Shown here one piece after another: positions 1-64,000 of a stretch of 64,000 bases of DNA. This DNA comes from an uncultured Acidobacteriota bacterium (lineage in GTDB: Bacteria > Acidobacteriota > Thermoanaerobaculia > UBA5066 > Gp7-AA6). Position numbers and translations under genes: made by a program. How positions within the stretch are numbered: position 1 is the first letter of the stretch; every line of letters begins with the position of its first letter. The stretch is taken from assembly GCA_963723535.1 (NCBI GenBank), contig CAVRRE010000012.1, positions 178 to 64,177 on the forward strand, written 5' to 3'. The notes under the pieces were generated by a model that ran no database searches, was not told where the DNA came from, and saw only the letters and a program-made list of their open reading frames with translations.

Positions 1-244
1 CGGATCAGGTTGCGTTGGAGGCTCTCGATGTCGCCCGGCGGGATGGGCACATCGGCGAACTTGCCGAAGCCCGTCGTCACGCCGTAGACGGTCTCTCCCG
101 ACCTCACGGCGTGATCCACGACACGGCGCGAAGCGGCGATGGCCCGCCGGGCCCGCGGGACAGCGCCACGCGCGCCTGCCGCTGCGCGACCGCGACCAGA
201 TCGTCGAGCGTGAAGCCGTCGCCGGAGAGCCGTAGGATCCTCAT
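1..244 (-). CDS. hutH: histidine ammonia-lyase, N-terminal part (gene runs off the left edge); one frame break near 150-165
   Basis: The minus-strand ATG at 244-242 gives MRILRLSGDGFTLDDLVAVAQRQARVALS. After a 1-nt frame change the reading continues ARRAIAASRRVVDHAVRSGETVYGVTTGFGKFADVPIPPGDIESLQRNLI, which is the conserved HAL N-terminus (TGFG ... LQxNLI). I translated this by hand; it is not a single ORF in the track. Confidence 0.75.
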
Positions 245-332
245 CGCGGGCCGATTCTAAGCTGACAGGGCGGCCCGAACTCTGTTAGCCTGCGCTGCTT
301 TTCCGCCGCCGGAAGGAAGAGGGGAACAACGC

Positions 333-1642
333 GTGAAGGTCCTGGCCGTCCTGGGCGGGCAATGGGGAGACGAGGGCAAGGGCAAGCTCGTCGACCTGTT
401 CTCGAACCGCTTCGACATCGTGGCGCGCTATCACGGCGGCCACAACGCCGGGCATACCGTCAAGTTCGGAACCCAGCACTTTGCCCTGCACCTGCTTCCC
501 GCCGGTATCGTCCGCGGGCGCCCGTCCGTGATCGGCCCGGGCGTGGTCGTCGACCTCGAGGCCCTCCTCGAGGAGATGGGCACCGTCCGCGCCGCGGGCG
601 TCGAGATCGGTGAGAACCTGCTCCTCTCCGACCGGGCGACCGTCATTCTCCCGTATCACCGGCTCCTGGACGCCGCGCGGGAACGCGCAGCCGGCGACGC
701 CAAGATCGGGACCACGCTCCGCGGGATCGGGCCGGCGTACGAGTCTCTCGCCGCCCGTCGCGCCATTCGCGTGGCGGAGCTCTATCGCCCCGAGACTCTG
801 GCCGCCCGGCTCGGGGCCATCGCCGAGGAAACGGGCGGACTCCTCCGCGTGCTCGGCGAGTCGCAGGTGCCCTCCGCGGAATCCGTCCTGGCGCAGCTCG
901 CGCTTCTCGCCGAGAAGGTCCGGCCGCATGCGCCGACACCGGCCGCTACCTGCGCAACCAGCTGCGATCCGGCGCGACGCTTCTCGCCGAGGGGGCCCAT
1001 GGCGCGATGCTCGACCTCTCCGCAGGGACGTATCCGTTCGTGACGTCGTCGCATTGCACCGCCGGCTCCGTGGCGAGCGGCCTCGAGATCTCGCCGCGCG
1101 CGCTCGACGCCAGCCTCCTCGTGATCAAGGCTTACACGACCCGTGTCGGCGCCGGCCCCTTTCCGACCGAGCTCCACGACGACACCGGGGAGTTCCTTCG
1201 CAAGCGCGGAAACGAATTCGGCACCTCGACCGGCCGCCCCCGCCGCACGGGCTGGTTCGACGCGGTCGTGGCGCGCACGGCGGTCGAGCTCTCGGGGGCG
1301 GAGGCCGTCGCGGTCACGAAGCTCGACTGTCTCGACGAGCTCGAAGAGATCCCGATCTGTCTGGGCTATCGGCTCGACGGAAAGCCGGTCTCGGATCTTC
1401 CGGCCCTCGCCGAAGACATCGCGCGCCTCGAGCCCGAGTACGAAAAGCTTCCGGGCTGGAAGGCGACGACGACGGGCGTCACCCACTACGAGGAGCTTCC
1501 TTCCGCCGCCCAGCGCTACGTGCGCGCGCTGGAGGACGCCGTCGGAGCGCCGGCCGTGCTGATCTCGACCGGACCGCGCCGCGAAGAGACGATCTGGCGT
1601 GCCGACACGCCGTTTCTCGCGGGGCTTCCTCCGTCGAAGTAG
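333..1642 (+). CDS. purA: adenylosuccinate synthetase, split by one frameshift near 930-940
   Basis: GTG at 333 follows GGAAGGAAGAGGGG. The N-terminal half has the GGQWGDEGKGK P-loop (ORF 333..1043). The C-terminal half reads AYTTRVGAGPFPTEL...GTSTGRPRRTGWFD (ORF 1007..1642). These are consecutive PurA segments in two frames, with the junction reading KVRPH|ADTGRYLRNQLRSGATLLAEGAHGAMLDL. Confidence 0.9.
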
Positions 1643-1672
1643 ACGTCCCCTCGGGAGGCCGCATCGAGAGTG

Positions 1673-2389
1673 TCAGCCTGCGGGGCTCGTGGCGGTGCGG
1701 GAGACGGGCCTGATGTGGGCGAACATGCTGCGGGCGTTCCAGGTTGGGAAGGCTCTGACCAGCGACGGGGTGCCGTCGAGTTGGATGCGGCCCTCGCGGG
1801 TGGCCTGGGCCCAGGTGAGCTGGCCGGCGTGCCATTTGACGAAAGCTTCGGCTTCCGCCGTGATGTACAGGTCCTCGTCGAGGCTGGGGTTCGTCTTGCA
1901 GATCTCGGTGTCTCCGAGCTCGATGAGTAGCCAATAGCGCTCACGGTGCGGGCGGCCGGTGAAGTCGAAGCGGATGACGACGCGTCGATCCGGGAGCCGG
2001 TCTCGGCGGAGCGCGTTGCACATCGACCACAGGGCCACAAAGGGGTCGAGGTTCTCGGGGGCGATCTCGAGCCAACGCGCACCCCACTCGCCGAGCGACC
2101 GGCAGACCCTGAAGAGGTCGTGGCCCGCAGGCGTGAGCTCGTAGTGGTGCCCGCGCCCGTCGGGCTTGGGTGCCGACTCGACGACACCGAGCCGTTCGAG
2201 CTGCTTGAGCCGCTGTGAGAGCAGGGTACGGGAGAGTCCGGGCGCGCCCTCCAGGATCTCACTGAAGCTTCCGCAGCCAAGGTACAGGTTGCGGATGATC
2301 AGCGGTGTCCAGCGCTCGGCGAAGATCTCGGCGCCACGGGCGATGGGGCAGTACTGGCCGTACGTCCTCACAACGCCAGTGTTGCGCAC
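1673..2389 (-). CDS. HxlR-family winged-helix transcriptional regulator with a C-terminal extension
   Basis: The N-terminus YGQYCPIARGAEIFAERWTPLIIRNL...LSQRLKQLERLGVV matches the HxlR signature. The start codon is GTG. The gene is divergent from the oxidase at 2474. Confidence 0.8.
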   Translation of the reverse strand: MRNTGVVRTYGQYCPIARGAEIFAERWTPLIIRNLYLGCGSFSEILEGAPGLSRTLLSQRLKQLERLGVVESAPKPDGRGHHYELTPAGHDLFRVCRSLGEWGARWLEIAPENLDPFVALWSMCNALRRDRLPDRRVVIRFDFTGRPHRERYWLLIELGDTEICKTNPSLDEDLYITAEAEAFVKWHAGQLTWAQATREGRIQLDGTPSLVRAFPTWNARSMFAHIRPVSRTATSPAG

Positions 2390-2473
2390 CCGCCTTCGGT
2401 TGTGAAGTCCAGATTCTTGACTTTACGGCCGCGGTCCGCGGTGGTCCGATGTGGCCCTCGAGAGGAGGACACG

Positions 2474-3901
2474 ATGACAACACCGACGACCGCGGAAGTC
2501 GGCCACGAGAACAAGGAGCCCACCGTCGTGGAGATCGACGGGTTCCGAGGCCGGCTGATCCGTGCCGACCACGCCGACTACGACATCGCCCGTGCAGTCT
2601 GGAACGGTGCCATCGACCGGCGCCCGCGCCTGATCGCCCGATGCATCGGGACCGCCGACGTGGTCGCGGCCGTGCGTTTCGCCCGCGACCACGATCTGGA
2701 GATCGCCATACGGGGCGGAGGCCACAGCGTGGCGGGCACCTCCGTTTGCGACGACGGAATCGTCATCGACCTCTCCGCCATGCGGGGCGTGCGAGTCGAT
2801 CCCGCCGGCCGCAGGGCCTGGGTGCAGGGTGGTGCGCTGTGGGGCGACGTCGACCACGAGACGCAGGCGCACGGTCTGGCCACCACCGGCGGAATCGTGA
2901 GCCACACCGGAGTCGGCGGGCTCACCCTCGGCGGTGGCCTCGGCTGGCTGATGCGCAAGCAGGGCCTCGCGATCGACAACCTCCTCGCCGCCGACGTCGT
3001 GACGGCCGAAGGCGAGCTGCTGCGGGCGTCCGAGGACGAGCACCCCGACCTGTTCTGGGCGTTGCGGGGCGGCGGCGGCAACTTCGGCGTGGTCACCTCG
3101 TTCGAGTTCCGCCTCCACGCCGTCGGGCCCACCGTCCTGGCCGGGCCCATCCTCTGGGACGCAACCGACGCCGGCGAGGTCCTCCGCTTCTACCGCGACT
3201 TCGTTCGCGACGTTCCCGACGAGCTCGGCACGATCGTGAAGTTCGTCGCCGCGCCGCCGCTGCCGGTCATCCCCAAAGATCTGCACGGGCGCCAGGTGGT
3301 GATGGTCGGTACCTGCTACGTCGGGCCGATCGAGAACGGTGAGCAGGTGCTCCGCCCGCTCCGAGCATTCCGGACGCCCCTCCTCGACCTGGTCGGGCCC
3401 ACGCCGTACGTGGGACTCCAGAGCGGGCTCGACTCGACCGTCCTCCACGGTTGGCACTACTACTGGAAGGCCACCCACCTCCCCGAGCTCAGCGACGACC
3501 TCATCGACGTGATCGCCGAGCACGCGTTCTCCTGCTCGTCGCCGCGGTCGTACGTGGCGATGTTCCATCTGAAGGGGGCGGTGAGCCGAGTGGCCGAGGG
3601 CGGGACGGCGTTCGGGAACCGGCAGGCGTCGCACGCGATCATCCTCCATGGTGCGTGGCGGCCTGGCGAGGACTTCGGCGACCGCGAAACCGCTTGGGCG
3701 AGGGAGTTCTTCGCCGCCCTCGGCCGGTTCCGCGAAGGCGTCTACGTCAACTTCCTCGCCGGCGACGAAGACCCCGACCGGGTCCGCGAGGCGTACGGCG
3801 ACTCCGTCTACGACCGGCTGGTGGACGTGAAGACCACGTACGACCCCGACAACGTCTTCCACCACAACCAGAACATCCGCCCGAGGTCGAGATCAGCCTG
3901 A
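2474..3901 (+). CDS. FAD-binding (PCMH-type) oxidoreductase with a berberine-bridge-enzyme-like C-terminus
   Basis: ATG at 2474 is preceded by GAGGAGGA. The sequence contains RGGGHSVAGTS...GGLTLGGGLGWLMRKQG (FAD_binding_4-like) and the C-terminal YVNFL...YDPDNVFHHNQNI (BBE-like). The track ORF 2402..3901 has an upstream alternative start. Confidence 0.85.
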   Translation: MTTPTTAEVGHENKEPTVVEIDGFRGRLIRADHADYDIARAVWNGAIDRRPRLIARCIGTADVVAAVRFARDHDLEIAIRGGGHSVAGTSVCDDGIVIDLSAMRGVRVDPAGRRAWVQGGALWGDVDHETQAHGLATTGGIVSHTGVGGLTLGGGLGWLMRKQGLAIDNLLAADVVTAEGELLRASEDEHPDLFWALRGGGGNFGVVTSFEFRLHAVGPTVLAGPILWDATDAGEVLRFYRDFVRDVPDELGTIVKFVAAPPLPVIPKDLHGRQVVMVGTCYVGPIENGEQVLRPLRAFRTPLLDLVGPTPYVGLQSGLDSTVLHGWHYYWKATHLPELSDDLIDVIAEHAFSCSSPRSYVAMFHLKGAVSRVAEGGTAFGNRQASHAIILHGAWRPGEDFGDRETAWAREFFAALGRFREGVYVNFLAGDEDPDRVREAYGDSVYDRLVDVKTTYDPDNVFHHNQNIRPRSRSA

Positions 3902-4042
3902 TTCCACAGTCGATTGGAGCCGGTGAGGTCATCGGGGTGTCCTGAAGAGCGGCAGGCAGATGCATCACCCGGGCGACTGTCCCGGTCCCGTCAAGGCGCG
4001 GATAAGTGGCGTAAGTTCGTCTGATCTCGTAGGCCGACGAAC

Positions 4043-4640
4043 ATGAAGACCTTGCTCGTGCGGACACTGGAACAGTGGCGCGACTGGCTCACCGAGCACC
4101 GTTCGTCAAAGTCAGAGGTCTGGCTGGTCTTTCACAAGCGACATACCGGCCTTGCCTCAATCGAGTACAAGGACGCGCATGACGAGGCGCTGCTTTTGGT
4201 TGGTGGACAGTCTCGTCAAGCGCCTGGATGACCGGCGGTAAAGTTCACGCCGCGGAGAGCGGACAGCCATGGTCGGCCGTGAATCGGAAGCTTACGCCGA
4301 GCTCAAGGCCGCGGGGCGATTGAAACCGCCAGGACACGAACGCCCCCCGACCGACCGTGGCTATGGTCCTCGGCCGCCGCGGCTTCCGATGCCCTCTCGG
4401 CTTCCGGCGTACTGCCAGGCGGCGCTGAGGAATCACCCGACAGCCTTCCGCCACTTCAAATCGCTGCCAGCGTCGCAACGCCGGCGGTATTTCGCATGGG
4501 TTGAGTCCGGCAAGCGCGAAGAAACGAAACTCAGGCGTCTCAAGGAGGCGATTCGCCTCCTGGCCAGCGGCAAAGTGCTGGGACTGAAACGACAAGCCGC
4601 CCGACAACCGCCTGCGGGCGACGGCCGGGCGCGATCGTGA
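4043..4640 (+). pseudogene. YdeI/OmpD-associated family protein, broken into at least 3 frames
   Basis: ORF 4043..4231 reads WRDWLTEHRSSKSEVWLVFHKRHTGLASIEYKDAHDEAL. ORF 4269..4640 reads YAELKAAGRLKPPG...SLPASQRRRYFAWVESGKREETKLRRLKEAI. These are the N- and C-terminal parts of one YdeI-like protein. The intermediate pieces (CFWLVDSLVKRLDDRR, KFTPRRADS) read in other frames. The segment has visibly lower G+C than its flanks. Confidence 0.6.
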
Positions 4641-4719
4641 GCCGCCGCGGCGAAGCGGCTCGCGCGGCTCGCGTAAATGGCTCGAGACCCGATGTATCCT
4701 CTTTTCCCGTCTAACGGAT

Positions 4720-4796
4720 GGGCCGTTAGCTCAGCTGGTTAGAGCATCGGCCTTTTAAGCCGGTGGTCCTGGGTTCGAGTCCCAGACGGCCCACCA
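4720..4796 (+). tRNA. tRNA-Lys (anticodon UUU), CCA encoded
   Basis: The hand-folded cloverleaf has acceptor GGGCCGU/ACGGCCC, D stem GCUC/GAGC, anticodon arm UCGGC-CUUUUAA-GCCGG, T arm CUGGG-UUCGAGU-CCCAG, discriminator A and CCA. Confidence 0.93.
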
Positions 4797-4803
4797 ATTC
4801 GCC

Positions 4804-5409
4804 TCAGCGCGGCTCGACGTAGTACTTGCAGCCTCCGCGCACGTCGCCCGGGCAGTCGACTTCGATGAACGTCTCGACGTTGGAGGAGTGCGGCCCGATG
4901 GGCGTCTGGAAGCTGCCGGTGGCACGGCCGGCGATGCCCTGGCCGCTCGAGGGCATGGCGGTGATCTCGAAGAACGATTCCTCGATCGGAATCCAGATGG
5001 CGCAAGCGTTGCGCACGCGGACCTTGACGCGCCGCGATTCGCCGAAGGTCTCCCGTTCGACCGTATAGGTGAGGCAGCGCGCGCGTTGCTCCGTGGCGGA
5101 CACCGGAGTGGGCTCGGCCGGGCGATCGAAGTTGGGTATCGAGCCCACGTCGACGGGTGTGGGCGTGACCACGCGGACCTCGATGAGGCTGGTCTGCAGA
5201 GCTTCCTCCGTCGGCGAGGGAGTCGGCTCCGGCGCGACAGTCGGTACTGGAGTCTCCGCAAACGTCTGGGGAGCGGGCGACGGCGCGGCCGCCGGAACGT
5301 GCGACTCCCCGCGGCTGCAGCCGACGATGAACGCGACGAGGAGCAGCAGCCGCCGCACGTTCGCACGATTGTAGCGCCGACGCGGCCGTAGACACCGCGC
5401 GCTCCGCAT
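4804..5409 (-). CDS. hypothetical lipoprotein (Pro/Thr-rich linker plus Cys-containing C-terminal domain)
   Basis: This is the C-terminal 201 codons of track ORF 4804..7020. It has the lipobox-like signal RRLLLLVAFIVGCS. ATG is at 5409 and an alternative GTG at 5358. The upstream roughly 530 aa of that track ORF lies antisense to the 5425..7965 gene and is rejected. Confidence 0.6.
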   Translation of the reverse strand: MRSARCLRPRRRYNRANVRRLLLLVAFIVGCSRGESHVPAAAPSPAPQTFAETPVPTVAPEPTPSPTEEALQTSLIEVRVVTPTPVDVGSIPNFDRPAEPTPVSATEQRARCLTYTVERETFGESRRVKVRVRNACAIWIPIEESFFEITAMPSSGQGIAGRATGSFQTPIGPHSSNVETFIEVDCPGDVRGGCKYYVEPR

Positions 5410-5424
5410 GCGAGAGTCCGCCGC

Positions 5425-7965
5425 ATGCAAAAGTCGTTCGTCCGGCTCGGAGCCCTCGCCGCCGCGGTCGCCGCCCTGGCCTCCCCCGCCCGCGCGGATC
5501 GCGAAGCCGTCCTCAAGCAGATCCAGGTCCCCCACTCCTACTACTACCGCGAGATGTATCTCCCGCAGGTGACGAGCGGACCGAGCGCCGCCGCCTGGTC
5601 TCCCGACGGGACGGAGCTCGTCTACGCGATGCAGGGCTCGCTCTGGCGCCAGAAGCTCGGATCCACCGAAGCCGTGCAGCTGACGGACGGGCCGGGCTAC
5701 GACTCGGAGCCGGATTGGTCGCCCGACGGAAAGTGGATCCTCTACACGTCGTACCGGAGCGACGCGCTCGAGCTGTGGCTGCTCGAGCTCGCGACGGGCG
5801 CGACGCGGGCCCTGGCGGCCGACGGCGCCGCGAACCTGGATGCGCGCTGGTCGCCGGACGGGTCGAAGGTGGCCTACGTCTCGACGGCCTTCCACGGACG
5901 CTTCCACGTCTTCGTCCTCCCCATCGCCGGCGGGAAAGCCTCGGGCGCGCCGGTGAGGATCACGGAGGAGCGTGACAGCGGCCTGCCGCGTTACTACTAC
6001 TCGAAGTTCGACCAGTACCTCTCCCCCACCTGGTCGCCCGACGGGAAGGAACTGATCCTGATCTCCAACCGCGGCGACATCTGGGGCTCCGGCGATCTCT
6101 GGCGCATGGAGGCCCGTCCGGGCGCGCCCATGCGACTCGTCCGGAAGGAGGAGACGAACTGGAAGGCGCGGCCGGACTGGGCCCGCGACGGGCGGCGCGT
6201 GGTTTACAGCTCGTACCTCGGCCGCCAGCGCAACCAGCTCTGGCTGACGACGGCGGAGGGCGGAGATCCCTTCGAGCTGACCTATTGCGAGTGCGATCAC
6301 ACGCGGCCGCGCTGGTCGCCCGACGGCCGCCGGATCGCCTTCGTCTCGAACGAGGACGGGAACGTGTCCCTGCGGGTGGTGACGATACCCGGCGGGGCGA
6401 TCGAGCGCGTGGCTCCGGGGTCGCGCCGCTACCTTCGACCGACCGGGTCGCTCCGCATCGCAGTCACCGACGAGGCCGGCGCCACACTCCCCGCCCGGCT
6501 CTCCGTCACGGGCGAAGACGACCGCGGCTGGGCCCCCGACGACGCCTGGCGACACGCCGACGACGGTTTCGACCGAAAGGTTCGCCGCTTCGAGATGACC
6601 TACTTCCACTCGACGGGGTCGGCGACGCTCACGCTTCCGGCGGGCAAGTACCGGGTCCTCGCGACCCGGGGGCTCGAGTACGCGCCCGTGACCCTCGTTG
6701 CGACGGTGATCCCCGGGGTCGAAGCGACCGCCGGGGTCCGGCTGAGCCGGCTGCTCGATCTGCCGGGATCCGGCTGGTGGAGCGGAGACCTCCACGTCCA
6801 CATGAACTACGGCGGCACCTACCGTACCGACCCGGCCCGGCTCCGCTTCCAGGCCGAGGCGGAAGACCTCCACGTCGTCGAGAACCTCATCGTCAACAAG
6901 GAGCAGCGCATCCCCGACGTCGCCATGTTCCGAGCGGACCTGGACCCGGTCTCGACGCCGACCACGCTCCTCAAACACGACGAGGAGTACCACACGAGCT
7001 GGTGGGGGCACACCGGACACCTGGGCCTCACGAAGTACCTGGTCCTTCCGAACTACGCCGGCTACGTGAACACCGCGGCCGCGAGCCTTTTTCCGGACAA
7101 CGCGACGATCGCCGACCTCTCACACGGGCAGGAGGGACTCTCGGGCTACGTCCATCCGTTCGATCCACCGCTCCCCGATCCCGCCGGGGCCGACCCGCTG
7201 ACCAACGGCCTTCCGATCGATGTCGCGCTCGGCAAGGTCGACTACCTGGAAGTCGTCGGCTTCAGCGATCACAAGGTCACGGCGGAAGTCTGGTACCGGC
7301 TGCTGAACTGCGGCTTCCGCCTCCCGGCCGGCGGCGGTACCGATGCGATGACCAACTACGCCTCGCTGCGCGGCCCGGTGGGCATGAACCGCGTCTTCGT
7401 CCGGTCCGGCGGAAAGCTCGACTATCGTGGCTGGCTGGCGGCGCTCAAAGCCGGGCGCACGTTCGCCTCCAACGGGCCCGTCCTTTCCTTCTCGATCGCC
7501 GGCAAGGAACCGGGCGACGACATCTCTCTGCCGGCCGGCGCGGATCTTCGGGCGAAGGTGAGCCTTCGCTCGATCGTTCCGATCGAGAAGCTCGAGATCG
7601 TCTCGAACGGCGCCGTCGTGGCGACCATCCCGACGCGCGACGGCGGTTTGAGCGCGGACGCCGAAGTTCCGCTGCGTGTCGCCGGGAGCTCCTGGTACAC
7701 GCTGCGGGCCTGGTCGCCCGCGGCGAAGGAGCCCGTCCTCGACATCTATCCCTTCGCGACGACGAGCCCGATCTATGTCACGGTCGCGGGCCGGCCCGTA
7801 CGCAGCGCCGACGACGCCCGGTACTTTCTCGCCTGGGTCGAGCGCGTCGAGGCCGCGGCCACGGCGCACGCCGGCTGGAACGACGCGCGCGAAAAGGCCG
7901 AAGTCCTCGACCGGCTGGCGCAGGCCAGGGCGGTATTCACCCGGCGGGCCGAGGAGGCCCGCTAG
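5425..7965 (+). CDS. secreted TolB-like PD40 beta-propeller fused to a CehA/McbA (PHP-like) metallohydrolase domain
   Basis: The 846-aa ORF is intact. It has a signal peptide (ALASPARA), repeated WSPDG motifs (PD40 repeats) and then WWSGDLHVHMNYGG...EYHTSWWGHTGHLG, which is typical of CehA/McbA-type metal hydrolases. Confidence 0.8.
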   Translation: MQKSFVRLGALAAAVAALASPARADREAVLKQIQVPHSYYYREMYLPQVTSGPSAAAWSPDGTELVYAMQGSLWRQKLGSTEAVQLTDGPGYDSEPDWSPDGKWILYTSYRSDALELWLLELATGATRALAADGAANLDARWSPDGSKVAYVSTAFHGRFHVFVLPIAGGKASGAPVRITEERDSGLPRYYYSKFDQYLSPTWSPDGKELILISNRGDIWGSGDLWRMEARPGAPMRLVRKEETNWKARPDWARDGRRVVYSSYLGRQRNQLWLTTAEGGDPFELTYCECDHTRPRWSPDGRRIAFVSNEDGNVSLRVVTIPGGAIERVAPGSRRYLRPTGSLRIAVTDEAGATLPARLSVTGEDDRGWAPDDAWRHADDGFDRKVRRFEMTYFHSTGSATLTLPAGKYRVLATRGLEYAPVTLVATVIPGVEATAGVRLSRLLDLPGSGWWSGDLHVHMNYGGTYRTDPARLRFQAEAEDLHVVENLIVNKEQRIPDVAMFRADLDPVSTPTTLLKHDEEYHTSWWGHTGHLGLTKYLVLPNYAGYVNTAAASLFPDNATIADLSHGQEGLSGYVHPFDPPLPDPAGADPLTNGLPIDVALGKVDYLEVVGFSDHKVTAEVWYRLLNCGFRLPAGGGTDAMTNYASLRGPVGMNRVFVRSGGKLDYRGWLAALKAGRTFASNGPVLSFSIAGKEPGDDISLPAGADLRAKVSLRSIVPIEKLEIVSNGAVVATIPTRDGGLSADAEVPLRVAGSSWYTLRAWSPAAKEPVLDIYPFATTSPIYVTVAGRPVRSADDARYFLAWVERVEAAATAHAGWNDAREKAEVLDRLAQARAVFTRRAEEAR

Positions 7966-7986
7966 GCCCGCTCGTGCGGGTCGGGC

Positions 7987-9878
7987 CTAGGGGCCGTAGA
8001 GCTCGAGGCCGAAAGTCTTGACGAGAAACACGGCCATCTGGCCGCGCGTGATGAAGCTCCTCCGGGCAGTAGTTGTTTCCGCCGCAGCCGCCCGTGATCT
8101 CCTCTTCCGCGAGCTGCTGGATAAACGCCGCAAACTGGCTGGGACACGGAACGTCGTCGAAATAGCCGGGAGTGCACGGGGGCGGCACGTACGCGGAGCC
8201 GTGCTTGGCTTTCAGCAGGAATGCGGCCATCTGGGCGCGGGTGACCGAGTTGTCGGGACAGTAATTGCCGCTGCCGCACCCCCCGTGATCTTGAAGCCGG
8301 CGAGCGACTCGATGAAGCTGGCCCCGAAGGTGAGCGTGTTGACGTCGTTGAACACCGTGCCGGTCGCCGGAGGATAGAGCTGGGCCTGGCCGAACTTGCC
8401 CTTCATCAGAAAGATCGCCATCTGGGCGCGGGTCACCGAGTTCCCGGGACAGTAGTTGCCGAGGCCGCATCCTCCCGTAACGCCGCTGTGAATCAGGGTC
8501 TCGATGAAGCTGTAGAACTGGTTCGACGTCGGAACGTCCGGGAAGGTCCCGCCGATGTGGAGCGTCCAGTTCTTCGCGATCGGTCCGCTCACGGTCTCCG
8601 TGAACGAGGCGTCCCAGTGAGGCACCGGCCGGGCTCCCGTGACGGACATCGTGTAGCAGTCGCCGGTGTCGTTGCAGTTCGCGGTGGACTCCGCCGGCAC
8701 CGTGCCGTAGTCGGCCGCCGCGTCGGGGATCGAGTACGTCGGGCCCGCCGGGCCCGTCAGGCCGGAGGCGGTTCCGTCCAGGTCGGCCGGCGACGTCAGC
8801 GTGTTTTCCCACGTCGGCGCGACCGGGACGCTCTCTCCCGGTTCGAAAACGCCGTTGCCGGCGGCGTCGATGACGAGCGCCTTCGGCACGGACGGCGCCG
8901 TCGTGATCCGGCCGATCTGGTTGGCGATGGCCTCGTTGAACCACATCGCGCCGTCGGCGCCCGTGGTGATCCCGTACGGCTTGCTCCCGACGCCCGGAAC
9001 CGGGAAATCCGTGATCACGCCGGCCGGCGTGATCCGTCCGATCATGTCGCCGTGGTACTGCGAGAACCAGATATTGCCGTCCGGGCCGGTCGTGATGTAG
9101 TCGGGCGTCGCTCCGGGGGTGGAAAGGGGGAACTCGGTGATCACGCCGCCGGGCGTGATGCGGCCGATCTTGTCGCCGCTTCCTTCCGAGAACCAGAGGT
9201 TGCCGTCGGGCCCCGCCGTGATGTTCCAGGGATCGCTGTCGACGGTCGGGATCGGAAACTCGGTGATCACGCCCTGGGTCGTGATCCGGCCGACCTTGTT
9301 GCCGGCCTGCTCGACAAACCAGAGGTTCCCGTCCGGTCCCATCGTGATCCCTTCGGGCCGGGAGTTCCCCGTCGGAACGAGAAACTCGGTGAAAACACCG
9401 TCCATCGTCAGCCGTCCGATCTTCCTGACGGCCGCCTCCGTGAACCAGATGTTGCCGTCCGGGCCGGTCGTGATGCCTTCCGGCTGGCTGGCCGGCGTCG
9501 GGATGGAAACTCGGTGATGACGCCGGCGGTCGTGATGCGGCCGATCTTGTTGCCCAAGCGCTCCGTGAACCAGAGGTTGCCGTCCGGACCGACGGTGATC
9601 GTCTCGGGCGCGCTGGCCGCCGTCGGGACCGGGAACTCGGTGATCGTCCCATTGGGCTCCCGGCGGCCGATCTTGTTGCCGAGCTCCTCCGCGAACCACA
9701 GGTTGCCGTCGGGACCCGTCACGATGCCTTCGGGTCCGGAGCCGGCCGTGGGAATCGGGAACTCCGTGATCACCTGCGCGCTCGCAACGCCGCCGAGGGC
9801 GGCCACGACGAGCACCAGGGCGAAGGCCAGGCGGGTTCCGCCGAGCCATGAGTACACTTTTGAGTGTCGCGTCGTCAT
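7987..9878 (-). pseudogene. secreted Vgb-like (streptogramin-lyase-type) beta-propeller repeat protein with three C-terminal Cys-containing SLH-like repeats; 3 frame breaks (about 9505, 8280, 8060)
   Basis: The signal peptide is followed by about 9 repeats of ITEFP.P....P.GIT.GPDGN.WF.E...N.IGRIT. These span track ORFs 9408..9878, 8212..9849 and 7937..9652. The C-terminus has three copies of (F.DVP...F..FI..L....ITGGCG.GNYCP...VTRAQMA.FL.K). The true stop TAG is at 7989-7987 after ...SFITRGQMAVFLVKTFGLELYGP, read by hand. Two of the breaks sit in homopolymers: the C-run at 8279-8284 and GG at 9505-9506. Confidence 0.75.
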
Positions 9879-10060
9879 TCGAACCGTCCTCCCCTTGTTC
9901 CGGCTAGTCGATTTTCAAACGACGTAGCAAATGGCGTTCCCACGGCGAAAAGAGCCGGGTTTCCTGTGTTCCTTCGGAAGCGGCGAGATTATCAGCTTCG
10001 GGGGCTGTTACCCAGGGAAACGTTGCGGGGCCCGGAGCATCCCTGGCCGAGTGCCCCCGG

Positions 10061-11587
10061 TCAGGCCGGGACTTCCGACTCGCCCACCGTACGCACCGCC
10101 GGCTCCGTGGGAAGAACCCCGATCAGGCGGCGTACCGGCCCCGAAAAGGCCAGCAGGAGCAGGCCGCCGAGCCCGGTCACCCAGGCGATCGTTCCGAAGA
10201 GCCGCGGCAGGGGCATGGTCGAAAACTCTCCCGCGGTCAGTCCGGCGATGAGGTTGCCGAGGGCATTGCCCATGAAAAAGGTTCCCATCATCTGTCCGAC
10301 CAGCCGGCGCGGCGCGAGCTTCGTCACGCTCGAGAGACCGACGGGCGAAAGGCACAGCTCTCCGACCGTGTGGATGAAGTAGGTCGTCACCAGCCACCAC
10401 GGCCCGACCTTGTCGGCTCCCCCGTGCGTCTTCTGCGCCGCCACCACCATGACGAACAGACCGATCGAAAGGAGCACGAGCCCGTAGGCCAGCTTGGCGG
10501 GCATGGACGGCCCGCGGTCGCCGAGTCGCAGCCAGACCCAGCTGAAGACCGGCGACAGGATGATGACGCACCAGGGCGGGACCGCCTGGAGCCAGGAGGC
10601 GGGCATCTCCCACCCCCCGATCATCCTGTCGGTCAGGCGCGACGCGAAAAGGTTGAACGACGAGCCGGCCTGCTCGTATCCCGCCCAGAAGAGGGAGGAG
10701 GCCAGGAAGAAAATGAAGATCACGACGGTGCGCTTCTTCTCCGCGATCGTCAGGCCGCCCCCGAGGAGGATCGCCCCGAAGTACAGGAGGACGCTGCCGA
10801 CGATCAGGACACCCGTGCCCTTCGCGGCGGTCTCGACCGTGAGGTTGGTCGCCAGGAACACGCCGGCGACGAGCGCGGCGACGATCCCCAATCCGGCGAG
10901 CGCCTGCTTCACGGCCCGCTCCCGGACTCCCGGCGCCAGCGCCTCGGGCCGCAGCAGCCCCGCGGAACCCAGGAACTTCTGTCCGTAGCGGTACTGAATC
11001 AGGCCGAGAACCATGCCGACGCCCGCGGCGCCGAATCCCCAGTGCCAGTTGACCTTCTCTCCGAGGAAGCCGCAGATGAACGGTCCGATGAAGGCTCCCG
11101 TGTTGATTCCCATGTAGAAGAACGAGAAGCCGGAGTCGCGCCGCGCGCCGCCCTCGGGATAGAGGTCGCCGACCATCGCGCTGACGTTCGGCTTCAGCAG
11201 GCCCGTGCCGCAGACGATCAGCCACAGCCCGAGATAGAAGCTCCAGACGGCCGGGATGGCCATGCTGAAGTGGCCAGCGGCGATGAGGCACCCGCCCAGG
11301 AATACGGCCCGGCGCTGTCCGAGGATGCGGTCCGCGATCCATCCGCCCGGCAGAGCCATCAGATAGACGCCGGCCGTGTAGAGGCCGTAGATCGCGGCGG
11401 CCTTCGCATCGGTCATCCCGAAGCCGCCCGTCTGCACGGACGCCACGAGGAAGAGGATGAGGAGCGAGCGCATCCCGTAGTAGCTCAGGCGCTCCCACAT
11501 TTCGGTGAAGAAGAGCGTCGAGAGACCCCGTGGCTGGCCGAACCACTGCCGGTCGGCGGGCGGCGTGGACGCGCTCGTCGAGCTCAT
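10061..11587 (-). CDS. POT/PTR2-family proton-dependent di/tripeptide transporter
   Basis: The sequence FGQPRGLSTLFFTEMWERLSYYGMRSLLILF...GGWIADRILGQRRAV contains the PTR2 signatures. It is a multi-pass membrane protein. The track ORF starts at 11626, but ATG at 11587 is the more likely start. Confidence 0.88.
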   Translation of the reverse strand: MSSTSASTPPADRQWFGQPRGLSTLFFTEMWERLSYYGMRSLLILFLVASVQTGGFGMTDAKAAAIYGLYTAGVYLMALPGGWIADRILGQRRAVFLGGCLIAAGHFSMAIPAVWSFYLGLWLIVCGTGLLKPNVSAMVGDLYPEGGARRDSGFSFFYMGINTGAFIGPFICGFLGEKVNWHWGFGAAGVGMVLGLIQYRYGQKFLGSAGLLRPEALAPGVRERAVKQALAGLGIVAALVAGVFLATNLTVETAAKGTGVLIVGSVLLYFGAILLGGGLTIAEKKRTVVIFIFFLASSLFWAGYEQAGSSFNLFASRLTDRMIGGWEMPASWLQAVPPWCVIILSPVFSWVWLRLGDRGPSMPAKLAYGLVLLSIGLFVMVVAAQKTHGGADKVGPWWLVTTYFIHTVGELCLSPVGLSSVTKLAPRRLVGQMMGTFFMGNALGNLIAGLTAGEFSTMPLPRLFGTIAWVTGLGGLLLLAFSGPVRRLIGVLPTEPAVRTVGESEVPA

Positions 11588-11637
11588 GAAGTGGCGCGAG
11601 GCTACCAGAGAACCCCAGGCGGTCATAATGGCCGTGC

Positions 11638-13348
11638 ATGCAGGCCCCGGAGTTTCTCGGGCCGTTGGCGCTGATCTTTCTCGCGGCGCTCGGCGCGGCG
11701 TTCCTGCTCCACCGTGTCGGCCAGCCGCCGCTCATCGGCTTCCTCGTGGCCGGCGCGCTGTTCGGCCCCTTCGGGCTCGGGTTGCTTTCCGACGTCGAGG
11801 TCGTCGAGGTCCTCGCCGATCTGGGCGTCGTGCTCCTCCTCTTCACCGTCGGCCTCGAGCTCTCGCTCGGCAATCTGCGCCGCCTCGGCAAGCTCGTGTG
11901 GGTCGCGGGAGGCATCCAGGTCTTCGGCACGATCGCGCTCGTGCTTGCGGTTGCGGCCGCGGGGGGCTACCCGCTGTCGCGCGGGCTTTTCTTCGGGTAC
12001 CTCGTCGCCCTCTCGTCGACGGCGATCGTCCTCAAGCTGCTGCTCGACCGCCACGAGGTCGACTCCCCGCACGGCCGCTCGCTCATCGGCATCCTCATCT
12101 TCCAGGATCTCGCCGTCGTGCCGATGCTGCTGTCTCTTCCGACGCTCTCCGGCGGGGGCTCGTCGGGGCTGCTCGCGGTCCTCCTCGCGACCGGCAAGAC
12201 GGCGCTCACGGCCGGCGTACTCCTCCTCGTCGCGCGCGTCCTCGTGCCGCGCTTCATCGGCGCCCTCGCGGGCACCCGGCAGAAGGAGATCTTCGTCGTC
12301 GCGGTCCTCTTCCTCGTCCTCGGCTCGGCGCTCGCGACTTCCTGGGCCGGCCTCTCCGCGGCGCTCGGGGCGTTCCTCGCGGGTCTGGTGCTCTCGGAGT
12401 CGGAATACGGCCACCAGGCACTCGCGGACGTGACGGCGTTCCGGGACGCCTTCAACGCCATCTTCTTCGTCTCGATCGGGATGCTGTTCGACCCCCGCGT
12501 GATCCTCCAGCAGCCCGTCCTCGTCGCGGTGCTGCTCGGGCTGATCCTCGTCTGGAAGACGGTGGCCGGCGGCGCCTCCGTCCTCGTGATGGGCTACGGG
12601 TTCCGCGTGGCCACGGTCGTGGGGCTCTCCCTGGCGCAGATCGGCGAGTTCTCGTTCGTCCTCCTCCGCCAGGGCCAGGCCGCCGGTCTCATTTCGAGCG
12701 TCATGTACCAGACGTTTCTCGCCGCGGCGATCATCACGATGATCGCCACCCCCTTTCTCTCGGAAGCCAGCCATGCCCTCGCGTTCCGCCTGGCGAGCCG
12801 GGAAGCCTCGCCCCGCGACGCGAAGGCGCCGCGGAGCGCCCGAGGGGCTCATCCTCGTGGTCGGCTTCGGACACACCGGCGAGACCGTGGCCCGCGTCCT
12901 GGAGCGGGCCCGAGCGCCCTTCCGCGTCATCGACCTCGATCCGGTCCGCGTCAAGAAGGGCGTTCGGAAGCTCGTCCCGATCGAGTACGGTGACTCGACC
13001 AACGACGTCGTCCTCCGGCGGAACGGCATCGAGAAGGCCCGGGCGGCCATCATCCTGGTCTCCGATCCCCGCGCCACCCGCCAGACGATCCGCCACTGCC
13101 GCATGCTGGCGCCGAAGCTCTTCGTGCTCGCCCGCACCCGCTACGTCGCCGAAATCCCCGGCCTCGTGGCCGCCGGAGCGGACGAAGTGATCGCGGAGGA
13201 ATTCGAGACCTCCCTCGAGATCGCGCGTCGCGCGGTCAAGCGGCTGGGCCTTCCCCTTCCCTGGGTCGAGTCCGAGACTCAGGAGATCCGGCGAATCCGG
13301 GAGGAAGGCTTCCGGAGCGTCACGGTTCCGCGTCTGCCCGAGATCTAG
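11638..13348 (+). CDS. CPA2 (Kef-type) cation:proton antiporter with C-terminal RCK/TrkA-N domain; one frameshift near 12838
   Basis: The membrane domain (ORF 11638..12993) reads ...LFTVGLELSL...GILIFQDLAVVPML. The RCK domain (ORF 12773..13348) reads LILVVGFGHTGETVARVLE...VIDLDP. The junction reads ASPRDAK..|PEGLILVVGFG. Confidence 0.85.
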
Positions 13349-13379
13349 CAGGTTGCTGAAAAAGGGTGTGGGATGGGTA

Positions 13380-13401
13380 AACGCTGCGGGTACGCAGCGT
13401 T
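13380..13401. terminator. perfect 9-bp hairpin between convergent genes (candidate bidirectional terminator)
   Basis: AACGCTGCG-GGTA-CGCAGCGTT lies between the kef-type gene (stop at 13348) and hemL (stop at 13498). It has no clear U-tract, as is common in GC-rich genomes. Confidence 0.45.
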
Positions 13402-13497
13402 CCCTACTGCCGGGGGTTTGCCGTTGGTGGCCGGGTGTCGAGCGCCGCGGCGTCAGATGCAAGGAAGCGCGACGACGGCGATGCCTTCAGCAGCCTG

Positions 13498-14838
13498 CTA
13501 GGCGAAGGCCGCGTCGAGCGCCGCTCCAGCGGCCCTCGCCGTTTTGCGGATCGCGTCCGCGTCGTGCGCGATCGACACGAACCACGCCTCGAACTGGGCC
13601 GGAGGCAGGAAGACGCCGCGCTCGCGCATCGCGTGAAAGAAGGCGGCGTAGCGCGTCGTCTCGCAGCCCCGGATCGAGGCGAAGTCCAGGAGCGGTCCCC
13701 TGGCGAAAAACAGGGTGAGCAGGGAGCCGAGCCGGGCGACCGTCAGCCGGTCGTCGAGGCCCCGGCTCACGATGGCCTCGCGCAGCAGCGACTCGAGGAG
13801 CGCTCCCTTCGCGTCGAGCTCCGCGTACGGCGGCCGGCGCTCGATCTCGGCGAGCATCGCGAGGCCTGCCGAGGTCGCGAGCGGATTGCCCGAGAGAGTG
13901 CCCGCCTGATACACCGGCCCCGACGGCGCCATCCTCTCCATCAGCTCCCTCGGGCCGCCGTAGGCCCCGATGGGAAGACCCCCTCCCAGAATCTTGCCGA
14001 GCGTCGTCAGGTCGGGGCGGACTCCGTAGATCTCCTGCGCTCCGCCCGCGGCGAGTCGAAAGCCCGAGATCACCTCGTCGAAGACGAGCAGCGCTCCGTG
14101 GCGGCGCGTGAGCTCGCGCACGGCCTCGAGGTAGCCGGGCGACGGAGGAACGAGCCCCATGTTGGCCGCGACCGGTTCGACCACGAAGGCCGCGATCTCG
14201 CCGGGGAATCTCCGGAACGCGGCTTCGAGCGCCGACGCGTCGTTGTACGGGACGACCGTCGTGAGAGACGCGACCTCGTCCGGAACGCCGGGGCTTCCCG
14301 CGATCCCGAGCGTCGCGACGCCGGACCCCGCGGCCACGAGAAATCCGTCGGCGTGGCCGTGGTATCCCCCGTCGGTCTTCACGATGCGCTTGCGGCCCGT
14401 GGCGCCGCGGGCCAGGCGCACCGCGCTCATCGTGGCCTCCGTGCCGGAGTTGACGAAGCGGACCATCTCGATCGACGGAACGAGCTTCGAGACCTTCTCC
14501 GCCAGGCGGACCTCGAGCTCGGTCGGGGCGCCGAACGAGGTGCCGCGCCGCGAGGCGCGATCGAGGGCCCGGCGAAGAAAGGCCGGAAGGTGTCCGAAGA
14601 GGTGCGGGCCGTAGGACATGACGAAGTCGATGTACCAGCGGCCGTCCGCGTCACGAACCCGGCATCCTCGACCGGCGGTGACGAAGAACGGCTCCCCGCC
14701 CACCGACGCGAAGGAGCGCACCGGGGAGCTCACGCCGCCGGGCATCACGCTCCGAGCGCGGCGGAAAAGCGCGGCGGACCGCGAGGAGGACGGTGCTTTC
14801 CGGGTCCGGTTCAACGTTTCAACATTTCGACGCTTCAA
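13498..14838 (-). CDS. hemL: glutamate-1-semialdehyde 2,1-aminomutase
   Basis: The ORF is intact and reads ...[21 protein letters not shown]...[17 protein letters not shown]...GGYHGH. The apparent TTG start at 14838 overlaps the hemB stop (TTGA). Confidence 0.93.
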
Positions 14839-15827
14839 CCGTCCAGGCCGCCCTCGCGGAGCCAGCGCGCCGCGTCGGCCGCGTGGTACGTGAGGACGAA
14901 GTCGGCTCCGGCCCGGACGATGCCGGTCAGGATCTCGAGGACGATGCGCCTCTCGTCGATCCAGCCGTGGCCCGCGGCCGCCTTGACCATCGCGTACTCG
15001 CCCGAGACGTTGTACGCCGCGATCGGAGCGTCGAAGCGCTCGCGCGCGTCGCGGATCACGTCGAGGTAGGCGAGCGCCGGCTTCACCATGACGGCGTCGG
15101 CGCCCTCCTCGAGGTCGAGGGCGATCTCGCGCATGGCCTCGCGCCGGTTCGCCCCGTCCATCTGGTAGCCGCGCCGGTCGCCGAACTTCGGGGCGGAGTC
15201 GGCGGCCTCGCGAAACGGTCCGTAGAAGGCCGACGCGCTCTTCGCCGCATACGCCAGGATCGCGGTCTGCTCCCGCCCTGCGCCGTCGAGCGCCCCGCGG
15301 ATCGCGGCGACGCGCCCATCCATCATGTCGGAGGGGGCGACGACGTCCGCCCCGGCGCGCGCGTGCGAAACCGCCGCCCGGGCCAGCAGAGGCAGGGTCG
15401 CGTCGTTGTCCACTTCGCCGTCCCGGATCACGCCGCAGTGGCCGTGCGAGGTGTACTCGTCGAGGCAGACGTCGGTCATCACGACAATCTCCGGCGCCGC
15501 TCCCTTGATCTCGCGGACCGCCGCCTGAACCGCGCCGGCGTCGTCCCAGGCTTCGCTCCCGGTTTCGTCCTTGCGCTCCGGCAGGCCGAAGAGGATGACC
15601 GCCGGAATGCCGAGCGATCGCAGCTCCTGCGCCTCGGCGGCGGCCTCGTCCGGCGAGACCCGGGAGACCCCCGGAAGCGAAGCGATCGGTTCCCGCAGGC
15701 CCTTCCCCTTCCGGACGAAGAGCGGCGCGACGAAACGGTCGGCGGTCAGGCGGGTCTCGCGCACCAGGGCGCGCAGCCCCGGAGTGCGCCGGAGCCGGCG
15801 GAGGCGGGTCGCCGGGAATCGCGTCAT
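14835..15827 (-). CDS. hemB: porphobilinogen synthase (delta-aminolevulinate dehydratase)
   Basis: The ORF is intact and reads [27 protein letters not shown]...[10 protein letters not shown]...[17 protein letters not shown]...[13 protein letters not shown] at 15827 is preferred over the track start at 15866. Confidence 0.93.
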
Positions 15828-15894
15828 CGGAGGCCGCAGCCTATTCACACGCGCATGAAGCTGCAAGGGAAGCTACGGGGCATGCGCTTGCAGC

Positions 15895-16637
15895 CTATGC
15901 GCCGTGCGCCGGCTCTCTGGCAAGCCGCTCGAGAAGCGTTCCGGCGCTTCGAAAACGCGCTTCCGGCGCGGCGTGGACTCGCTCCACGCCGAGAGACGCG
16001 AGCCGCTCGAGCGTGGAGTTGCCGAGCGCCACGGCGGGAGTCGCCCGCAGCCGCTCGGCGGCCTCGGGGCTCAGGCCCTCGAAGAGCCACTCGGCCGCGG
16101 CCGGGGACGTGGCGCAGAAGGCGGCCGGCTCGCGCGCGAGGACCTCGGCGGACAGCCCGGGGCCCTGCGCCGTCGGACGTTTGCGGTAGAGGACGATCCG
16201 GCGAACTTCGGCTCCGCGCTCGCGGAGCAGCGACGAGAGATCGAGCGACACTTCCTCCCCGCAGGGCCACAGCACGCGGCGGCCCGCGACCGACTCGGAC
16301 AGCCCCTCGAGAATGGAGCGCGCGGAGCCGGCGGCCACGCGGTCCGGCGCGAATCCCTGAAGCTCCAGAAGCTCGGCCGTGGCCTCGCCGACGGCCACGA
16401 GAGTCGCCGACTCGAGGACGGCGCGCAGGGCTTCGGCATGCGCCGCGTCGCGGGCGACCCGCTCCACGGCCGTCTGGCTCGTCACGATGACCGTGTCGAA
16501 TCCGCCGGACCAGTCGGCCGCGTCGGGAGGCGACCGGTTCGATCGTGTGGCTCACGTACTCGATCACCTCGGCGCCGGGCACGGTCCCGAAGGGCCGGGC
16601 CCCCGACCGCACGATCGAGAACGCAGCGGTGGTTCAT
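15895..16637 (-). CDS. hemD: uroporphyrinogen-III synthase, two frame breaks (about 16595 and 16520)
   Basis: ATG at 16637 overlaps the hemC stop (ATGA). The reading goes MNHRCVLDRAVGG | ARPFGTVPGAEVIEYVSHTIEP | PPDAADWSGGFDTVIVTSQTAVERV..., and the rest is track ORF 15895..16485. The call rests on position within the hem operon plus HemD-like sequence. Confidence 0.75.
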
Positions 16638-17539
16638 CGGGACCCCTCGGCGATGAGCTCGGCCGCTCCCAGCTCCAGGAGACGTTCGGCGAGGGCCTTC
16701 CCGATCCCGGCGGCGTCGGCGGCGTCGCCGGATCGGGTCTCGCGGATCGAGCGCGAGCCGTCGGCGGAAAAGACGGCCGCTTCGAGCGTGAGGGCGCGGT
16801 CGGTCGCGCGCGCGAGCGCCGCCACGGGCGCCCGGCATCCGGCTTCGAGCGCGGCGAGCAGGCTTCGCTCGGCGAGCACCTCCTCGTGGGAGGCGAGATC
16901 GTCGACATGGGCGAGCAGCGCGCGCGTCTCGACGTCGTCCGCGCGCGTGACGATCCCGAGGGCGCCCTGGCCCGCGGCCGGAAGCATCCGGCTTTCGGGG
17001 AACACCTCGACGATCTCTTCCAGACGCGAGAGGCGGGCGAGGCCGGCGCGGGCGAGCACCAGGGCGTCCCACTTACCCTCCCGCAGCCGGCGGAGACGCG
17101 TGTCCACGTTGCCGCGGGCCGGCGAGACGGAGAGATCCGGCCGCGCGGCCAGAACCTGGGCGGCCCGGCGCGGGCTCGACGTGCCGATCCGGGCTCCCGC
17201 GGGGAGATCCGCGAAGGCGAGCCGCGGGCGCGAAACGAGAACGTCCCGGGGGTCCTCCCGTTTCGGCACGGCGGCGAGCACGAGGCCGTCGCGCAGGGCG
17301 GCGGGCACGTCCTTCAGGCTGTGGACGGCGGCGTCGATCCCGCCCGCGACCAGCTGCTCGTCGAGCTCCTTCGTGAAGTCGCCCTTCCATCCGATCGGCG
17401 CTCCCGCAGCCGAGCGCCGGTCGCCCGTCGTGCGGACCTCGACGATCTCGACCTCGGCGCGGTCGCCGAGAGCCGACGCCGTCAGACGCGCCTGGACCAG
17501 GGAGAGAGCGCTTCCGCGAGCGCCCAGGCGCAGTTTCAT
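16634..17539 (-). CDS. hemC: hydroxymethylbilane synthase (porphobilinogen deaminase)
   Basis: This is the last 301 codons of track ORF 16634..20008: MKLRLGARGSALSLVQA...IGTSSPRRAAQ...RGNVDTRL...LPAAGQGALG. ATG at 17539 overlaps the hemA stop (ATGA). Confidence 0.92.
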   Translation of the reverse strand: MKLRLGARGSALSLVQARLTASALGDRAEVEIVEVRTTGDRRSAAGAPIGWKGDFTKELDEQLVAGGIDAAVHSLKDVPAALRDGLVLAAVPKREDPRDVLVSRPRLAFADLPAGARIGTSSPRRAAQVLAARPDLSVSPARGNVDTRLRRLREGKWDALVLARAGLARLSRLEEIVEVFPESRMLPAAGQGALGIVTRADDVETRALLAHVDDLASHEEVLAERSLLAALEAGCRAPVAALARATDRALTLEAAVFSADGSRSIRETRSGDAADAAGIGKALAERLLELGAAELIAEGSR

Positions 17540-18793
17540 TCGTCGAGGCGGAAGAGGTGGCGGATGGCCTCGACCCGGTCGAGCTTGCGCGAGGCGTCCG
17601 GCTCGTCTTTCAGCCTCCGCAGCGGCTCGTGGAGGAGGCGCGCCGAGAAGGCGTCGGCGAAGGCGCGAAAGCGCTCCCGATCCGCGGGCGGGAGGCGCTC
17701 GAGCTCGCGGTCGCGAAGCGCCGCGAGGCGCTGCTGCAGCCCGTGCAGCGTCGGCACGACGGCGAGGTTGCCCAACCACGAGAGAAAGCGCGCCAGCTCC
17801 TCTTCCAGGATGGCCTCCACCTTCGGGATCTCGCGGGCCCGGCGGCGGCGGTTCTCCTCGGCCACGCCCTCGAGGTCGCCGAGGCCGTACGCATACACGT
17901 TGTAGATCTCGCCGACCGACGGCTCGATGTCCCGCGGCACGGCGAGGTCGAGAAACATCATCGGCCTTCCCCGCCGCAGCCGCATCGCCGCCTCGACCTC
18001 GGCCCTCCCCACGACCGGCCCGGGGCTCGAGGTCGTGCCGACGACGAGGTCCGCGTGCGACAGGGCCTCGGCCAGAGATCCCCAGGGCACGGCTCGGCCG
18101 CCCAGCGATCGGGCGAGCTCCTCGGCGCGCTCGGGCGTCCGGTTGGCGATCCGGACGTCCGTGACTCCCGCTTCGCCGGCGAGCTTCGCGAACAGCGTCC
18201 CGGTCTCGCCCGCGCCCAGCACGAGGACCGTGCGCTCCGACATCTTTCCGAAGACGCGGCTCGCGAGCTCGTAGCCGATGGAGGCGACGGAGAGAGGGTG
18301 GTGCGAAATCTCGGTCTCGGATCGCACGCGTTTTCCGGCCGCGACGGCGCTCTCGAACATCCGGTGGGAGACGGCGCGGGTGGCTCCCGCCTCGCGCGCG
18401 AGCCGAAGGGCGGAGCGGACCTGCCCGAGAACCTCGCTCTCCCCCAGGGCCATCGACTCCAGGCCGGCGGCCACGCGGAAGAGGTGGCGCGCCGCGTCCG
18501 GGCCCTCGCGGTAGAAGCTCGCGCTCAACACGTCCACCGGGTCCAGGCCCCGCCAGCGCGAAATGAGCCCGGCGATCTCCTCCTGCGGGTCGCTCGCCGT
18601 CGGAGAGCGCGTAGATCTCGCTGCGGTGGCAGGTGGCCACGATGACGCTCTCGCTCGCGAGCCCGTCGCGGCGAATCCGCTCCAGCGCCTCGCGCACCTC
18701 GTCGGCGGTGAAGGCGATCCGCTCGCGCACCGCGGCTTCCGCGCCGCGGAAGTTCCAGCCCAGCAGGAGGAGGCGTGACTCGGCCACGCTCAT
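17536..18793 (-). CDS. hemA: glutamyl-tRNA reductase, one frameshift near 18595
   Basis: The N-terminus MSVAESRLLLLGWNFRGAEAAVRERIAFT...VIVATCHRSEIYALSDGE is in the frame of ORF 16634..20008. The reading then continues DPQEEIAGLISRWRGLDPVDVLSASFY... into ORF 17536..18537 (...LGESEVLGQV...VLGAGETG...). ATG at 18793 overlaps the upstream stop (ATGA). Confidence 0.9.
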
Positions 18794-19600
18794 CGGAACC
18801 GGTGGGCCTGCGTCAGGTACATGTTCACGACGGTGTACGAGAAGAGTACGACGGAGAACCCCAGGATCGACAGGAGCGCGACACGGGGCCCTTCCCAGCC
18901 GCGGCGGTCCATCCAGAGCAGGAGCCCGTAGATGAGCAGCGTCAGGACGGCCCACTCGACCTTCGGGTCGGACGAGGGTCGTCCAGAAGCGCTCCGCCCA
19001 GACGAGGCCGAGGACGATCGAGAGGGCGAGCACGCCGAGGCCGATCGACACGCTCGTCCGGTTCATCCGCCCGAGCACCTCGAGGGGCGGCAGCCGCGAG
19101 AAGAGCAGCCCCGTCCGGCCGCGCCGGATCTGCCGGCTCTGGATCAGGTAGAGGATCGAGAGGACGAAGGACAGCGCGAACGCCGCATAGGCCAGGATCG
19201 CCAGGGTGACGTGAAACGCGAACACCGAACCGTGCGTGCCCCGCCCCGGAGCCGAGGGCGCATCCGGCAGCAGGAGGCCGACCACGGTCGCCAGGATGAC
19301 GACCGGGATCAGAAACGGGCCGGTCGCCCGCTCGCGGTGGCGCAGCGCGAGCGCGAGGTAGGCGATGCCCAGCATCCAGCCGAAGAAGGAGACCGAGCCC
19401 CCGAGCGTGCGGTAAGGGACCGACGAGAGCTCGCGCGCGCGGTGCAGCAGGTCGGCGAAATGGAGAGCGAGGCCGCCCGCGACGAGCAGCGGGGTCGCAG
19501 CCGCGACGACGCCCCGCGGCCGCACGAGCGAGACGATCGCGCAGATCTGGGCGGCGAGGTAGAACGCCACGGCCAACCAGCCCAGGGCATGGGATCCCAT
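18790..19600 (-). CDS. hemX: CcsA-family membrane protein of the HemX type (cytochrome c assembly protein-like), one frameshift near 18975
   Basis: The gene starts MGSHALGWLAVAFYLAAQI... and is multi-pass. After the break the hand-read frame gives ...GRPSSDPKVEWAVLTLLIYGLLLWMDRRGWEGPRVALLSILGFSVVLFSYTVVNMYLTQAHRFR*, which carries the W-rich/DPK motif of the CcsA family. Its position directly upstream of hemA matches the Bacillus-type hem operon. Confidence 0.75.
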
Positions 19601-19657
19601 TCGAACGGCCGAGTCTATCAAGCGCGGCGCGGCCGAGCGGCGTAATACGATAAACCG

Positions 19658-22519
<2,862 letters not shown>

Positions 22520-22559
22520 GCCGCTCAGCGCCTCGCCTGGCGCGCTATATTCCGAAGGG

Positions 22560-23614
22560 ATGGACGCCCCTTCGCTTTCGTCCGCTGCGCGATTCCTCGA
22601 CGCCTGCCGGCTCCGGCCGGTCGACCGGCCGCCGGTGTGGATGATGCGCCAGGCCGGGCGCTACCTGCCCGAATACCGGGACGTGCGGCAGAAGGTGTCG
22701 TTCATGGAGCTCTGCCGCTCGGTCGAGCTGGCGACGGAAGTCTCCCTCCAGCCCTTCCGGCGCTTCGATCCCGACGGCGTGATCTTCTTCTCGGACATTC
22801 TCGTTCCCGTCGCGGCCATGGGCGCCCGCGTCGAGTTCGGCGACGGCGGCCCGACGCTGCCCGAGCCCGTCCGCACCACCGCGGCGGTCGAGCGGCTCGC
22901 CCGCTTCGATCCCGCCGCCGAGATCGCCTTCACGGGAGAAATCCTGTCGAGGCTCAAGCGGGAGGTCGGCGGCCGCGCGGCGGTGCTCGGCTTCTGCGGG
23001 GCGCCGTGGACGCTCGCCTCCTACCTCGTCGAGGGCGGCGCTTCCCGGAGCTTCGCGGCGCTGAAGACGATGATGGGACGCGACCCCGGGACGCTGCGGA
23101 AGCTCCTCGATCTCCTCGCCGACGTCGCCTCGGACGTGCTCTCCTTCCAGATCGCTTCCGGCGCCGACGCCGTGCAGCTCTTCGACACCTGGGCGGGCGA
23201 GCTCGCCGCCGAGGACTACCGCGAGTGGGCGCTTCCGGCCGCCGCCCGCGCGATCGCCGGAATCCGGCGGCAGGGCAACGCCCGTCATCCTGTATGTCAA
23301 CGGCTGCGGCCACCTGCTCGAGACGATGGCGGAGACGGGGGCGGATGTCCTGTCCATCGACTGGCGCGTGGCCCTCTCCGAAGCGCGGCGGCGGGTTCCG
23401 GGCCGGGCCCTCCAGGGCAACCTCGATCCGGGCCTCCTCCTGGGCGAGCCGCCGGAAGTGGCGCGGCGCACCCGGGCCATGCTCGAGGAGACCGGAGGCG
23501 AAGGGCACGTCGTCAATCTCGGGCACGGCGTGCTGCCCGGGCTCGCGGCTCGAGTGCGTGGAGGCGTTCTTCGACGCGGCGCGGCGGCCCGTCGCGGCCG
23601 CGGCCTCCGCATGA
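22560..23614 (+). CDS. hemE: uroporphyrinogen decarboxylase, two frame breaks (about 23283 and 23545)
   Basis: The sequence reads ...[18 protein letters not shown]...FFSDILVP...[14 protein letters not shown] (ORF 22560..23840), then [28 protein letters not shown]...NLGHGVLPG (frame of ORF 23326..), then [16 protein letters not shown]...SA* (frame of ORF 22637..23614). The stop overlaps the hemN ATG (ATGA). Confidence 0.88.
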
Positions 23615-25037
23615 GCGTCCTCGACGTCCCTCTCGAGCTGCTGCGGCGCTACAACGTCCCGGGGCCGCGCTACACCTCCTACCCGACGGCGCCGATGTGG
23701 AAGGAGAGCTTCGGCGCCGGCCGACTACGCCTCGATTCTCGCGGAGAGCTCCGAAGCGGAGACGCCGGCTCCGCTCTCGCTCTACTTCCATCTCCCCTTC
23801 TGCGAGAAGCTCTGCTTCTTCTGCGGCTGCACCGTCGTGATCACCGGCACCCGCCACGCCGCCGAGTCCGTCTACCTCGACGCGCTCGAGAAGGAGATCG
23901 ACTGGGTGGCCGCGGCCCTCGCCGGCGGCGGTCGAACGCCAGGGCGCGAGCGGCGCGACAGTCGTTCAGCTCCACTGGGGCGGCGGGACGCCGACCTACT
24001 TCCCGCCGCCCCTGCTCGAGCGACTCGGGCGGGCCATCCGCCGGACGGTTCGACGTGGCCGCCGACGCCGAGCTCGGCGTCGAGGTGGACCCGCGCGTGA
24101 CGTCGCCGGAGCACCTCGAGACCCTCGCCGGCCTGGGCTTCAACCGTCTGAGCATGGGCGTCCAGGACTTCGACCCGCGCGTCCAGGCGGCCATCAACCG
24201 GATCCAGCCCTTCGAGGCCACCCGCGACCTCGTGCGCGAGGCGCGCGCGCCTCGGCTTCCCGAGCATCAACATGGATCTGATCTACGGGCTGCCCCACCA
24301 GACGCCCGCGACCTTCGCGGAGACGATCGACCGGGTCCTCGAGATCGACCCCGACCGGCTCGCGGTCTACTCGTACGCGAACGTGCCGTGGATGAAGAAG
24401 CACCAGGCCGTCCTCGAGCCGCACCTGCCCGACGAGGCGACGAAGTTCGAGATCTTCCGCACGGCGCTCGAGCGGTTCACCGCGGCGGGCTACGAGTACA
24501 TCGGCATGGACCACTTCGCGCGGCCCTCCGACGAGCTCGCGCGAGCCCGGCGCGACCGGACCCTCCACCGCAACTTCCAGGGATACACGACGAAGGCCGG
24601 CACGGACCTGCTGGGCTTCGGGATGAGCGCGATCGGCTCGATCGGGCGCCGCTACGTCCAGAACCGGCGGGAGCTCGCCGGACTACGCGAGGCCGTCGAT
24701 CGAATCCGGCGGCGCCGCGACGTTCCGCGGGGCCCGCCTCATCGGAGGACGACGCGCTCCGCCGCGACGTGATCAGAGCCTCCTGTGCCACGGCGTCGTC
24801 GTTCAAGCGCCGAGATCGAGGCCGCGACTTCGGGATCCGGCTTCGACGACGGACGTTCGCGGCCGCCCTCGACGGCTCTGGCTCCCTGCGCCGCCGACGG
24901 CCTCGTGGACGATCGACGCGCGCCGAGATCCGCGCGACGCCGCTCGGCCGGATCTTTCTCCGCAATCTCGCGATGCCGTTCGACGCCTACCTCGCGGCGG
25001 CCCGCCGAGAAGCCGGTGTTCTCCCGGACGCTCGTGA
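23611..25037 (+). pseudogene. hemN: oxygen-independent coproporphyrinogen III dehydrogenase (radical SAM HemN), at least 6 frame breaks; 3' boundary uncertain
   Basis: The N-terminal HemN hallmark is [18 protein letters not shown]. Around 23797-23830 the nucleotide sequence directly reads [17 protein letters not shown], which is the CxxxCxxCxC motif. Later segments are [53 protein letters not shown]... (ORF 24272..24772) and ...[15 protein letters not shown]...KPVFSRTL. Confidence 0.85.
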
Positions 25038-26028
25038 CGCGTGGCCGGCGGGCCATCCTTTTTCTCCAGCTCGGCGGGCCCGAAACCCTCGCGGACGTTC
25101 CGGGCTTCCTCTACCGGCTCTTCTCCGACCCCGACGTCCTCCGCATCCGCCCCGCGCTCCTCCGCAAGGCCGTCGCCGGCGCGATCGCCCTCGGCCGGCG
25201 CCGGACGCCTCGCGAAACCTCTACGCATCGATCGGGGGCGGGTCGCCGATCCGCCGCCTCACCGAAGAGCAGGCGGCGGGCGTCGAGAGCCTGCTGCGCG
25301 CCGGCGGGGGCGACATCGTGGTGCGCGCCGCGATGACCTGCTCGAAGCCGCTGGTCGAGGACGTCGTGCGCGAGCTCGCGCTGGCCGGCATCGACCGCTT
25401 CCTGGCGTTTCCCCTCTACCCGCAGTACTCCCTGACCACGACGAAGGGCGCCCTCGGAGCGCAGCCGGGCCGCGGTCGAGCGCTTCGCGCCGCGGGCGTC
25501 CTTCCACGAGATCGGCTCCTTTCCGACCGATCCCCTCTTCGTCGAGGCGCACGCCGAATCCATCCGCGAGGAGCTCGCCCGGTTCGCGGACCCGCGGCCC
25601 GAGGCCGTGCACCTGCTCTTCTCGGCGCACTCGATCCCGAAGAAGCTCGTGACCGGGAGGGCGATCCCTACGCCATCGGAGATCGAGGCGAGCGCCCGCG
25701 CGATCCTCGACCGCGCTCGGCTGGAAGGGACCGTGGTCCCTGGCCTACCAGTCGAAGCTCGGTCCCGTCGAGTGGCTCGGTCCCGCCGACGCTCGACGAG
25801 ATCAAGAGGCTCGGCGCGGCCGGCGCCCGTCAGGTCCTCGCCGTCCCGATCGCCTTCGTGACCGATCACGTCGAGACGCTCTACGAGATCGACCAGCTCT
25901 TCGCCGGCGAGGCGCGCTCGGCGGGGATCGCGTCCTTCCGCCGGACGCCCGGCCTGAACGATCGGCCGACGTTCCTCCGGGCCCTGGCCGCGCTGGCGAG
26001 GTCGGCCGACGGGTTCTGGAGCGGCTGA
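25034..26028 (+). pseudogene. hemH: ferrochelatase, at least 5 frame breaks
   Basis: GTG at 25034 begins [38 protein letters not shown]. Later segments are [19 protein letters not shown]...[44 protein letters not shown] and [19 protein letters not shown]...*. The stop overlaps the hemY ATG (TGATG). Confidence 0.85.
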
Positions 26029-27343
26029 TGCCGAGAACGGTCGTCGTCGGCGCCGGCATCGGCGGTCTCGTGGCGGCGCGGCAGCGGGCGCGGGCGGGCA
26101 TCGAGACGCGTGCTGCTCGAGCGCGCGCCGGAGCCCGGCGGCGTCATGCGGACCGTGCGCCGCGACGGCTTTCTCCTCGAGGCCGGGCCCGAACACGGTT
26201 CGCCCGACTCCGGAGCTCCTGGATCTCGTCTCGGAGCTCGGCCTGGGGTCCGAGCTCCTCGTCACAGACCCGCGGCTTCCCCGCTACGTCGATTTTCGCG
26301 GCCGGCTGCACGCGCTGCCGATGTCGCCGCTCGCCCTGCTCACGACGCCGCTGCTGTCGGTCTCCGGCAAGCTCCGGCTCGCGGCCGAGCCCTTCCGCCG
26401 AAGCGCCGCGCCGCCGGATGAGAGCGTCTTCTCCTTCTTCGCTCGCCGCCTCGGACCCGAGGTCGCGGAACGCGTCGTGGCGCCGTTCGTCTCCGGCATC
26501 TTCGCGGGCGACGCCAGTCGCCTTTCGGCCGCCGACGCGTTTCCCGCGGTGACCCGCTGGGAGCGCGAGACCGGCAGCATCCTCCGCGGTGCGATCCGCG
26601 AAGCCCGGGCCGCGGGCGCCCGATCGAAGCGCATCCGGGGGCTCGTCTCGTTCCGCGAGGGGCTCGCGGCCTTGCCCCGGGCGATGGCGGGCGCTCTCGG
26701 CAACGCTTTCCGTCCGGGAGCTGCCGTCGTGCGCATCGGGCCGGCGGGCGGGCGTTTCGCCGTCCGGGATTCCGCCGGCGAGGCCGAGGCGGACGAAGTC
26801 ATCCTCGCGACGCCCGCGGCGGAGACCGCGGATCTCGTGCGTCCCTTCGCCCCCGAAGCCGCCGCCGCGCTCGCGGCCATACCCCACCCTCCGCTCGCCG
26901 TGCTGCATCTCGCGTGGCCCCTCGCGGCGCTCCGCCGTCCGCTCACCGGCTTCGGTCACCTCGTCGTTCCGGATCCCTCCCGGCGGATCCTCGGAGCGGT
27001 CTGGAGCTCGAGCCTCTTTCCCGGCCGCGCACCGGAGGGCCAGGCGCTTCTGACCGTTTTCCTCGGCGGCGCGCGCGAGCCGGACGTCCCGCGCCTTTCC
27101 GACGGCCGCCTCGTCGACCTCGCGACCCGCGACCTCGAAGCGCAGGGGCTCGTGAGGGGCCAGCCGTCCCTTCTCATGACGACGCGCTGGGAGCGCTCGA
27201 TTCCGCAGTACACGAGCGGGCACGCGGCACGAATCGAAGCTCTGGCTCGAGCCGAAGCCCGCTGGCCGGGACTCCGGTTTCTCGGAAACTACCGCGGCGG
27301 CGTTTCTGTGGGGGATGTCGTCCGGGCGGCGCTCGCCGTCTGA
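26028..27343 (+). CDS. hemY: FAD-dependent protoporphyrinogen (or coproporphyrinogen) oxidase of the HemY type, two frame breaks (about 26108 and 26189)
   Basis: The reading is MPRTVVVGAGIGGLVAA (dinucleotide-binding motif) | VLLLERAPEPGGVMRTVRRDGFLLEAGP | NTVRPTPELLDLV... and then runs to the end in ORF 26321..27343 (...RWERSIPQYTSGH...FLGNYRGGVSVGD). Confidence 0.85.
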
Positions 27344-27406
27344 ACCTCGAGCGGGCGCTCGACGCGCCCGACCGGAGCGGAGAATGGTCGTCGGCTGGAT
27401 GCCTCG

Positions 27407-27913
27407 CTAGGGCGCCCGCTCCAGGGCCGCCTCTTCTTCCGTCGTCAGCTCGGGAAGGTGGCGGAGGAACGCGACGAGCGCCCAGATGTCCTCGTCCTTG
27501 TGCGTGGGACCGAAGGCCGGCATCCCGGTCATGCGGATCCCGTTCTGCACGAGCCAGAACAGCTCGCCGTCCGTGCGCTTCTGCACGCTCGGCTGCGTGA
27601 GGTCCGGGGCCGGCGGATTGAGCCCTTCGCCGATCGCGGACGGATCGACGCTCCCGGCTCCGTGGCAGGTCAGGCACATCGTCCGATAATGCGCGAGCGC
27701 CTTCGCGAGGTTCTCCGGCGTCGCCGTCACCGGGTTGGCCGTGCGCGGAGCGCGGCGGGCGACCGAGCGGTCGACGGCGAACGCGGCCACCTTCTTCTCC
27801 AGGTCTCCCGGGGGATCGATCGCTCCGATCGACACGGCTCCGGTCGCGATCACGAAGGCCGCCGCCGCGGCCACGCCGGCGATGCCAAACACGATGCCCA
27901 GCAGGAACTTCAT
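27407..27913 (-). CDS. membrane-anchored mono-heme c-type cytochrome
   Basis: ATG at 27913 follows GGAGGAGCC. There is an N-terminal anchor MKFLLGIVFGIAGVAAAAAFVIA, the heme-binding motif CLTCH and a distal M in GIRMTGMPAF. The track ORF 27407..28090 has a spurious upstream extension. Confidence 0.85.
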   Translation of the reverse strand: MKFLLGIVFGIAGVAAAAAFVIATGAVSIGAIDPPGDLEKKVAAFAVDRSVARRAPRTANPVTATPENLAKALAHYRTMCLTCHGAGSVDPSAIGEGLNPPAPDLTQPSVQKRTDGELFWLVQNGIRMTGMPAFGPTHKDEDIWALVAFLRHLPELTTEEEAALERAP

Positions 27914-27953
27914 GGCTCCTCCGCGTGTCGGGCCCGATGATACGCTGCGCGCC

Positions 27954-28422
27954 GTGGCGGAGACCCCGCGCTTTCTGGTCGGCATCGACTTCTCGGCGGG
28001 CTCCCGCAAGGCGCTCGCCGAAGCGCGCCGGCTCGCTTCGCTCTGCGGCGCGTCCCTCACGCTCGCCCACGTGCGCCCCTTCTCGGACATTCGCGCCGCG
28101 GTCGTCGAGGAGCGGGGCGATCTCCTGCGGGCCGGAGGACGGGCTCTCGCGCGCGAGATCGACGGCCCACTACGAGAGCCGTCTCGGGAGCTGGGCGCGG
28201 GTCGCCGAGGGCGAGCGGACGATCATCCTGCGCGGCGCTCCCGACGTCGCCCTGACCCGCGAGGGCCGGCGGGGCTACACGCTGCTCGTGCTCGGGACCA
28301 AGGGCTCCAACGCCGTGGCGACGCTCCTTCTCGGCGCGACCGTCGAACGCGCGCTGGCGCGGTCGACGATCCCCGTGCTCGCCGTACCCGAGTCCGCCCG
28401 CGCGCCCCGCCGCGCCCGCTAG
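27954..28422 (+). CDS. universal stress protein (UspA family), one frameshift near 28166; start uncertain (GTG 27954 or ATG 27912)
   Basis: The N-terminal part PRFLVGIDFSAGSRKALAEARRLASLCGASLTLAHV is in the frame of ORF 27735... The C-terminal part HYESRLGSWARVAEGERTIILRG.P...LLVLGTKGSNAVATLLLGATVERALARSTIPVLAV is in ORF 27925..28422. The break coincides with a CCC run at about 28166-28168. Confidence 0.75.
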
Positions 28423-28425
28423 CGC

Positions 28426-29724
28426 TCAGAGCAGCGGCGACAGCGTTCGCGCGAAGCGATCGCCGGTCCGATGCAGGCTGCCGCGCCGGCGCCACGGGCC
28501 GAGCCGGATCTCGCGCGCGCTCCCGAGATCGTTCTCGAAGGCCTCCTCCATGCGGTTCCCCGTGGTCTCGTCCAGAATCAGGAAGTTGCACTCGCCGTTG
28601 AACTCGAGCGAGCGAAAGTCGAGATTGCTCGAGCCCACGATCGACACGTACCCGTCGGCGACCAGGGTCTTGGCGTGGAGAACCGCGCCTTCGTATTCGA
28701 AGATCCGGACCTTCCGGCGGAGGAGCGCCGAATAGAGCGCGTGGCCGGCGTGGCGGACGATGGCGACGTCGGTCTTGCCGGGGAGCAGCAGCCGCACGTC
28801 GACACCGCGGCGCGCCGCGGCGCCCAGGATCCGCAGGGCCCGGTGGCGGGGAGCGAAGTACGCGACCGTGATCCAGAGCCTCTTGCGGGCGGCCGCCACG
28901 ACGCTCGCGAACACCGAGGCGAGCTCTTTCTGCCCCCGGCCCGGGCGCGAGTCGAGGACCAGGAGGCGCGGATCGTGGTCGGGCCCCCTCGGAACCGCGG
29001 AGATGGCGAGAGGCGCTCCGCCCGACTCGAGCCAGGCTTCCTGGAAGACGAGGGCCATCTCCCGGGCGGGCGCGCCCTCGACGCGCGAGTGCGTGTCGCG
29101 AAAGAGGGTCTCGCGGGGCAGAAGCGACGAGCCGTACTCGTCGCCGATGTTCATGCCTCCCGTGAAGGCGACGCGCCGGTCGGCGACCAGGATCTTGCGA
29201 TGGTCGCGTCGAAAGAGGAGCCGCAGTGGCTTGAGACCGATCGGGCGGAAGAGCCGCGCCTCGACGCCGACCTCCGTCATCTCCTTCCAGAAGCCCCGCC
29301 GCGTCTCGAGCGATCCGATCCCGTCGGCCAGGACACGCACGGTCACGCCGCGGCGCGCGGCCGCGATCAGGGCCGCCTGGAAGCGGCGGCCCGTCGGATC
29401 GTCCTTGAAGATGTACGACTCCAGCAGCACCTCCTCGCGCGCCGACTCGACGGCCTCGAGCATGGAGTCGAAGGCCTCGGGACCGTTAAAGAAGACGTCC
29501 ACGCGCCGGGCGCCGAGAACGGCGTCCTCGTCGATACGCTCGAGCAGCTCGAGGAAACCGGGGTCGCGGACGCCGTTCGGGAGTGCCGCCGCGATCCGGC
29601 CCACGCGCCCCGCCTCCAGCTCCCGGGGCAGGCGCCGGCCCGCCCAGGGACGCAGGCGGGGAGCGAGGGGCCGGCGTCGGCCGAGGCTCTCGGGAGGGAC
29701 CGGCGCCCGACCCGCGCCGGCCAT
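28426..29724 (-). CDS. cls: phospholipase D-family cardiolipin synthase (ClsB-like, no obvious N-terminal TM segment)
   Basis: There are two HKD motifs (RRDHRKILVADRRVAFTGGMNIGDEY and VLHAKTLVADGYVSIVGSSNLDFRS). This is the last 432 codons of track ORF 28426..30723, with ATG at 29724. Confidence 0.88.
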   Translation of the reverse strand: MAGAGRAPVPPESLGRRRPLAPRLRPWAGRRLPRELEAGRVGRIAAALPNGVRDPGFLELLERIDEDAVLGARRVDVFFNGPEAFDSMLEAVESAREEVLLESYIFKDDPTGRRFQAALIAAARRGVTVRVLADGIGSLETRRGFWKEMTEVGVEARLFRPIGLKPLRLLFRRDHRKILVADRRVAFTGGMNIGDEYGSSLLPRETLFRDTHSRVEGAPAREMALVFQEAWLESGGAPLAISAVPRGPDHDPRLLVLDSRPGRGQKELASVFASVVAAARKRLWITVAYFAPRHRALRILGAAARRGVDVRLLLPGKTDVAIVRHAGHALYSALLRRKVRIFEYEGAVLHAKTLVADGYVSIVGSSNLDFRSLEFNGECNFLILDETTGNRMEEAFENDLGSAREIRLGPWRRRGSLHRTGDRFARTLSPLL

Positions 29725-29726
29725 CT

Positions 29727-30848
29727 TCAGACCGCGACGCGGACGGACCGGACGGCCGCCTCCGCCCGCCGGCGCGCCGATTCCACGGCGCCTCGCGCCA
29801 CGGGAAAGAGGAGGCTCTTCCAGAGGCTCGGGGCGTAGAAGCGGCGGAGCCAATCGCGGGCATCGGTCGCTCGCGCGATTCGGCGCAGGAGCCACGCATA
29901 CCCGGAGTCGCCAAGCCGCTCGTAGATGAAGCGGTTCACGACCGACGTTCGCAAAACCCCTTCGAAGCGCTTCCGAAGCGACTTCTCGTAATCGCGGGGC
30001 TTCCGCTCGACGAGCGCGCGAGCCGCCATGTGCCCGGAGACCAGAGCGAAACGCATGCCGAAACCCCAGAGCGCGTCCTGGAGGCCCGCCGCCTCTCCCG
30101 CGTACAGGACGGGGCCCCGGCCGGCGATCGGTGCCGCGCGAACGTTCCCCGTTCCTCCGAACGTGCGCTCGGCACGCATGCGGAGGCCGGCGTTCTTCTC
30201 GAAGAACGACCGGGCGCGCTCGCGGTACTCGCGCGCGTTCGCGTAGTCGTCGAAGAGGCAGGAGGCGACCGTGCCCCAGCCGCGGCAGACGAGGAGATAG
30301 GCGTATCCCTTCGGCGCCAGCCGGTCCGACAGAACGGCGAAGACTCCGTCGGGCATGTCCGTCTCGAAGACGTACCCGACCGCCAGGACGTCGCAGCGCT
30401 CGGGCCCGGGCGTGTGGATGCCGCCCTCGGCCGGAATCCCTTCCGTCTCTCCGAACCTCAGCCGGACTCCGGCCTTGAGAGCCTGGGTCTTGAGCGCCTG
30501 GTCGAGCGTGCCGGCGCCGACTCCGCGCCGAACGAGGTAGAACGCCGGGCGGTCCGACCGGAGCCGGCGCTCCCGTCCGTCGGGCCCGAAGAGGACTCCG
30601 TCTCGAATCGCGAAGTGGTCGAAGGTCGGAGCAATTCCGATCGAGGCGAGCTCCTCGAGCACGTCGCCGGGCGTCGTCCAGTTCTCGAGCCCCTGCAGGT
30701 CGCCGTGGAACCGGCTCCCGCATTCGGCGCGGCGTTCGTAGATCTCGACCTCGCGCCCGGCGCGGGCCGCCGTCAGGGCCGCGGACAGGCCCGCCGGACC
30801 CGCCCCGAGGATCTCGACGGGGCCGCCGTCCCTGCGGAGCTCAGGCAT
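29727..30848 (-). CDS. NAD(P)/FAD-dependent oxidoreductase, geranylgeranyl-reductase-like
   Basis: The N-terminus has VEILGAGPAGLSAALTAARAGREVEIYER, which is a GxGxxG motif. The ORF is intact. ATG at 30848 is preferred to the track start at 30875. The stop lies 2 nt before the cls start. Confidence 0.7.
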   Translation of the reverse strand: MPELRRDGGPVEILGAGPAGLSAALTAARAGREVEIYERRAECGSRFHGDLQGLENWTTPGDVLEELASIGIAPTFDHFAIRDGVLFGPDGRERRLRSDRPAFYLVRRGVGAGTLDQALKTQALKAGVRLRFGETEGIPAEGGIHTPGPERCDVLAVGYVFETDMPDGVFAVLSDRLAPKGYAYLLVCRGWGTVASCLFDDYANAREYRERARSFFEKNAGLRMRAERTFGGTGNVRAAPIAGRGPVLYAGEAAGLQDALWGFGMRFALVSGHMAARALVERKPRDYEKSLRKRFEGVLRTSVVNRFIYERLGDSGYAWLLRRIARATDARDWLRRFYAPSLWKSLLFPVARGAVESARRRAEAAVRSVRVAV

Positions 30849-31767
30849 GGCTCGCGGCGGAATGGCAGTCGGCATCGGCCGCGCCTTCGACCTGGACGGT
30901 GGCGTGATCGACGCCCGCGCGCTCCCGAAGCACGCCCTGGACGCTTCGGAGCAGATCCTCGCGGGCGAAGGAGGCCGCGGCGCGAATGTGCAGGCTCGCC
31001 GAGTGCTGGCCGGACGTCAGCGTCCAGAAGTGGAGATCGTGGATCGCCTCGACGCCGGGAACCTCGAGGATGGCGTCTCGAAGCCGTCCCACGTCGATCT
31101 CGGCCGGGGCGCCCTCCATGAGGATGTGCGCCGCCTCCCGGAGGATGCCGACCGCCCGCGGGAGAACCAGCAGCGCGACGCCGGCCGAGAGGATCGGATC
31201 CAGCGCGAACCAGCCCGTTCGCGACATCACGGCGGCGCCGATGAGGACCGCGACCGAGCCGAGCGCGTCCGTCGCGACCTCGAGATACGCGGCGCGCATG
31301 TTCAGCGAGTCCCGCCGGCCGGCCTTCAGGAGCCCGAGGGCCACGAGGTTGGCGAGAAGGCCCGCCGCCGCGACCACCAGCATCAGGCCCGTCTGGACGG
31401 GCTCGGGCGCCTGGAATCGCCGCCACGCCTCCCAGAGGATCGCCGCCGCGGCCACGAGCAGCAGCTGCGCGTTCACGAAAGCCGCGAGCACTTCCGCGCG
31501 CGCGAGACCGAACGTGTGCCGGCGGGTCGGCGCCCGGTCTCCGAGGGCCATTCCCGCCCACGCGAGGGTCAGCGCCGCGACGTCGGTGAACATGTGCGTC
31601 GCGTCGGCCAGCAGGGCGAGGCTGCCCGACAGGATGCCTCCGGCGACTTCGAGCACCAGCACGCCGACCGTGAGCAGGAGCGCCGCGCGCACTCGCCGGC
31701 GGCGCCAGGCGCGATCGGTGATCGGCGCGGAAGGGAGGCCGGCCGCCAGGCTCGAGGATCCGGTCAT
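30841..31767 (-). CDS. cation diffusion facilitator (CzcD/ZitB-like) metal efflux transporter
   Basis: This is the last 308 codons of track ORF 30841..33540: ...GSLALLADATHMFTDVAAL...HTFGLARAEVLAAF...LEVATDALGSVAVL...IHDLHFWTL. ATG at 31767 overlaps the upstream stop (ATGA). Confidence 0.88.
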   Translation of the reverse strand: MTGSSSLAAGLPSAPITDRAWRRRRVRAALLLTVGVLVLEVAGGILSGSLALLADATHMFTDVAALTLAWAGMALGDRAPTRRHTFGLARAEVLAAFVNAQLLLVAAAAILWEAWRRFQAPEPVQTGLMLVVAAAGLLANLVALGLLKAGRRDSLNMRAAYLEVATDALGSVAVLIGAAVMSRTGWFALDPILSAGVALLVLPRAVGILREAAHILMEGAPAEIDVGRLRDAILEVPGVEAIHDLHFWTLTSGQHSASLHIRAAASFAREDLLRSVQGVLRERAGVDHATVQVEGAADADCHSAASHA

Positions 31768-33800
31768 GCCGTCGCCGCCCTCTCGACTTCGACGCGCGCA
31801 TCGTTGAAACACGCGCCCCCCGCGATGTCCGTCAGCGTGTCGGGAGCGAGCGCGGTGGCGGTCGTGCCGCTCTCGGTGTTGTGCGCCCAGATTCCCTTGG
31901 GAAGCAGGACGACCCCGGCCTTCAGCGCGGCGCTCAGCCGGGCGCGGCAGCGAACCTCGCCGAGCTCGTTGTAGACGCGGACCGGCGCGCCATCCTCGAT
32001 CCCGCGCGCGGCGGCGTCGTGCGGATGAAGCTCGAGGGGGACGAAGGCGCGATGGAGCTCTCCGAGCGTCGAGCTGATCGTGCGGTCGGTGGCCGGAGAG
32101 ATCAGGGCCAGGGGAAACCGGGACGTGGCGGGGTCCGGGCGGTAGGCATAGAGACCGCCGGGCGCTTCGCGATCGAGCTCTTCGGGCAGCAGACGCACCT
32201 TGCCGTCGGCGGTCCGTGGGAAGACGTCCACGAACTGCACCGGGCGCGAGCCTTCGGGGGGAGCCGGCGGCTCGCCGCGGTCGAGCGCGGCGCGCAGAGC
32301 CCCTCCCCGGGGCGTCGAGGCGAGGAGAGCCTCGGCCAGCGCATCGTCGGTCTCGGGATCGCCCGGGAGCGCCACACCCGTGCGGCGGCAGAGCTCGCCG
32401 AAGACGTCCTGGTTCGAGCGGGCCTCGCCGGCGGGCTCGACGACCGGGCGTCCATCCTGGAGAACGAGGGCTCCGTACCCGCGGGAGATCTCGCGGCGCT
32501 CGAGAAACGTCGCCGCCGGCAGCACGACGTCGGCGTACCGCGCCGTGTCCGTCCGCACCGGATCGAAGACGACGGTGAAGAGGTCCTCGCGCGCAAGCCC
32601 CGCACGGACCTTCTCCTGCGCGGGCATCGTCATGAGAGGGTTGCAGTCGTAGACGAAGAGAAGCTCGACCGCCCCCGCGCCGCGCACGGCCAGCGCGTCG
32701 CCCAGCAGGTTCATGTTCACGATGCGCGTGGCCGGCTCGGCGGCGGCCGCGGGGGCTTCGCCGTCGATCTCCCGCCACGCAGACGAGTTCGAGATCGTGT
32801 AACCGCCGCCCCGCACGCCGAACTTTCCCGCCACGGCGGGCAGCGCGAGAATCGCGGCGGTCGCCGAGCCGCCGTTGCGGTTGCGCTCGGGGCCCCAGCC
32901 GCACCGGAGGGCCGCCGGGCTCGAGTCCGCATAGAGCCGCGCGAAGCGCTCGATGTCGGCCGCGGGAACGCGGGTCTCCGCGGCGGCCCGTTCCAGGGTC
33001 CAGGGCGCGGCCCGCCGCTCGAGCTCCTCGGCTCCGGTGGCGTGCGCCTCGAGAAACGCGCGGTCCTGCCGCCCGTTCGCGAACAGCCAGCGAATCACGG
33101 CGAGAGCGAGCGGGAGGTCCGTGCCGGGGTGCGGAGCGAGATGCAGGTCGGCGCGCTCGGCCAGCCGGGTGCGGCGAGGGTCCACGACCACGAGCCGGCC
33201 GCCTCTCTTCTGCGCCTGCTGGATGTACGGGACCAGATGGATGCCCGACACGGAGGGGTTGACGCCCCAGAGCACGACGAGCCGCGCCTCCGCGTAGTCC
33301 GGATACGCGATGCCGGTCATCTTGCCGTAGAGAGCAGCGGTGGCCGCCGCGGTGGGAGCCGCGCAGACCGTGCGCGCGAGGCGGGACGCGCCCAGGCGGC
33401 GGAACAGTCGCGCGTCGGTCGTGCCCTGCGACAGATAGCCGTTCGAGCCTCCGTAGTAGAAGGGCAGGATCGCCTCTCCCCCGCTGCGGCTCCGCACCTC
33501 GAGCAGCTTCCGGGCGATCAGCGAGAGGGCGTCGTCCCACGAAACCGGCCGGAACCGACCCTCGCCCTTCGGCCCCTCGCGCACGCCCGGATGGAGCAGG
33601 CGCGCCTCACCGTACATGTGCCGCGGAAACTCGCGGACCTTGGCGCAGATGTAGCCGTGCGTGACCGGGTTCGCCGTAGAGCCGCCGATCGCGACGACCC
33701 GGCCGCCCGCGACCGTGACGTCGAGGCTGCAGGCGTCGGGGCAATCGAGCGGACAGGCGCTCGCGACGTGCCGCCCCGAAGCCTCCGCCTCGGAGCTCAT
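31764..33800 (-). CDS. molybdopterin-dependent oxidoreductase (MopB superfamily), substrate unknown
   Basis: The 678-aa ORF is intact. It has the N-terminal 4Fe-4S motif CPLDCPDACSLDV...GYICAK, the molybdopterin oxidoreductase core and a C-terminal dinucleotide-binding barrel (...VRVYNELGEVRCRARLS...). There is no in-frame TGA. Confidence 0.85.
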   Translation of the reverse strand: MSSEAEASGRHVASACPLDCPDACSLDVTVAGGRVVAIGGSTANPVTHGYICAKVREFPRHMYGEARLLHPGVREGPKGEGRFRPVSWDDALSLIARKLLEVRSRSGGEAILPFYYGGSNGYLSQGTTDARLFRRLGASRLARTVCAAPTAAATAALYGKMTGIAYPDYAEARLVVLWGVNPSVSGIHLVPYIQQAQKRGGRLVVVDPRRTRLAERADLHLAPHPGTDLPLALAVIRWLFANGRQDRAFLEAHATGAEELERRAAPWTLERAAAETRVPAADIERFARLYADSSPAALRCGWGPERNRNGGSATAAILALPAVAGKFGVRGGGYTISNSSAWREIDGEAPAAAAEPATRIVNMNLLGDALAVRGAGAVELLFVYDCNPLMTMPAQEKVRAGLAREDLFTVVFDPVRTDTARYADVVLPAATFLERREISRGYGALVLQDGRPVVEPAGEARSNQDVFGELCRRTGVALPGDPETDDALAEALLASTPRGGALRAALDRGEPPAPPEGSRPVQFVDVFPRTADGKVRLLPEELDREAPGGLYAYRPDPATSRFPLALISPATDRTISSTLGELHRAFVPLELHPHDAAARGIEDGAPVRVYNELGEVRCRARLSAALKAGVVLLPKGIWAHNTESGTTATALAPDTLTDIAGGACFNDARVEVERAATA

Positions 33801-35591
33801 CCCTTCCAGGCCAGGATGCGGTCCATCGTGTCCACCGCTATGGGATGGTATCCCGGACGCGCCTTGCGGTAGATCGCGAGCGCCCGCTCGCGCCCCGCCG
33901 GCGTCTTTGCGAGCTCTTCATACAGGGGCTTGATGTACTTCCGGCGCCCGATCGAGACGAGAAAATCCTCGAGCCGCGCATCCGCCGCCGAATAGCCTCC
34001 GCGAATGGCCATCAGGAGCCACTGGAACGCGATCTCGTTGTTCCCGGTCGCGGTCAGGCCGAACGCCGCGTCCAGCTCCGCCATGCGGGCGGTGGGCAGC
34101 GGCGTCGGCAAGCCCCGCAGGAACGCCAGCCGCTCCTGGGTCGTCCAGCTCCCGAAGGGAACGTCCGAGGTCCGCGTGCTCCCCGCGCTCCAGTCCCCGG
34201 CCATCGCCGCGACGGCCTGCAGGCGCGCGGAGACGGGGCGGGGCGCCCCCGGGGGAAGACCCGGCTCCTCGAGCCACCGCTCGAGCGGCACCCTGGCCGC
34301 CCGCTCGCCGTCCGTCGCGAAAAGGTTCTCCCGCAGATAGCGCACGAAGTCCGCCGTCGTGATGCTCTGGAAGGCGAAACGGTCGAAGTAGCAGCGCAGG
34401 AACTCGTCGAAGCGTTCGCGCCCGAAGAGCTCTTCGAGCTGGCGCAGAAACAGCGCGCCCTTCTCGTACGGCAGGCGCGTGGCGCCGTCGTCGGGGTCCC
34501 GGCCGGACAGGTCGATGTGGAGGAGCTCGTCGCGGTCCTCGAGACGCTCGAGCTCGTCGTCGAGGTCTTCGCGGCCGAGCGCCGCCTCCATGCCCGAGAA
34601 GTCCGCTCCGTAGACGTCCTCGTCGATCCGCCGTTCGAGATAGGTCGTGAAGCCCTCGTTCAGCCAGAAATCGCTCCAGGTCGCGTTGGTGACGAGGTTG
34701 CCCGACCAGGAATGCGCGAGCTCGTGGGCGATGAGCGAAACGAGGCTCCGGTCTCCGGCGAGGACGGTCGGAGTCGCGAAGGTCAGCCGCGGATTCTCCA
34801 TTCCGCCGAAGGGGAAGCTCGGCGGCAGCACGAGGATGTCGTACCGCTCCCAGCGATACGGCCCATACAGGCGCTCGGCCGACTGCATCATCTTCTCGGT
34901 GTCGGCGAACTCGTGAGCCGCCCGCGCGAGAAGAGACGGCTCGGCATAGACGCCCGACCTCGGCCCGAGCGGCGCGAACGCGAGGTCGCCGGCGGCGATC
35001 GCGAGGAGGTACGCCGGGATCCGCTGCGGCATCGAGAAGCGGTACGTGCCGCCGCGCTCCCCGGTCGGGTTTCCGGCGGCGCTCATGACGGCCACCAGAT
35101 CCGGCGGCGTGCGGACGGTGGCGCTGTACGTGATCCGCACGCCCGGCGTGTCCTGCATCGGTATCCAGCTCCGCGCGTGGATCGCCTGCGACTGCGAGAA
35201 GAGGAACGGGTGCTGCTTGCCCGCCGTCTGGGCCGGCGTCAGCCACTGGAGGCCCGAAGCCGTGGGGCGCGTCGCGTAGTGGATCCGGACCTGATCGGCG
35301 CCCGGCGGGAGCGGAATGATCAGGGGCGAACCGAGAATCGAATCGGCGGGCCCGAGATCGAACCGCGCAGTCGTCCAGCGCCCGTCGCTGCCCGGTCTCG
35401 ACCGAATCGACGTCGAGACCCCGCGTGTCGAGGACGAGCCGGTCGGCGGCCGGGTCCACGCGTTCGAACCGGAGGGTCGCGGTGCCGCGCAGGATGCGCT
35501 TCTCGAAGTCCACCGTCAGATCCAGATCCGCGTGCCGCACGAGCACGCGGGCGGGCTCGGCAAACGAGTGGACGTCGGCGGTGGACGTCAC
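33797..35591 (-). CDS. M1-family zinc aminopeptidase (leukotriene A4 hydrolase / aminopeptidase-like), one frameshift near 35393
   Basis: The GTG start at 35591 gives MTSTADVHSFAEP...LDTRGLDVDSVETG. The hand-read continuation is SDGRWTTARFDLGPADSILGSPLIIPLPPGADQVRIHYATRPTASGLQWL...IPMQDTPGV, which runs into ORF 33797..35158. That ORF carries FPFGGMENP and HELAHSWSGNLVTNATWSDFWLNEGFTTY (GxMEN plus HExxH-x18-E). The stop overlaps the next start (ATGA). Confidence 0.88.
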
Positions 35592-35676
35592 GGGAGAGCG
35601 AGATTAGCAAAACCGCCGGATCGCCCCGGGCGTTACAATCGCCCGCGCCCCGCACCCGACACGAACAGGAGCACCG

Positions 35677-37833
35677 ATGCGCCGACTCTCGGTCCTCGCT
35701 CCCGCGACGTTCGCCTCCGTCCTCATCGCCTCCCCCGGCACGGCCGCCGACCCGGCCGGCCCGCCGGTCGCGCCGCGGCGCCCCGTCACGGATCGGTACT
35801 TCCAGATCGAGGTCGTCGACGACTATCGCTGGCTCGAGAACGGATCCGACCCGGCGGTGCGGAGCTGGAGCGACGCCGAGAACTCCTGGGCGCGCGTCGT
35901 GCTGGACCGCTATCCGAGCGTCGCGGAGATCCGAGCGCGGGTCCGGGAGATCGCCGAGTTCCCCTCTCCCTCCTACGCGAAGCTCGTGCGCCGGGGCGGC
36001 CGCCTCTTCGCGCTGAAGAGCCAGCCCCCGAAACAGCAGGCCTTTCTCGTGACCCTTCCGGCCGCGGACGATCCGCAATCGGAGCGCGTCGTGCTGGATC
36101 CGAACGTCCTCGATCCGAAGGGCGGAACTTCCATCGACTGGTTCGTTCCGTCCGGGGACGGCCGGCTCGTCGCGGTCTCTCTCTCCGAGGGCGGAAGCGA
36201 AACCGGGACGGTCCATGTCTACGACACCGCTTCCGGCCGCGCCCTTCCGGACGTGATCCCGCGAGTCAACGGAGGCACGGCGGGAGGGGACGTGGCCTGG
36301 ACCGGCGACGCCTCCGGTTTCTTCTACACCCGCTATCCCCGCGAGGGCGAACGGCCGGCCGCCGATCTCGACTTCTACCAGCAGGTCTTCTTCCACCGGC
36401 TGGGCGCGCCCGGAAACGACGACGCGTACGCGCTCGGCAAGGAGCTTCCGAGGATTGCCGAGACTACGCTCGAATCTTCCGAGGACGGCCGCTTCGTGCT
36501 GGCCACGGTGAAGAACGGCGACGGCGGCGAAGCCTCTCTCTACCTTCGCTCTCCGGACGGTGTCTGGAAGCGGGTCGCGGCCGACGCCGACCGCGTCGTG
36601 CGGGGACTCTTCGCCTCGGACGGATCCCTCTATCTGCTCTCCTACAAGGACGCCCCGCGCGGGTCGATCCTCCGCCTCGCGCCGGGAGCGACCGATCTCG
36701 CCGGGGCGACCGTGGTCGTCGCCGAAAGCGACGCCGCGATCGACGACTACTGCCTGACCGACACGCGTCTCTACGTGGCGGAGCTCGTCGGCGGCCCTTC
36801 ACGCATCCGGGTCTTCGCGCGCGACGGCCGGCCGACCGGAACCGTCCCGATCCTCCCGGTCTCTTCGGTCGAAGGCATGACCCCCGCGGGCGGGGACGCC
36901 GTCCTCTTCGAGAACCAGAGCGCCCTCGTCCCACCCGCCTGGTACCTCGCCGGCTCGGACGGCAAGGTCACGGAGACGCGTCTCGCCCGGAAGTCCCCGG
37001 TCGACTTCGCCGACTGCGAGGTCATCCGTGAGTGGGCGGTCTCTCGCGACGGGACTCGCATCCCGATCGACATTCTCCGCCGGAAGGGTGCGAAGCTCGA
37101 CGGAACGAACCCGACTCTCCTCTACGGTTACGGCGGCTACGGCATCAGCCAGCGGCCGGAGTACTCGGCGCTGCGGCGCGTCTGGCTCGAGCAGGGCGGC
37201 GTGTTCGCCGTGGCCGTGCTGCGGGGCGGTGGCGAGTTCGGCGACGGCTGGCACCGCGCCGGGCACCTCACGAAGAAGCAGAACGTCTTCGACGATTTTG
37301 CGGCCTGCGCGAAGCGCCTGGTCGAAGCCGGCTACACGAAGCCCGCGCGCCTCGCGATCGAGGGCGGCTCGAACGGGGGCCTGCTCATGGGCGCGGCCTT
37401 CACGCAGCACCCCGAGCTCTTCGGCGCCGTGGTCGCGCACGTCGGGATCTACGACATGCTCCGCGTGGAGCTTTCCCCGAACGGCCAGTTCAACGTCACA
37501 GAGTTCGGGACCGTCAGGAACGCCGACGAGTTCCGCGCCCTCTACGCGTATTCGCCGTACCACCGCGTTCTCGGCCGCGTCGTGTATCCGCCGGTGCTCT
37601 TCCTGACCGGCGCGAACGATCCGCGGGTCGATCCGATGCAATCCCGAAAGATGACGGCTCGCCTGCGCGCGGGTGGCGCGCCCAGGTCCGCCGTGCTGCT
37701 TCGGACGAGCGCCTCTTCCGGACACGGCATCGGAAGCTCCCTCGACGAGAAGACCTCCAAGGCCGTCGACGTCTACGCCTTCCTGTTCGCGAACCTCGGC
37801 GTGACGTACCGGGCGCGGGCGCCGCGGCCCTGA
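35677..37833 (+). CDS. prolyl oligopeptidase (S9A family), secreted
   Basis: The 718-aa ORF is intact and has a signal peptide. The sequence includes DDYRWLEN...(beta-propeller)...GGSNGGLLMGAAFTQHPELF (the catalytic Ser is in GGSNGG) ...D.RV...SGHG. AGGAG precedes the ATG. Confidence 0.9.
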   Translation: MRRLSVLAPATFASVLIASPGTAADPAGPPVAPRRPVTDRYFQIEVVDDYRWLENGSDPAVRSWSDAENSWARVVLDRYPSVAEIRARVREIAEFPSPSYAKLVRRGGRLFALKSQPPKQQAFLVTLPAADDPQSERVVLDPNVLDPKGGTSIDWFVPSGDGRLVAVSLSEGGSETGTVHVYDTASGRALPDVIPRVNGGTAGGDVAWTGDASGFFYTRYPREGERPAADLDFYQQVFFHRLGAPGNDDAYALGKELPRIAETTLESSEDGRFVLATVKNGDGGEASLYLRSPDGVWKRVAADADRVVRGLFASDGSLYLLSYKDAPRGSILRLAPGATDLAGATVVVAESDAAIDDYCLTDTRLYVAELVGGPSRIRVFARDGRPTGTVPILPVSSVEGMTPAGGDAVLFENQSALVPPAWYLAGSDGKVTETRLARKSPVDFADCEVIREWAVSRDGTRIPIDILRRKGAKLDGTNPTLLYGYGGYGISQRPEYSALRRVWLEQGGVFAVAVLRGGGEFGDGWHRAGHLTKKQNVFDDFAACAKRLVEAGYTKPARLAIEGGSNGGLLMGAAFTQHPELFGAVVAHVGIYDMLRVELSPNGQFNVTEFGTVRNADEFRALYAYSPYHRVLGRVVYPPVLFLTGANDPRVDPMQSRKMTARLRAGGAPRSAVLLRTSASSGHGIGSSLDEKTSKAVDVYAFLFANLGVTYRARAPRP

Positions 37834-37849
37834 GAGCCGCCGGCTTCTA

Positions 37850-38236
37850 CTAAGGAACCGGAGTGCCGGACGGAGGCAGCGGGCCCTCGCGCCGGGTCCC
37901 GTCCGGATTGAGCGGGCCCGGACCGCAAATGTAGGCCTCGCCGAGGCGTCCGTTGACGCGCACGAGCACGGTGTCGGCTCCAGCGAGCACGGCGTGGTAC
38001 CGGTACCAGTCCGAAAGCTGCGACGGCGCCGGGATCAGCACGGGATCGTATTGGGGCTCGAGGTTCTTGATGAATTTGCAGGTGCCTTCGACCTTCTCGG
38101 CGTTGTCCGTGATGGTCACGGCGTACTTGCCCTTGGTCGATGCCTCCTCGCTCGCCTTGTCGGACTCCTTCAGATTCGTGCAGGCCCAGGCGAGCGCGGC
38201 TATCGCGAGCGCCGACAGCAGGAAGCGCATCTTCAT
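37850..38236 (-). CDS. hypothetical lipoprotein
   Basis: ATG at 38236 begins MKMRFLLSALAIAALAWACTNL, a lipobox-type signal, in a 128-aa product. I recognise no family. The track ORF 37850..38335 has an upstream extension. Confidence 0.55.
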   Translation of the reverse strand: MKMRFLLSALAIAALAWACTNLKESDKASEEASTKGKYAVTITDNAEKVEGTCKFIKNLEPQYDPVLIPAPSQLSDWYRYHAVLAGADTVLVRVNGRLGEAYICGPGPLNPDGTRREGPLPPSGTPVP

Positions 38237-38368
38237 GCGACGAGTATCGCACGGAGGGTGAATCGCCGGCACGCGCTCCCGGAGGATGAGCTCGACATCG
38301 CCGAGTCCGGAGACCCCCGAACACCACGGTGGCACGCCGCCGCGGCGGCGGGGGCCTCCAGAACGACT

Positions 38369-38605
38369 TCAGTCTTTGCCGGTCACGGCATCGGCGACGT
38401 CCCCCGCGACATCCACGGCGCCGTCGACAGCGCCCTTGCCCACGTTCGCCGCGGTCTTCCCGGCCGCGCTCGCGGCATCGGCCGTCGCGCCGGCCACCGC
38501 ACTGGCGGCGTCCGCCGTCGCACCGGCCGCGGCTTTCGCCGCACCACCCACCGCATCGCCCACGTCACTCGCGACTTTCTTCGTCCCTTCCCACAGGTCG
38601 GCCAT
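38369..38605 (-). CDS. small (78 aa) Ala/Gly/Asp-rich low-complexity protein with an internal tandem duplication
   Basis: GGAG lies 7-10 nt upstream of the ATG. The sequence MADLWEGTKKVASDVGDAVGGAAKAAAGATADAASAVAGATADAASAAGKTA... contains ATADAASA(V/A)AG twice. A GC palindrome follows the stop. I recognise no family. Confidence 0.45.
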   Translation of the reverse strand: MADLWEGTKKVASDVGDAVGGAAKAAAGATADAASAVAGATADAASAAGKTAANVGKGAVDGAVDVAGDVADAVTGKD

Positions 38606-38860
38606 AAACGCTCCATCTCTCCAAAGGGACCGAGCGGACTGCCCGGTCGAGAAAAAGACTGGTTGAGCTCAGGCAGACGCGCGCGGAGGATCTCGGGCGT
38701 GGCCGGGGCGCGGCGATATCCACCAACACCGTCGGGACCTCGAGCCGGCACAACCGCGGATCCACACCGGTCACCTCGAATCGCTTCGCGGTCGAAACCC
38801 GAGCTTCGACTGATATCACGAACTCACCACAGCGAGCAGACTTTCTGGGAGCCGTGAGAA

Positions 38861-38887
38861 TTGGCGGCCCCGGCGGGACTCGAAGCC
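38861..38887 (-). other. orphan copy of a tRNA 3' end (T-loop, acceptor 3' strand and CCA); candidate att-type direct repeat of tRNA-Glu
   Basis: The plus strand TTGGCGGCCCCGGCGGGACTCGAAGCC here compares with TTGGCGGCCCCAACGGGACTCGAACCC at 40520-40546, the 3' end of the intact tRNA-Glu. About 24 of 26 positions are identical in the same orientation. No 5' half or anticodon arm is present. Confidence 0.6.
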
Positions 38888-39001
38888 TCGCGCCCGCAAG
38901 CGATGTCAGTAGACTCAAGGCGATTCGCCAGAACAAAGTCAGGGAGGCAAAAGGACAGAGGCACTCGGCCATTCGGTTCGCAAGATTTGGAGGGACATCT
39001 C

Positions 39002-39460
39002 ATGCTCTACGGCATGATCGTCAAGACGAGAATCCGACAGGCCTTCGACCACGTGAACAACCATCGCTGGGATGAGCTGATGAAATCAATCACCCCGGAT
39101 GTCCATCACCGCTTTGGGGGCGCCCATGCGATTGGTGGTGAGCGCCATGACAGAGACACTTTGCGCCTCTGGTTTGAGCGCCTCGCGCGCGTCCTGCCCA
39201 GTCTCCATCTCAAGATCAACAACATCTGGGTCAAAGGCTGGCCGTGGCATACCATGGTGTTTGTGCAGTGGGACGGGACCGCAACGCTGCTGAACGGCGA
39301 CGCCTCCTACTTCAATCGTGGTCTTCATGTGATCACCCTGCGGTGGGGCAAGATCTCCAGGCTCGATGTCTTTGAAGATTCGCAAGAAGTCGCCCGTGGG
39401 CTTGCCGCCCAAGCGGCAGCTGGCCTCGACGAGGCTGTCGCCGCACAAATTGTGAGCTAG
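39002..39460 (+). CDS. SnoaL-like / NTF2-fold protein
   Basis: GGAGGGA precedes the ATG at 39002. The sequence MLYGMIVKTRIRQAFDHVNNHRWDELMKSITPDVHHRFGG... is typical of the NTF2-like fold. G+C is visibly lower than the flanks. The track ORF 38861..39460 starts too far upstream, inside the tRNA fragment. Confidence 0.65.
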   Translation: MLYGMIVKTRIRQAFDHVNNHRWDELMKSITPDVHHRFGGAHAIGGERHDRDTLRLWFERLARVLPSLHLKINNIWVKGWPWHTMVFVQWDGTATLLNGDASYFNRGLHVITLRWGKISRLDVFEDSQEVARGLAAQAAAGLDEAVAAQIVS

Positions 39461-39539
39461 CAGAAGCGGCGCCAGAGGCCCATCGCAGCGCTCCCCGTAG
39501 GGCGCGAGGGCGTTGGATCCCTTGGAAGGGAGACTGAGG

Positions 39540-40433
39540 ATGACCTTCACCAAAATCACCACCGCGGGGGCCGGCACCATGGGCTCACAAGTCGCCTGGC
39601 AGATGGCCTTTCACGGCAAGCACGTGACCGTGTACGACGCCATCCCCGCGGGCCTGGAGAAGGGCCAGGCGTTTCATCGGGAGTACGCGGAGCACTTCTT
39701 GAAGCAGCGGGGCGCCACCCGGAAGCAAATCGATGACACCTTCGCTCGCCTCACGTACACCACCGACCTGGCGGCGGCGGTGCGCGATGCCGATCTGATC
39801 AGCGAGTCCGTGCCCGAGTCCCTGCCCATCAAGGAATCCTTCTGGCGCGAGGCGTCGAGGCACGCCCCGGCGCGCACGGTGTTCACCACCAACACCTCCA
39901 CCCTGCCGCCGAGCGCGTTGGCGGGCTTCGTCGACCGGCCGCAGAATTTCCTGGCCTTGCACTTCGCCATCGGCGTTTGGGACTCCAACATCGGCGAGGT
40001 CATGGGCCATCCCGGCACCGACCCCGACGTGTTCGAGCGCCTGCTGAAGTTCGCCGAGGAAATCGGCCTGGTGCCCATCCCCATTCGCAAGGAGCAGAAC
40101 GGCTACATCATCAACAGCCTGCTCGTGCCCTGGTGCACCGCCGCGCTGGACCTGCTGGTGCGCGGCGTGAGCGACTTCCAGAGCATCGATCGGACCTGGA
40201 TGATCACCCTGCAGACGGGCATGGGCCCCTGCGGCATGATGGATCGCATGGGCCTCGGTGTCGTGTACCACGTCGCGAAGCTCATCGGCGAAACCACCCC
40301 AAACACCCAGGCACTCGAGTCCGCTCGATACCTCGACGAGCACTTCATCCAGAAGGGCCGCCTTGGGGTCGCCAGCGGCCAGGGCTTCTACAGCTACCCC
40401 AATCCGGCCTTCGCCCAGCCGGGCTTCATCTGA
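39540..40433 (+). CDS. 3-hydroxyacyl-CoA (3-hydroxybutyryl-CoA) dehydrogenase family protein
   Basis: The sequence MTFTKITTAGAGTMGSQVAWQMAFHGKHVTVYD contains the NAD-binding GxGxxG motif, followed by SESVPE.L.IK...NTS.L and the C-terminal dimerisation domain. The ATG is at 39540, whereas the track starts at 39513. Confidence 0.85.
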   Translation: MTFTKITTAGAGTMGSQVAWQMAFHGKHVTVYDAIPAGLEKGQAFHREYAEHFLKQRGATRKQIDDTFARLTYTTDLAAAVRDADLISESVPESLPIKESFWREASRHAPARTVFTTNTSTLPPSALAGFVDRPQNFLALHFAIGVWDSNIGEVMGHPGTDPDVFERLLKFAEEIGLVPIPIRKEQNGYIINSLLVPWCTAALDLLVRGVSDFQSIDRTWMITLQTGMGPCGMMDRMGLGVVYHVAKLIGETTPNTQALESARYLDEHFIQKGRLGVASGQGFYSYPNPAFAQPGFI

Positions 40434-40520
40434 ACCAGTTGGCTCAAAGGGCGCGAGGCAGAAGACCCCGCTCCGAAAACGGCGGAAGGCGAATCGCTGC
40501 TGAGTCCAGCTGGAGAAAGT

Positions 40521-40595
40521 TGGCGGCCCCAACGGGACTCGAACCCGTGCCGCGGCCTTGAAAGAGCCGTGTCCTAACCTCTAGACGATGGGGCC
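40521..40595 (-). tRNA. tRNA-Glu (anticodon UUC), CCA encoded
   Basis: The reverse complement folds as acceptor GGCCCCA/UGGGGCC, D stem GUCU/GGAC, anticodon arm CGGCU-CUUUCAA-GGCCG, 4-nt variable loop, T arm ACGGG-UUCGAGU-CCCGU, discriminator G and CCA (75 nt). Confidence 0.92.
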
Positions 40596-40896
40596 GAGTG
40601 CGACGAGGAAAATAGCACGCGACACTGCGGACTCGAACCCGTGCCGCGGCCTCGGGGGGTTCGGGGGGCCGCAAGGCCCCCGCTCAAAGGAGCCAGCCGT
40701 CTTCGGCCGCGAAGCGGCCGTGTCCTAACCTCTAGACGATGGGGCCGAGCGCGACGCAGGAAAATAGCACGCGACACTGCGGACTCGAACCCGTGCCGCG
40801 GCCTCGGGGGTTCGGGGGCCGCAAGGCCCCCGCTCAAAGGAGCCAGCCGACTTCGGCCGCGCAGCGGCCGTGTCCTGACCTCTGGACGATGGGGCC
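40596..40896 (-). repeat. two tandem ~150-nt units derived from the tRNA-Glu gene plus its upstream spacer; each has a 64-nt hairpin-rich block in place of the anticodon loop and lacks the acceptor 3' strand
   Basis: The units are 40596-40746 and 40747-40896. On the minus strand each reads GGCCCCATCGTC(T/C)AGAGGT(T/C)AGGACACGGCC [GCT(T/G)CGCGGCCGAAG(A/T)CGGCTGGCTCCTTTGAGCGGGGGCCTTGCGGCCCCC(C)GAACCCCC(C)GA] GGCCGCGGCACGGGTTCGAGTCC GCAGTGTCGCGTGCTATTTTCCT.... Outside the bracket the sequence is identical to tRNA-Glu up to the T-loop and then diverges. Confidence 0.8.
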
Positions 40897-41014
40897 GGCG
40901 GGAGAAAAAACAGCACGGCGGGCGCTGCGACGCAGGCGCGGGAGCCGGGCGAATTGACTTGTCCGGACCGCGGCTAATGAATAATCCCGTCCCGCGCCCC
41001 GAGGGGCGCACATT

Positions 41015-43006
41015 TTGCCCACCACAATCAAGGACATCCTCGTCGGCAAGGCCCGCGATCCGATGGATCCGCGGATCTTCCACACGGTCTCACTCGCCGC
41101 GTTCCTCGCCTGGGTCGGTCTGGGGGCCGACGGACTGTCTTCCTCGGCGTACGGTCCCGAGGAGGCGTTCAAGGCGCTGGGTTCGCACGCCTACCTCGCG
41201 GTCTGGCTCGCGGTCCTGACCGCGGTCACCGTCTGCATCATCTCGCTCGCGTACAGCAAGGTCATCGAGCTCTTCCCCGCGGGAGGCGGCGGTTATCTCG
41301 TGGCGACCAAGCTCCTCGGGCCCAAGCTGGGTGTCGTCTCGGGTTGCGCGCTCGTCGTGGACTACGTCCTGACGATCTCGATCTCGATCGCCTCCGGCGT
41401 CGACCAGCTCTTCAGTCTGCTGCCCCCGTCCCTGGCGCCCTGGAAGTTCCGCACCGAGTTCCTCGTCGGGATCATCCTCATCGTCCTGAACCTGCGGGGC
41501 ATCAAGGAGAGCATCCGCGTCCTCGTCCCGATCTTCCTGCTCTTCATCGGGATGCACGCCCTCCTCATCCTGACCACGATCGTGACCCGCCTGACGCAGC
41601 TCGACGACATCTTCGTGGCCGCCGCCCAGGACGCCGGCTCGACCTCGACGGAGCTCGGCTGGTTCGCCCTGGCGCTGATCATGATGCGGGCCTACTCGCT
41701 CGGAGGCGGCACGTACACCGGGATCGAGGCCGTCTCCAACAGCGTGCAGGTGCTCCGGGAGCCCCGGGTCGGCAACGCAAAACGCACGATGCTGTACATG
41801 GCGGTGTCGCTCGCCTTCACGGCCGGGGGAATCATCCTCGGGTATCTGCTCGTGGGCGCCCGGCCTGTCCCCGACCGGACCATGAACGCCGTCTTCGCGG
41901 AGAGCGTCTTCGGGCACTGGACGGTCGGCGGCCTGGCCGTCGGCCCGGTCCTCGTGGCCCTGACGCTCATATCGGCCGGCGCCCTGCTGTTCGTCGCCGC
42001 CCAGACCGGCTTTCTGGCGGGCCCGCGGGTTCTCGCGAACATGGCCGTCGACTACTGGGTGCCGCGGCGCTTCGCGCAGCTCTCGGACCGCCTCGTCGCG
42101 AACAACGGGATCTACCTCATGGGGATCGCGGCGCTCGCGACGCTCTGGTACACGCACGGCTCGGTGGCGAAGCTCGTCGTCATGTACTCCATCAACGTGT
42201 TCCTGACCTTCAGCCTCACGCTTCTCGGGATGGTCCGGCACTGGACGCTCCACAAGGGGACTCCCGACTGGAAGCGGAACCTGGCGCTGCATCTGCTGGG
42301 ACTCGGTCTCTGCCTGGTCATCCTCATCGTCACGGTCTACGAGAAGTTCGACGAGGGGGGCTGGCTGACGGTCATCGTCACGGCGACCTTCGTGACGCTC
42401 GCCTTCCTCATCAAGCGGCACTACGTCCGCGTGCGCAACGCCATGCGCCGCATCGACGAGACGCTGCTCGATATCCCCGTGCGGCCACACGCCGAGGCGG
42501 ACCCGAAGATCCCCCGCGACGAGCCCATCGCCGTCATGCTCGTCAACGGTTTCACCGGAATGGGCGTGCATACCGTGCTCTCGGTCCAGAACCTCTTTCC
42601 CCATCAATTCAAGAACTACCTGTTCATCTCGGTCGGCGTCATCGACTCCGAGAACTTCAAGGGCGTGGCCGAGATCGATGCCCTGAAGCGCCAGACGGAA
42701 ACGGACCTGATCAAGTACGTGGCGTTCGCCCGACAGCTCGGGTTCCGCGCGGAGTACCGGTACGACATCGGAACGGAGGCGGTCGAGGAGGTCGTGAACC
42801 TCTGCGAATCCGTGAGGAAGGACTATCCGCGCTCCATCTTCTTCCTCGGCCAGCTCGTGTTCGAGAACGACCGCTTCTACTACCGCTTCCTCCACAACGA
42901 GACGGCGTTCGCCATCCAGCGGCGGCTGCAGTTCGGGGGTCTGCAGGCGATCGTCCTGCCCATCCGCGTGATCGAGCCCAAGAAGAAGCTGAAAAAGGCG
43001 TCCTGA
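41015..43006 (+). CDS. APC-superfamily permease with a large cytoplasmic C-terminal domain
   Basis: The 663-aa ORF is intact. It has about 12 TM segments (...GADGLSSSAYGPEEAF...FPAGGGGYLVATK...) followed by a roughly 200-aa soluble domain. The apparent TTG start is at 41015, and an in-frame ATG lies 16 codons downstream. Confidence 0.75.
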   Translation: MPTTIKDILVGKARDPMDPRIFHTVSLAAFLAWVGLGADGLSSSAYGPEEAFKALGSHAYLAVWLAVLTAVTVCIISLAYSKVIELFPAGGGGYLVATKLLGPKLGVVSGCALVVDYVLTISISIASGVDQLFSLLPPSLAPWKFRTEFLVGIILIVLNLRGIKESIRVLVPIFLLFIGMHALLILTTIVTRLTQLDDIFVAAAQDAGSTSTELGWFALALIMMRAYSLGGGTYTGIEAVSNSVQVLREPRVGNAKRTMLYMAVSLAFTAGGIILGYLLVGARPVPDRTMNAVFAESVFGHWTVGGLAVGPVLVALTLISAGALLFVAAQTGFLAGPRVLANMAVDYWVPRRFAQLSDRLVANNGIYLMGIAALATLWYTHGSVAKLVVMYSINVFLTFSLTLLGMVRHWTLHKGTPDWKRNLALHLLGLGLCLVILIVTVYEKFDEGGWLTVIVTATFVTLAFLIKRHYVRVRNAMRRIDETLLDIPVRPHAEADPKIPRDEPIAVMLVNGFTGMGVHTVLSVQNLFPHQFKNYLFISVGVIDSENFKGVAEIDALKRQTETDLIKYVAFARQLGFRAEYRYDIGTEAVEEVVNLCESVRKDYPRSIFFLGQLVFENDRFYYRFLHNETAFAIQRRLQFGGLQAIVLPIRVIEPKKKLKKAS

Positions 43007-43016
43007 GGCGGCCGGC

Positions 43017-44003
43017 TCACTCCGTCCGGAGCGCCCGCGTCATGAGGCGCTCGACCGCCTCCCTCGGAGGCACGTTCTCGTACAGCACCTGGACGACGGC
43101 ATCGGCGATCGGCGCCTCGACTCCGGCCGCGGCCGCCATCCTCGGGACGGCGAGGCAGGTGCGCGCGCCCTCGGCGACTTCGGGCATCTCGACGAGAACC
43201 TCCGAGAGCCTTCTCCCGCGCCCGACCTGTTCCCCGACGAAGCGGTTTCGGGACTGCGTCCCGGTGCACGTCAGCATGAGGTCGCCGATGCCGGCGAGGC
43301 CGTGCACCGTGCGCTCCTGCCCGCCGCCCGCGCGCACGATGCGGGCGATCTCGGCGAGCCCGCGCGTCACCAGCGCCGCGAGCGTGTTCGGGCCGAAGCC
43401 CAGGCCGGCCACGATCCCCGCGGCGATCGCCACGACGTTCTTCAGGGCGCCGGCGAGCTCCACGCCCACCACGTCGTCGGATCGGTAGAGCCGGAAGGCC
43501 GAGCTCGAGAGAGCCGACTGGAGGCTCTCGGCGCAGGCCGCGTCCTTGGAAGCGATGACGGCGGCGGTGGGGTCTCCCCGCGCGACCCCTTCCGCGAACG
43601 TGGGGCCGGAGAGGGCCGCCACGGCGGCGTCGGGATAGCGCTCCCGCATGATCTCCGTCATGCGCTTGAGGCTTTCGGGCTCGATGCCCTTGGAGGTCGA
43701 GACCAGGCACCGGGCCGACCCGTCCGAGGCGGGAGTACGGGCGAGCAGGGGGCGGAACGACGCGCAGGGCACCGAGACGAAGAGAGTCCTGGCGAACGCG
43801 AACGCCTCCTCCAGATTGGAGGATCCGCGAACCGAGGGCGGAATCGAGAAGCCCTCGAGCCGTCTCGGATGCCGGCCGTCCGCCTCGATGCTCGCCGCCA
43901 CCTCGGGGTCGCGGCCCCACAACAGGACCTCGTGCCCCGAGCGCGCGAACTCGATCGCGAGCGCCGTGCCCCACGACCCCGCGCCGAGGACGCCGACTCT
44001 CAC
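43017..44003 (-). CDS. gpsA: NAD(P)H-dependent glycerol-3-phosphate dehydrogenase
   Basis: GTG at 44003 (VRVGVLGAGSWGTALA...) overlaps the plsY stop (GTGA). The sequence includes ...SKGIE...LSGPTFAEGVARG.PTA...GALKNVVAIAAG. The track ORF 43017..44237 is over-extended upstream. Confidence 0.9.
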   Translation of the reverse strand: MRVGVLGAGSWGTALAIEFARSGHEVLLWGRDPEVAASIEADGRHPRRLEGFSIPPSVRGSSNLEEAFAFARTLFVSVPCASFRPLLARTPASDGSARCLVSTSKGIEPESLKRMTEIMRERYPDAAVAALSGPTFAEGVARGDPTAAVIASKDAACAESLQSALSSSAFRLYRSDDVVGVELAGALKNVVAIAAGIVAGLGFGPNTLAALVTRGLAEIARIVRAGGGQERTVHGLAGIGDLMLTCTGTQSRNRFVGEQVGRGRRLSEVLVEMPEVAEGARTCLAVPRMAAAAGVEAPIADAVVQVLYENVPPREAVERLMTRALRTE

Positions 44004-44596
44004 TTTGCCCCCAGCCGCCGCTCCTTGCCCGAGGCGAGCCGCTTGAGGTTGTCGCGGTGCTTGAGCACGATCAGGACCGCCGCCCCCGCGGCGGCCATGA
44101 CGATCGGCCGCGGGGCGCCGAAGAGGAGGCCTGCCACCGGCGGCAGGAGCGCCATCGCGATCACCGAGCCGAGAGACACGTACTTCGTGACGGCCACGAC
44201 GAGGACGAACACCGCGATGCAGACGAGCGTGGCCCACGGCGCGAGGACGAGGAAGGCGCCAACCGCGGTCGCGACGCCTTTGCCTCCGCGAAAGCCGTAG
44301 AAGATCGGGAAGACGTGGCCGAGGATGGCGGCGAAGCCCGCCGCCGCGGCGTAGCGTGAGTCTCCCGTCACGAGCCGCACGAGGAACACGGCGAGCGCCC
44401 CCTTCGCGATGTCGAGCGCGGCGACGAGCAGCCCCAGCCGCTTGCCGTGCGCTCGGAGCACGTTCGTCGCTCCGGCGTTGCCGGAGCCCTCGGCGCGAAT
44501 GTCCTTTCCCGTCGCCACCCGGACGAGCAGCACGGCGAACGAGACCGAGCCGAGCAGGTAGGCGAAACCGACCAGCGCGGCCGCGGCCGGGTTCAT
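44000..44596 (-). CDS. plsY: acyl-phosphate:glycerol-3-phosphate acyltransferase
   Basis: AGGAGG lies upstream of the ATG at 44596. The sequence reads MNPAAAALVGFAYLLGSVSFAVLL...GSGNAGATNVLR...HVFPIFYGFRGGKGVATAVG. The ATG overlaps the thpR stop (ATGA). Confidence 0.9.
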   Translation of the reverse strand: MNPAAAALVGFAYLLGSVSFAVLLVRVATGKDIRAEGSGNAGATNVLRAHGKRLGLLVAALDIAKGALAVFLVRLVTGDSRYAAAAGFAAILGHVFPIFYGFRGGKGVATAVGAFLVLAPWATLVCIAVFVLVVAVTKYVSLGSVIAMALLPPVAGLLFGAPRPIVMAAAGAAVLIVLKHRDNLKRLASGKERRLGAK

Positions 44597-45171
44597 GCTC
44601 CGACCTCCTGCGAAGGCCGGGCGAGCGCGAACGTGCGGAGAGCCGTGTGCGTCGCCCCGGCCGGCCCGAGCCGGCTCTCGTAGAGCACGAGCGCGACGAG
44701 GTGAAACGGCGGCAGCTCCCACGCGTCGGCTTCCTGCCGAAAGCGCTCGACGGCCGCGGGAGGCCAGGGGGAACGGATCCGCGCGAGCGTCACGTGCGGA
44801 TGGTAGCTCCGCTCCTCGGGCGCGGCTCCGGCGCGGCGGGCGGCGGCCTCCGTCGCGGCGGCCAGGGCCTCGACCGAAGGCGACGGCGCGAAACCGAGGC
44901 CGAGCACTCGGGCGCGGCCCCGCGGCGGAAACACGAGGCTACCGGCCGTCGTCAGTTCTCCCCCGGACGAGCCCCCCGCCGCGTCAAACGTTTCCTCCGC
45001 GCATCGCTCGGCCGCCTCCGAGGCGATCTCGGCGAAGAACCGCAGGGTGAGATGCCACGTCTCCGGCCGCGTCCAGGAGGCCGCAGGCAGCGAGGGTCGC
45101 AGCTTCGCGGCGAGCTCGTCGACCCGCGCGGCCCAGGCGGGATCGGGCGGGATGGCGAGAAACGCCCTCAT
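44593..45171 (-). CDS. thpR: RNA 2',3'-cyclic phosphodiesterase (2H phosphoesterase, LigT/ThpR)
   Basis: This is the last 192 codons of track ORF 44593..46167. It has two HxT/Sx motifs (WHLTLRF and HPHVTLAR). The ATG at 45171 overlaps the cinA stop (ATGA). Confidence 0.8.
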   Translation of the reverse strand: MRAFLAIPPDPAWAARVDELAAKLRPSLPAASWTRPETWHLTLRFFAEIASEAAERCAEETFDAAGGSSGGELTTAGSLVFPPRGRARVLGLGFAPSPSVEALAAATEAAARRAGAAPEERSYHPHVTLARIRSPWPPAAVERFRQEADAWELPPFHLVALVLYESRLGPAGATHTALRTFALARPSQEVGA

Positions 45172-46433
45172 GCCGCGCCTTCGCCCGAGAGATGCCGCCG
45201 CAGAAGCTCGAGCGCGTGAATCGCCGCCGCGCGTCGGATCACCAGGCGGTCGCCGACGAAGAGCCGTTTCTTCGACAGCCCGTCGCCGTCCCGGCGCGCG
45301 AGTGCGAAGAAGACCGTGCCGACCGGCTTCTCGGGAGAGCCGCCGTCGGGCCCGGCGATCCCGGTGATCGCCAGCGCGACGTCGGAGTCGAAGCGCGTCC
45401 GGGCGCCCCTGGCCATCTCGGCCGCGGATTCCGCCGAAACCGCGCCGTGTGAACGGAGGGTCGCTTCGCTCACGTCCAGCAGGTCTTCCTTCGCGGAGTT
45501 CGCATAGGACACGACGGCGCCCAGGAAATACTGGCTCGAACCGGGGACGTCGGTGAGCATGGCGGAGGCGAGGCCGCCCGTGCAGGATTCCGCGAGGGCG
45601 ATCGTCGCCTTCGAGTCGCGCAGCAGCCGCCCGACCACGGCCGCGAGCTCCTCGCCGTCCTGGCCGAAGATCCGGTCGCCGAGGACGTCGCGGAAGTCCT
45701 TCTCCATCGCCGCGAGACGGGCCTCGGCGATCTCCGGCTCCCCGCGAACGGCGAGATGCAGCTGAACCTCCCCCGGAGCGGCGAGGATCGTGACCGGATC
45801 GTCTTTCCACTTCCGGTAGACCGGGGAGACCAGCTCCTCGACGGCGGACTCTCCCATTCCGGCGACGCGCAGGACGCGTCGACGTCCGACGATGCCGCCG
45901 CCGCGCTCTTCGAGCACCGGGAAAACGCGGTTGTCGAAGATCTCCTTCATCTCGGAGGGCACGCCCGGGAGGATGACGATCTCGGTCTCCCCGCGGCGCG
46001 CCCAGAAGCCGGGCGCGGTCCCGTTGGGATTCTCGAGGACGCGCGCCCCAACGATGAAGTCCGCCTGCTTGGCGTTGCACTCGGGCATCGCGATCCCGCG
46101 CTTCTCGAAGCGTTTCCGCATGCTTCCCAGAAACGCCTCGTCGCGCCGGAGCTCTGCCGGCAGCCACGCGGCGACCGCCGCCACCGTGACATCGTCCGCG
46201 GTCGGGCCGAGGCCGCCCGTCGTCAGGACAAGACGGGCGGCACGCGCCGCGTTCTCGAGCTCCTCGCCCACGAGCGCCGGATCGTCGCCGACGATCGATT
46301 TCCGAACGACGGGGATTCCGAGCTCCTCGAGTCGGGCCGACAGCCAGAGCGAGTTCGTGTCCTGGCGAAGCGGCCCGAGCATCTCGGTGCCGATTGCGAC
46401 GATCGCTGCGGACTCCGGCCGCCTGGGGCTCAC
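45168..46433 (-). CDS. cinA: CinA-family competence/damage-inducible protein (MoCF-binding domain plus nicotinamide-nucleotide amidase PncC domain)
   Basis: The 421-aa ORF is intact and reads AAIVAIGTEMLGPLRQDTNS...TTGGLGPTADD...ESCTGGLASAMLTDVPGSS.YF.G..V.Y.N..K...LGV. Confidence 0.88.
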   Translation of the reverse strand: MSPRRPESAAIVAIGTEMLGPLRQDTNSLWLSARLEELGIPVVRKSIVGDDPALVGEELENAARAARLVLTTGGLGPTADDVTVAAVAAWLPAELRRDEAFLGSMRKRFEKRGIAMPECNAKQADFIVGARVLENPNGTAPGFWARRGETEIVILPGVPSEMKEIFDNRVFPVLEERGGGIVGRRRVLRVAGMGESAVEELVSPVYRKWKDDPVTILAAPGEVQLHLAVRGEPEIAEARLAAMEKDFRDVLGDRIFGQDGEELAAVVGRLLRDSKATIALAESCTGGLASAMLTDVPGSSQYFLGAVVSYANSAKEDLLDVSEATLRSHGAVSAESAAEMARGARTRFDSDVALAITGIAGPDGGSPEKPVGTVFFALARRDGDGLSKKRLFVGDRLVIRRAAAIHALELLRRHLSGEGAA

Positions 46434-46440
46434 GCGCCGA

Positions 46441-48402
46441 TCAGCTCCGCCGCGCGGCCTTCTCGGATTCCTCCGAGAGGCGGGCCCACTCTTCGACCAG
46501 CCCGTCGAGCTCCCCCCGGAGCGCCGTCCGACGCTCGGCGAGCTCGCGTGAGGCGACGGGGCCCAGCGTCAGCCCTTCCTCCCACAGCCGCGTCTCGATC
46601 GCCTCGATCTCCGCTTCCATCGCCTCGATCTTCTCCTCGAGCGTGCGGATCCGTCGCCGACGGCGAGCCGTCTCCTTGTCTTCCGGCGATTCGGTCCGCC
46701 GCGGGGGGGGCGGCGCGGGAGGGGGCGGCGCCGACTTCGGAGCCTCGGCGGCCGTCTTCGCCGGGGCGGCCGTCCCCTCCGACCCGGCCGGCTCGGGGCG
46801 TTTGCGCCGTTCGGCCCGGGCCCCCGCCGTCTCGGTGTAGTTGCCGCTGAACAGCTGCGCGCGGCCATCGCGCAGGTCGACGACGCGCGTCGCCAGCCGG
46901 TCGATGAAGGCGCGGTCGTGGGAGACGAAGACGATCGAGCCGGGGAAATCCTCCAGGGACTCCTCGAGCGCCTCGCGCGAGTCGAGGTCGAGATGGTTCG
47001 TCGGCTCGTCGAGGAGGAGCAGGTTGTGCTGCTGCCGCATGACGACCGCGAGCGTCAGCCTTCCCTTCTCGCCGCCGGAGAGGGACGAGATGCCGGCGAA
47101 GACGTCGTCGCCGCGGAACGCGAAGCGGGCGAGGTAGGCGCGCATCGCTTCCTCGGTCTCCTCCGGATGCTGGTCCCAGATCGCGTCGATCGCGCGGCGG
47201 CGCGGGTCGAGATCCTGGAGCTCCTGGTCGTAGTACCCGATGGAGACGTCGTGACCCGTGGCCGCCGAGCCCGCGAGCGGCGCGAGGCGGCCCGCGAGCG
47301 TCTTCAGGAGGGTCGTCTTGCCCGTGCCGTTCTCGCCGAGGATCGCCATGCGCTCGCCGCGCAGGAGCTCGAAGCCGACGCCCCGCACGATGGGACGGCC
47401 GGCCGCATAGCCGACGTCGAGGTCCTTCGCCCGGAGGAACGTCCGGCCCCCGATCCGGGCCGCATCGAAGCGAAACGCCACCGACGTGACGTCGCCGGTC
47501 GGCTTCTCGAGGCGCTCGACCCGCTCGAGCCGGGTCCGCCGTCCCTTGGCCTGCCGCGAGTTGACGCCCGCGATGTTGCGGCGGATGTACTCCTTCTCCT
47601 TCTCGATGAATTCCTGCTGCTTGTCGAAGGCCCGCGTCGCGCTCAGGATCCTCTCGGCCTTCTGGTTCCGGTACGCCGTGTAGCCGCCGGAGTAGTCGGT
47701 CAGCCGGCCGTTCTCGAGGTCGATGATCTCCTCCGCGACGCGGTCGAGGAATCGCCGATCGTGGGTCACGACGAGGTAGGCGCCCTTCGACCGCGCCAGG
47801 TAGTCCTCGAGGAACTCGACGGCCTGGAAGTCGAGATGGTTCGTGGGCTCGTCCAGGAGGAGGACGTCGGGCGACGACAGGATCGCCCGAGCGAGCATGG
47901 CCCGATTCTTCTGGCCTCCCGAGAGCTCGCCGAGCGGCCGATCGAAATCGGCCTTGTCGAAGCCGAGGCCGGAGAGCGCCTTGTCGACCTCCGCGACCAT
48001 CTCGTAGCCCCCCTCATTCTCGAAGCGGTGCGTGAGGGCGTCGTACTTGTCGTGGAGCGCCGACGAGTCGTCGCCCTCCGCCATCCGATGCTCCATCCTG
48101 CGGAGCTCGGCCTCGATGGCGTGCAGGTGGGCAAAGGCGCCGGCCGCGAAGTCGTGCAGCTTTTCGGCCAGATCGGATTCCAGGGCCTGGTCCACGGTCG
48201 CGATCCGCACCGCGTTGGCCTTGATGAACTCGCCTCCGTCGGGCTCCTCCCGGCCGAGCGCGATGCGCAGGAGGGTCGTCTTCCCGGCGCCGTTACGGCC
48301 GACGAGCCCGACCTTCTCGCCCGGGTTGTGCTGCCAGACGGCGTCCCGGAGGACCACCTTCGGGCCGTAGCTCTTGCGGACGTGATCGAAGCGATAGAGC
48401 AC
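46441..48402 (-). CDS. ABC-F family ATPase (two ABC domains, Pro-rich linker, C-terminal coiled coil; Uup/YheS-like)
   Basis: The 653-aa ORF is intact. It has Walker A motifs GRNGAGKTT and GENGTGKTT, signature motifs LSGGQKNR and LSGGEKGR, and no TM segments. Confidence 0.9.
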   Translation of the reverse strand: MLYRFDHVRKSYGPKVVLRDAVWQHNPGEKVGLVGRNGAGKTTLLRIALGREEPDGGEFIKANAVRIATVDQALESDLAEKLHDFAAGAFAHLHAIEAELRRMEHRMAEGDDSSALHDKYDALTHRFENEGGYEMVAEVDKALSGLGFDKADFDRPLGELSGGQKNRAMLARAILSSPDVLLLDEPTNHLDFQAVEFLEDYLARSKGAYLVVTHDRRFLDRVAEEIIDLENGRLTDYSGGYTAYRNQKAERILSATRAFDKQQEFIEKEKEYIRRNIAGVNSRQAKGRRTRLERVERLEKPTGDVTSVAFRFDAARIGGRTFLRAKDLDVGYAAGRPIVRGVGFELLRGERMAILGENGTGKTTLLKTLAGRLAPLAGSAATGHDVSIGYYDQELQDLDPRRRAIDAIWDQHPEETEEAMRAYLARFAFRGDDVFAGISSLSGGEKGRLTLAVVMRQQHNLLLLDEPTNHLDLDSREALEESLEDFPGSIVFVSHDRAFIDRLATRVVDLRDGRAQLFSGNYTETAGARAERRKRPEPAGSEGTAAPAKTAAEAPKSAPPPPAPPPPRRTESPEDKETARRRRRIRTLEEKIEAMEAEIEAIETRLWEEGLTLGPVASRELAERRTALRGELDGLVEEWARLSEESEKAARRS

Positions 48403-48429
48403 GGCGGGATTGTATCCGCCGGCCGAGCG

Positions 48430-49590
48430 TCAGAAGCGCGCCTGCTCCGCGTCGTAGGTGCGGCCGCGCCAACGGACGCGCCGGTGGAGGAAACGCCAGG
48501 CGAGCGAGCGCGCCATGATGGCAGCCCAGACCGCGGCCGTCAGCGGCTGCGTCACCGAGGTCCAGAGCGGGTACTTCAGGTAGATGCCGAGCGCGGCCCG
48601 TGCGACCGCGGTCAGCAGGAACGCGATCGCGGCGAGGGTCACGTCCCGCGGCGGCACCGTCGAATCCGAGCACGGCCGCGAGCGAGCACGGCGGCCGGCA
48701 GCGACCAGGCGAGCAACGTGAAGAAGGTCGATACCGCGAGGAACAGACCCATGACGCCCTCGAAGACGTACGCGATGTTCTTGGTGAACCCGTCGAAGAC
48801 CTCGCGGAAGCCGCGATACATGCGGAGGCGGACGCGATGATCCGCCATGGCCATCCGGCAGCGGCCGCCCGCGCGCCGGACGCGCATGGCGAGACCGATG
48901 TCATCGATGACGGACGCCCGGAGCGCCTCGTGGCCGCCCGCCGCGCGATAGGCCGAAGCCCGCACGAGCATTCCCGCTCCGCCGCCCGCCGCAAAGCGTC
49001 GCTGCGCGTCGGAGTTCACCCAGAAGGCCGGGCCGAAGAAATAGGAGACGGCGAGGTAGGGCATCAGGACGTTTTCCCAGAAGCCCTCCATCTCGAGTTT
49101 CGGAAAGAGCGCGAGCAGGTCGATCCGCTGACGCTCGAGCATGCCGACGGCCTCCGAAAGCGCGGTCGGGTCGTAGCGGACGTCGGCGTCGGCGAACAGC
49201 AGCAGCTCTCCCGTGGCACGTTGCGCCCCCTGGAAAAGGGCATGCGGCTTCCCGAGCCAGCCCTGCCGGCGGCTCCACGCCCGCGACGACTCGCAACCGC
49301 GGGTCTTCCGCGGCGAGGCGCGCGAGAATCGCGGCCGTGCCGTCGCTCGAGCGGTCGTCCACGACGACGACGTCGAGGTCCGGGTAGTCCTGCCCGAGAT
49401 GCGAGCGCACGGCGGCCTCGATCTCCCCGGCTTCGTTGCGGGCGGGAACGACGACGGACACCCGCGGCCGCGGCGACGCGGCGACCGGCGGTGTCGGCCC
49501 GATGCGACGGAACCGTCAGGATGTTGATCGCGAAGAGGACGAGGCAGATGCCGGCGAGGCCGGCCGACGCGACGAGAGCGCCGTGGAGGA
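48430..49590 (-). pseudogene. membrane-bound family-2 glycosyltransferase (CrtQ/HpnI-like by general resemblance), at least 4 frame breaks; 5' end unresolved
   Basis: The segments are LLHGALVASAGLAGICLVLFAINILT | RIGPTPPVAASPRPRVSVVVPARNEAGEIEAAV...DVVVVDDRSSDGT...RVVAGVEPPAG (ORF 48901..49461) | WLGKPHAL...LLFADADVRY...MLERQRIDLL... (ORF 48639..49142) | ...DVTLAAIAFLLTAVARAAL...RWRGRTY (ORF 48430..48657). Confidence 0.7.
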
Positions 49591-49593
49591 GGG

Positions 49594-50289
49594 CTACGAC
49601 AGCGGAACTTTCTGCCGGGCGTCCGCCCGGTAGGGAGAGGTCGGATAGTCGGTCAGCAGCTTCTGGTAGGTCGCCCGCGCGTCGGCGGCGGCGCCGCTCG
49701 CCTCGTAGATCTGCGCGAGGGTGAAGAGGAGGGCATCCTTGGGAGCCGCCGTCGAGGAGGACTCGATCGCGCGCTTGAGCCGGTCGATGGCCTCCGCGGA
49801 CTTGCCCTCGGCCGCGAGCATCTTGGCGGCGTCGATCTCGGCCGCGGCCGCGGACTCGGACTTGCCTTTGCGGGCGGCCTTCTCGAAGACCGCGACGGCA
49901 TCGGCGGGCTTCTCGGTCCCGCTCGCCGCGAGGATCACGCGGGCCGCGCGCCCCGGTCCGGTGGACCCGTGGGAGGCGGCCTTGCGCAGAAACCGATCGG
50001 CTTCCGCCCGGCGCTCCGCGGCCGTCGCGAAGGTCTTCGCGGCGGCCGGTTGCTCGGCCTTCAGGGGCGTCGCGAGCACGCCCAGGGCGCGGGAAAGATC
50101 GCGTCCGGCCGAGCGTTCGATCCAGGTGCGGTACGCGAAGATGCCGGCGAGGATCACGGCCAGGCCCGCGACGATCGCCACGCCCTCGGTGACGCCCTTC
50201 TTGTGCTCGCTGACGTATCCGACGGTCTTCCCGACCGTCTCGGCGAGCTCGTTGCGCTTCATGTCGCGGCGGCTGATTCTCTGAGTCAT
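49594..50289 (-). CDS. membrane-anchored tetratricopeptide-repeat protein (YfgM-like)
   Basis: The sequence reads MTQRISRRDMKRNELAETVGKTVGYVSEHKKG, then a single TM segment (VAIVAGLAVILAGIFAY), then an Ala-rich TPR-like domain ending ...YQKLLTDYPTSPYRADARQKV. Confidence 0.6.
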   Translation of the reverse strand: MTQRISRRDMKRNELAETVGKTVGYVSEHKKGVTEGVAIVAGLAVILAGIFAYRTWIERSAGRDLSRALGVLATPLKAEQPAAAKTFATAAERRAEADRFLRKAASHGSTGPGRAARVILAASGTEKPADAVAVFEKAARKGKSESAAAAEIDAAKMLAAEGKSAEAIDRLKRAIESSSTAAPKDALLFTLAQIYEASGAAADARATYQKLLTDYPTSPYRADARQKVPLS

Positions 50290-50367
50290 CGCGGCGTGTT
50301 CTCCGAAAAACGGAGCATTATGTCCGAGCCCGTCGGGGCCGTCAATCGGAGGCTATACTCGGAGGGC

Positions 50368-50955
50368 ATGGACGAGATCAAGATCACGGGCGAACCGTCG
50401 ACCTCCGGAGACCGCTGCGCGTTCACCGTGGACCGGCCGGTGCTGCCCGCGGAGTCCGCCCATTTCGCCTCGGTCGCCGACGCCCGGCACTCCCCTCTCG
50501 CCGCCGAGCTGCTGGCCGTGCCCGGGATCGAGTCGGTGCTGCTGGCCGACAACCTGGTCACCGTCAACGCGGCGCACGCGGTCGACTGGCCGGCCCTCGG
50601 CATCGGGCACATCATTCGCCGGCACCTCCGGAGCGGGGCTCCGATCGTCGATCCGGAGTTCTTCGAAACCCTGCCCTCCGAGGGGGACCTCAAGTGGGCG
50701 ATCCGCGACCTTCTCGACCGCGAGATCAACCCGGCCGTCGGCCAGCACGGTGGCTACGTCGAGCTCATCGACGTCAAGAAGAACAGCGTCTTCCTGCGGC
50801 TGGGCGGCGGATGCCAGGGCTGCGGGGCCGCCGACGTCACGCTCAAGCAGGGTATCGAGAAGGCGATCCGCAGCCTCGCTCCGAGCGTCGGCGAGATCCT
50901 CGACACGACCGATCACGCCGCCGGACGCAACCCCTACTACGCCCCGGCCAAATGA
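50368..50955 (+). CDS. NifU-like Fe-S cluster scaffold/carrier (Nfu_N plus NifU C-terminal domain)
   Basis: GGAGGG precedes the ATG at 50368 (an alternative ATG is at 50320). The C-terminal domain reads INPAVGQHGGYVELIDVKKNSVFLRLGGGCQGCGAADVTLKQGIE, with the CxxC motif. Confidence 0.8.
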   Translation: MDEIKITGEPSTSGDRCAFTVDRPVLPAESAHFASVADARHSPLAAELLAVPGIESVLLADNLVTVNAAHAVDWPALGIGHIIRRHLRSGAPIVDPEFFETLPSEGDLKWAIRDLLDREINPAVGQHGGYVELIDVKKNSVFLRLGGGCQGCGAADVTLKQGIEKAIRSLAPSVGEILDTTDHAAGRNPYYAPAK

Positions 50956-50960
50956 CGCCC

Positions 50961-51048
50961 GTTGAGAGTTGAGAGTTCAGCGCCGAGCGTGCGGGCGCCA
51001 GAGCCTGCCCCCGTTACAAACGCTCAACTCTCAGGCTGAACCCTCAAC
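50961..51048. repeat. AT-richer inverted repeat built from GTTGAGA/GTTCAGC heptamers between convergent genes (candidate bidirectional terminator)
   Basis: The left arm is GTTGAGAGTTGAGAGTTCAGC (50961-50981). The right arm is GCTCAACTCTCAGGCTGAACCCTCAAC (51022-51048). TGAGAGTTGAG pairs with CTCAACTCTCA, and GTTCAGC pairs with GCTGAAC. The right arm overlaps the ATP-grasp stop. Confidence 0.5.
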
Positions 51049-52283
51049 GCCTTTCGATCCGAAACTCCAGCTTCGCGTGCGCTCTCCGCAGCGCGGCCTC
51101 CGCCGTGGCGGGATCGGCCGCACGCGAGAAGAGGAAACCGAGATAACGCGAGCCCTCGGGAAGCGGAACGAGGCGCTGGCCCGGGTGCGCGGAGATCGTG
51201 ACGTCCACGACTCCCGGGACCGCGCGGGCGGCCTCCAGCCCGCCGACTTCCTCGAGCACGCCGGCCGCCGGGATCGGGATCATCATGACGCCGGCGGCAC
51301 GCTCGTCGGACGACGCCTCGGGCAGCGGCCGGCCGAGGGCGTGTCGGAGAACCAGCTCCTCGAGCGACATCCCCGCGCCAAAGCTCAGCGTGCGGGCGCA
51401 GAGCCCTCCGATCGAGCGGGCGGCGATCTCCAGGATCCAGGCTCCCTCCGTGTTCCAGCGCAGCTCGGCATGGATCGGACCATCCTTGAGGCCGAGGGCC
51501 TCGGCGCCGCGTGCCGCCGCCTCCCGAAGAGAGGCCTGCGCGGTCTCCGGCAGCCGGGACGGCGTCACGTAGATCGTCTCTTCGAAGAACGGGCCCTCCA
51601 GCGGCTCCGGCTTGTCGAAAAGCGCCAGGGTGCGGAGACGGCCCCCGGTCAGCAACCCCTCGAGAGCCACCTCCACGCCCGGAACGAAGTCCTCGACCAG
51701 AAGCTCCCGAGCGGCCGCGCCGCCCCGGCGAACGAGCTCGGGCGCTTCGAGGATCGCTGCGATCCGACGCCAGGCCGCCTGGAACTGCTCGGGAGTATCG
51801 GCCCGGATGACCCCGCGGCTCGCGGCGAGAAATGTCGGCTTGAGGACGCACGGATAGCCGACCTCGCGCGACCGGCGCTCCGGCGCTTCGTCCAGCGAGA
51901 ACACGCGGAAGGCGGGAGAAGGAGCGCCGCCCCTCGCGAGGAGCTCGCGCATCCTCCCCTTGTGCCTCGCGGCGGCCACCGCCTCGAGCGGGTTGTGCGG
52001 CAGCCCGAGAGCGGCCGAGATCGCGGCCGCCGCGACGACCGTGTCCTCGTCGACGCCGACGGCCGCCGCGATCGGCGTCGTCTTCGCGAACTCGGCGACG
52101 CGCCGCGCGCAGGCCGCCGGGTCGCGGAAGTCGAGCGTGAGCAGGCCCTGCCGGATCGAGACGCTCCATCGTGCTCGGCTCCTCCGAAGCGACCGTCACG
52201 CCGACGCCGAGCTTTTCCGCCGCCCGCAGGAAATCACTCGTCCGGTAGCTCGTCGTCGGGAGAAGGAGCAGGACTCGCGTCAC
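51044..52283 (-). CDS. ATP-grasp domain protein (carboxylate-amine ligase type, substrate unknown), one frameshift near 52165
   Basis: The N-terminus MTRVLLLLPTTSYRTSDFLRAAEKLGVGVTVASEEPSTMER is in the frame of ORF 51024..52283. The hand-read continuation is SIRQGLLTLDFRDPAACARRVAEFAK... into ORF 51044..1979 (...YPCVLKPTFLAASRGVIRAD...VEDFVPGVEVALEGLL...HAELRW...ILEIAARSIGG). Confidence 0.8.
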
Positions 52284-52325
52284 GTTCCGATGCTAGCCCG
52301 TCGCGCCCGGGAGTACGATCCGCGC

Positions 52326-52430
52326 ATGAAGAAGAAGGCCAGGAAGACGAAGAAGACCCCGCGGCGCCCGGCGAAGCGGAAGACCCGCACCGGCCGGAAA
52401 ACGATCATGCGCCATTCGAAGGAGGGATAG
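52326..52430 (+). CDS. possible tiny (34 aa) Lys/Arg-rich ORF; may be non-coding
   Basis: The ORF ATG AAG AAG AAG GCC AGG AAG ACG AAG AAG... encodes MKKKARKTKKTPRRPAKRKTRTGRKTIMRHSKEG*. It lies in the 160-nt gap between two minus-strand genes. The only SD-like sequence is a weak GGGAG about 13 nt upstream. I have no homology to support it. Confidence 0.2.
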   Translation: MKKKARKTKKTPRRPAKRKTRTGRKTIMRHSKEG

Positions 52431-52443
52431 ACCCGGCTCGAAC

Positions 52444-53550
52444 TTAGGAGTGCAGCTCCTCGAAGTAGCCGTGGAGATCCCGCAGCGCCTGGCGGTTGAT
52501 CTCCTGGCGCCGGGCCGACTCGCGCAGCAGCTGCAGCGCCGCCATGCCCTCCGGCGCCATCTTCAGCTCCGAGATGACCGGCAACGCCGCGGCGATCGCT
52601 CGCTGGGCATCCCTGTCCAGTCCCGTCTCGAGCAGAAGGTCCGCGATGACCAGGTTGAGCGCTGCCACGTCGGCGCGCATTCCGATCGCCTCGAACTCCG
52701 CCTGCGCCGTGCGATAGGCCTCGATCGACGCGGCGATCTGGCCGGTCTCGCGGAGAAGCGTGGCCAGACCCCACTGTGTCTTCGCGAGGGCGACGCGATC
52801 GTCGAGACGCCGCAGCACGGGTATGGCTTTCGCGGAGGCCGCGGCGGCCGCTTCCGCGTTCCCCATCATCGCGTAGATGTTCGTGAGGCTCGCGTAGGCG
52901 GTTCCGAGCAGCCTGGCGTTGCCGAGCCTTTCGGCCTCGATCACGATCTCGTCGAAGACCCGGACCGCCCCGGCGAGCTCGTCGGATTCCAGCAGCGCCA
53001 GCCCCTCGAGGAACCGGCACTTGAGGGCGTCGTCGTGCATCTCGAGCTGCCGGAAGCTCTCGACGAGCGCCGGAAGCATCTCGAGCACGACGTCGAACTG
53101 ACGCTCCTCGAGCCGCTCCGCGAGCCGCTGGTATCCGAGTCGGGACAGGTCCGCGCTCGCGTTGATGGTGTGGCGGAACCCGGCTTCGGCCCGGTCGAAC
53201 CAGACGTAGGCTTCCTCGCGGCGGGAGAGCTGCCGGCAGGCCGTGCCGGCGAGCAGCGCCGTCTCGCCCAGAAAGTACTCCCGCTCGTCAAAGAGTCCGA
53301 TCGCTCGGCGAGGCGTCTCGATGAACCTGTAGAGAAACTCGGCCTCGTCGCGCGCGACGGACGGCGTGGAATCGAGCTTCGGACGCAGCAGAAGACAGAG
53401 CGACAGGAGGGTCTCGGGATCCTCGAGCAGGAGAGACGCCGCCGCTTCGTAGCGCCGTTCGAAGGGCGTGGCGAGCACTTTTTCGGCGGCCTCGCGGCCG
53501 GCCTCCGACGTCAGGGGCAGACGCGGAAAGCGGATGACCCGGCCCGTCAC
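52444..53550 (-). CDS. tetratricopeptide-repeat protein, function unknown (putative regulator)
   Basis: The GTG start at 53550 is preceded by AAGGAG and overlaps the upstream stop (GTGA). The product is 368 aa with helical-repeat character (...LGNARLLGTAYASLTNIYAMMGNAEAAAAASAKAIPVLRRLDDRVALAKTQWGLATLLRETGQIAASIEAYRTA...). The track ORF 52444..53769 is over-extended. Confidence 0.65.
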   Translation of the reverse strand: MTGRVIRFPRLPLTSEAGREAAEKVLATPFERRYEAAASLLLEDPETLLSLCLLLRPKLDSTPSVARDEAEFLYRFIETPRRAIGLFDEREYFLGETALLAGTACRQLSRREEAYVWFDRAEAGFRHTINASADLSRLGYQRLAERLEERQFDVVLEMLPALVESFRQLEMHDDALKCRFLEGLALLESDELAGAVRVFDEIVIEAERLGNARLLGTAYASLTNIYAMMGNAEAAAAASAKAIPVLRRLDDRVALAKTQWGLATLLRETGQIAASIEAYRTAQAEFEAIGMRADVAALNLVIADLLLETGLDRDAQRAIAAALPVISELKMAPEGMAALQLLRESARRQEINRQALRDLHGYFEELHS

Positions 53551-53915
53551 CGTATCTCCTTCTCGAAGCGGAGGTCGAGATCGATGGCGACTTCTTCGGG
53601 CTCGCGGGCGAGCAGCTCGTTGAGATCGGCGTCCGCCGATCCGACGCCGCCGAGCTTCCAGAGCTGGAACGACCGTCCGTACTGGCATGCCGCCGACAGA
53701 AGCGAGAGGCGCAGCATCTTGGCGGACATGTGCCCGGATCCCCCCCTGCGCCCGAGCCTCTGGAACCACATCAGAAGGTCCTCTTCGGCTCCGCGCGCCT
53801 CGTCCTCGCTCAACCGGTAATACGAAACGAGCGCGGAGTGGATGACGGGCAGCGCCCGTTCGAAGACGCCCTGAATCTCGTCGGCCGGACGAGACGGCTG
53901 CTTTTCCGATCCCAC
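53547..53915 (-). CDS. hypothetical 122-aa protein (weak resemblance to sigma-70 region 2 only)
   Basis: This is track ORF 53547..53915 with a GTG start. The segment PVIHSALVSYYRLSEDEARGAEEDLLMWFQRL recalls the ECF sigma region-2 pattern (..DAEDL.Q..F..L), but no region-4 helix-turn-helix is present. It is translationally coupled to the TPR gene. Confidence 0.45.
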   Translation of the reverse strand: MGSEKQPSRPADEIQGVFERALPVIHSALVSYYRLSEDEARGAEEDLLMWFQRLGRRGGSGHMSAKMLRLSLLSAACQYGRSFQLWKLGGVGSADADLNELLAREPEEVAIDLDLRFEKEIR

Positions 53916-53994
53916 GCTGACGACAGGTTACACCACCCGCGTCCCGGGATCGAATGCCGCCCGCGGGCGAAAGAAACGGCTCAGGAGGAAGCGC

Positions 53995-54138
53995 CTAGGT
54001 GGGAATCGGGCCGTACAACTTGATAACGAAACGCGTCGCCTTCCGCTCCTGACGCACTACCGTCGGACGCGGGGAGGGAACCTCGATCGTCGAAGCGGGC
54101 CGCTCGGGAACACGGACGGGAACGTTGGAGGTCGCCAT
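53995..54138 (-). CDS. small 47-aa ORF, below the ORF-track length cut-off
   Basis: On the minus strand AAGGAG lies 10 nt upstream of the ATG at 54138. The product is MATSNVPVRVPERPASTIEVPSPRPTVVRQERKATRFVIKLYGPIPT*, with TAG at 53997-53995. GC-rich third codon positions fit the local coding bias. It is the first gene of the 54138-52444 minus-strand group. Confidence 0.4.
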   Translation of the reverse strand: MATSNVPVRVPERPASTIEVPSPRPTVVRQERKATRFVIKLYGPIPT

Positions 54139-54270
54139 GGGTCCTCATCTCCTTTCCGGAACTCGGCCGCCGGGCCGAGCGAAAACGAATCGCCCGCATT
54201 CCACCACAAACCGGGGTCGCCGGCACCTGTTCCTGGGGCCGGGGTCCTCCAGAATCGCCCCTGCCGGGAG

Positions 54271-55554
54271 ATGATCGCTTCGATGGCGCAGGACCGGGTT
54301 CCGCACGTCGTGGTCGTGGGCGCCGGTTTTGGAGGCCTCGAGGCCGCGCGTGGCCTCGCGGGAGCCCCCGTCCGGGTGACGGTCGTCGACCGGAGGAACC
54401 ACTACCTCTTCCAGCCCCTCCTCTACCAGGTCGCCACCGCGGCCCTCTCGCCGGCCGACATCGCCTACCCCATTCGCTCGATCCTCCGCCGCCAGAGAAA
54501 CGCGGACGTCGTCCTCGCCGAGGTGGTCGGCATCGACCCCGCCCGGCGGGAGGTGGCGCTTCGGGACGGGGCGAAGCTCTCCTACGACACCCTCGTCGTG
54601 GCGTCGGGCGCCCGCCACGCTTATTTCGGCCACGAGGACTGGGAGACGCGGGCTCCGGGGCTCAAGAACCTCGAAGACGCGCTCGAGATCCGCCGCCGCA
54701 TCCTCCTTGCCTTCGAGGAGGCCGATCGCGAGGCGAGTCCCGAGCGGCGCAATCGCCTCCTGACGTTCGCGATCGTCGGCGGCGGTCCGACGGGCGTGGA
54801 GCTCGCCGGCGCGATCGCGGAGATCGCCGACCATGTCCTCGTCGACGACTTCCGCCACATCGATCCCCGCGAGGCGCGCGTGGTCCTCATCGAGGCCGGG
54901 CCGCGGATCCTGCCGAGCTACGCGCCGAAGTCTTCCGAGAACGCGAGCGACGAGCTCCGGCGTCTCCGCGTGGAGGTCCGCACCGGCGAGCCGGTCACCT
55001 CGGTGGACGAGACCGGCCTCGTCGTCGGCGGACAGCACCTCGAGGCCGGAACCGTCCTCTGGGCCGCGGGCGTCGCGGCGTCCCGTGTCGGGAGCTGTCT
55101 CGGCGCGCCCTGCGACAAGAACGGCCGCGTCGCGGTCCAGCCCGACCTGACGGTGCCCGGACGCCCCGAGATCTTCGTGATCGGGGACCTCGCCCTCTTC
55201 ACCCACCAGGGAGGCCAGCCGCTGCCGGGCGTGAGCCCGGTGGCGATGCAGCAGGGCCGCCACGTGGCCCGCGCGATCCGGGAGCGTCTCGCCGGCCGCC
55301 CGGCGCCTCCCTTTCGCTACTGGGACAAGGGCAGCATGGCGGTCGTCGGCCGCTCCGCCGCGGTCGCCGAGGTTCTGGGCCTGAAGCTGCGCGGCTTCCC
55401 CGCGTGGCTCGCCTGGTGCGCGCTCCACATCTTCTACCTCATCGGTTTTCGCAACCGCTTCATCGTCATGTTCGAGTGGGCCTGGGCCTACGTCAGCTAC
55501 CAGAGAGGCGCGCGGCTGATCACGGGCAACCTCGAAGCGCCCAGGAAGCGATAG
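54271..55554 (+). CDS. ndh: type II NADH:quinone oxidoreductase (NDH-2)
   Basis: The ORF is intact and reads HVVVVGAGFGGLEAARGL...NHYLFQPLLYQVATA...FAIVGGGPTGVELAGAIAE...VIGD, with two dinucleotide-binding motifs and a C-terminal membrane-association helix. Confidence 0.9.
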   Translation: MIASMAQDRVPHVVVVGAGFGGLEAARGLAGAPVRVTVVDRRNHYLFQPLLYQVATAALSPADIAYPIRSILRRQRNADVVLAEVVGIDPARREVALRDGAKLSYDTLVVASGARHAYFGHEDWETRAPGLKNLEDALEIRRRILLAFEEADREASPERRNRLLTFAIVGGGPTGVELAGAIAEIADHVLVDDFRHIDPREARVVLIEAGPRILPSYAPKSSENASDELRRLRVEVRTGEPVTSVDETGLVVGGQHLEAGTVLWAAGVAASRVGSCLGAPCDKNGRVAVQPDLTVPGRPEIFVIGDLALFTHQGGQPLPGVSPVAMQQGRHVARAIRERLAGRPAPPFRYWDKGSMAVVGRSAAVAEVLGLKLRGFPAWLAWCALHIFYLIGFRNRFIVMFEWAWAYVSYQRGARLITGNLEAPRKR

Positions 55555-55575
55555 GATTCGGGCAAGGTCAACGTC

Positions 55576-56877
55576 TTGACGATGCGAATGGACCGGAGGA
55601 CGCTCCTGAGGGGCCTCGGCGGCGGTGCGGCCGCCGCCGCCTTCCGGTCGGATGCGATGGCGCGCGTGCTCGGCGCCGGCCAGGGCGCCGCGGGAAAATC
55701 GCCCGCGAGCCTCGCCGCCGACGAGGACTACTGGTCCGAGATCGCCCGGGCCTTCGACGTCGATCGGACGCTCGTGAACCTCAACAACGGGGGCTGCAGC
55801 CCGGCGCCGTCCCACGTCCTCGAGGCCATGATCCGGGATCTCCGTTTTTCGAACGAGATTCCCGTCCAGCACATGTGGGTCGTCCTCGAGCCGCGGCTCG
55901 AGTCCGTCCGCCGTGACCTCGCCGCCGAGTTCGGCTGCGATCCCGAGGAGATGGCCATCACCCGGAACGCCTCCGAGTCTCTCGAAACGATGATCTTCGG
56001 CATCGACCTGAAACCGGGCGACGAAGTCGTCTACACGAACCAGAACTACCCGCGCATGATCACGTCCTGGGAGCAGCGGGCGCGGCGGGACGGCGTCGTT
56101 CTCCGGCCGATCAGCTTTCCCGTGCCTCCTCCGTCGGCGGCCGATGTGGTCGACCGCTTTCGGCGCGCCATCACGCCGAAGACGCGCGTCATCGAGGTCA
56201 CGCACATCACGAACCTGACCGGCCAGATCCTGCCCGTGAAGGAGATCGTGCAACTCGGCCGCGAGCGCGGAATCGAGGTCTTCGTCGACGGCGCGCACGC
56301 GTTCGCCCACTTCCCCTTCCGGCGTGACGAGCTCGGGTGCGACTACTACGCGACCAGCCTCCACAAGTGGCTCTTCGCTCCGATCGGCACCGGGTTCCTC
56401 TACGTCCGCAAGAACAAGATCAAGTCGCTCTGGCCGCTCATGGCCGCGCCGGCCAAGATGGACGAGGACATCCGCAAGTACGAGGAGATCGGAACGCATC
56501 CGGCGGCCAACCACAACGCGATCTCCGTGGCTCTCGCGTTCCATCGGGCCATCGGCTCGGACCGGAAGGCGGCGCGGCTGCGCTGGCTCCGCGACCGCTG
56601 GGCGAAGCGTCTCGCCGCGGCCGACCCGCGCGTCCGGATCCTCACGCCCCTGAACGACACGGAGTCCTGCGGGATCGGGTTCGTCTCGATCCAGGGGTTC
56701 GGCCCCGAGAAGCTCCAGGCGTACCTCTGGGAGAAGCACCGCATCATGACGACGCCCATCGTCCACCCGGAGTTCGAGGGCCTGCGGATCACGCCCAACG
56801 TCTACACGACGCCCGACGAGATCGACGTCTTCTGCGCCCGCATGGAGACGACGCTGAAGACGGGTCTGCCCGCCTAG
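55576..56877 (+). CDS. class V-fold PLP-dependent aminotransferase/epimerase-like enzyme with a twin-arginine (Tat) signal
   Basis: The ORF is intact. The Tat motif is MDRRTLLRGLGGGAAAAAF. The sequence includes ...NLNNGGCSP...ITRNASESL...DGAHAFAH...ATSLHKWL (the PLP lysine is in SLHK). The start is probably ATG 55582 or 55588 rather than TTG 55576. Confidence 0.8.
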   Translation: MTMRMDRRTLLRGLGGGAAAAAFRSDAMARVLGAGQGAAGKSPASLAADEDYWSEIARAFDVDRTLVNLNNGGCSPAPSHVLEAMIRDLRFSNEIPVQHMWVVLEPRLESVRRDLAAEFGCDPEEMAITRNASESLETMIFGIDLKPGDEVVYTNQNYPRMITSWEQRARRDGVVLRPISFPVPPPSAADVVDRFRRAITPKTRVIEVTHITNLTGQILPVKEIVQLGRERGIEVFVDGAHAFAHFPFRRDELGCDYYATSLHKWLFAPIGTGFLYVRKNKIKSLWPLMAAPAKMDEDIRKYEEIGTHPAANHNAISVALAFHRAIGSDRKAARLRWLRDRWAKRLAAADPRVRILTPLNDTESCGIGFVSIQGFGPEKLQAYLWEKHRIMTTPIVHPEFEGLRITPNVYTTPDEIDVFCARMETTLKTGLPA

Positions 56878-56939
56878 GTTGACCTGTCGCGGGAACCCGG
56901 CGGCGGGGCCCGGTGTCCCTCTCTGCCGGAGGGACGACC

Positions 56940-57756
56940 ATGACCCGAAACGGACGGTCGCTGTTGCTGGGTGCCCTGATGGTTTCATTCGCCGGATCCC
57001 TGGCCGCTTCCGGCGGGCCCGCGTACTCGCTCTCGGTGCTCGTCGACGGCGCGGCCGTGCCGGAATACGCGGCCCGCAACCGCGTCTACGTCGAGGCCCT
57101 CAAGGGCAAGGAATTCGTGCTCCGCATCGCGAACCCGACCGGCCGGCGGGTCGCCGTGGCCCTCTCGGTCGACGGCCGGAACGTCATCGACGCCAAACGC
57201 ACCGGTTCGGGCGAAGCCGCCAAATGGGTGCTCGGACCGTGGGAGACGATCGACGTGCCGGGCTGGCAGGTCTCCGGAGCCACGGCGCGGCGCTTCTACT
57301 TCACCGAGACGTCCAAGTCCTACGCGAAGTGGCTGGGCGACACGGCGAACGTCGGCACGATCGAGGCCGTCTTCTACCGTGAGCGTGAACGGCAGCCCGA
57401 AAGACCGCAGCCCCTGACGCGGCGGAAGGAAGCTCCTGCGGCTGAAGAAGGCCAGGCCGGAGCGTCGGCGAGCGCGATCTCCAGGAGGCGGCCCCCTCGG
57501 ATTCGAAATCGACCGCCAAGCGGGCCGAGAGCCGACGACTACGCCGCGACCGGGATCGGCGACGCCACCGAGTTTCCCGTTCAGTGGGTCGCGTTCGAGG
57601 CGGAGTCCTCGCCCGCCGACCCGCATCGCGCTCCGATACGAGTTCCGCGCCCAGCTCGTCCGGCTCGGCGTGCTGCCGAGAGAGGACGCGCTTTTCGCCC
57701 GCGACCGCGCGCGTGGCTTCGAGCACGAGTACGCACCCGATCCGTACCGGCGCTGA
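56940..57756 (+). CDS. secreted hypothetical protein, at least one frameshift (about 57625)
   Basis: GGAGGGA precedes the ATG at 56940. The signal peptide is MTRNGRSLLLGALMVSFAGSLAASG. The body is in ORF 56913..57818. The C-terminus, read by hand in the +1 frame, is RIALRYEFRAQLVRLGVLPREDALFARDRARGFEHEYAPDPYRR* with TGA at 57754-57756. I recognise no family. Confidence 0.55.
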
Positions 57757-57786
57757 CGCCGGCGCTCGGATTCGCCGTAGAATCGA

Positions 57787-57806
57787 GGCGCCGCTTCGGC
57801 GGCGCC
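57787..57806 (+). promoter_or_regulatory. perfect 8-bp UUCG-capped hairpin between the secreted-protein gene and the ECF sigma gene; a TAGAAT -10-like hexamer lies at 57778-57783
   Basis: The hairpin is GGCGCCGC-TTCG-GCGGCGCC. It lies 31 nt after the upstream stop and 9 nt before the sigma TTG start. It could be a terminator or a 5'-UTR structure, and it has no U-tract. Confidence 0.35.
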
Positions 57807-57814
57807 AATCGCCT

Positions 57815-58393
57815 TTGACCGAGCCCGAACGGACCGATGAAGAGCTCCTCCACTCGGCCCGCGAGGGCGACGAGGACGCGTTCGGCGCCTTCGTCCGGCG
57901 ACACACGGCGACCGTGCACCGCTGGATGGCCCGGGCGGTCGGCGAGACCGATGCGGACGACATGACACAGGACGTTTTCCTGAAGGCCTACCGCGGGCTG
58001 CCCCGCTTTCGGGGCGAGGCTCCCCCGCGCGCGTGGCTCGCGTCGATCGCCGACAACGCCGTCAAGAATCGCTACCGCTCGCGGAGCCGCTTCCGGCGGA
58101 TCTTCGCCGGAAGCTCCGACGCCCGGCCTGACCTCGATCCGCCCGAGACGGGGGCCGGCCCCGAAGACGACGCCCGCGCCGGAGAGTCGCGGCGCCTCGT
58201 GGCGGAAGCCCTGAAGAAGCTCGCGCCGGAGTTCCGGATGCCCGTCGTCCTCCGGGATCTCGAGGAATGGAGCTACGAAGAAATCGCCGTGTCCCTCGCG
58301 GTGCCCGTCGGCACCGTGAAGTCGCGCATCGCCCGCGGCCGCGGGCAGCTCAAGGAGATACTCACGCCGCTTCTGGCCGGAAGGTGCCCATGA
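57815..58393 (+). CDS. ECF-subfamily RNA polymerase sigma-70 factor
   Basis: Region 2 reads GDEDAFGAFVRRH...DADDMTQDVFLKAYRGLPRF. Region 4 reads MPVVLRDLEEWSYEEIAVSLAVPVGTVKSRIARGRGQLKE. A TTG start at 57815 is inferred because no in-frame ATG or GTG lies upstream of region 2. This is the frame of track ORF 57584..58393. Confidence 0.85.
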   Translation: MTEPERTDEELLHSAREGDEDAFGAFVRRHTATVHRWMARAVGETDADDMTQDVFLKAYRGLPRFRGEAPPRAWLASIADNAVKNRYRSRSRFRRIFAGSSDARPDLDPPETGAGPEDDARAGESRRLVAEALKKLAPEFRMPVVLRDLEEWSYEEIAVSLAVPVGTVKSRIARGRGQLKEILTPLLAGRCP

Positions 58394-59509
58394 TCGAGAC
58401 CCTGTCGCATCCCGCGCAGTCCGCCGAGTTCCTTTCGAAACTGCACGACGGAGAGCTCTCGCCCGCGGAGGCCGCCGCGTTCGAGTCTCATCGCCGCGAA
58501 TGCCCGGAGTGCCGGGCCTCCGTCGCCGAGTTCGAAGGCGCCCTCGCCGCGTACCGGTCGGCGCCGGTCCCGCCGCACGCTTCGGACCTCTCCGCCCGCA
58601 TCCTCCGCAAGATCCGCGCGGCCTCGCCTTCCCGCCGCCCCTTCGGAGTCATGTTCGGAATCGACGTGCGCTGGGCCGGTGCGCTGGCAGCGGCGCTGCT
58701 CGTCGTGATCATCGGGGCGCCCGTGTTTCGCCGGGCTCCGCAGGACAAGCGGGCGGTCCCGCCCGCGACGTCCTTGCCCGCCCCCATTCCGGCATACGTC
58801 CTGGACGCCGAGGAGGAGCGGCCGAAGCAGAAGCAGAACGAGGCGAACCGCGCGCCTCGCAAGGAAGCGGCGCCGAAGGCCGAAGCCGCGCCGCCGAAGT
58901 CGGCGGCCGACGACCCGACCGCGCGCGGGCGCGATCTCGACCAGTTCGCGGAGCCGCGCGAAGGGGCGCGAGAGTCTCTGGAGCGCCGCGACGAGATCGC
59001 CGCCACCAACGCCGACAAGGGAGACGCGGCCGCGACGCTCCAGAGCAACGCGGCGCAGGAGCCTCCCGGCGCCGACGCTCCAGGCCGCGGCTCCGCCGGC
59101 CGAGACGAAGGACCTCGCGAAGAGCACGACGGCCCGCAGGCAGAGCGCGGCCGCTCCGGTCGGCGGCGAGGCGGGAGCCGGCGCGTCCGCGGACGAGCCC
59201 CCGCTCGTCGTCCGGCTGACGATTCACGCCATCGACGGGGAGGGAGAGGCGCCCGATGTCGCGCGCACTCCTTCGGACGATCGTCTGGCCGCTCTGCGAG
59301 GACGGAAGTACGTCCTGGTCGTCGAAGGCGGCGGGCGCGTCGTGGCCGTCGAGGAGCGGCCGGCCGGCCGGAAGCCTGCCGGGGACAAGGCCCGGGAGGC
59401 GGACGAACAGAGGGCCGCGCGCTTGCGGCCGTTGGCCGAGTCGATCCTGCGGGAGATCGCTTTCCAGCCGGGAGACCGCTCGCGCCGCCTCGTCGTCTCG
59501 ATCGAGTAG
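58390..59509 (+). CDS. anti-sigma factor (zf-HC2 type, single-pass membrane protein), one frameshift near 59065
   Basis: The ATG at 58390 overlaps the sigma stop (ATGA). It has the HRRECPECRASV motif (H-x3-C-x2-C) and the TM segment WAGALAAALLVVIIGAPVF. The periplasmic part continues in the +1 frame: ...LAKSTTARRQSAAAPVGGEAG...LTIHAIDGEGEAPDVARTPSDDRLAALRGRKYVLVVEGGGRVVAVEE...RRLVVSIE*. Confidence 0.8.
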
Positions 59510-59524
59510 CTCGGCGAGGCGCCT

Positions 59525-60521
59525 TCAGGCGACTTCGAGAACCGCGGCGCCGCGTACCTCGCCTCGCTTGACCGCGAGAAGCGCCCGGTTGGCATCCTCC
59601 AGCGGCCAGCTCTCGATCTCGGCGCGCACCGGAATCCGGGCGGCGAGAGCCAGAAACTCTTCGGCATCCTTCCGCGTGTAGTTCATGACGCTCCGGACGG
59701 TGCGCTCGCCGTAGAGCACCTCGTACGGGAAGGACGGGATCGGGCTCATGTGAATGGCGTTGACGGCGAGAGTGCCGCCGGGCGCGAGCCGCGCGAGCGC
59801 GAGCGGGACGAGCTCGCCCGCGGGAGCGAACGTCACCGCGGCGTCGAGCGGCGCGTCGGGGTGCTCCTCGGCCCTCCCGGCCCAGACCGCTCCCATGCGT
59901 CGCGCCAGCTCGCGGTGGTGCGCTTCGCGCGTGAAGGCGAACACCTCGCAGCCCCAGTGCCGAGCCACCTGGATGGCGAGGTGCGCCGAGGCCCCGAAAC
60001 CGAAGAGGCCGAGCCTTCCGCCCGGCGCGATTCCCGAAAGACGCAGCGACCGGTAGCCGATGATGCCCGCGCAGAGAAGGGGGGCCGCTTCGCGAGGCGG
60101 GATGCCCGGCGGCAGCGGATAGGTCCAGCGGGCGTCCGCGGCCAGGCGTTCCGCATAGCCCCCGTCCCGGATCCCGGCCGGTGAATCGGGCGGAGGGACA
60201 GAGGTTTTCCCGGCCGGACACGCAGTATTCGCATGGCCCGCAGGTCGACGCGATCCAGCCGACGCCGACGGCATCGCCCGGACGGAAATGCTCCACATCC
60301 GGGCCGACCGCGCCATCGTCCCCGCCGCCTGGTGTCCCGGCACGATCGGAAGCCGCGCACCGACTTCGCCCTCGACGATGTGGAGATCCGTCCGGCAGAC
60401 TCCGCATGCCTTCACCGCGACCTGCGATTTCGCCCGGGCCCGGAGCGGCGGGCTCAATGTCGGCCGGACGAACCGGCATCTCTCGCCGGGGGCCCGTCCG
60501 CTCGAGCCGCATGGCGCGCAT
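59525..60521 (-). pseudogene. zinc-dependent alcohol dehydrogenase family (MDR) protein, at least 3 frame breaks (about 60425, 60330, 60185)
   Basis: The reading is MRAMRLERTGP...PGPGEI | VAVKACGVCRTDLHIVEGEVGARLPIVPGHQAAG | VGPDVEHFRPGDAVGVGWIASTCGPCEYCVSGRENLCPSARFTG | RDGGYAERLAADARWTYPLP...LGLFGFGASAHLAIQVAR.... It alternates between the frames of track ORFs 58488..60599 and 59525..60457. Confidence 0.8.
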
Positions 60522-60559
60522 CGGTGCGATCCTCTCGCTCGAAACTATAATCGGCGGCG

Positions 60560-61015
60560 ATGCGGCGCATCGACGCGCTGTTCGCGGACTACGGCGCAAG
60601 CCACTCGGTGCGCGGGAACCTGCTCTGCCACGCGGCCGGAATCACCCTGATCGTCTTCGGCCTGCTCTCGTTCCTGGCGCTCGTTCCCATCGCCGGCGTG
60701 TGGACCGCCAGCGAACTGCTCGTCGTGCTCGCCTTCGCCTTCTACGCGGCCCTCGATTTCCCGCTCGCGCTCGCCGTTCTGCCCTACGCCGGCGTCCTCG
60801 ACGTCGCCGCGCGGTTCGCGGGGAGCTGGACGCTCGGCCTCGCCGCCTTCGTCGCGGGCTGGGTGCTGCAGGGAATCGGGCATGCGGTCTACGAGAAGAA
60901 CCGCCCGGCCTTCCTGCGCAACCTCGTCCACCTCCTGATCGGCCCGGCCTACCTCGTCGCCGAGGCGCTGGGCCTGTGGCCGCGGACGTCCGGCGTCAGC
61001 AGAAGGTCGTCATGA
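60560..61015 (+). CDS. DUF962 / Mpo1-like membrane protein
   Basis: The sequence reads MRRIDALFADYGASHSVRGNLLCHAAGITLIVFG...GWVLQGIGHAVYEKNRPAFLRNLVHLLIGPAYLVAE, which is the pattern typical of the YGL010w/Mpo1 family. Confidence 0.65.
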   Translation: MRRIDALFADYGASHSVRGNLLCHAAGITLIVFGLLSFLALVPIAGVWTASELLVVLAFAFYAALDFPLALAVLPYAGVLDVAARFAGSWTLGLAAFVAGWVLQGIGHAVYEKNRPAFLRNLVHLLIGPAYLVAEALGLWPRTSGVSRRSS

Positions 61016-61322
61016 CCGCGTCGGGATGGTCGAGCCGGTAACCCTCCCCGGCGGGATCCGGATCGAGCTCGAGCACCGCGCCCCGAAGTTTTCGGAACGC
61101 GTGCTCGTCCATGACGACGGGAATTCCCGAGGCCTCGAAGCGGTGCCCCTCGTCGGGGGCGTTCTCCTCGACCGAGATGCGGAACCCCGTTCCGCCACAG
61201 CCGAGGATGTGGCGAACGCTCAGAACCGCCTGCGTGAAGTCGGCCTCGGCCCTCAGGCGCTCCGCCGCCTCCGGAGTGATCGTCAGGGGCGGGGCGTCGG
61301 CGGGAAGGTTCGCGGCGGACAT
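60996..61322 (-). CDS. HesB/IscA-like Fe-S cluster insertion protein (divergent)
   Basis: The 108-aa product reads LTITPEAAERLRA...VRHILGCGGTGFRISVEE...GIPVVMDEHAFRKLRGAVLELD...C-terminal C. This resembles the IscA/ErpA fold, but the usual C-terminal CGCG motif is reduced. Confidence 0.5.
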   Translation of the reverse strand: MSAANLPADAPPLTITPEAAERLRAEADFTQAVLSVRHILGCGGTGFRISVEENAPDEGHRFEASGIPVVMDEHAFRKLRGAVLELDPDPAGEGYRLDHPDAVMTTFC

Positions 61323-61333
61323 AGGATCATTCT

Positions 61334-62146
61334 ATGAGGATCCGGAGCATTCGACTGCCCTCGGCCGTGTCGATCGCCACCTCCGACTCGGGCGGCGGCG
61401 CCGGAATCCAGGCGGACCTGCTCACCTTCGCGGCCCACGGCGTCTACGGCGCCACGGTGCTCGCGGCCGGCACGGCCCAGAACACGCGGGCGGTCACCGG
61501 GATCGAGACCTTCTCCGTGCCCTTCCTGACGCGGCAGATCGACGCGGTCTTCTCCGACCTGCGGCCCCGCGCGGTGAAGATCGGGATGCTCTTCGATGCG
61601 CCCCGCATCCGGGCGGTCGCCCGCGGCCTCCGGCGGCACCGCGCGAGAAACGTCGTTCTCGATCCCGTGATGATCGCGAAGACGGGCGCCCGGCTCCTCC
61701 AGCGCACCGCCGCAGCGAGCCTGAAGCGGGATCTTCTGCCTCTCTGCGACCTCGTGACGCCGAATCTCCCGGAAGCGGCCGCGCTCTCGGGGCTTCCGGT
61801 CGCGACCGGAGCCGACCGGCGCGTCGCGGCGGGCGCGATCGCCGACCTCGGAGCCCGGGCCGTGCTCGTCAAGGGAGGGCACGGCCGGGGCGGAGAGGTG
61901 CGGGACCTCTTCTTCGACGGCCGCTTCTTCACCGAGTTCGTCGCGCCCCGCATCCGCACGCGGGCGACCCACGGCACGGGCTGCACCCTCTCCTCGGCGA
62001 TCGCCGCCAATCTGGCGCTCGGCCGTCCGCTCGAGGACGCGATCCTCGCCGCGATCCAGTACCTGCGCGCCGGGCTCTCCCGCGGGCTCTTCCCGGGCAA
62101 GGGCTTCGGCATTCCGGATCACCTGCCCCCGCGGCCCTGGAGCTGA
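61334..62146 (+). CDS. thiD: hydroxymethylpyrimidine/phosphomethylpyrimidine kinase
   Basis: The ORF is intact and reads [27 protein letters not shown].....AQNT...IKIGML...VLDPVM.AK.G..L...TPNLPEA..L...VKGGH...[17 protein letters not shown]. Confidence 0.9.
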
Positions 62147-62748
62147 GCCAGCTCCTCGGGCGACTCGTAGTCGGGCACGTGATTGGTGACGGGCGGGATG
62201 GTCCTCAGGTAGGCGTAGATCGACTGCAGGTCGTCGTCCGTCATGTGACGGAACGCGCCCCACGGCATGGGAGGCGCGATCGGCCGGGACACGCCAAAAT
62301 GCTTGCCGGTTCGGATCGCGCGAACGAACATGTCTTCCGACCAGATGCCCAGGCCGGTGTTCTGGTCGGGGGTCAGGTTCGCCGAGTAGCTGATGCCCCA
62401 GGGTCCGGCGAAGGCGGTGTTCGTGGCGCCCCCGCTCATCACCCACGGGCCCAGGGGCGTCGGCGCCGGCGGCATCACGACCTCCTCCGGGTGTCCCGAG
62501 AGCATGCGGCTCATGTCGTGCTCGGGCCCTTTCGCTCCCATTTTCATCGGGGTGTGGCAGTCGTTGCAGCCGTGCGTGGCTACGAGATACTGCCCGCGCT
62601 CGACCCTGGCCTGCCCGGCGTTCCGCTGCCGGTGCGTCGCCACCGCGAGATCGCGGCCCGCAAGAGCCACCAGGGCCCCCGCCGCGAGCAGCGCCGCCAC
62701 GCGGGCCCAGGATCCATTCCGGTTCGTCGTCATCGCGTTCCTCCTCAT
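62119..62748 (-). CDS. c-type cytochrome (single CxxCH) with signal/anchor
   Basis: The heme motif CNDCH follows RGQYLVATHG. The N-terminal hydrophobic segment is VAALLAAGALVALAG, and a later segment reads PPMPWGAFRHMTDDDLQSIYAYLRTIPPV. The start is ATG 62748 or 62733. Confidence 0.8.
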   Translation of the reverse strand: MRRNAMTTNRNGSWARVAALLAAGALVALAGRDLAVATHRQRNAGQARVERGQYLVATHGCNDCHTPMKMGAKGPEHDMSRMLSGHPEEVVMPPAPTPLGPWVMSGGATNTAFAGPWGISYSANLTPDQNTGLGIWSEDMFVRAIRTGKHFGVSRPIAPPMPWGAFRHMTDDDLQSIYAYLRTIPPVTNHVPDYESPEELAQLQGRGGR

Positions 62749-62821
62749 CCATACGGCGTCGTACGTCTGACCGTACTGTGCCGTATGGGCCGGGAACGAT
62801 ACACCATACGGGTGGGTATGG
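62749..62821. promoter_or_regulatory. cluster of alternating CCATACGG / CCGTATGG 8-mers in the divergent cytochrome c - tetR intergenic region (candidate TetR operator)
   Basis: CCATACGG is at 62749-62756, CCGTATGG at 62781-62788 and CCATACGG at 62804-62811. Degenerate copies are CCGTACTG at 62771 and GGGTATGG at 62814. The three exact copies are mutual reverse complements. Confidence 0.45.
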
Positions 62822-62834
62822 TAAGCTTTTCTTG

Positions 62835-63443
62835 ATGGAGGAGAAGAAGCGCTCCGGGCGGAGCTCGCTCTCGGGCGAGAACTGGGAGCTCGCGGCCCTC
62901 AAGGCCCTGGCAAAGAGCGGGTTAGACGCGGTGGCGATCGAGCCGCTGGCCCGGGAGCTGGGGGTGACCAAGGGAAGCGCCTACTGGCACTTCAAGGACC
63001 GCAACGACCTCCTCAAGGCCGCCCTCCACCGCTGGGGACGCGAGGCGGAAGCGGGCGGGGAGCGCCTCATCGCCGAGATCCCGGACGCCCGCGCCCGCCA
63101 TCGCGTCGTTCTCGGCCTGATCACGAAGGACCCGAAGAAGCGGCGCATCGAGGCGGCCATCCTGGCCGCGGCGCACGACCCGGTGGTCCGGCCCTATCTG
63201 AAGAAGGTCCGCGCGGCGCGCCTCGCGTACCTCGAAGGCGAGTACCGGCAGATGGGAATGGGCGCCGAGGAGGCCAGGCAGGCGGCCCGGCTCACCTACT
63301 CCGTGATCATGGGAATGCTCATCACGGAATGGCAGGCGCCGGAAACCGCCCTCTCGGCCGAGGAGTGGGACCGGTTCCTGGATTTCCTGTTCGCGCGCGT
63401 CACGGGCTCTCCTCCCCCTCACTCCCAGAACGGGAACGCGTAG
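62835..63443 (+). CDS. TetR/AcrR-family transcriptional regulator
   Basis: The ATG is at 62835. The HTH region reads ALKALAKSGLDAVAIEPLARELGVTKGSAYWHFKDRNDLL. The track ORF 62778..63443 starts further upstream. Confidence 0.85.
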   Translation: MEEKKRSGRSSLSGENWELAALKALAKSGLDAVAIEPLARELGVTKGSAYWHFKDRNDLLKAALHRWGREAEAGGERLIAEIPDARARHRVVLGLITKDPKKRRIEAAILAAAHDPVVRPYLKKVRAARLAYLEGEYRQMGMGAEEARQAARLTYSVIMGMLITEWQAPETALSAEEWDRFLDFLFARVTGSPPPHSQNGNA

Positions 63444-64000
63444 CCCAGGGCCCCGTAGGCGGTCTCCGAGATCGCCGTCTGCTCGGCGTCGCGGTTCTTG
63501 TCCATCTCCTTGAGGTGGCCGACCATCCGGTATTTCGCGCCGCGAACGAACGCCTTCGCGAGCCGGATCTCTTCGCCGGCCTTCGCCGCGCCCGAGCGCG
63601 CGATGGCCGAGGTGGCGCGCGACAACACCGCGAGCGAGGCGTACAGATCGATCGCGATGTTGGAGAGGCGATCCTGGTGGTACTCCTTCTGGATCACATC
63701 CTTGCCGTACTTCTTCAGGAGCGTCTCGACGGCGCCCCCGGTCGTCCGGGCGTAGCGGGCCACGATCTCGCCCTCGGGAGCGAGCTCGGGCGCGATCTTC
63801 GTCAGGCGCCCCGGAACGACGCCGCGGATCTTGCGCACGGCGTAGTCCGAGAGGATCCCGAGCGAGGAGAGCGGGGCCTTCAGGGCCCGGCCGACTTCTT
63901 TGAGGTCCTCTCCCACGTTCCGCATGCCCGACAGGGCCACCAGCACCCGCAGGATCTCGTTGGTTCCCTCGAAGATCATGTTGATCCGCGAGTCGCGGAG
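63419..64000 (-). CDS. acyl-CoA dehydrogenase, C-terminal part (gene continues beyond the right edge)
   Basis: The sequence reads ...SRINMIFEGTNEILRVLVALSGM... followed by a long helical C-terminal extension like those of VLCAD/ACAD9-type enzymes. The reading frame is open to position 64000. Confidence 0.8.
   Translation of the reverse strand, partial: LRDSRINMIFEGTNEILRVLVALSGMRNVGEDLKEVGRALKAPLSSLGILSDYAVRKIRGVVPGRLTKIAPELAPEGEIVARYARTTGGAVETLLKKYGKDVIQKEYHQDRLSNIAIDLYASLAVLSRATSAIARSGAAKAGEEIRLAKAFVRGAKYRMVGHLKEMDKNRDAEQTAISETAYGALGYAFPFWE

Follow-up and report, generated by a model that had tools for sequence, protein, structure and literature searches.

Islander (PMC4383910) defines tDNA-integrated genomic islands. 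Elements that integrate and then decay in published tRNA-proximal islands leave cargo stranded among partial tRNAs and broken integrases (PMC4383910; bioRxiv 10.1101/2020.12.28.424599). The tRNA-proximal flexible islands of Prochlorococcus are shaped by tycheposons (bioRxiv 10.1101/2020.12.28.424599). The locus described here belongs to a member of an uncultured soil Acidobacteriota genus and occupies 38.26-40.52 kb of the window, the whole 64,000-nucleotide stretch of DNA analysed, to which the coordinates refer. It is an ordinary tRNA-linked flexible islet of a known kind and probably not the scar of its cargo's own insertion. On balance it appears to be the flexible part of a hot spot that recurs across the genus downstream of tRNA-Glu(UUC), where an array built by integrases later received a cargo insert.

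As in the Islander islands, foreign genes in the source genome (G000) lie between an intact tRNA and a cognate 3′ fragment of like orientation, and empty sites occur in relatives. In contrast to these islands, the G000 islet has no integrase and would therefore fail the Islander integrase filter. Its fragment is short (27 nt) with three mismatches, and it is common by position to species with other cargo rather than gained together with the islet. The tycheposon islands share with this locus a tRNA hot spot where variability is highest near the tRNA and differs between close relatives; partial tRNAs are scattered in both, along with decayed integrases and cargo left stranded. The present locus differs from them in its host (soil Acidobacteriota), in its tiny scale of 0.3-4 kb and in partial-tRNA repeats that include a palindrome and a GC hairpin. 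Neither the tycheposon recombinase nor the replication module is present in the G000 islet, and the likeness is at the island level only.

An islet in a congener, G009, uses the same tRNA-Glu(UUC) on the same side and with the same repeat orientation; it differs in having a tyrosine recombinase gene and a perfect repeat of ~45 nt starting in the anticodon loop, both of which G000 lacks. Integron cassette arrays also hold small, promoter-poor, gene-sized cargo that is swapped in a fixed slot with structured repeats. Unlike integrons, this locus has no attC-type imperfect inverted repeat after either ORF and no IntI nearby, and its repeats are derived from a tRNA.

Source genome and comparisons

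G000 is a MAG of 4.03 Mb and 69% GC in 18 contigs; it is 66% complete, and its assembly has indel errors and many frame breaks. ARAGORN and Rfam were used for tRNA calls, and the tRNA gene set of the genome numbers 51. The locus was extracted and compared in 22 congeners, and homologs were searched for in the 44 genomes of the genus. GC3 percentiles refer to an ORF set selected by periodicity because the frame breaks spoil sets of longest ORFs. The background for the GC percentile of the islet is 1.6-kb genome windows. A sigma-70 promoter scan of 38.6-41.1 kb gave no match. The features of the locus, in the order of the window, are as follows.

38256-38819, no strand assigned: older accessory segment of the flexible region, with 85-93% homology only in G022 and G064
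38820-38860, minus strand: spacer and half-palindrome remnant (after the fragment CCA, in tRNA sense), the end of the repeat-unit array towards the flank, which aligns with the units
38861-38887, minus strand: orphan tRNA-Glu-type 3′ end spanning the T-loop through CCA and 1 further nt (tRNA positions ~51-77), 24/27 identical to 40520-40546
38888-38977, no strand assigned: junction segment of ~56% GC, whose first ~15 nt (CGCCCGCAAGCG) are common to G022
39002-39460, plus strand: SnoaL_2/NTF2-like protein of 152 aa (PF12680, E=3e-12, 47.5 bits against a cut-off of 27)
39540-40433, plus strand: 3-hydroxyacyl-CoA dehydrogenase (HCDH) of 297 aa (PF02737 and PF00725; NF006143)
40434-40458, plus strand: short tail travelling with HCDH, common to two other loci (L064 and L067) after their HCDH stop codons
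40459-40520, minus strand: remnant of a repeat unit next to the tRNA, from its 5′ part (spacer and degenerate palindrome), by local alignment to G022
40521-40595, minus strand: intact tRNA-Glu(UUC) with encoded CCA (ARAGORN; Rfam RF00005, 63.8 bits)
40596-40896, minus strand: two upstream tandem units of ~150 nt each, with promoter-like GTGCTATTTT and a tRNA 5′ half

The orphan tRNA 3′ end

The orphan 3′ end, TTGGCGGCCCCGGCGGGACTCGAAGCC (38861-38887), differs from 40520-40546 at 3 of 27 positions in the same orientation, and shuffled controls for this match gave 0 matches. A sequence-only reading of the locus had reported 24 of 26 identical positions; the repeat and its orientation stand, and the count becomes 24/27. 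Its two differences at the T-stem/acceptor junction are the adjacent mismatches at tRNA positions 65/66, and a third mismatch at position 53 has to be added. The fragment lies downstream of the tRNA-Glu 3′ end, 1.66 kb from the intact copy, and the succession of fragment, cargo and tRNA in one orientation holds as described. The fragment is unique in the genome, every other site in the 4.03 Mb searched having more than 4 mismatches. The comparison with the 51 tRNA genes is closer: tRNA-Glu(UUC) is the best with 3/26 mismatches and tRNA-Asp (4/26) is nearly as good, since T-loops are much alike. A probable tRNA-Glu origin is supported by the exact GGGGCCGCCA end together with the context in relatives.

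The T-loop of the fragment is intact and has the GAGT variant found in G000's own tRNA-Glu. C65/C66 would not pair with A49 and A7, and since all the congener tRNA-Glu genes read carry A7 and A49, the fragment is unlike a displaced original host end. A full-length decayed tRNA-Glu at this position was considered and rejected. The 5′ part scores 21 against 15±3 for shuffles, and 15% of random genomic 100-mers score as high as this putative tRNA 5′ extension.

The stretch after the fragment CCA (38820-38860) aligns with the post-CCA spacer and left palindrome arm of the units of relatives and with its counterpart in G022 and G064; alignment of the 40 nt outside the fragment with these two genomes is weak. 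On the cargo side, the remainder of the junction segment 38888-38977 after its first ~15 nt has no homolog in the 44 genus genomes. The accessory segment at 38256-38819 includes a 78-aa Ala/Gly-rich ORF (38369-38605, minus strand) and is missing in G025, G012 and G013, where homology to G000 stops in or at a lipoprotein-like gene. Relative to these emptiest relatives the flexible region begins near 38256, not at 38861.

Repeat units derived from tRNA-Glu

About half of the congeners have 1-3 units of ~128 nt downstream of tRNA-Glu. Each combines tRNA positions 38-76 with a spacer, the palindrome GCCGTGTC(C)GGACACGGC and a GC hairpin that shows compensatory variants. The 3′ halves of the units always match the resident tRNA variant. 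Many congeners have unit arrays that are free of cargo. Three units called as tRNA-Arg(CCG) by ARAGORN were rejected: C33, mismatched stems and a competing strong hairpin argue against real tRNAs.

G000 differs in having two upstream units instead. In each of them an insert containing a GGGGGCC-TTGC-GGCCCCC hairpin separates GTGCTATTTT and tRNA positions 1-30 from tRNA positions 38-61; one such unit is also found in G002 and in G036. The upstream units look like tandem duplications rather than 3′ integration scars, because they carry a promoter-like motif and the tRNA 5′ half. On the downstream side of the G000 tRNA, the 60-70 nt after the CCA align with the post-tRNA spacer and palindrome of G022 (score 39 against 21.3±4.2 for shuffles, p~0.002), and more weakly with the other congeners. 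Because of this homology the cargo would lie between two unit remains.

The locus in related genomes

The pair of permease and tRNA-Glu(UUC) is kept in 22/22 congeners from which the locus was extracted. The gap between the lipoprotein-like gene and tRNA-Glu varies from 0.33 kb (G013 and G012) to 4.3 kb, and its content is species-specific. The empty sites expected in relatives from the sequence-only reading are nearly realized in G012, G013 and G025, where the lipoprotein-like gene lies 0.33-0.51 kb from tRNA-Glu; these sites are effectively empty because only repeat units separate the flank gene from the tRNA. The slot holds a methyltransferase-like ORF (named from sequence) in G002 and an AT3-SGNH acyltransferase in G022 and G064. 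Relatives with the same two genes at this locus and no repeat would have told against the sequence-only reading, and neither SnoaL nor HCDH is found there in any of the 22 congeners. A possible donor with the SnoaL-HCDH pair in its tRNA-Glu slot was not found among the 44 genus genomes.

Two congeners carry integrase genes at this tRNA. The 3-kb islet of G009 (L037 4316-7479) has a Phage_integrase ORF, encoding a tyrosine recombinase, that abuts tRNA-Glu, and 3 kb from the tRNA lies a perfect repeat of ~45 nt that runs from the anticodon loop to the 3′ end. In G027 an integrase pseudogene with 7 stop codons lies beside tRNA-Glu; a 27-nt search of its contig over the 10.9 kb downstream of tRNA-Glu gave no distal repeat (best site with 10 mismatches). 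The islet and the pseudogene establish that tRNA-Glu(UUC) is a real and repeatedly used integration target in the genus and that elements decay there. The earlier suggestion that the locus had been hit repeatedly is supported for tRNA-Glu as a target in the genus and not for the upstream tandem units, which resemble duplications.

The left flank of the islet (38256-38819) is shared only with G022 and G064, at 85-93% identity, and these two genomes allow the fragment to be dated relative to the cargo. About 40-50 nt past the end of the common flank, both carry a decayed 3′ end of a tRNA-Glu-derived unit in the same orientation. The decayed elements score 73 and 61 against the unit, 43 and 41 against the tRNA and ~30±5 for shuffles, and that of G064 retains a GGGCC-TTGC-GGCCC hairpin. 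In all three genomes the post-CCA stretch aligns to the unit spacer and left palindrome arm, after which the common flank follows. The orphan fragment would be the positional counterpart of the G022/G064 unit and is probably older than the SnoaL-HCDH cargo, because in both genomes the unit occupies this position although the cargo is another one (AT3). The claim that a decayed integrative islet made the repeat is not supported by this comparison. The counterparts in G022 and G064 are badly decayed whereas the GAGT T-loop of the G000 fragment is intact, and the fragment could therefore be younger or gene-converted. The AT3 genes of G022 and G064 are 97% identical and their flanks only 87-89%, so the content of the slot has been exchanged between species.

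Identity and origin of the cargo

Between the repeat copies there are only two genes, SnoaL_2 and 3HCDH_N+3HCDH, both on the plus strand and opposite to the tRNA; ORF and domain searches bear out the earlier description of the 1.6-kb interval in this respect. HCDH matches NF006143 (PRK08293) over its full length with 342.6 bits (curated cut-off 312), including the NAD-binding and C-terminal domains. No NCBIfam name was found for the SnoaL protein. The low G+C content that had been ascribed to both genes is a property of one. SnoaL has 58.6% GC (0.2-0.6th percentile) and a GC3 of 0.72 (about the 5th percentile), whereas HCDH has 65.4% GC (12th percentile) and an ordinary GC3 of 0.906 (about the 75th percentile). 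The islet as a whole, at 62.8% GC, is in the 2nd percentile of 1.6-kb genome windows, and this signal comes from SnoaL and its upstream spacer (56% GC).

The pair occurs once more within the genus, in G015, at 93-94% nucleotide identity (93% for SnoaL) and at a non-tRNA locus that is syntenic with G000 contig C6. This locus was considered as a reverse empty site and set aside; it permits no clean comparison because other genes take up 6.4 kb of the matching G000 region (C6, ~279-287 kb). HCDH alone is present in G022, where it is frameshifted, and in G023, and the remaining congeners have only ~30% paralogs.

HCDH is found at 45 loci outside the genus, with up to 97% amino acid and 96% nucleotide identity and with flanks of 52-70% GC. 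Copies at 81-97% amino acid identity lie in unrelated contexts in MAGs labelled as Acidobacteriota and Actinomycetota, and these two labels are intermixed with strong support in the protein tree. One copy with 96% nucleotide identity sits in an unrelated contig with flanks of 59% GC. Homology stops ~10-25 nt from the ORF; in a set of 25 copies, no more than ~25-35 nt of the downstream flank are common. A contig labelled 'Acidimicrobiia', a doubtful label, carries the closest copy, beside a sigma-54 activator. Homologs of SnoaL with 63-88% identity are common in soil metagenomes, with HCDH nearby at only 3/80 loci. SnoaL and HCDH are foreign, horizontally acquired accessory cargo, as had been proposed, because they are absent from the locus in 22 congeners and HCDH occurs at 81-97% identity in unrelated contexts of other lineages.

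No integrase or tRNA-Glu association of the cargo is seen at the 45 HCDH loci or the 80 SnoaL metagenome loci. The 80 SnoaL loci have no tRNA or integrase nearby, and tRNAs near the HCDH loci (9/45) are at about chance level. The G000 genome has 7 PF00589 matches, none of them near the tRNA-Glu locus. The 100-nt and 87-nt non-coding ends of the islet contain no integrase remnant, and no attP or vehicle for the SnoaL-HCDH cargo was found. No integrase-linked copy of the cargo was found either.

Formation of the locus

The most likely course of events begins with small tyrosine-recombinase elements that would have integrated repeatedly and site-specifically into the 3′ part of tRNA-Glu; the building of the array by integrases is inferred. 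Loss of the integrases and erosion would then have stranded cargo between partial-tRNA repeats, the ~128-nt units. The most distal unit, an old one, would survive in its 3′ end, the 27-nt orphan, and this end would predate the present cargo. SnoaL and HCDH would have come as a later horizontal insert, now lying between the proximal (40459-40520) and distal (38861-38887) unit remains. They may have entered by integration followed by decay of an element with a younger repeat, or by recombination across repeats or units or across the flanks. Two points count against integrase building: the units have a palindrome and a hairpin, which ordinary att scars lack, and cargo-free tandem arrays may arise by duplication.

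One alternative does without integrases; we regard it as doubtful, though it is the strongest of the rivals. The units would have arisen by tandem duplication or template switching. The cargo would have entered either through homologous recombination across conserved flanks or units, once related DNA had been taken up, or through illegitimate insertion within a unit. The fragment would be what is left of a split or eroded unit. It accommodates the cargo-free arrays of many congeners, whose 3′ halves show concerted evolution with the resident tRNA, and the duplication signature of the upstream units with their promoter and 5′ half. The exchange of AT3 between G022 and G064 inside conserved flanks also fits, as do the HCDH and SnoaL homology blocks, which end where the genes end in dozens of unrelated contexts that lack mobile-element genes. 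Against it stand the integrase-bearing and integrase-decaying islets at exactly the same tRNA and the lack of a donor with the pair in its slot among the 44 genus genomes.

According to the explanation closest to the sequence-only reading, a single element carrying SnoaL and HCDH inserted into the tRNA-Glu 3′ end, made the 27-nt repeat and lost its integrase by deletion. The geometry fits, running from fragment through cargo to intact tRNA in the same orientation; the cargo is foreign, G009 shows the process at the same tRNA and the fragment has the GAGT T-loop variant of G000's own tRNA. This explanation is nevertheless unlikely. At the same point of the flank, G022 and G064 carry the 3′ end of a unit beside other cargo, and unit remnants are present on both sides of the G000 cargo. 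The repeat has 27 nt and 3 mismatches, whereas that of G009 is perfect over ~45 nt, and C65/C66 cannot be the original host end, since every congener tRNA-Glu read has A7 and A49. The 100-nt and 87-nt ends yield no integrase remnant, and the cargo is never linked to an integrase elsewhere.

A further proposal, to which we give a lower place still, gives the units an active part. The units, which join a perfect palindrome and a covarying GC hairpin to the tRNA 3′ half and stay matched to the resident tRNA across the genus, may be working recombination sites of a cassette-like platform that captures and swaps single genes or gene pairs beside tRNA-Glu, not passive scars, with SnoaL-HCDH and AT3 as interchangeable cassettes. 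attC-like sites were read by eye at the ORF ends, and a GTTGGAT at 39512 was rejected because its partner R'' site is absent. No imperfect inverted repeat of 55-140 nt is found at the ends of the cargo genes. A mis-join of the islet to the tRNA-Glu locus, through sequence common to co-occurring soil genomes, is very improbable even in a MAG with many frame breaks in which HCDH matches copies of other soil genomes at 91-96% identity, given that the 1.6-kb insert has host-specific sequence on both sides within one contig, unit remnants at both junctions and neighbour genes syntenic with congeners on both sides.

Implications

The favoured reading, an eroded array at a tRNA hot spot with a later cargo insert, makes the locus a clear small-scale example of how a tRNA-linked hot spot gains and exchanges single accessory genes in an uncultured soil Acidobacteriota genus. 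Two by-products of the comparison perhaps deserve more attention than the islet. One is the circulation of HCDH, at 81-97% identity and with homology that ends at the gene borders, among soil genomes that bear different phylum labels. The other is the genus-wide family of structured units derived from tRNA-Glu. For the reading of such loci in general, a partial-tRNA repeat beside a cargo need neither date nor explain that cargo.

Integrases at tRNA-Glu and at other tRNA genes

At the tRNA-Glu gene that borders the islet of the genome under study (G000), the congener G009 carries a textbook small integrative islet. The tyrosine recombinase gene of this islet directly adjoins tRNA-Glu, a perfect repeat of about 45 nt covers the tRNA from its anticodon loop through its 3′ end, and the cargo comprises about 3 kb of unknown content. 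A second congener, G027, carries an integrase pseudogene beside its tRNA-Glu with seven stop codons and 48% identity to the G009 integrase. The surrounding DNA has 58% GC, and no distal repeat is detectable in the 10.9 kb of contig beyond the tRNA.

L037, 4316-7479: islet at tRNA-Glu of G009
L135, 10317-10784: integrase pseudogene of G027, adjoining tRNA-Glu

Integrase-like sequences also occur beside other tRNA genes. An ORF in G066 (L136, C2:87500-87790) with 46% identity to the G009 integrase adjoins tRNA-Gly(GCC), and this locus is probably a further tRNA-linked islet in the genus. In G000 a weak Phage_integrase remnant (C2:72916-73032) lies about 140 nt from tRNA-Pro(CGG) (C2:73173-73249).

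tRNA-Glu-derived units

A genus-wide family of units of about 128 nt is found downstream of tRNA-Glu at congener loci (L031, L032, L034, L038, L040, L044 and L046-L050), with one to three tandem copies per locus. Each unit consists of a spacer, a perfect palindrome, a GC hairpin showing compensatory variants, and tRNA positions 38-76. The 3′ halves show concerted evolution with the tRNA of their own locus, and ARAGORN calls three of the units as tRNA-Arg(CCG)-like. In five congeners (G031, G032, G024, G005 and G013; loci L033, L039, L040, L042 and L049) the tRNA-Glu block, together with its units wherever these are present, stands in inverted orientation with respect to its conserved neighbor, the permease gene.

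HCDH copies elsewhere

The closest copy of the 3-hydroxyacyl-CoA dehydrogenase (HCDH) gene, with 96% nucleotide identity, is found on contig CAVVYL010000027.1 (L064), which is labeled Acidimicrobiia and has HCDH flanks of 59% GC. Since the adjoining sigma-54 activator gene is unexpected for Actinomycetota, this label may be wrong. The G022 copy is broken across three frames; it is a pseudogene, or else indel errors of long-read sequencing account for the breaks.

L063, C6:208721-209613: HCDH copy of G022

The HCDH gene of G023 adjoins an ECF-sigma and Ser/Thr-kinase block (L062, 311-3097) with 92.5% nucleotide identity to C10:41557-44358, the terminal stretch of this contig in G000, whereas the permeases of the two genomes share only 69% amino acid identity.

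Accessory content and exchange

An Ala/Gly/Asp-rich ORF of 78 aa, found only in G000, G022 and G064 among 44 genomes of the genus, is itself accessory.

Window, 38369-38605: Ala/Gly/Asp-rich ORF, 78 aa

In G022 and G064 the slot, the variable region between the lipoprotein-like gene and tRNA-Glu, carries an AT3-SGNH acyltransferase. This cargo is 97% identical between L048 (5570-7621) and the G064 locus (L122), whereas its flanks are 87-89% identical between the same two species, a disparity in sequence identity which suggests that the content of the slot was exchanged recently.
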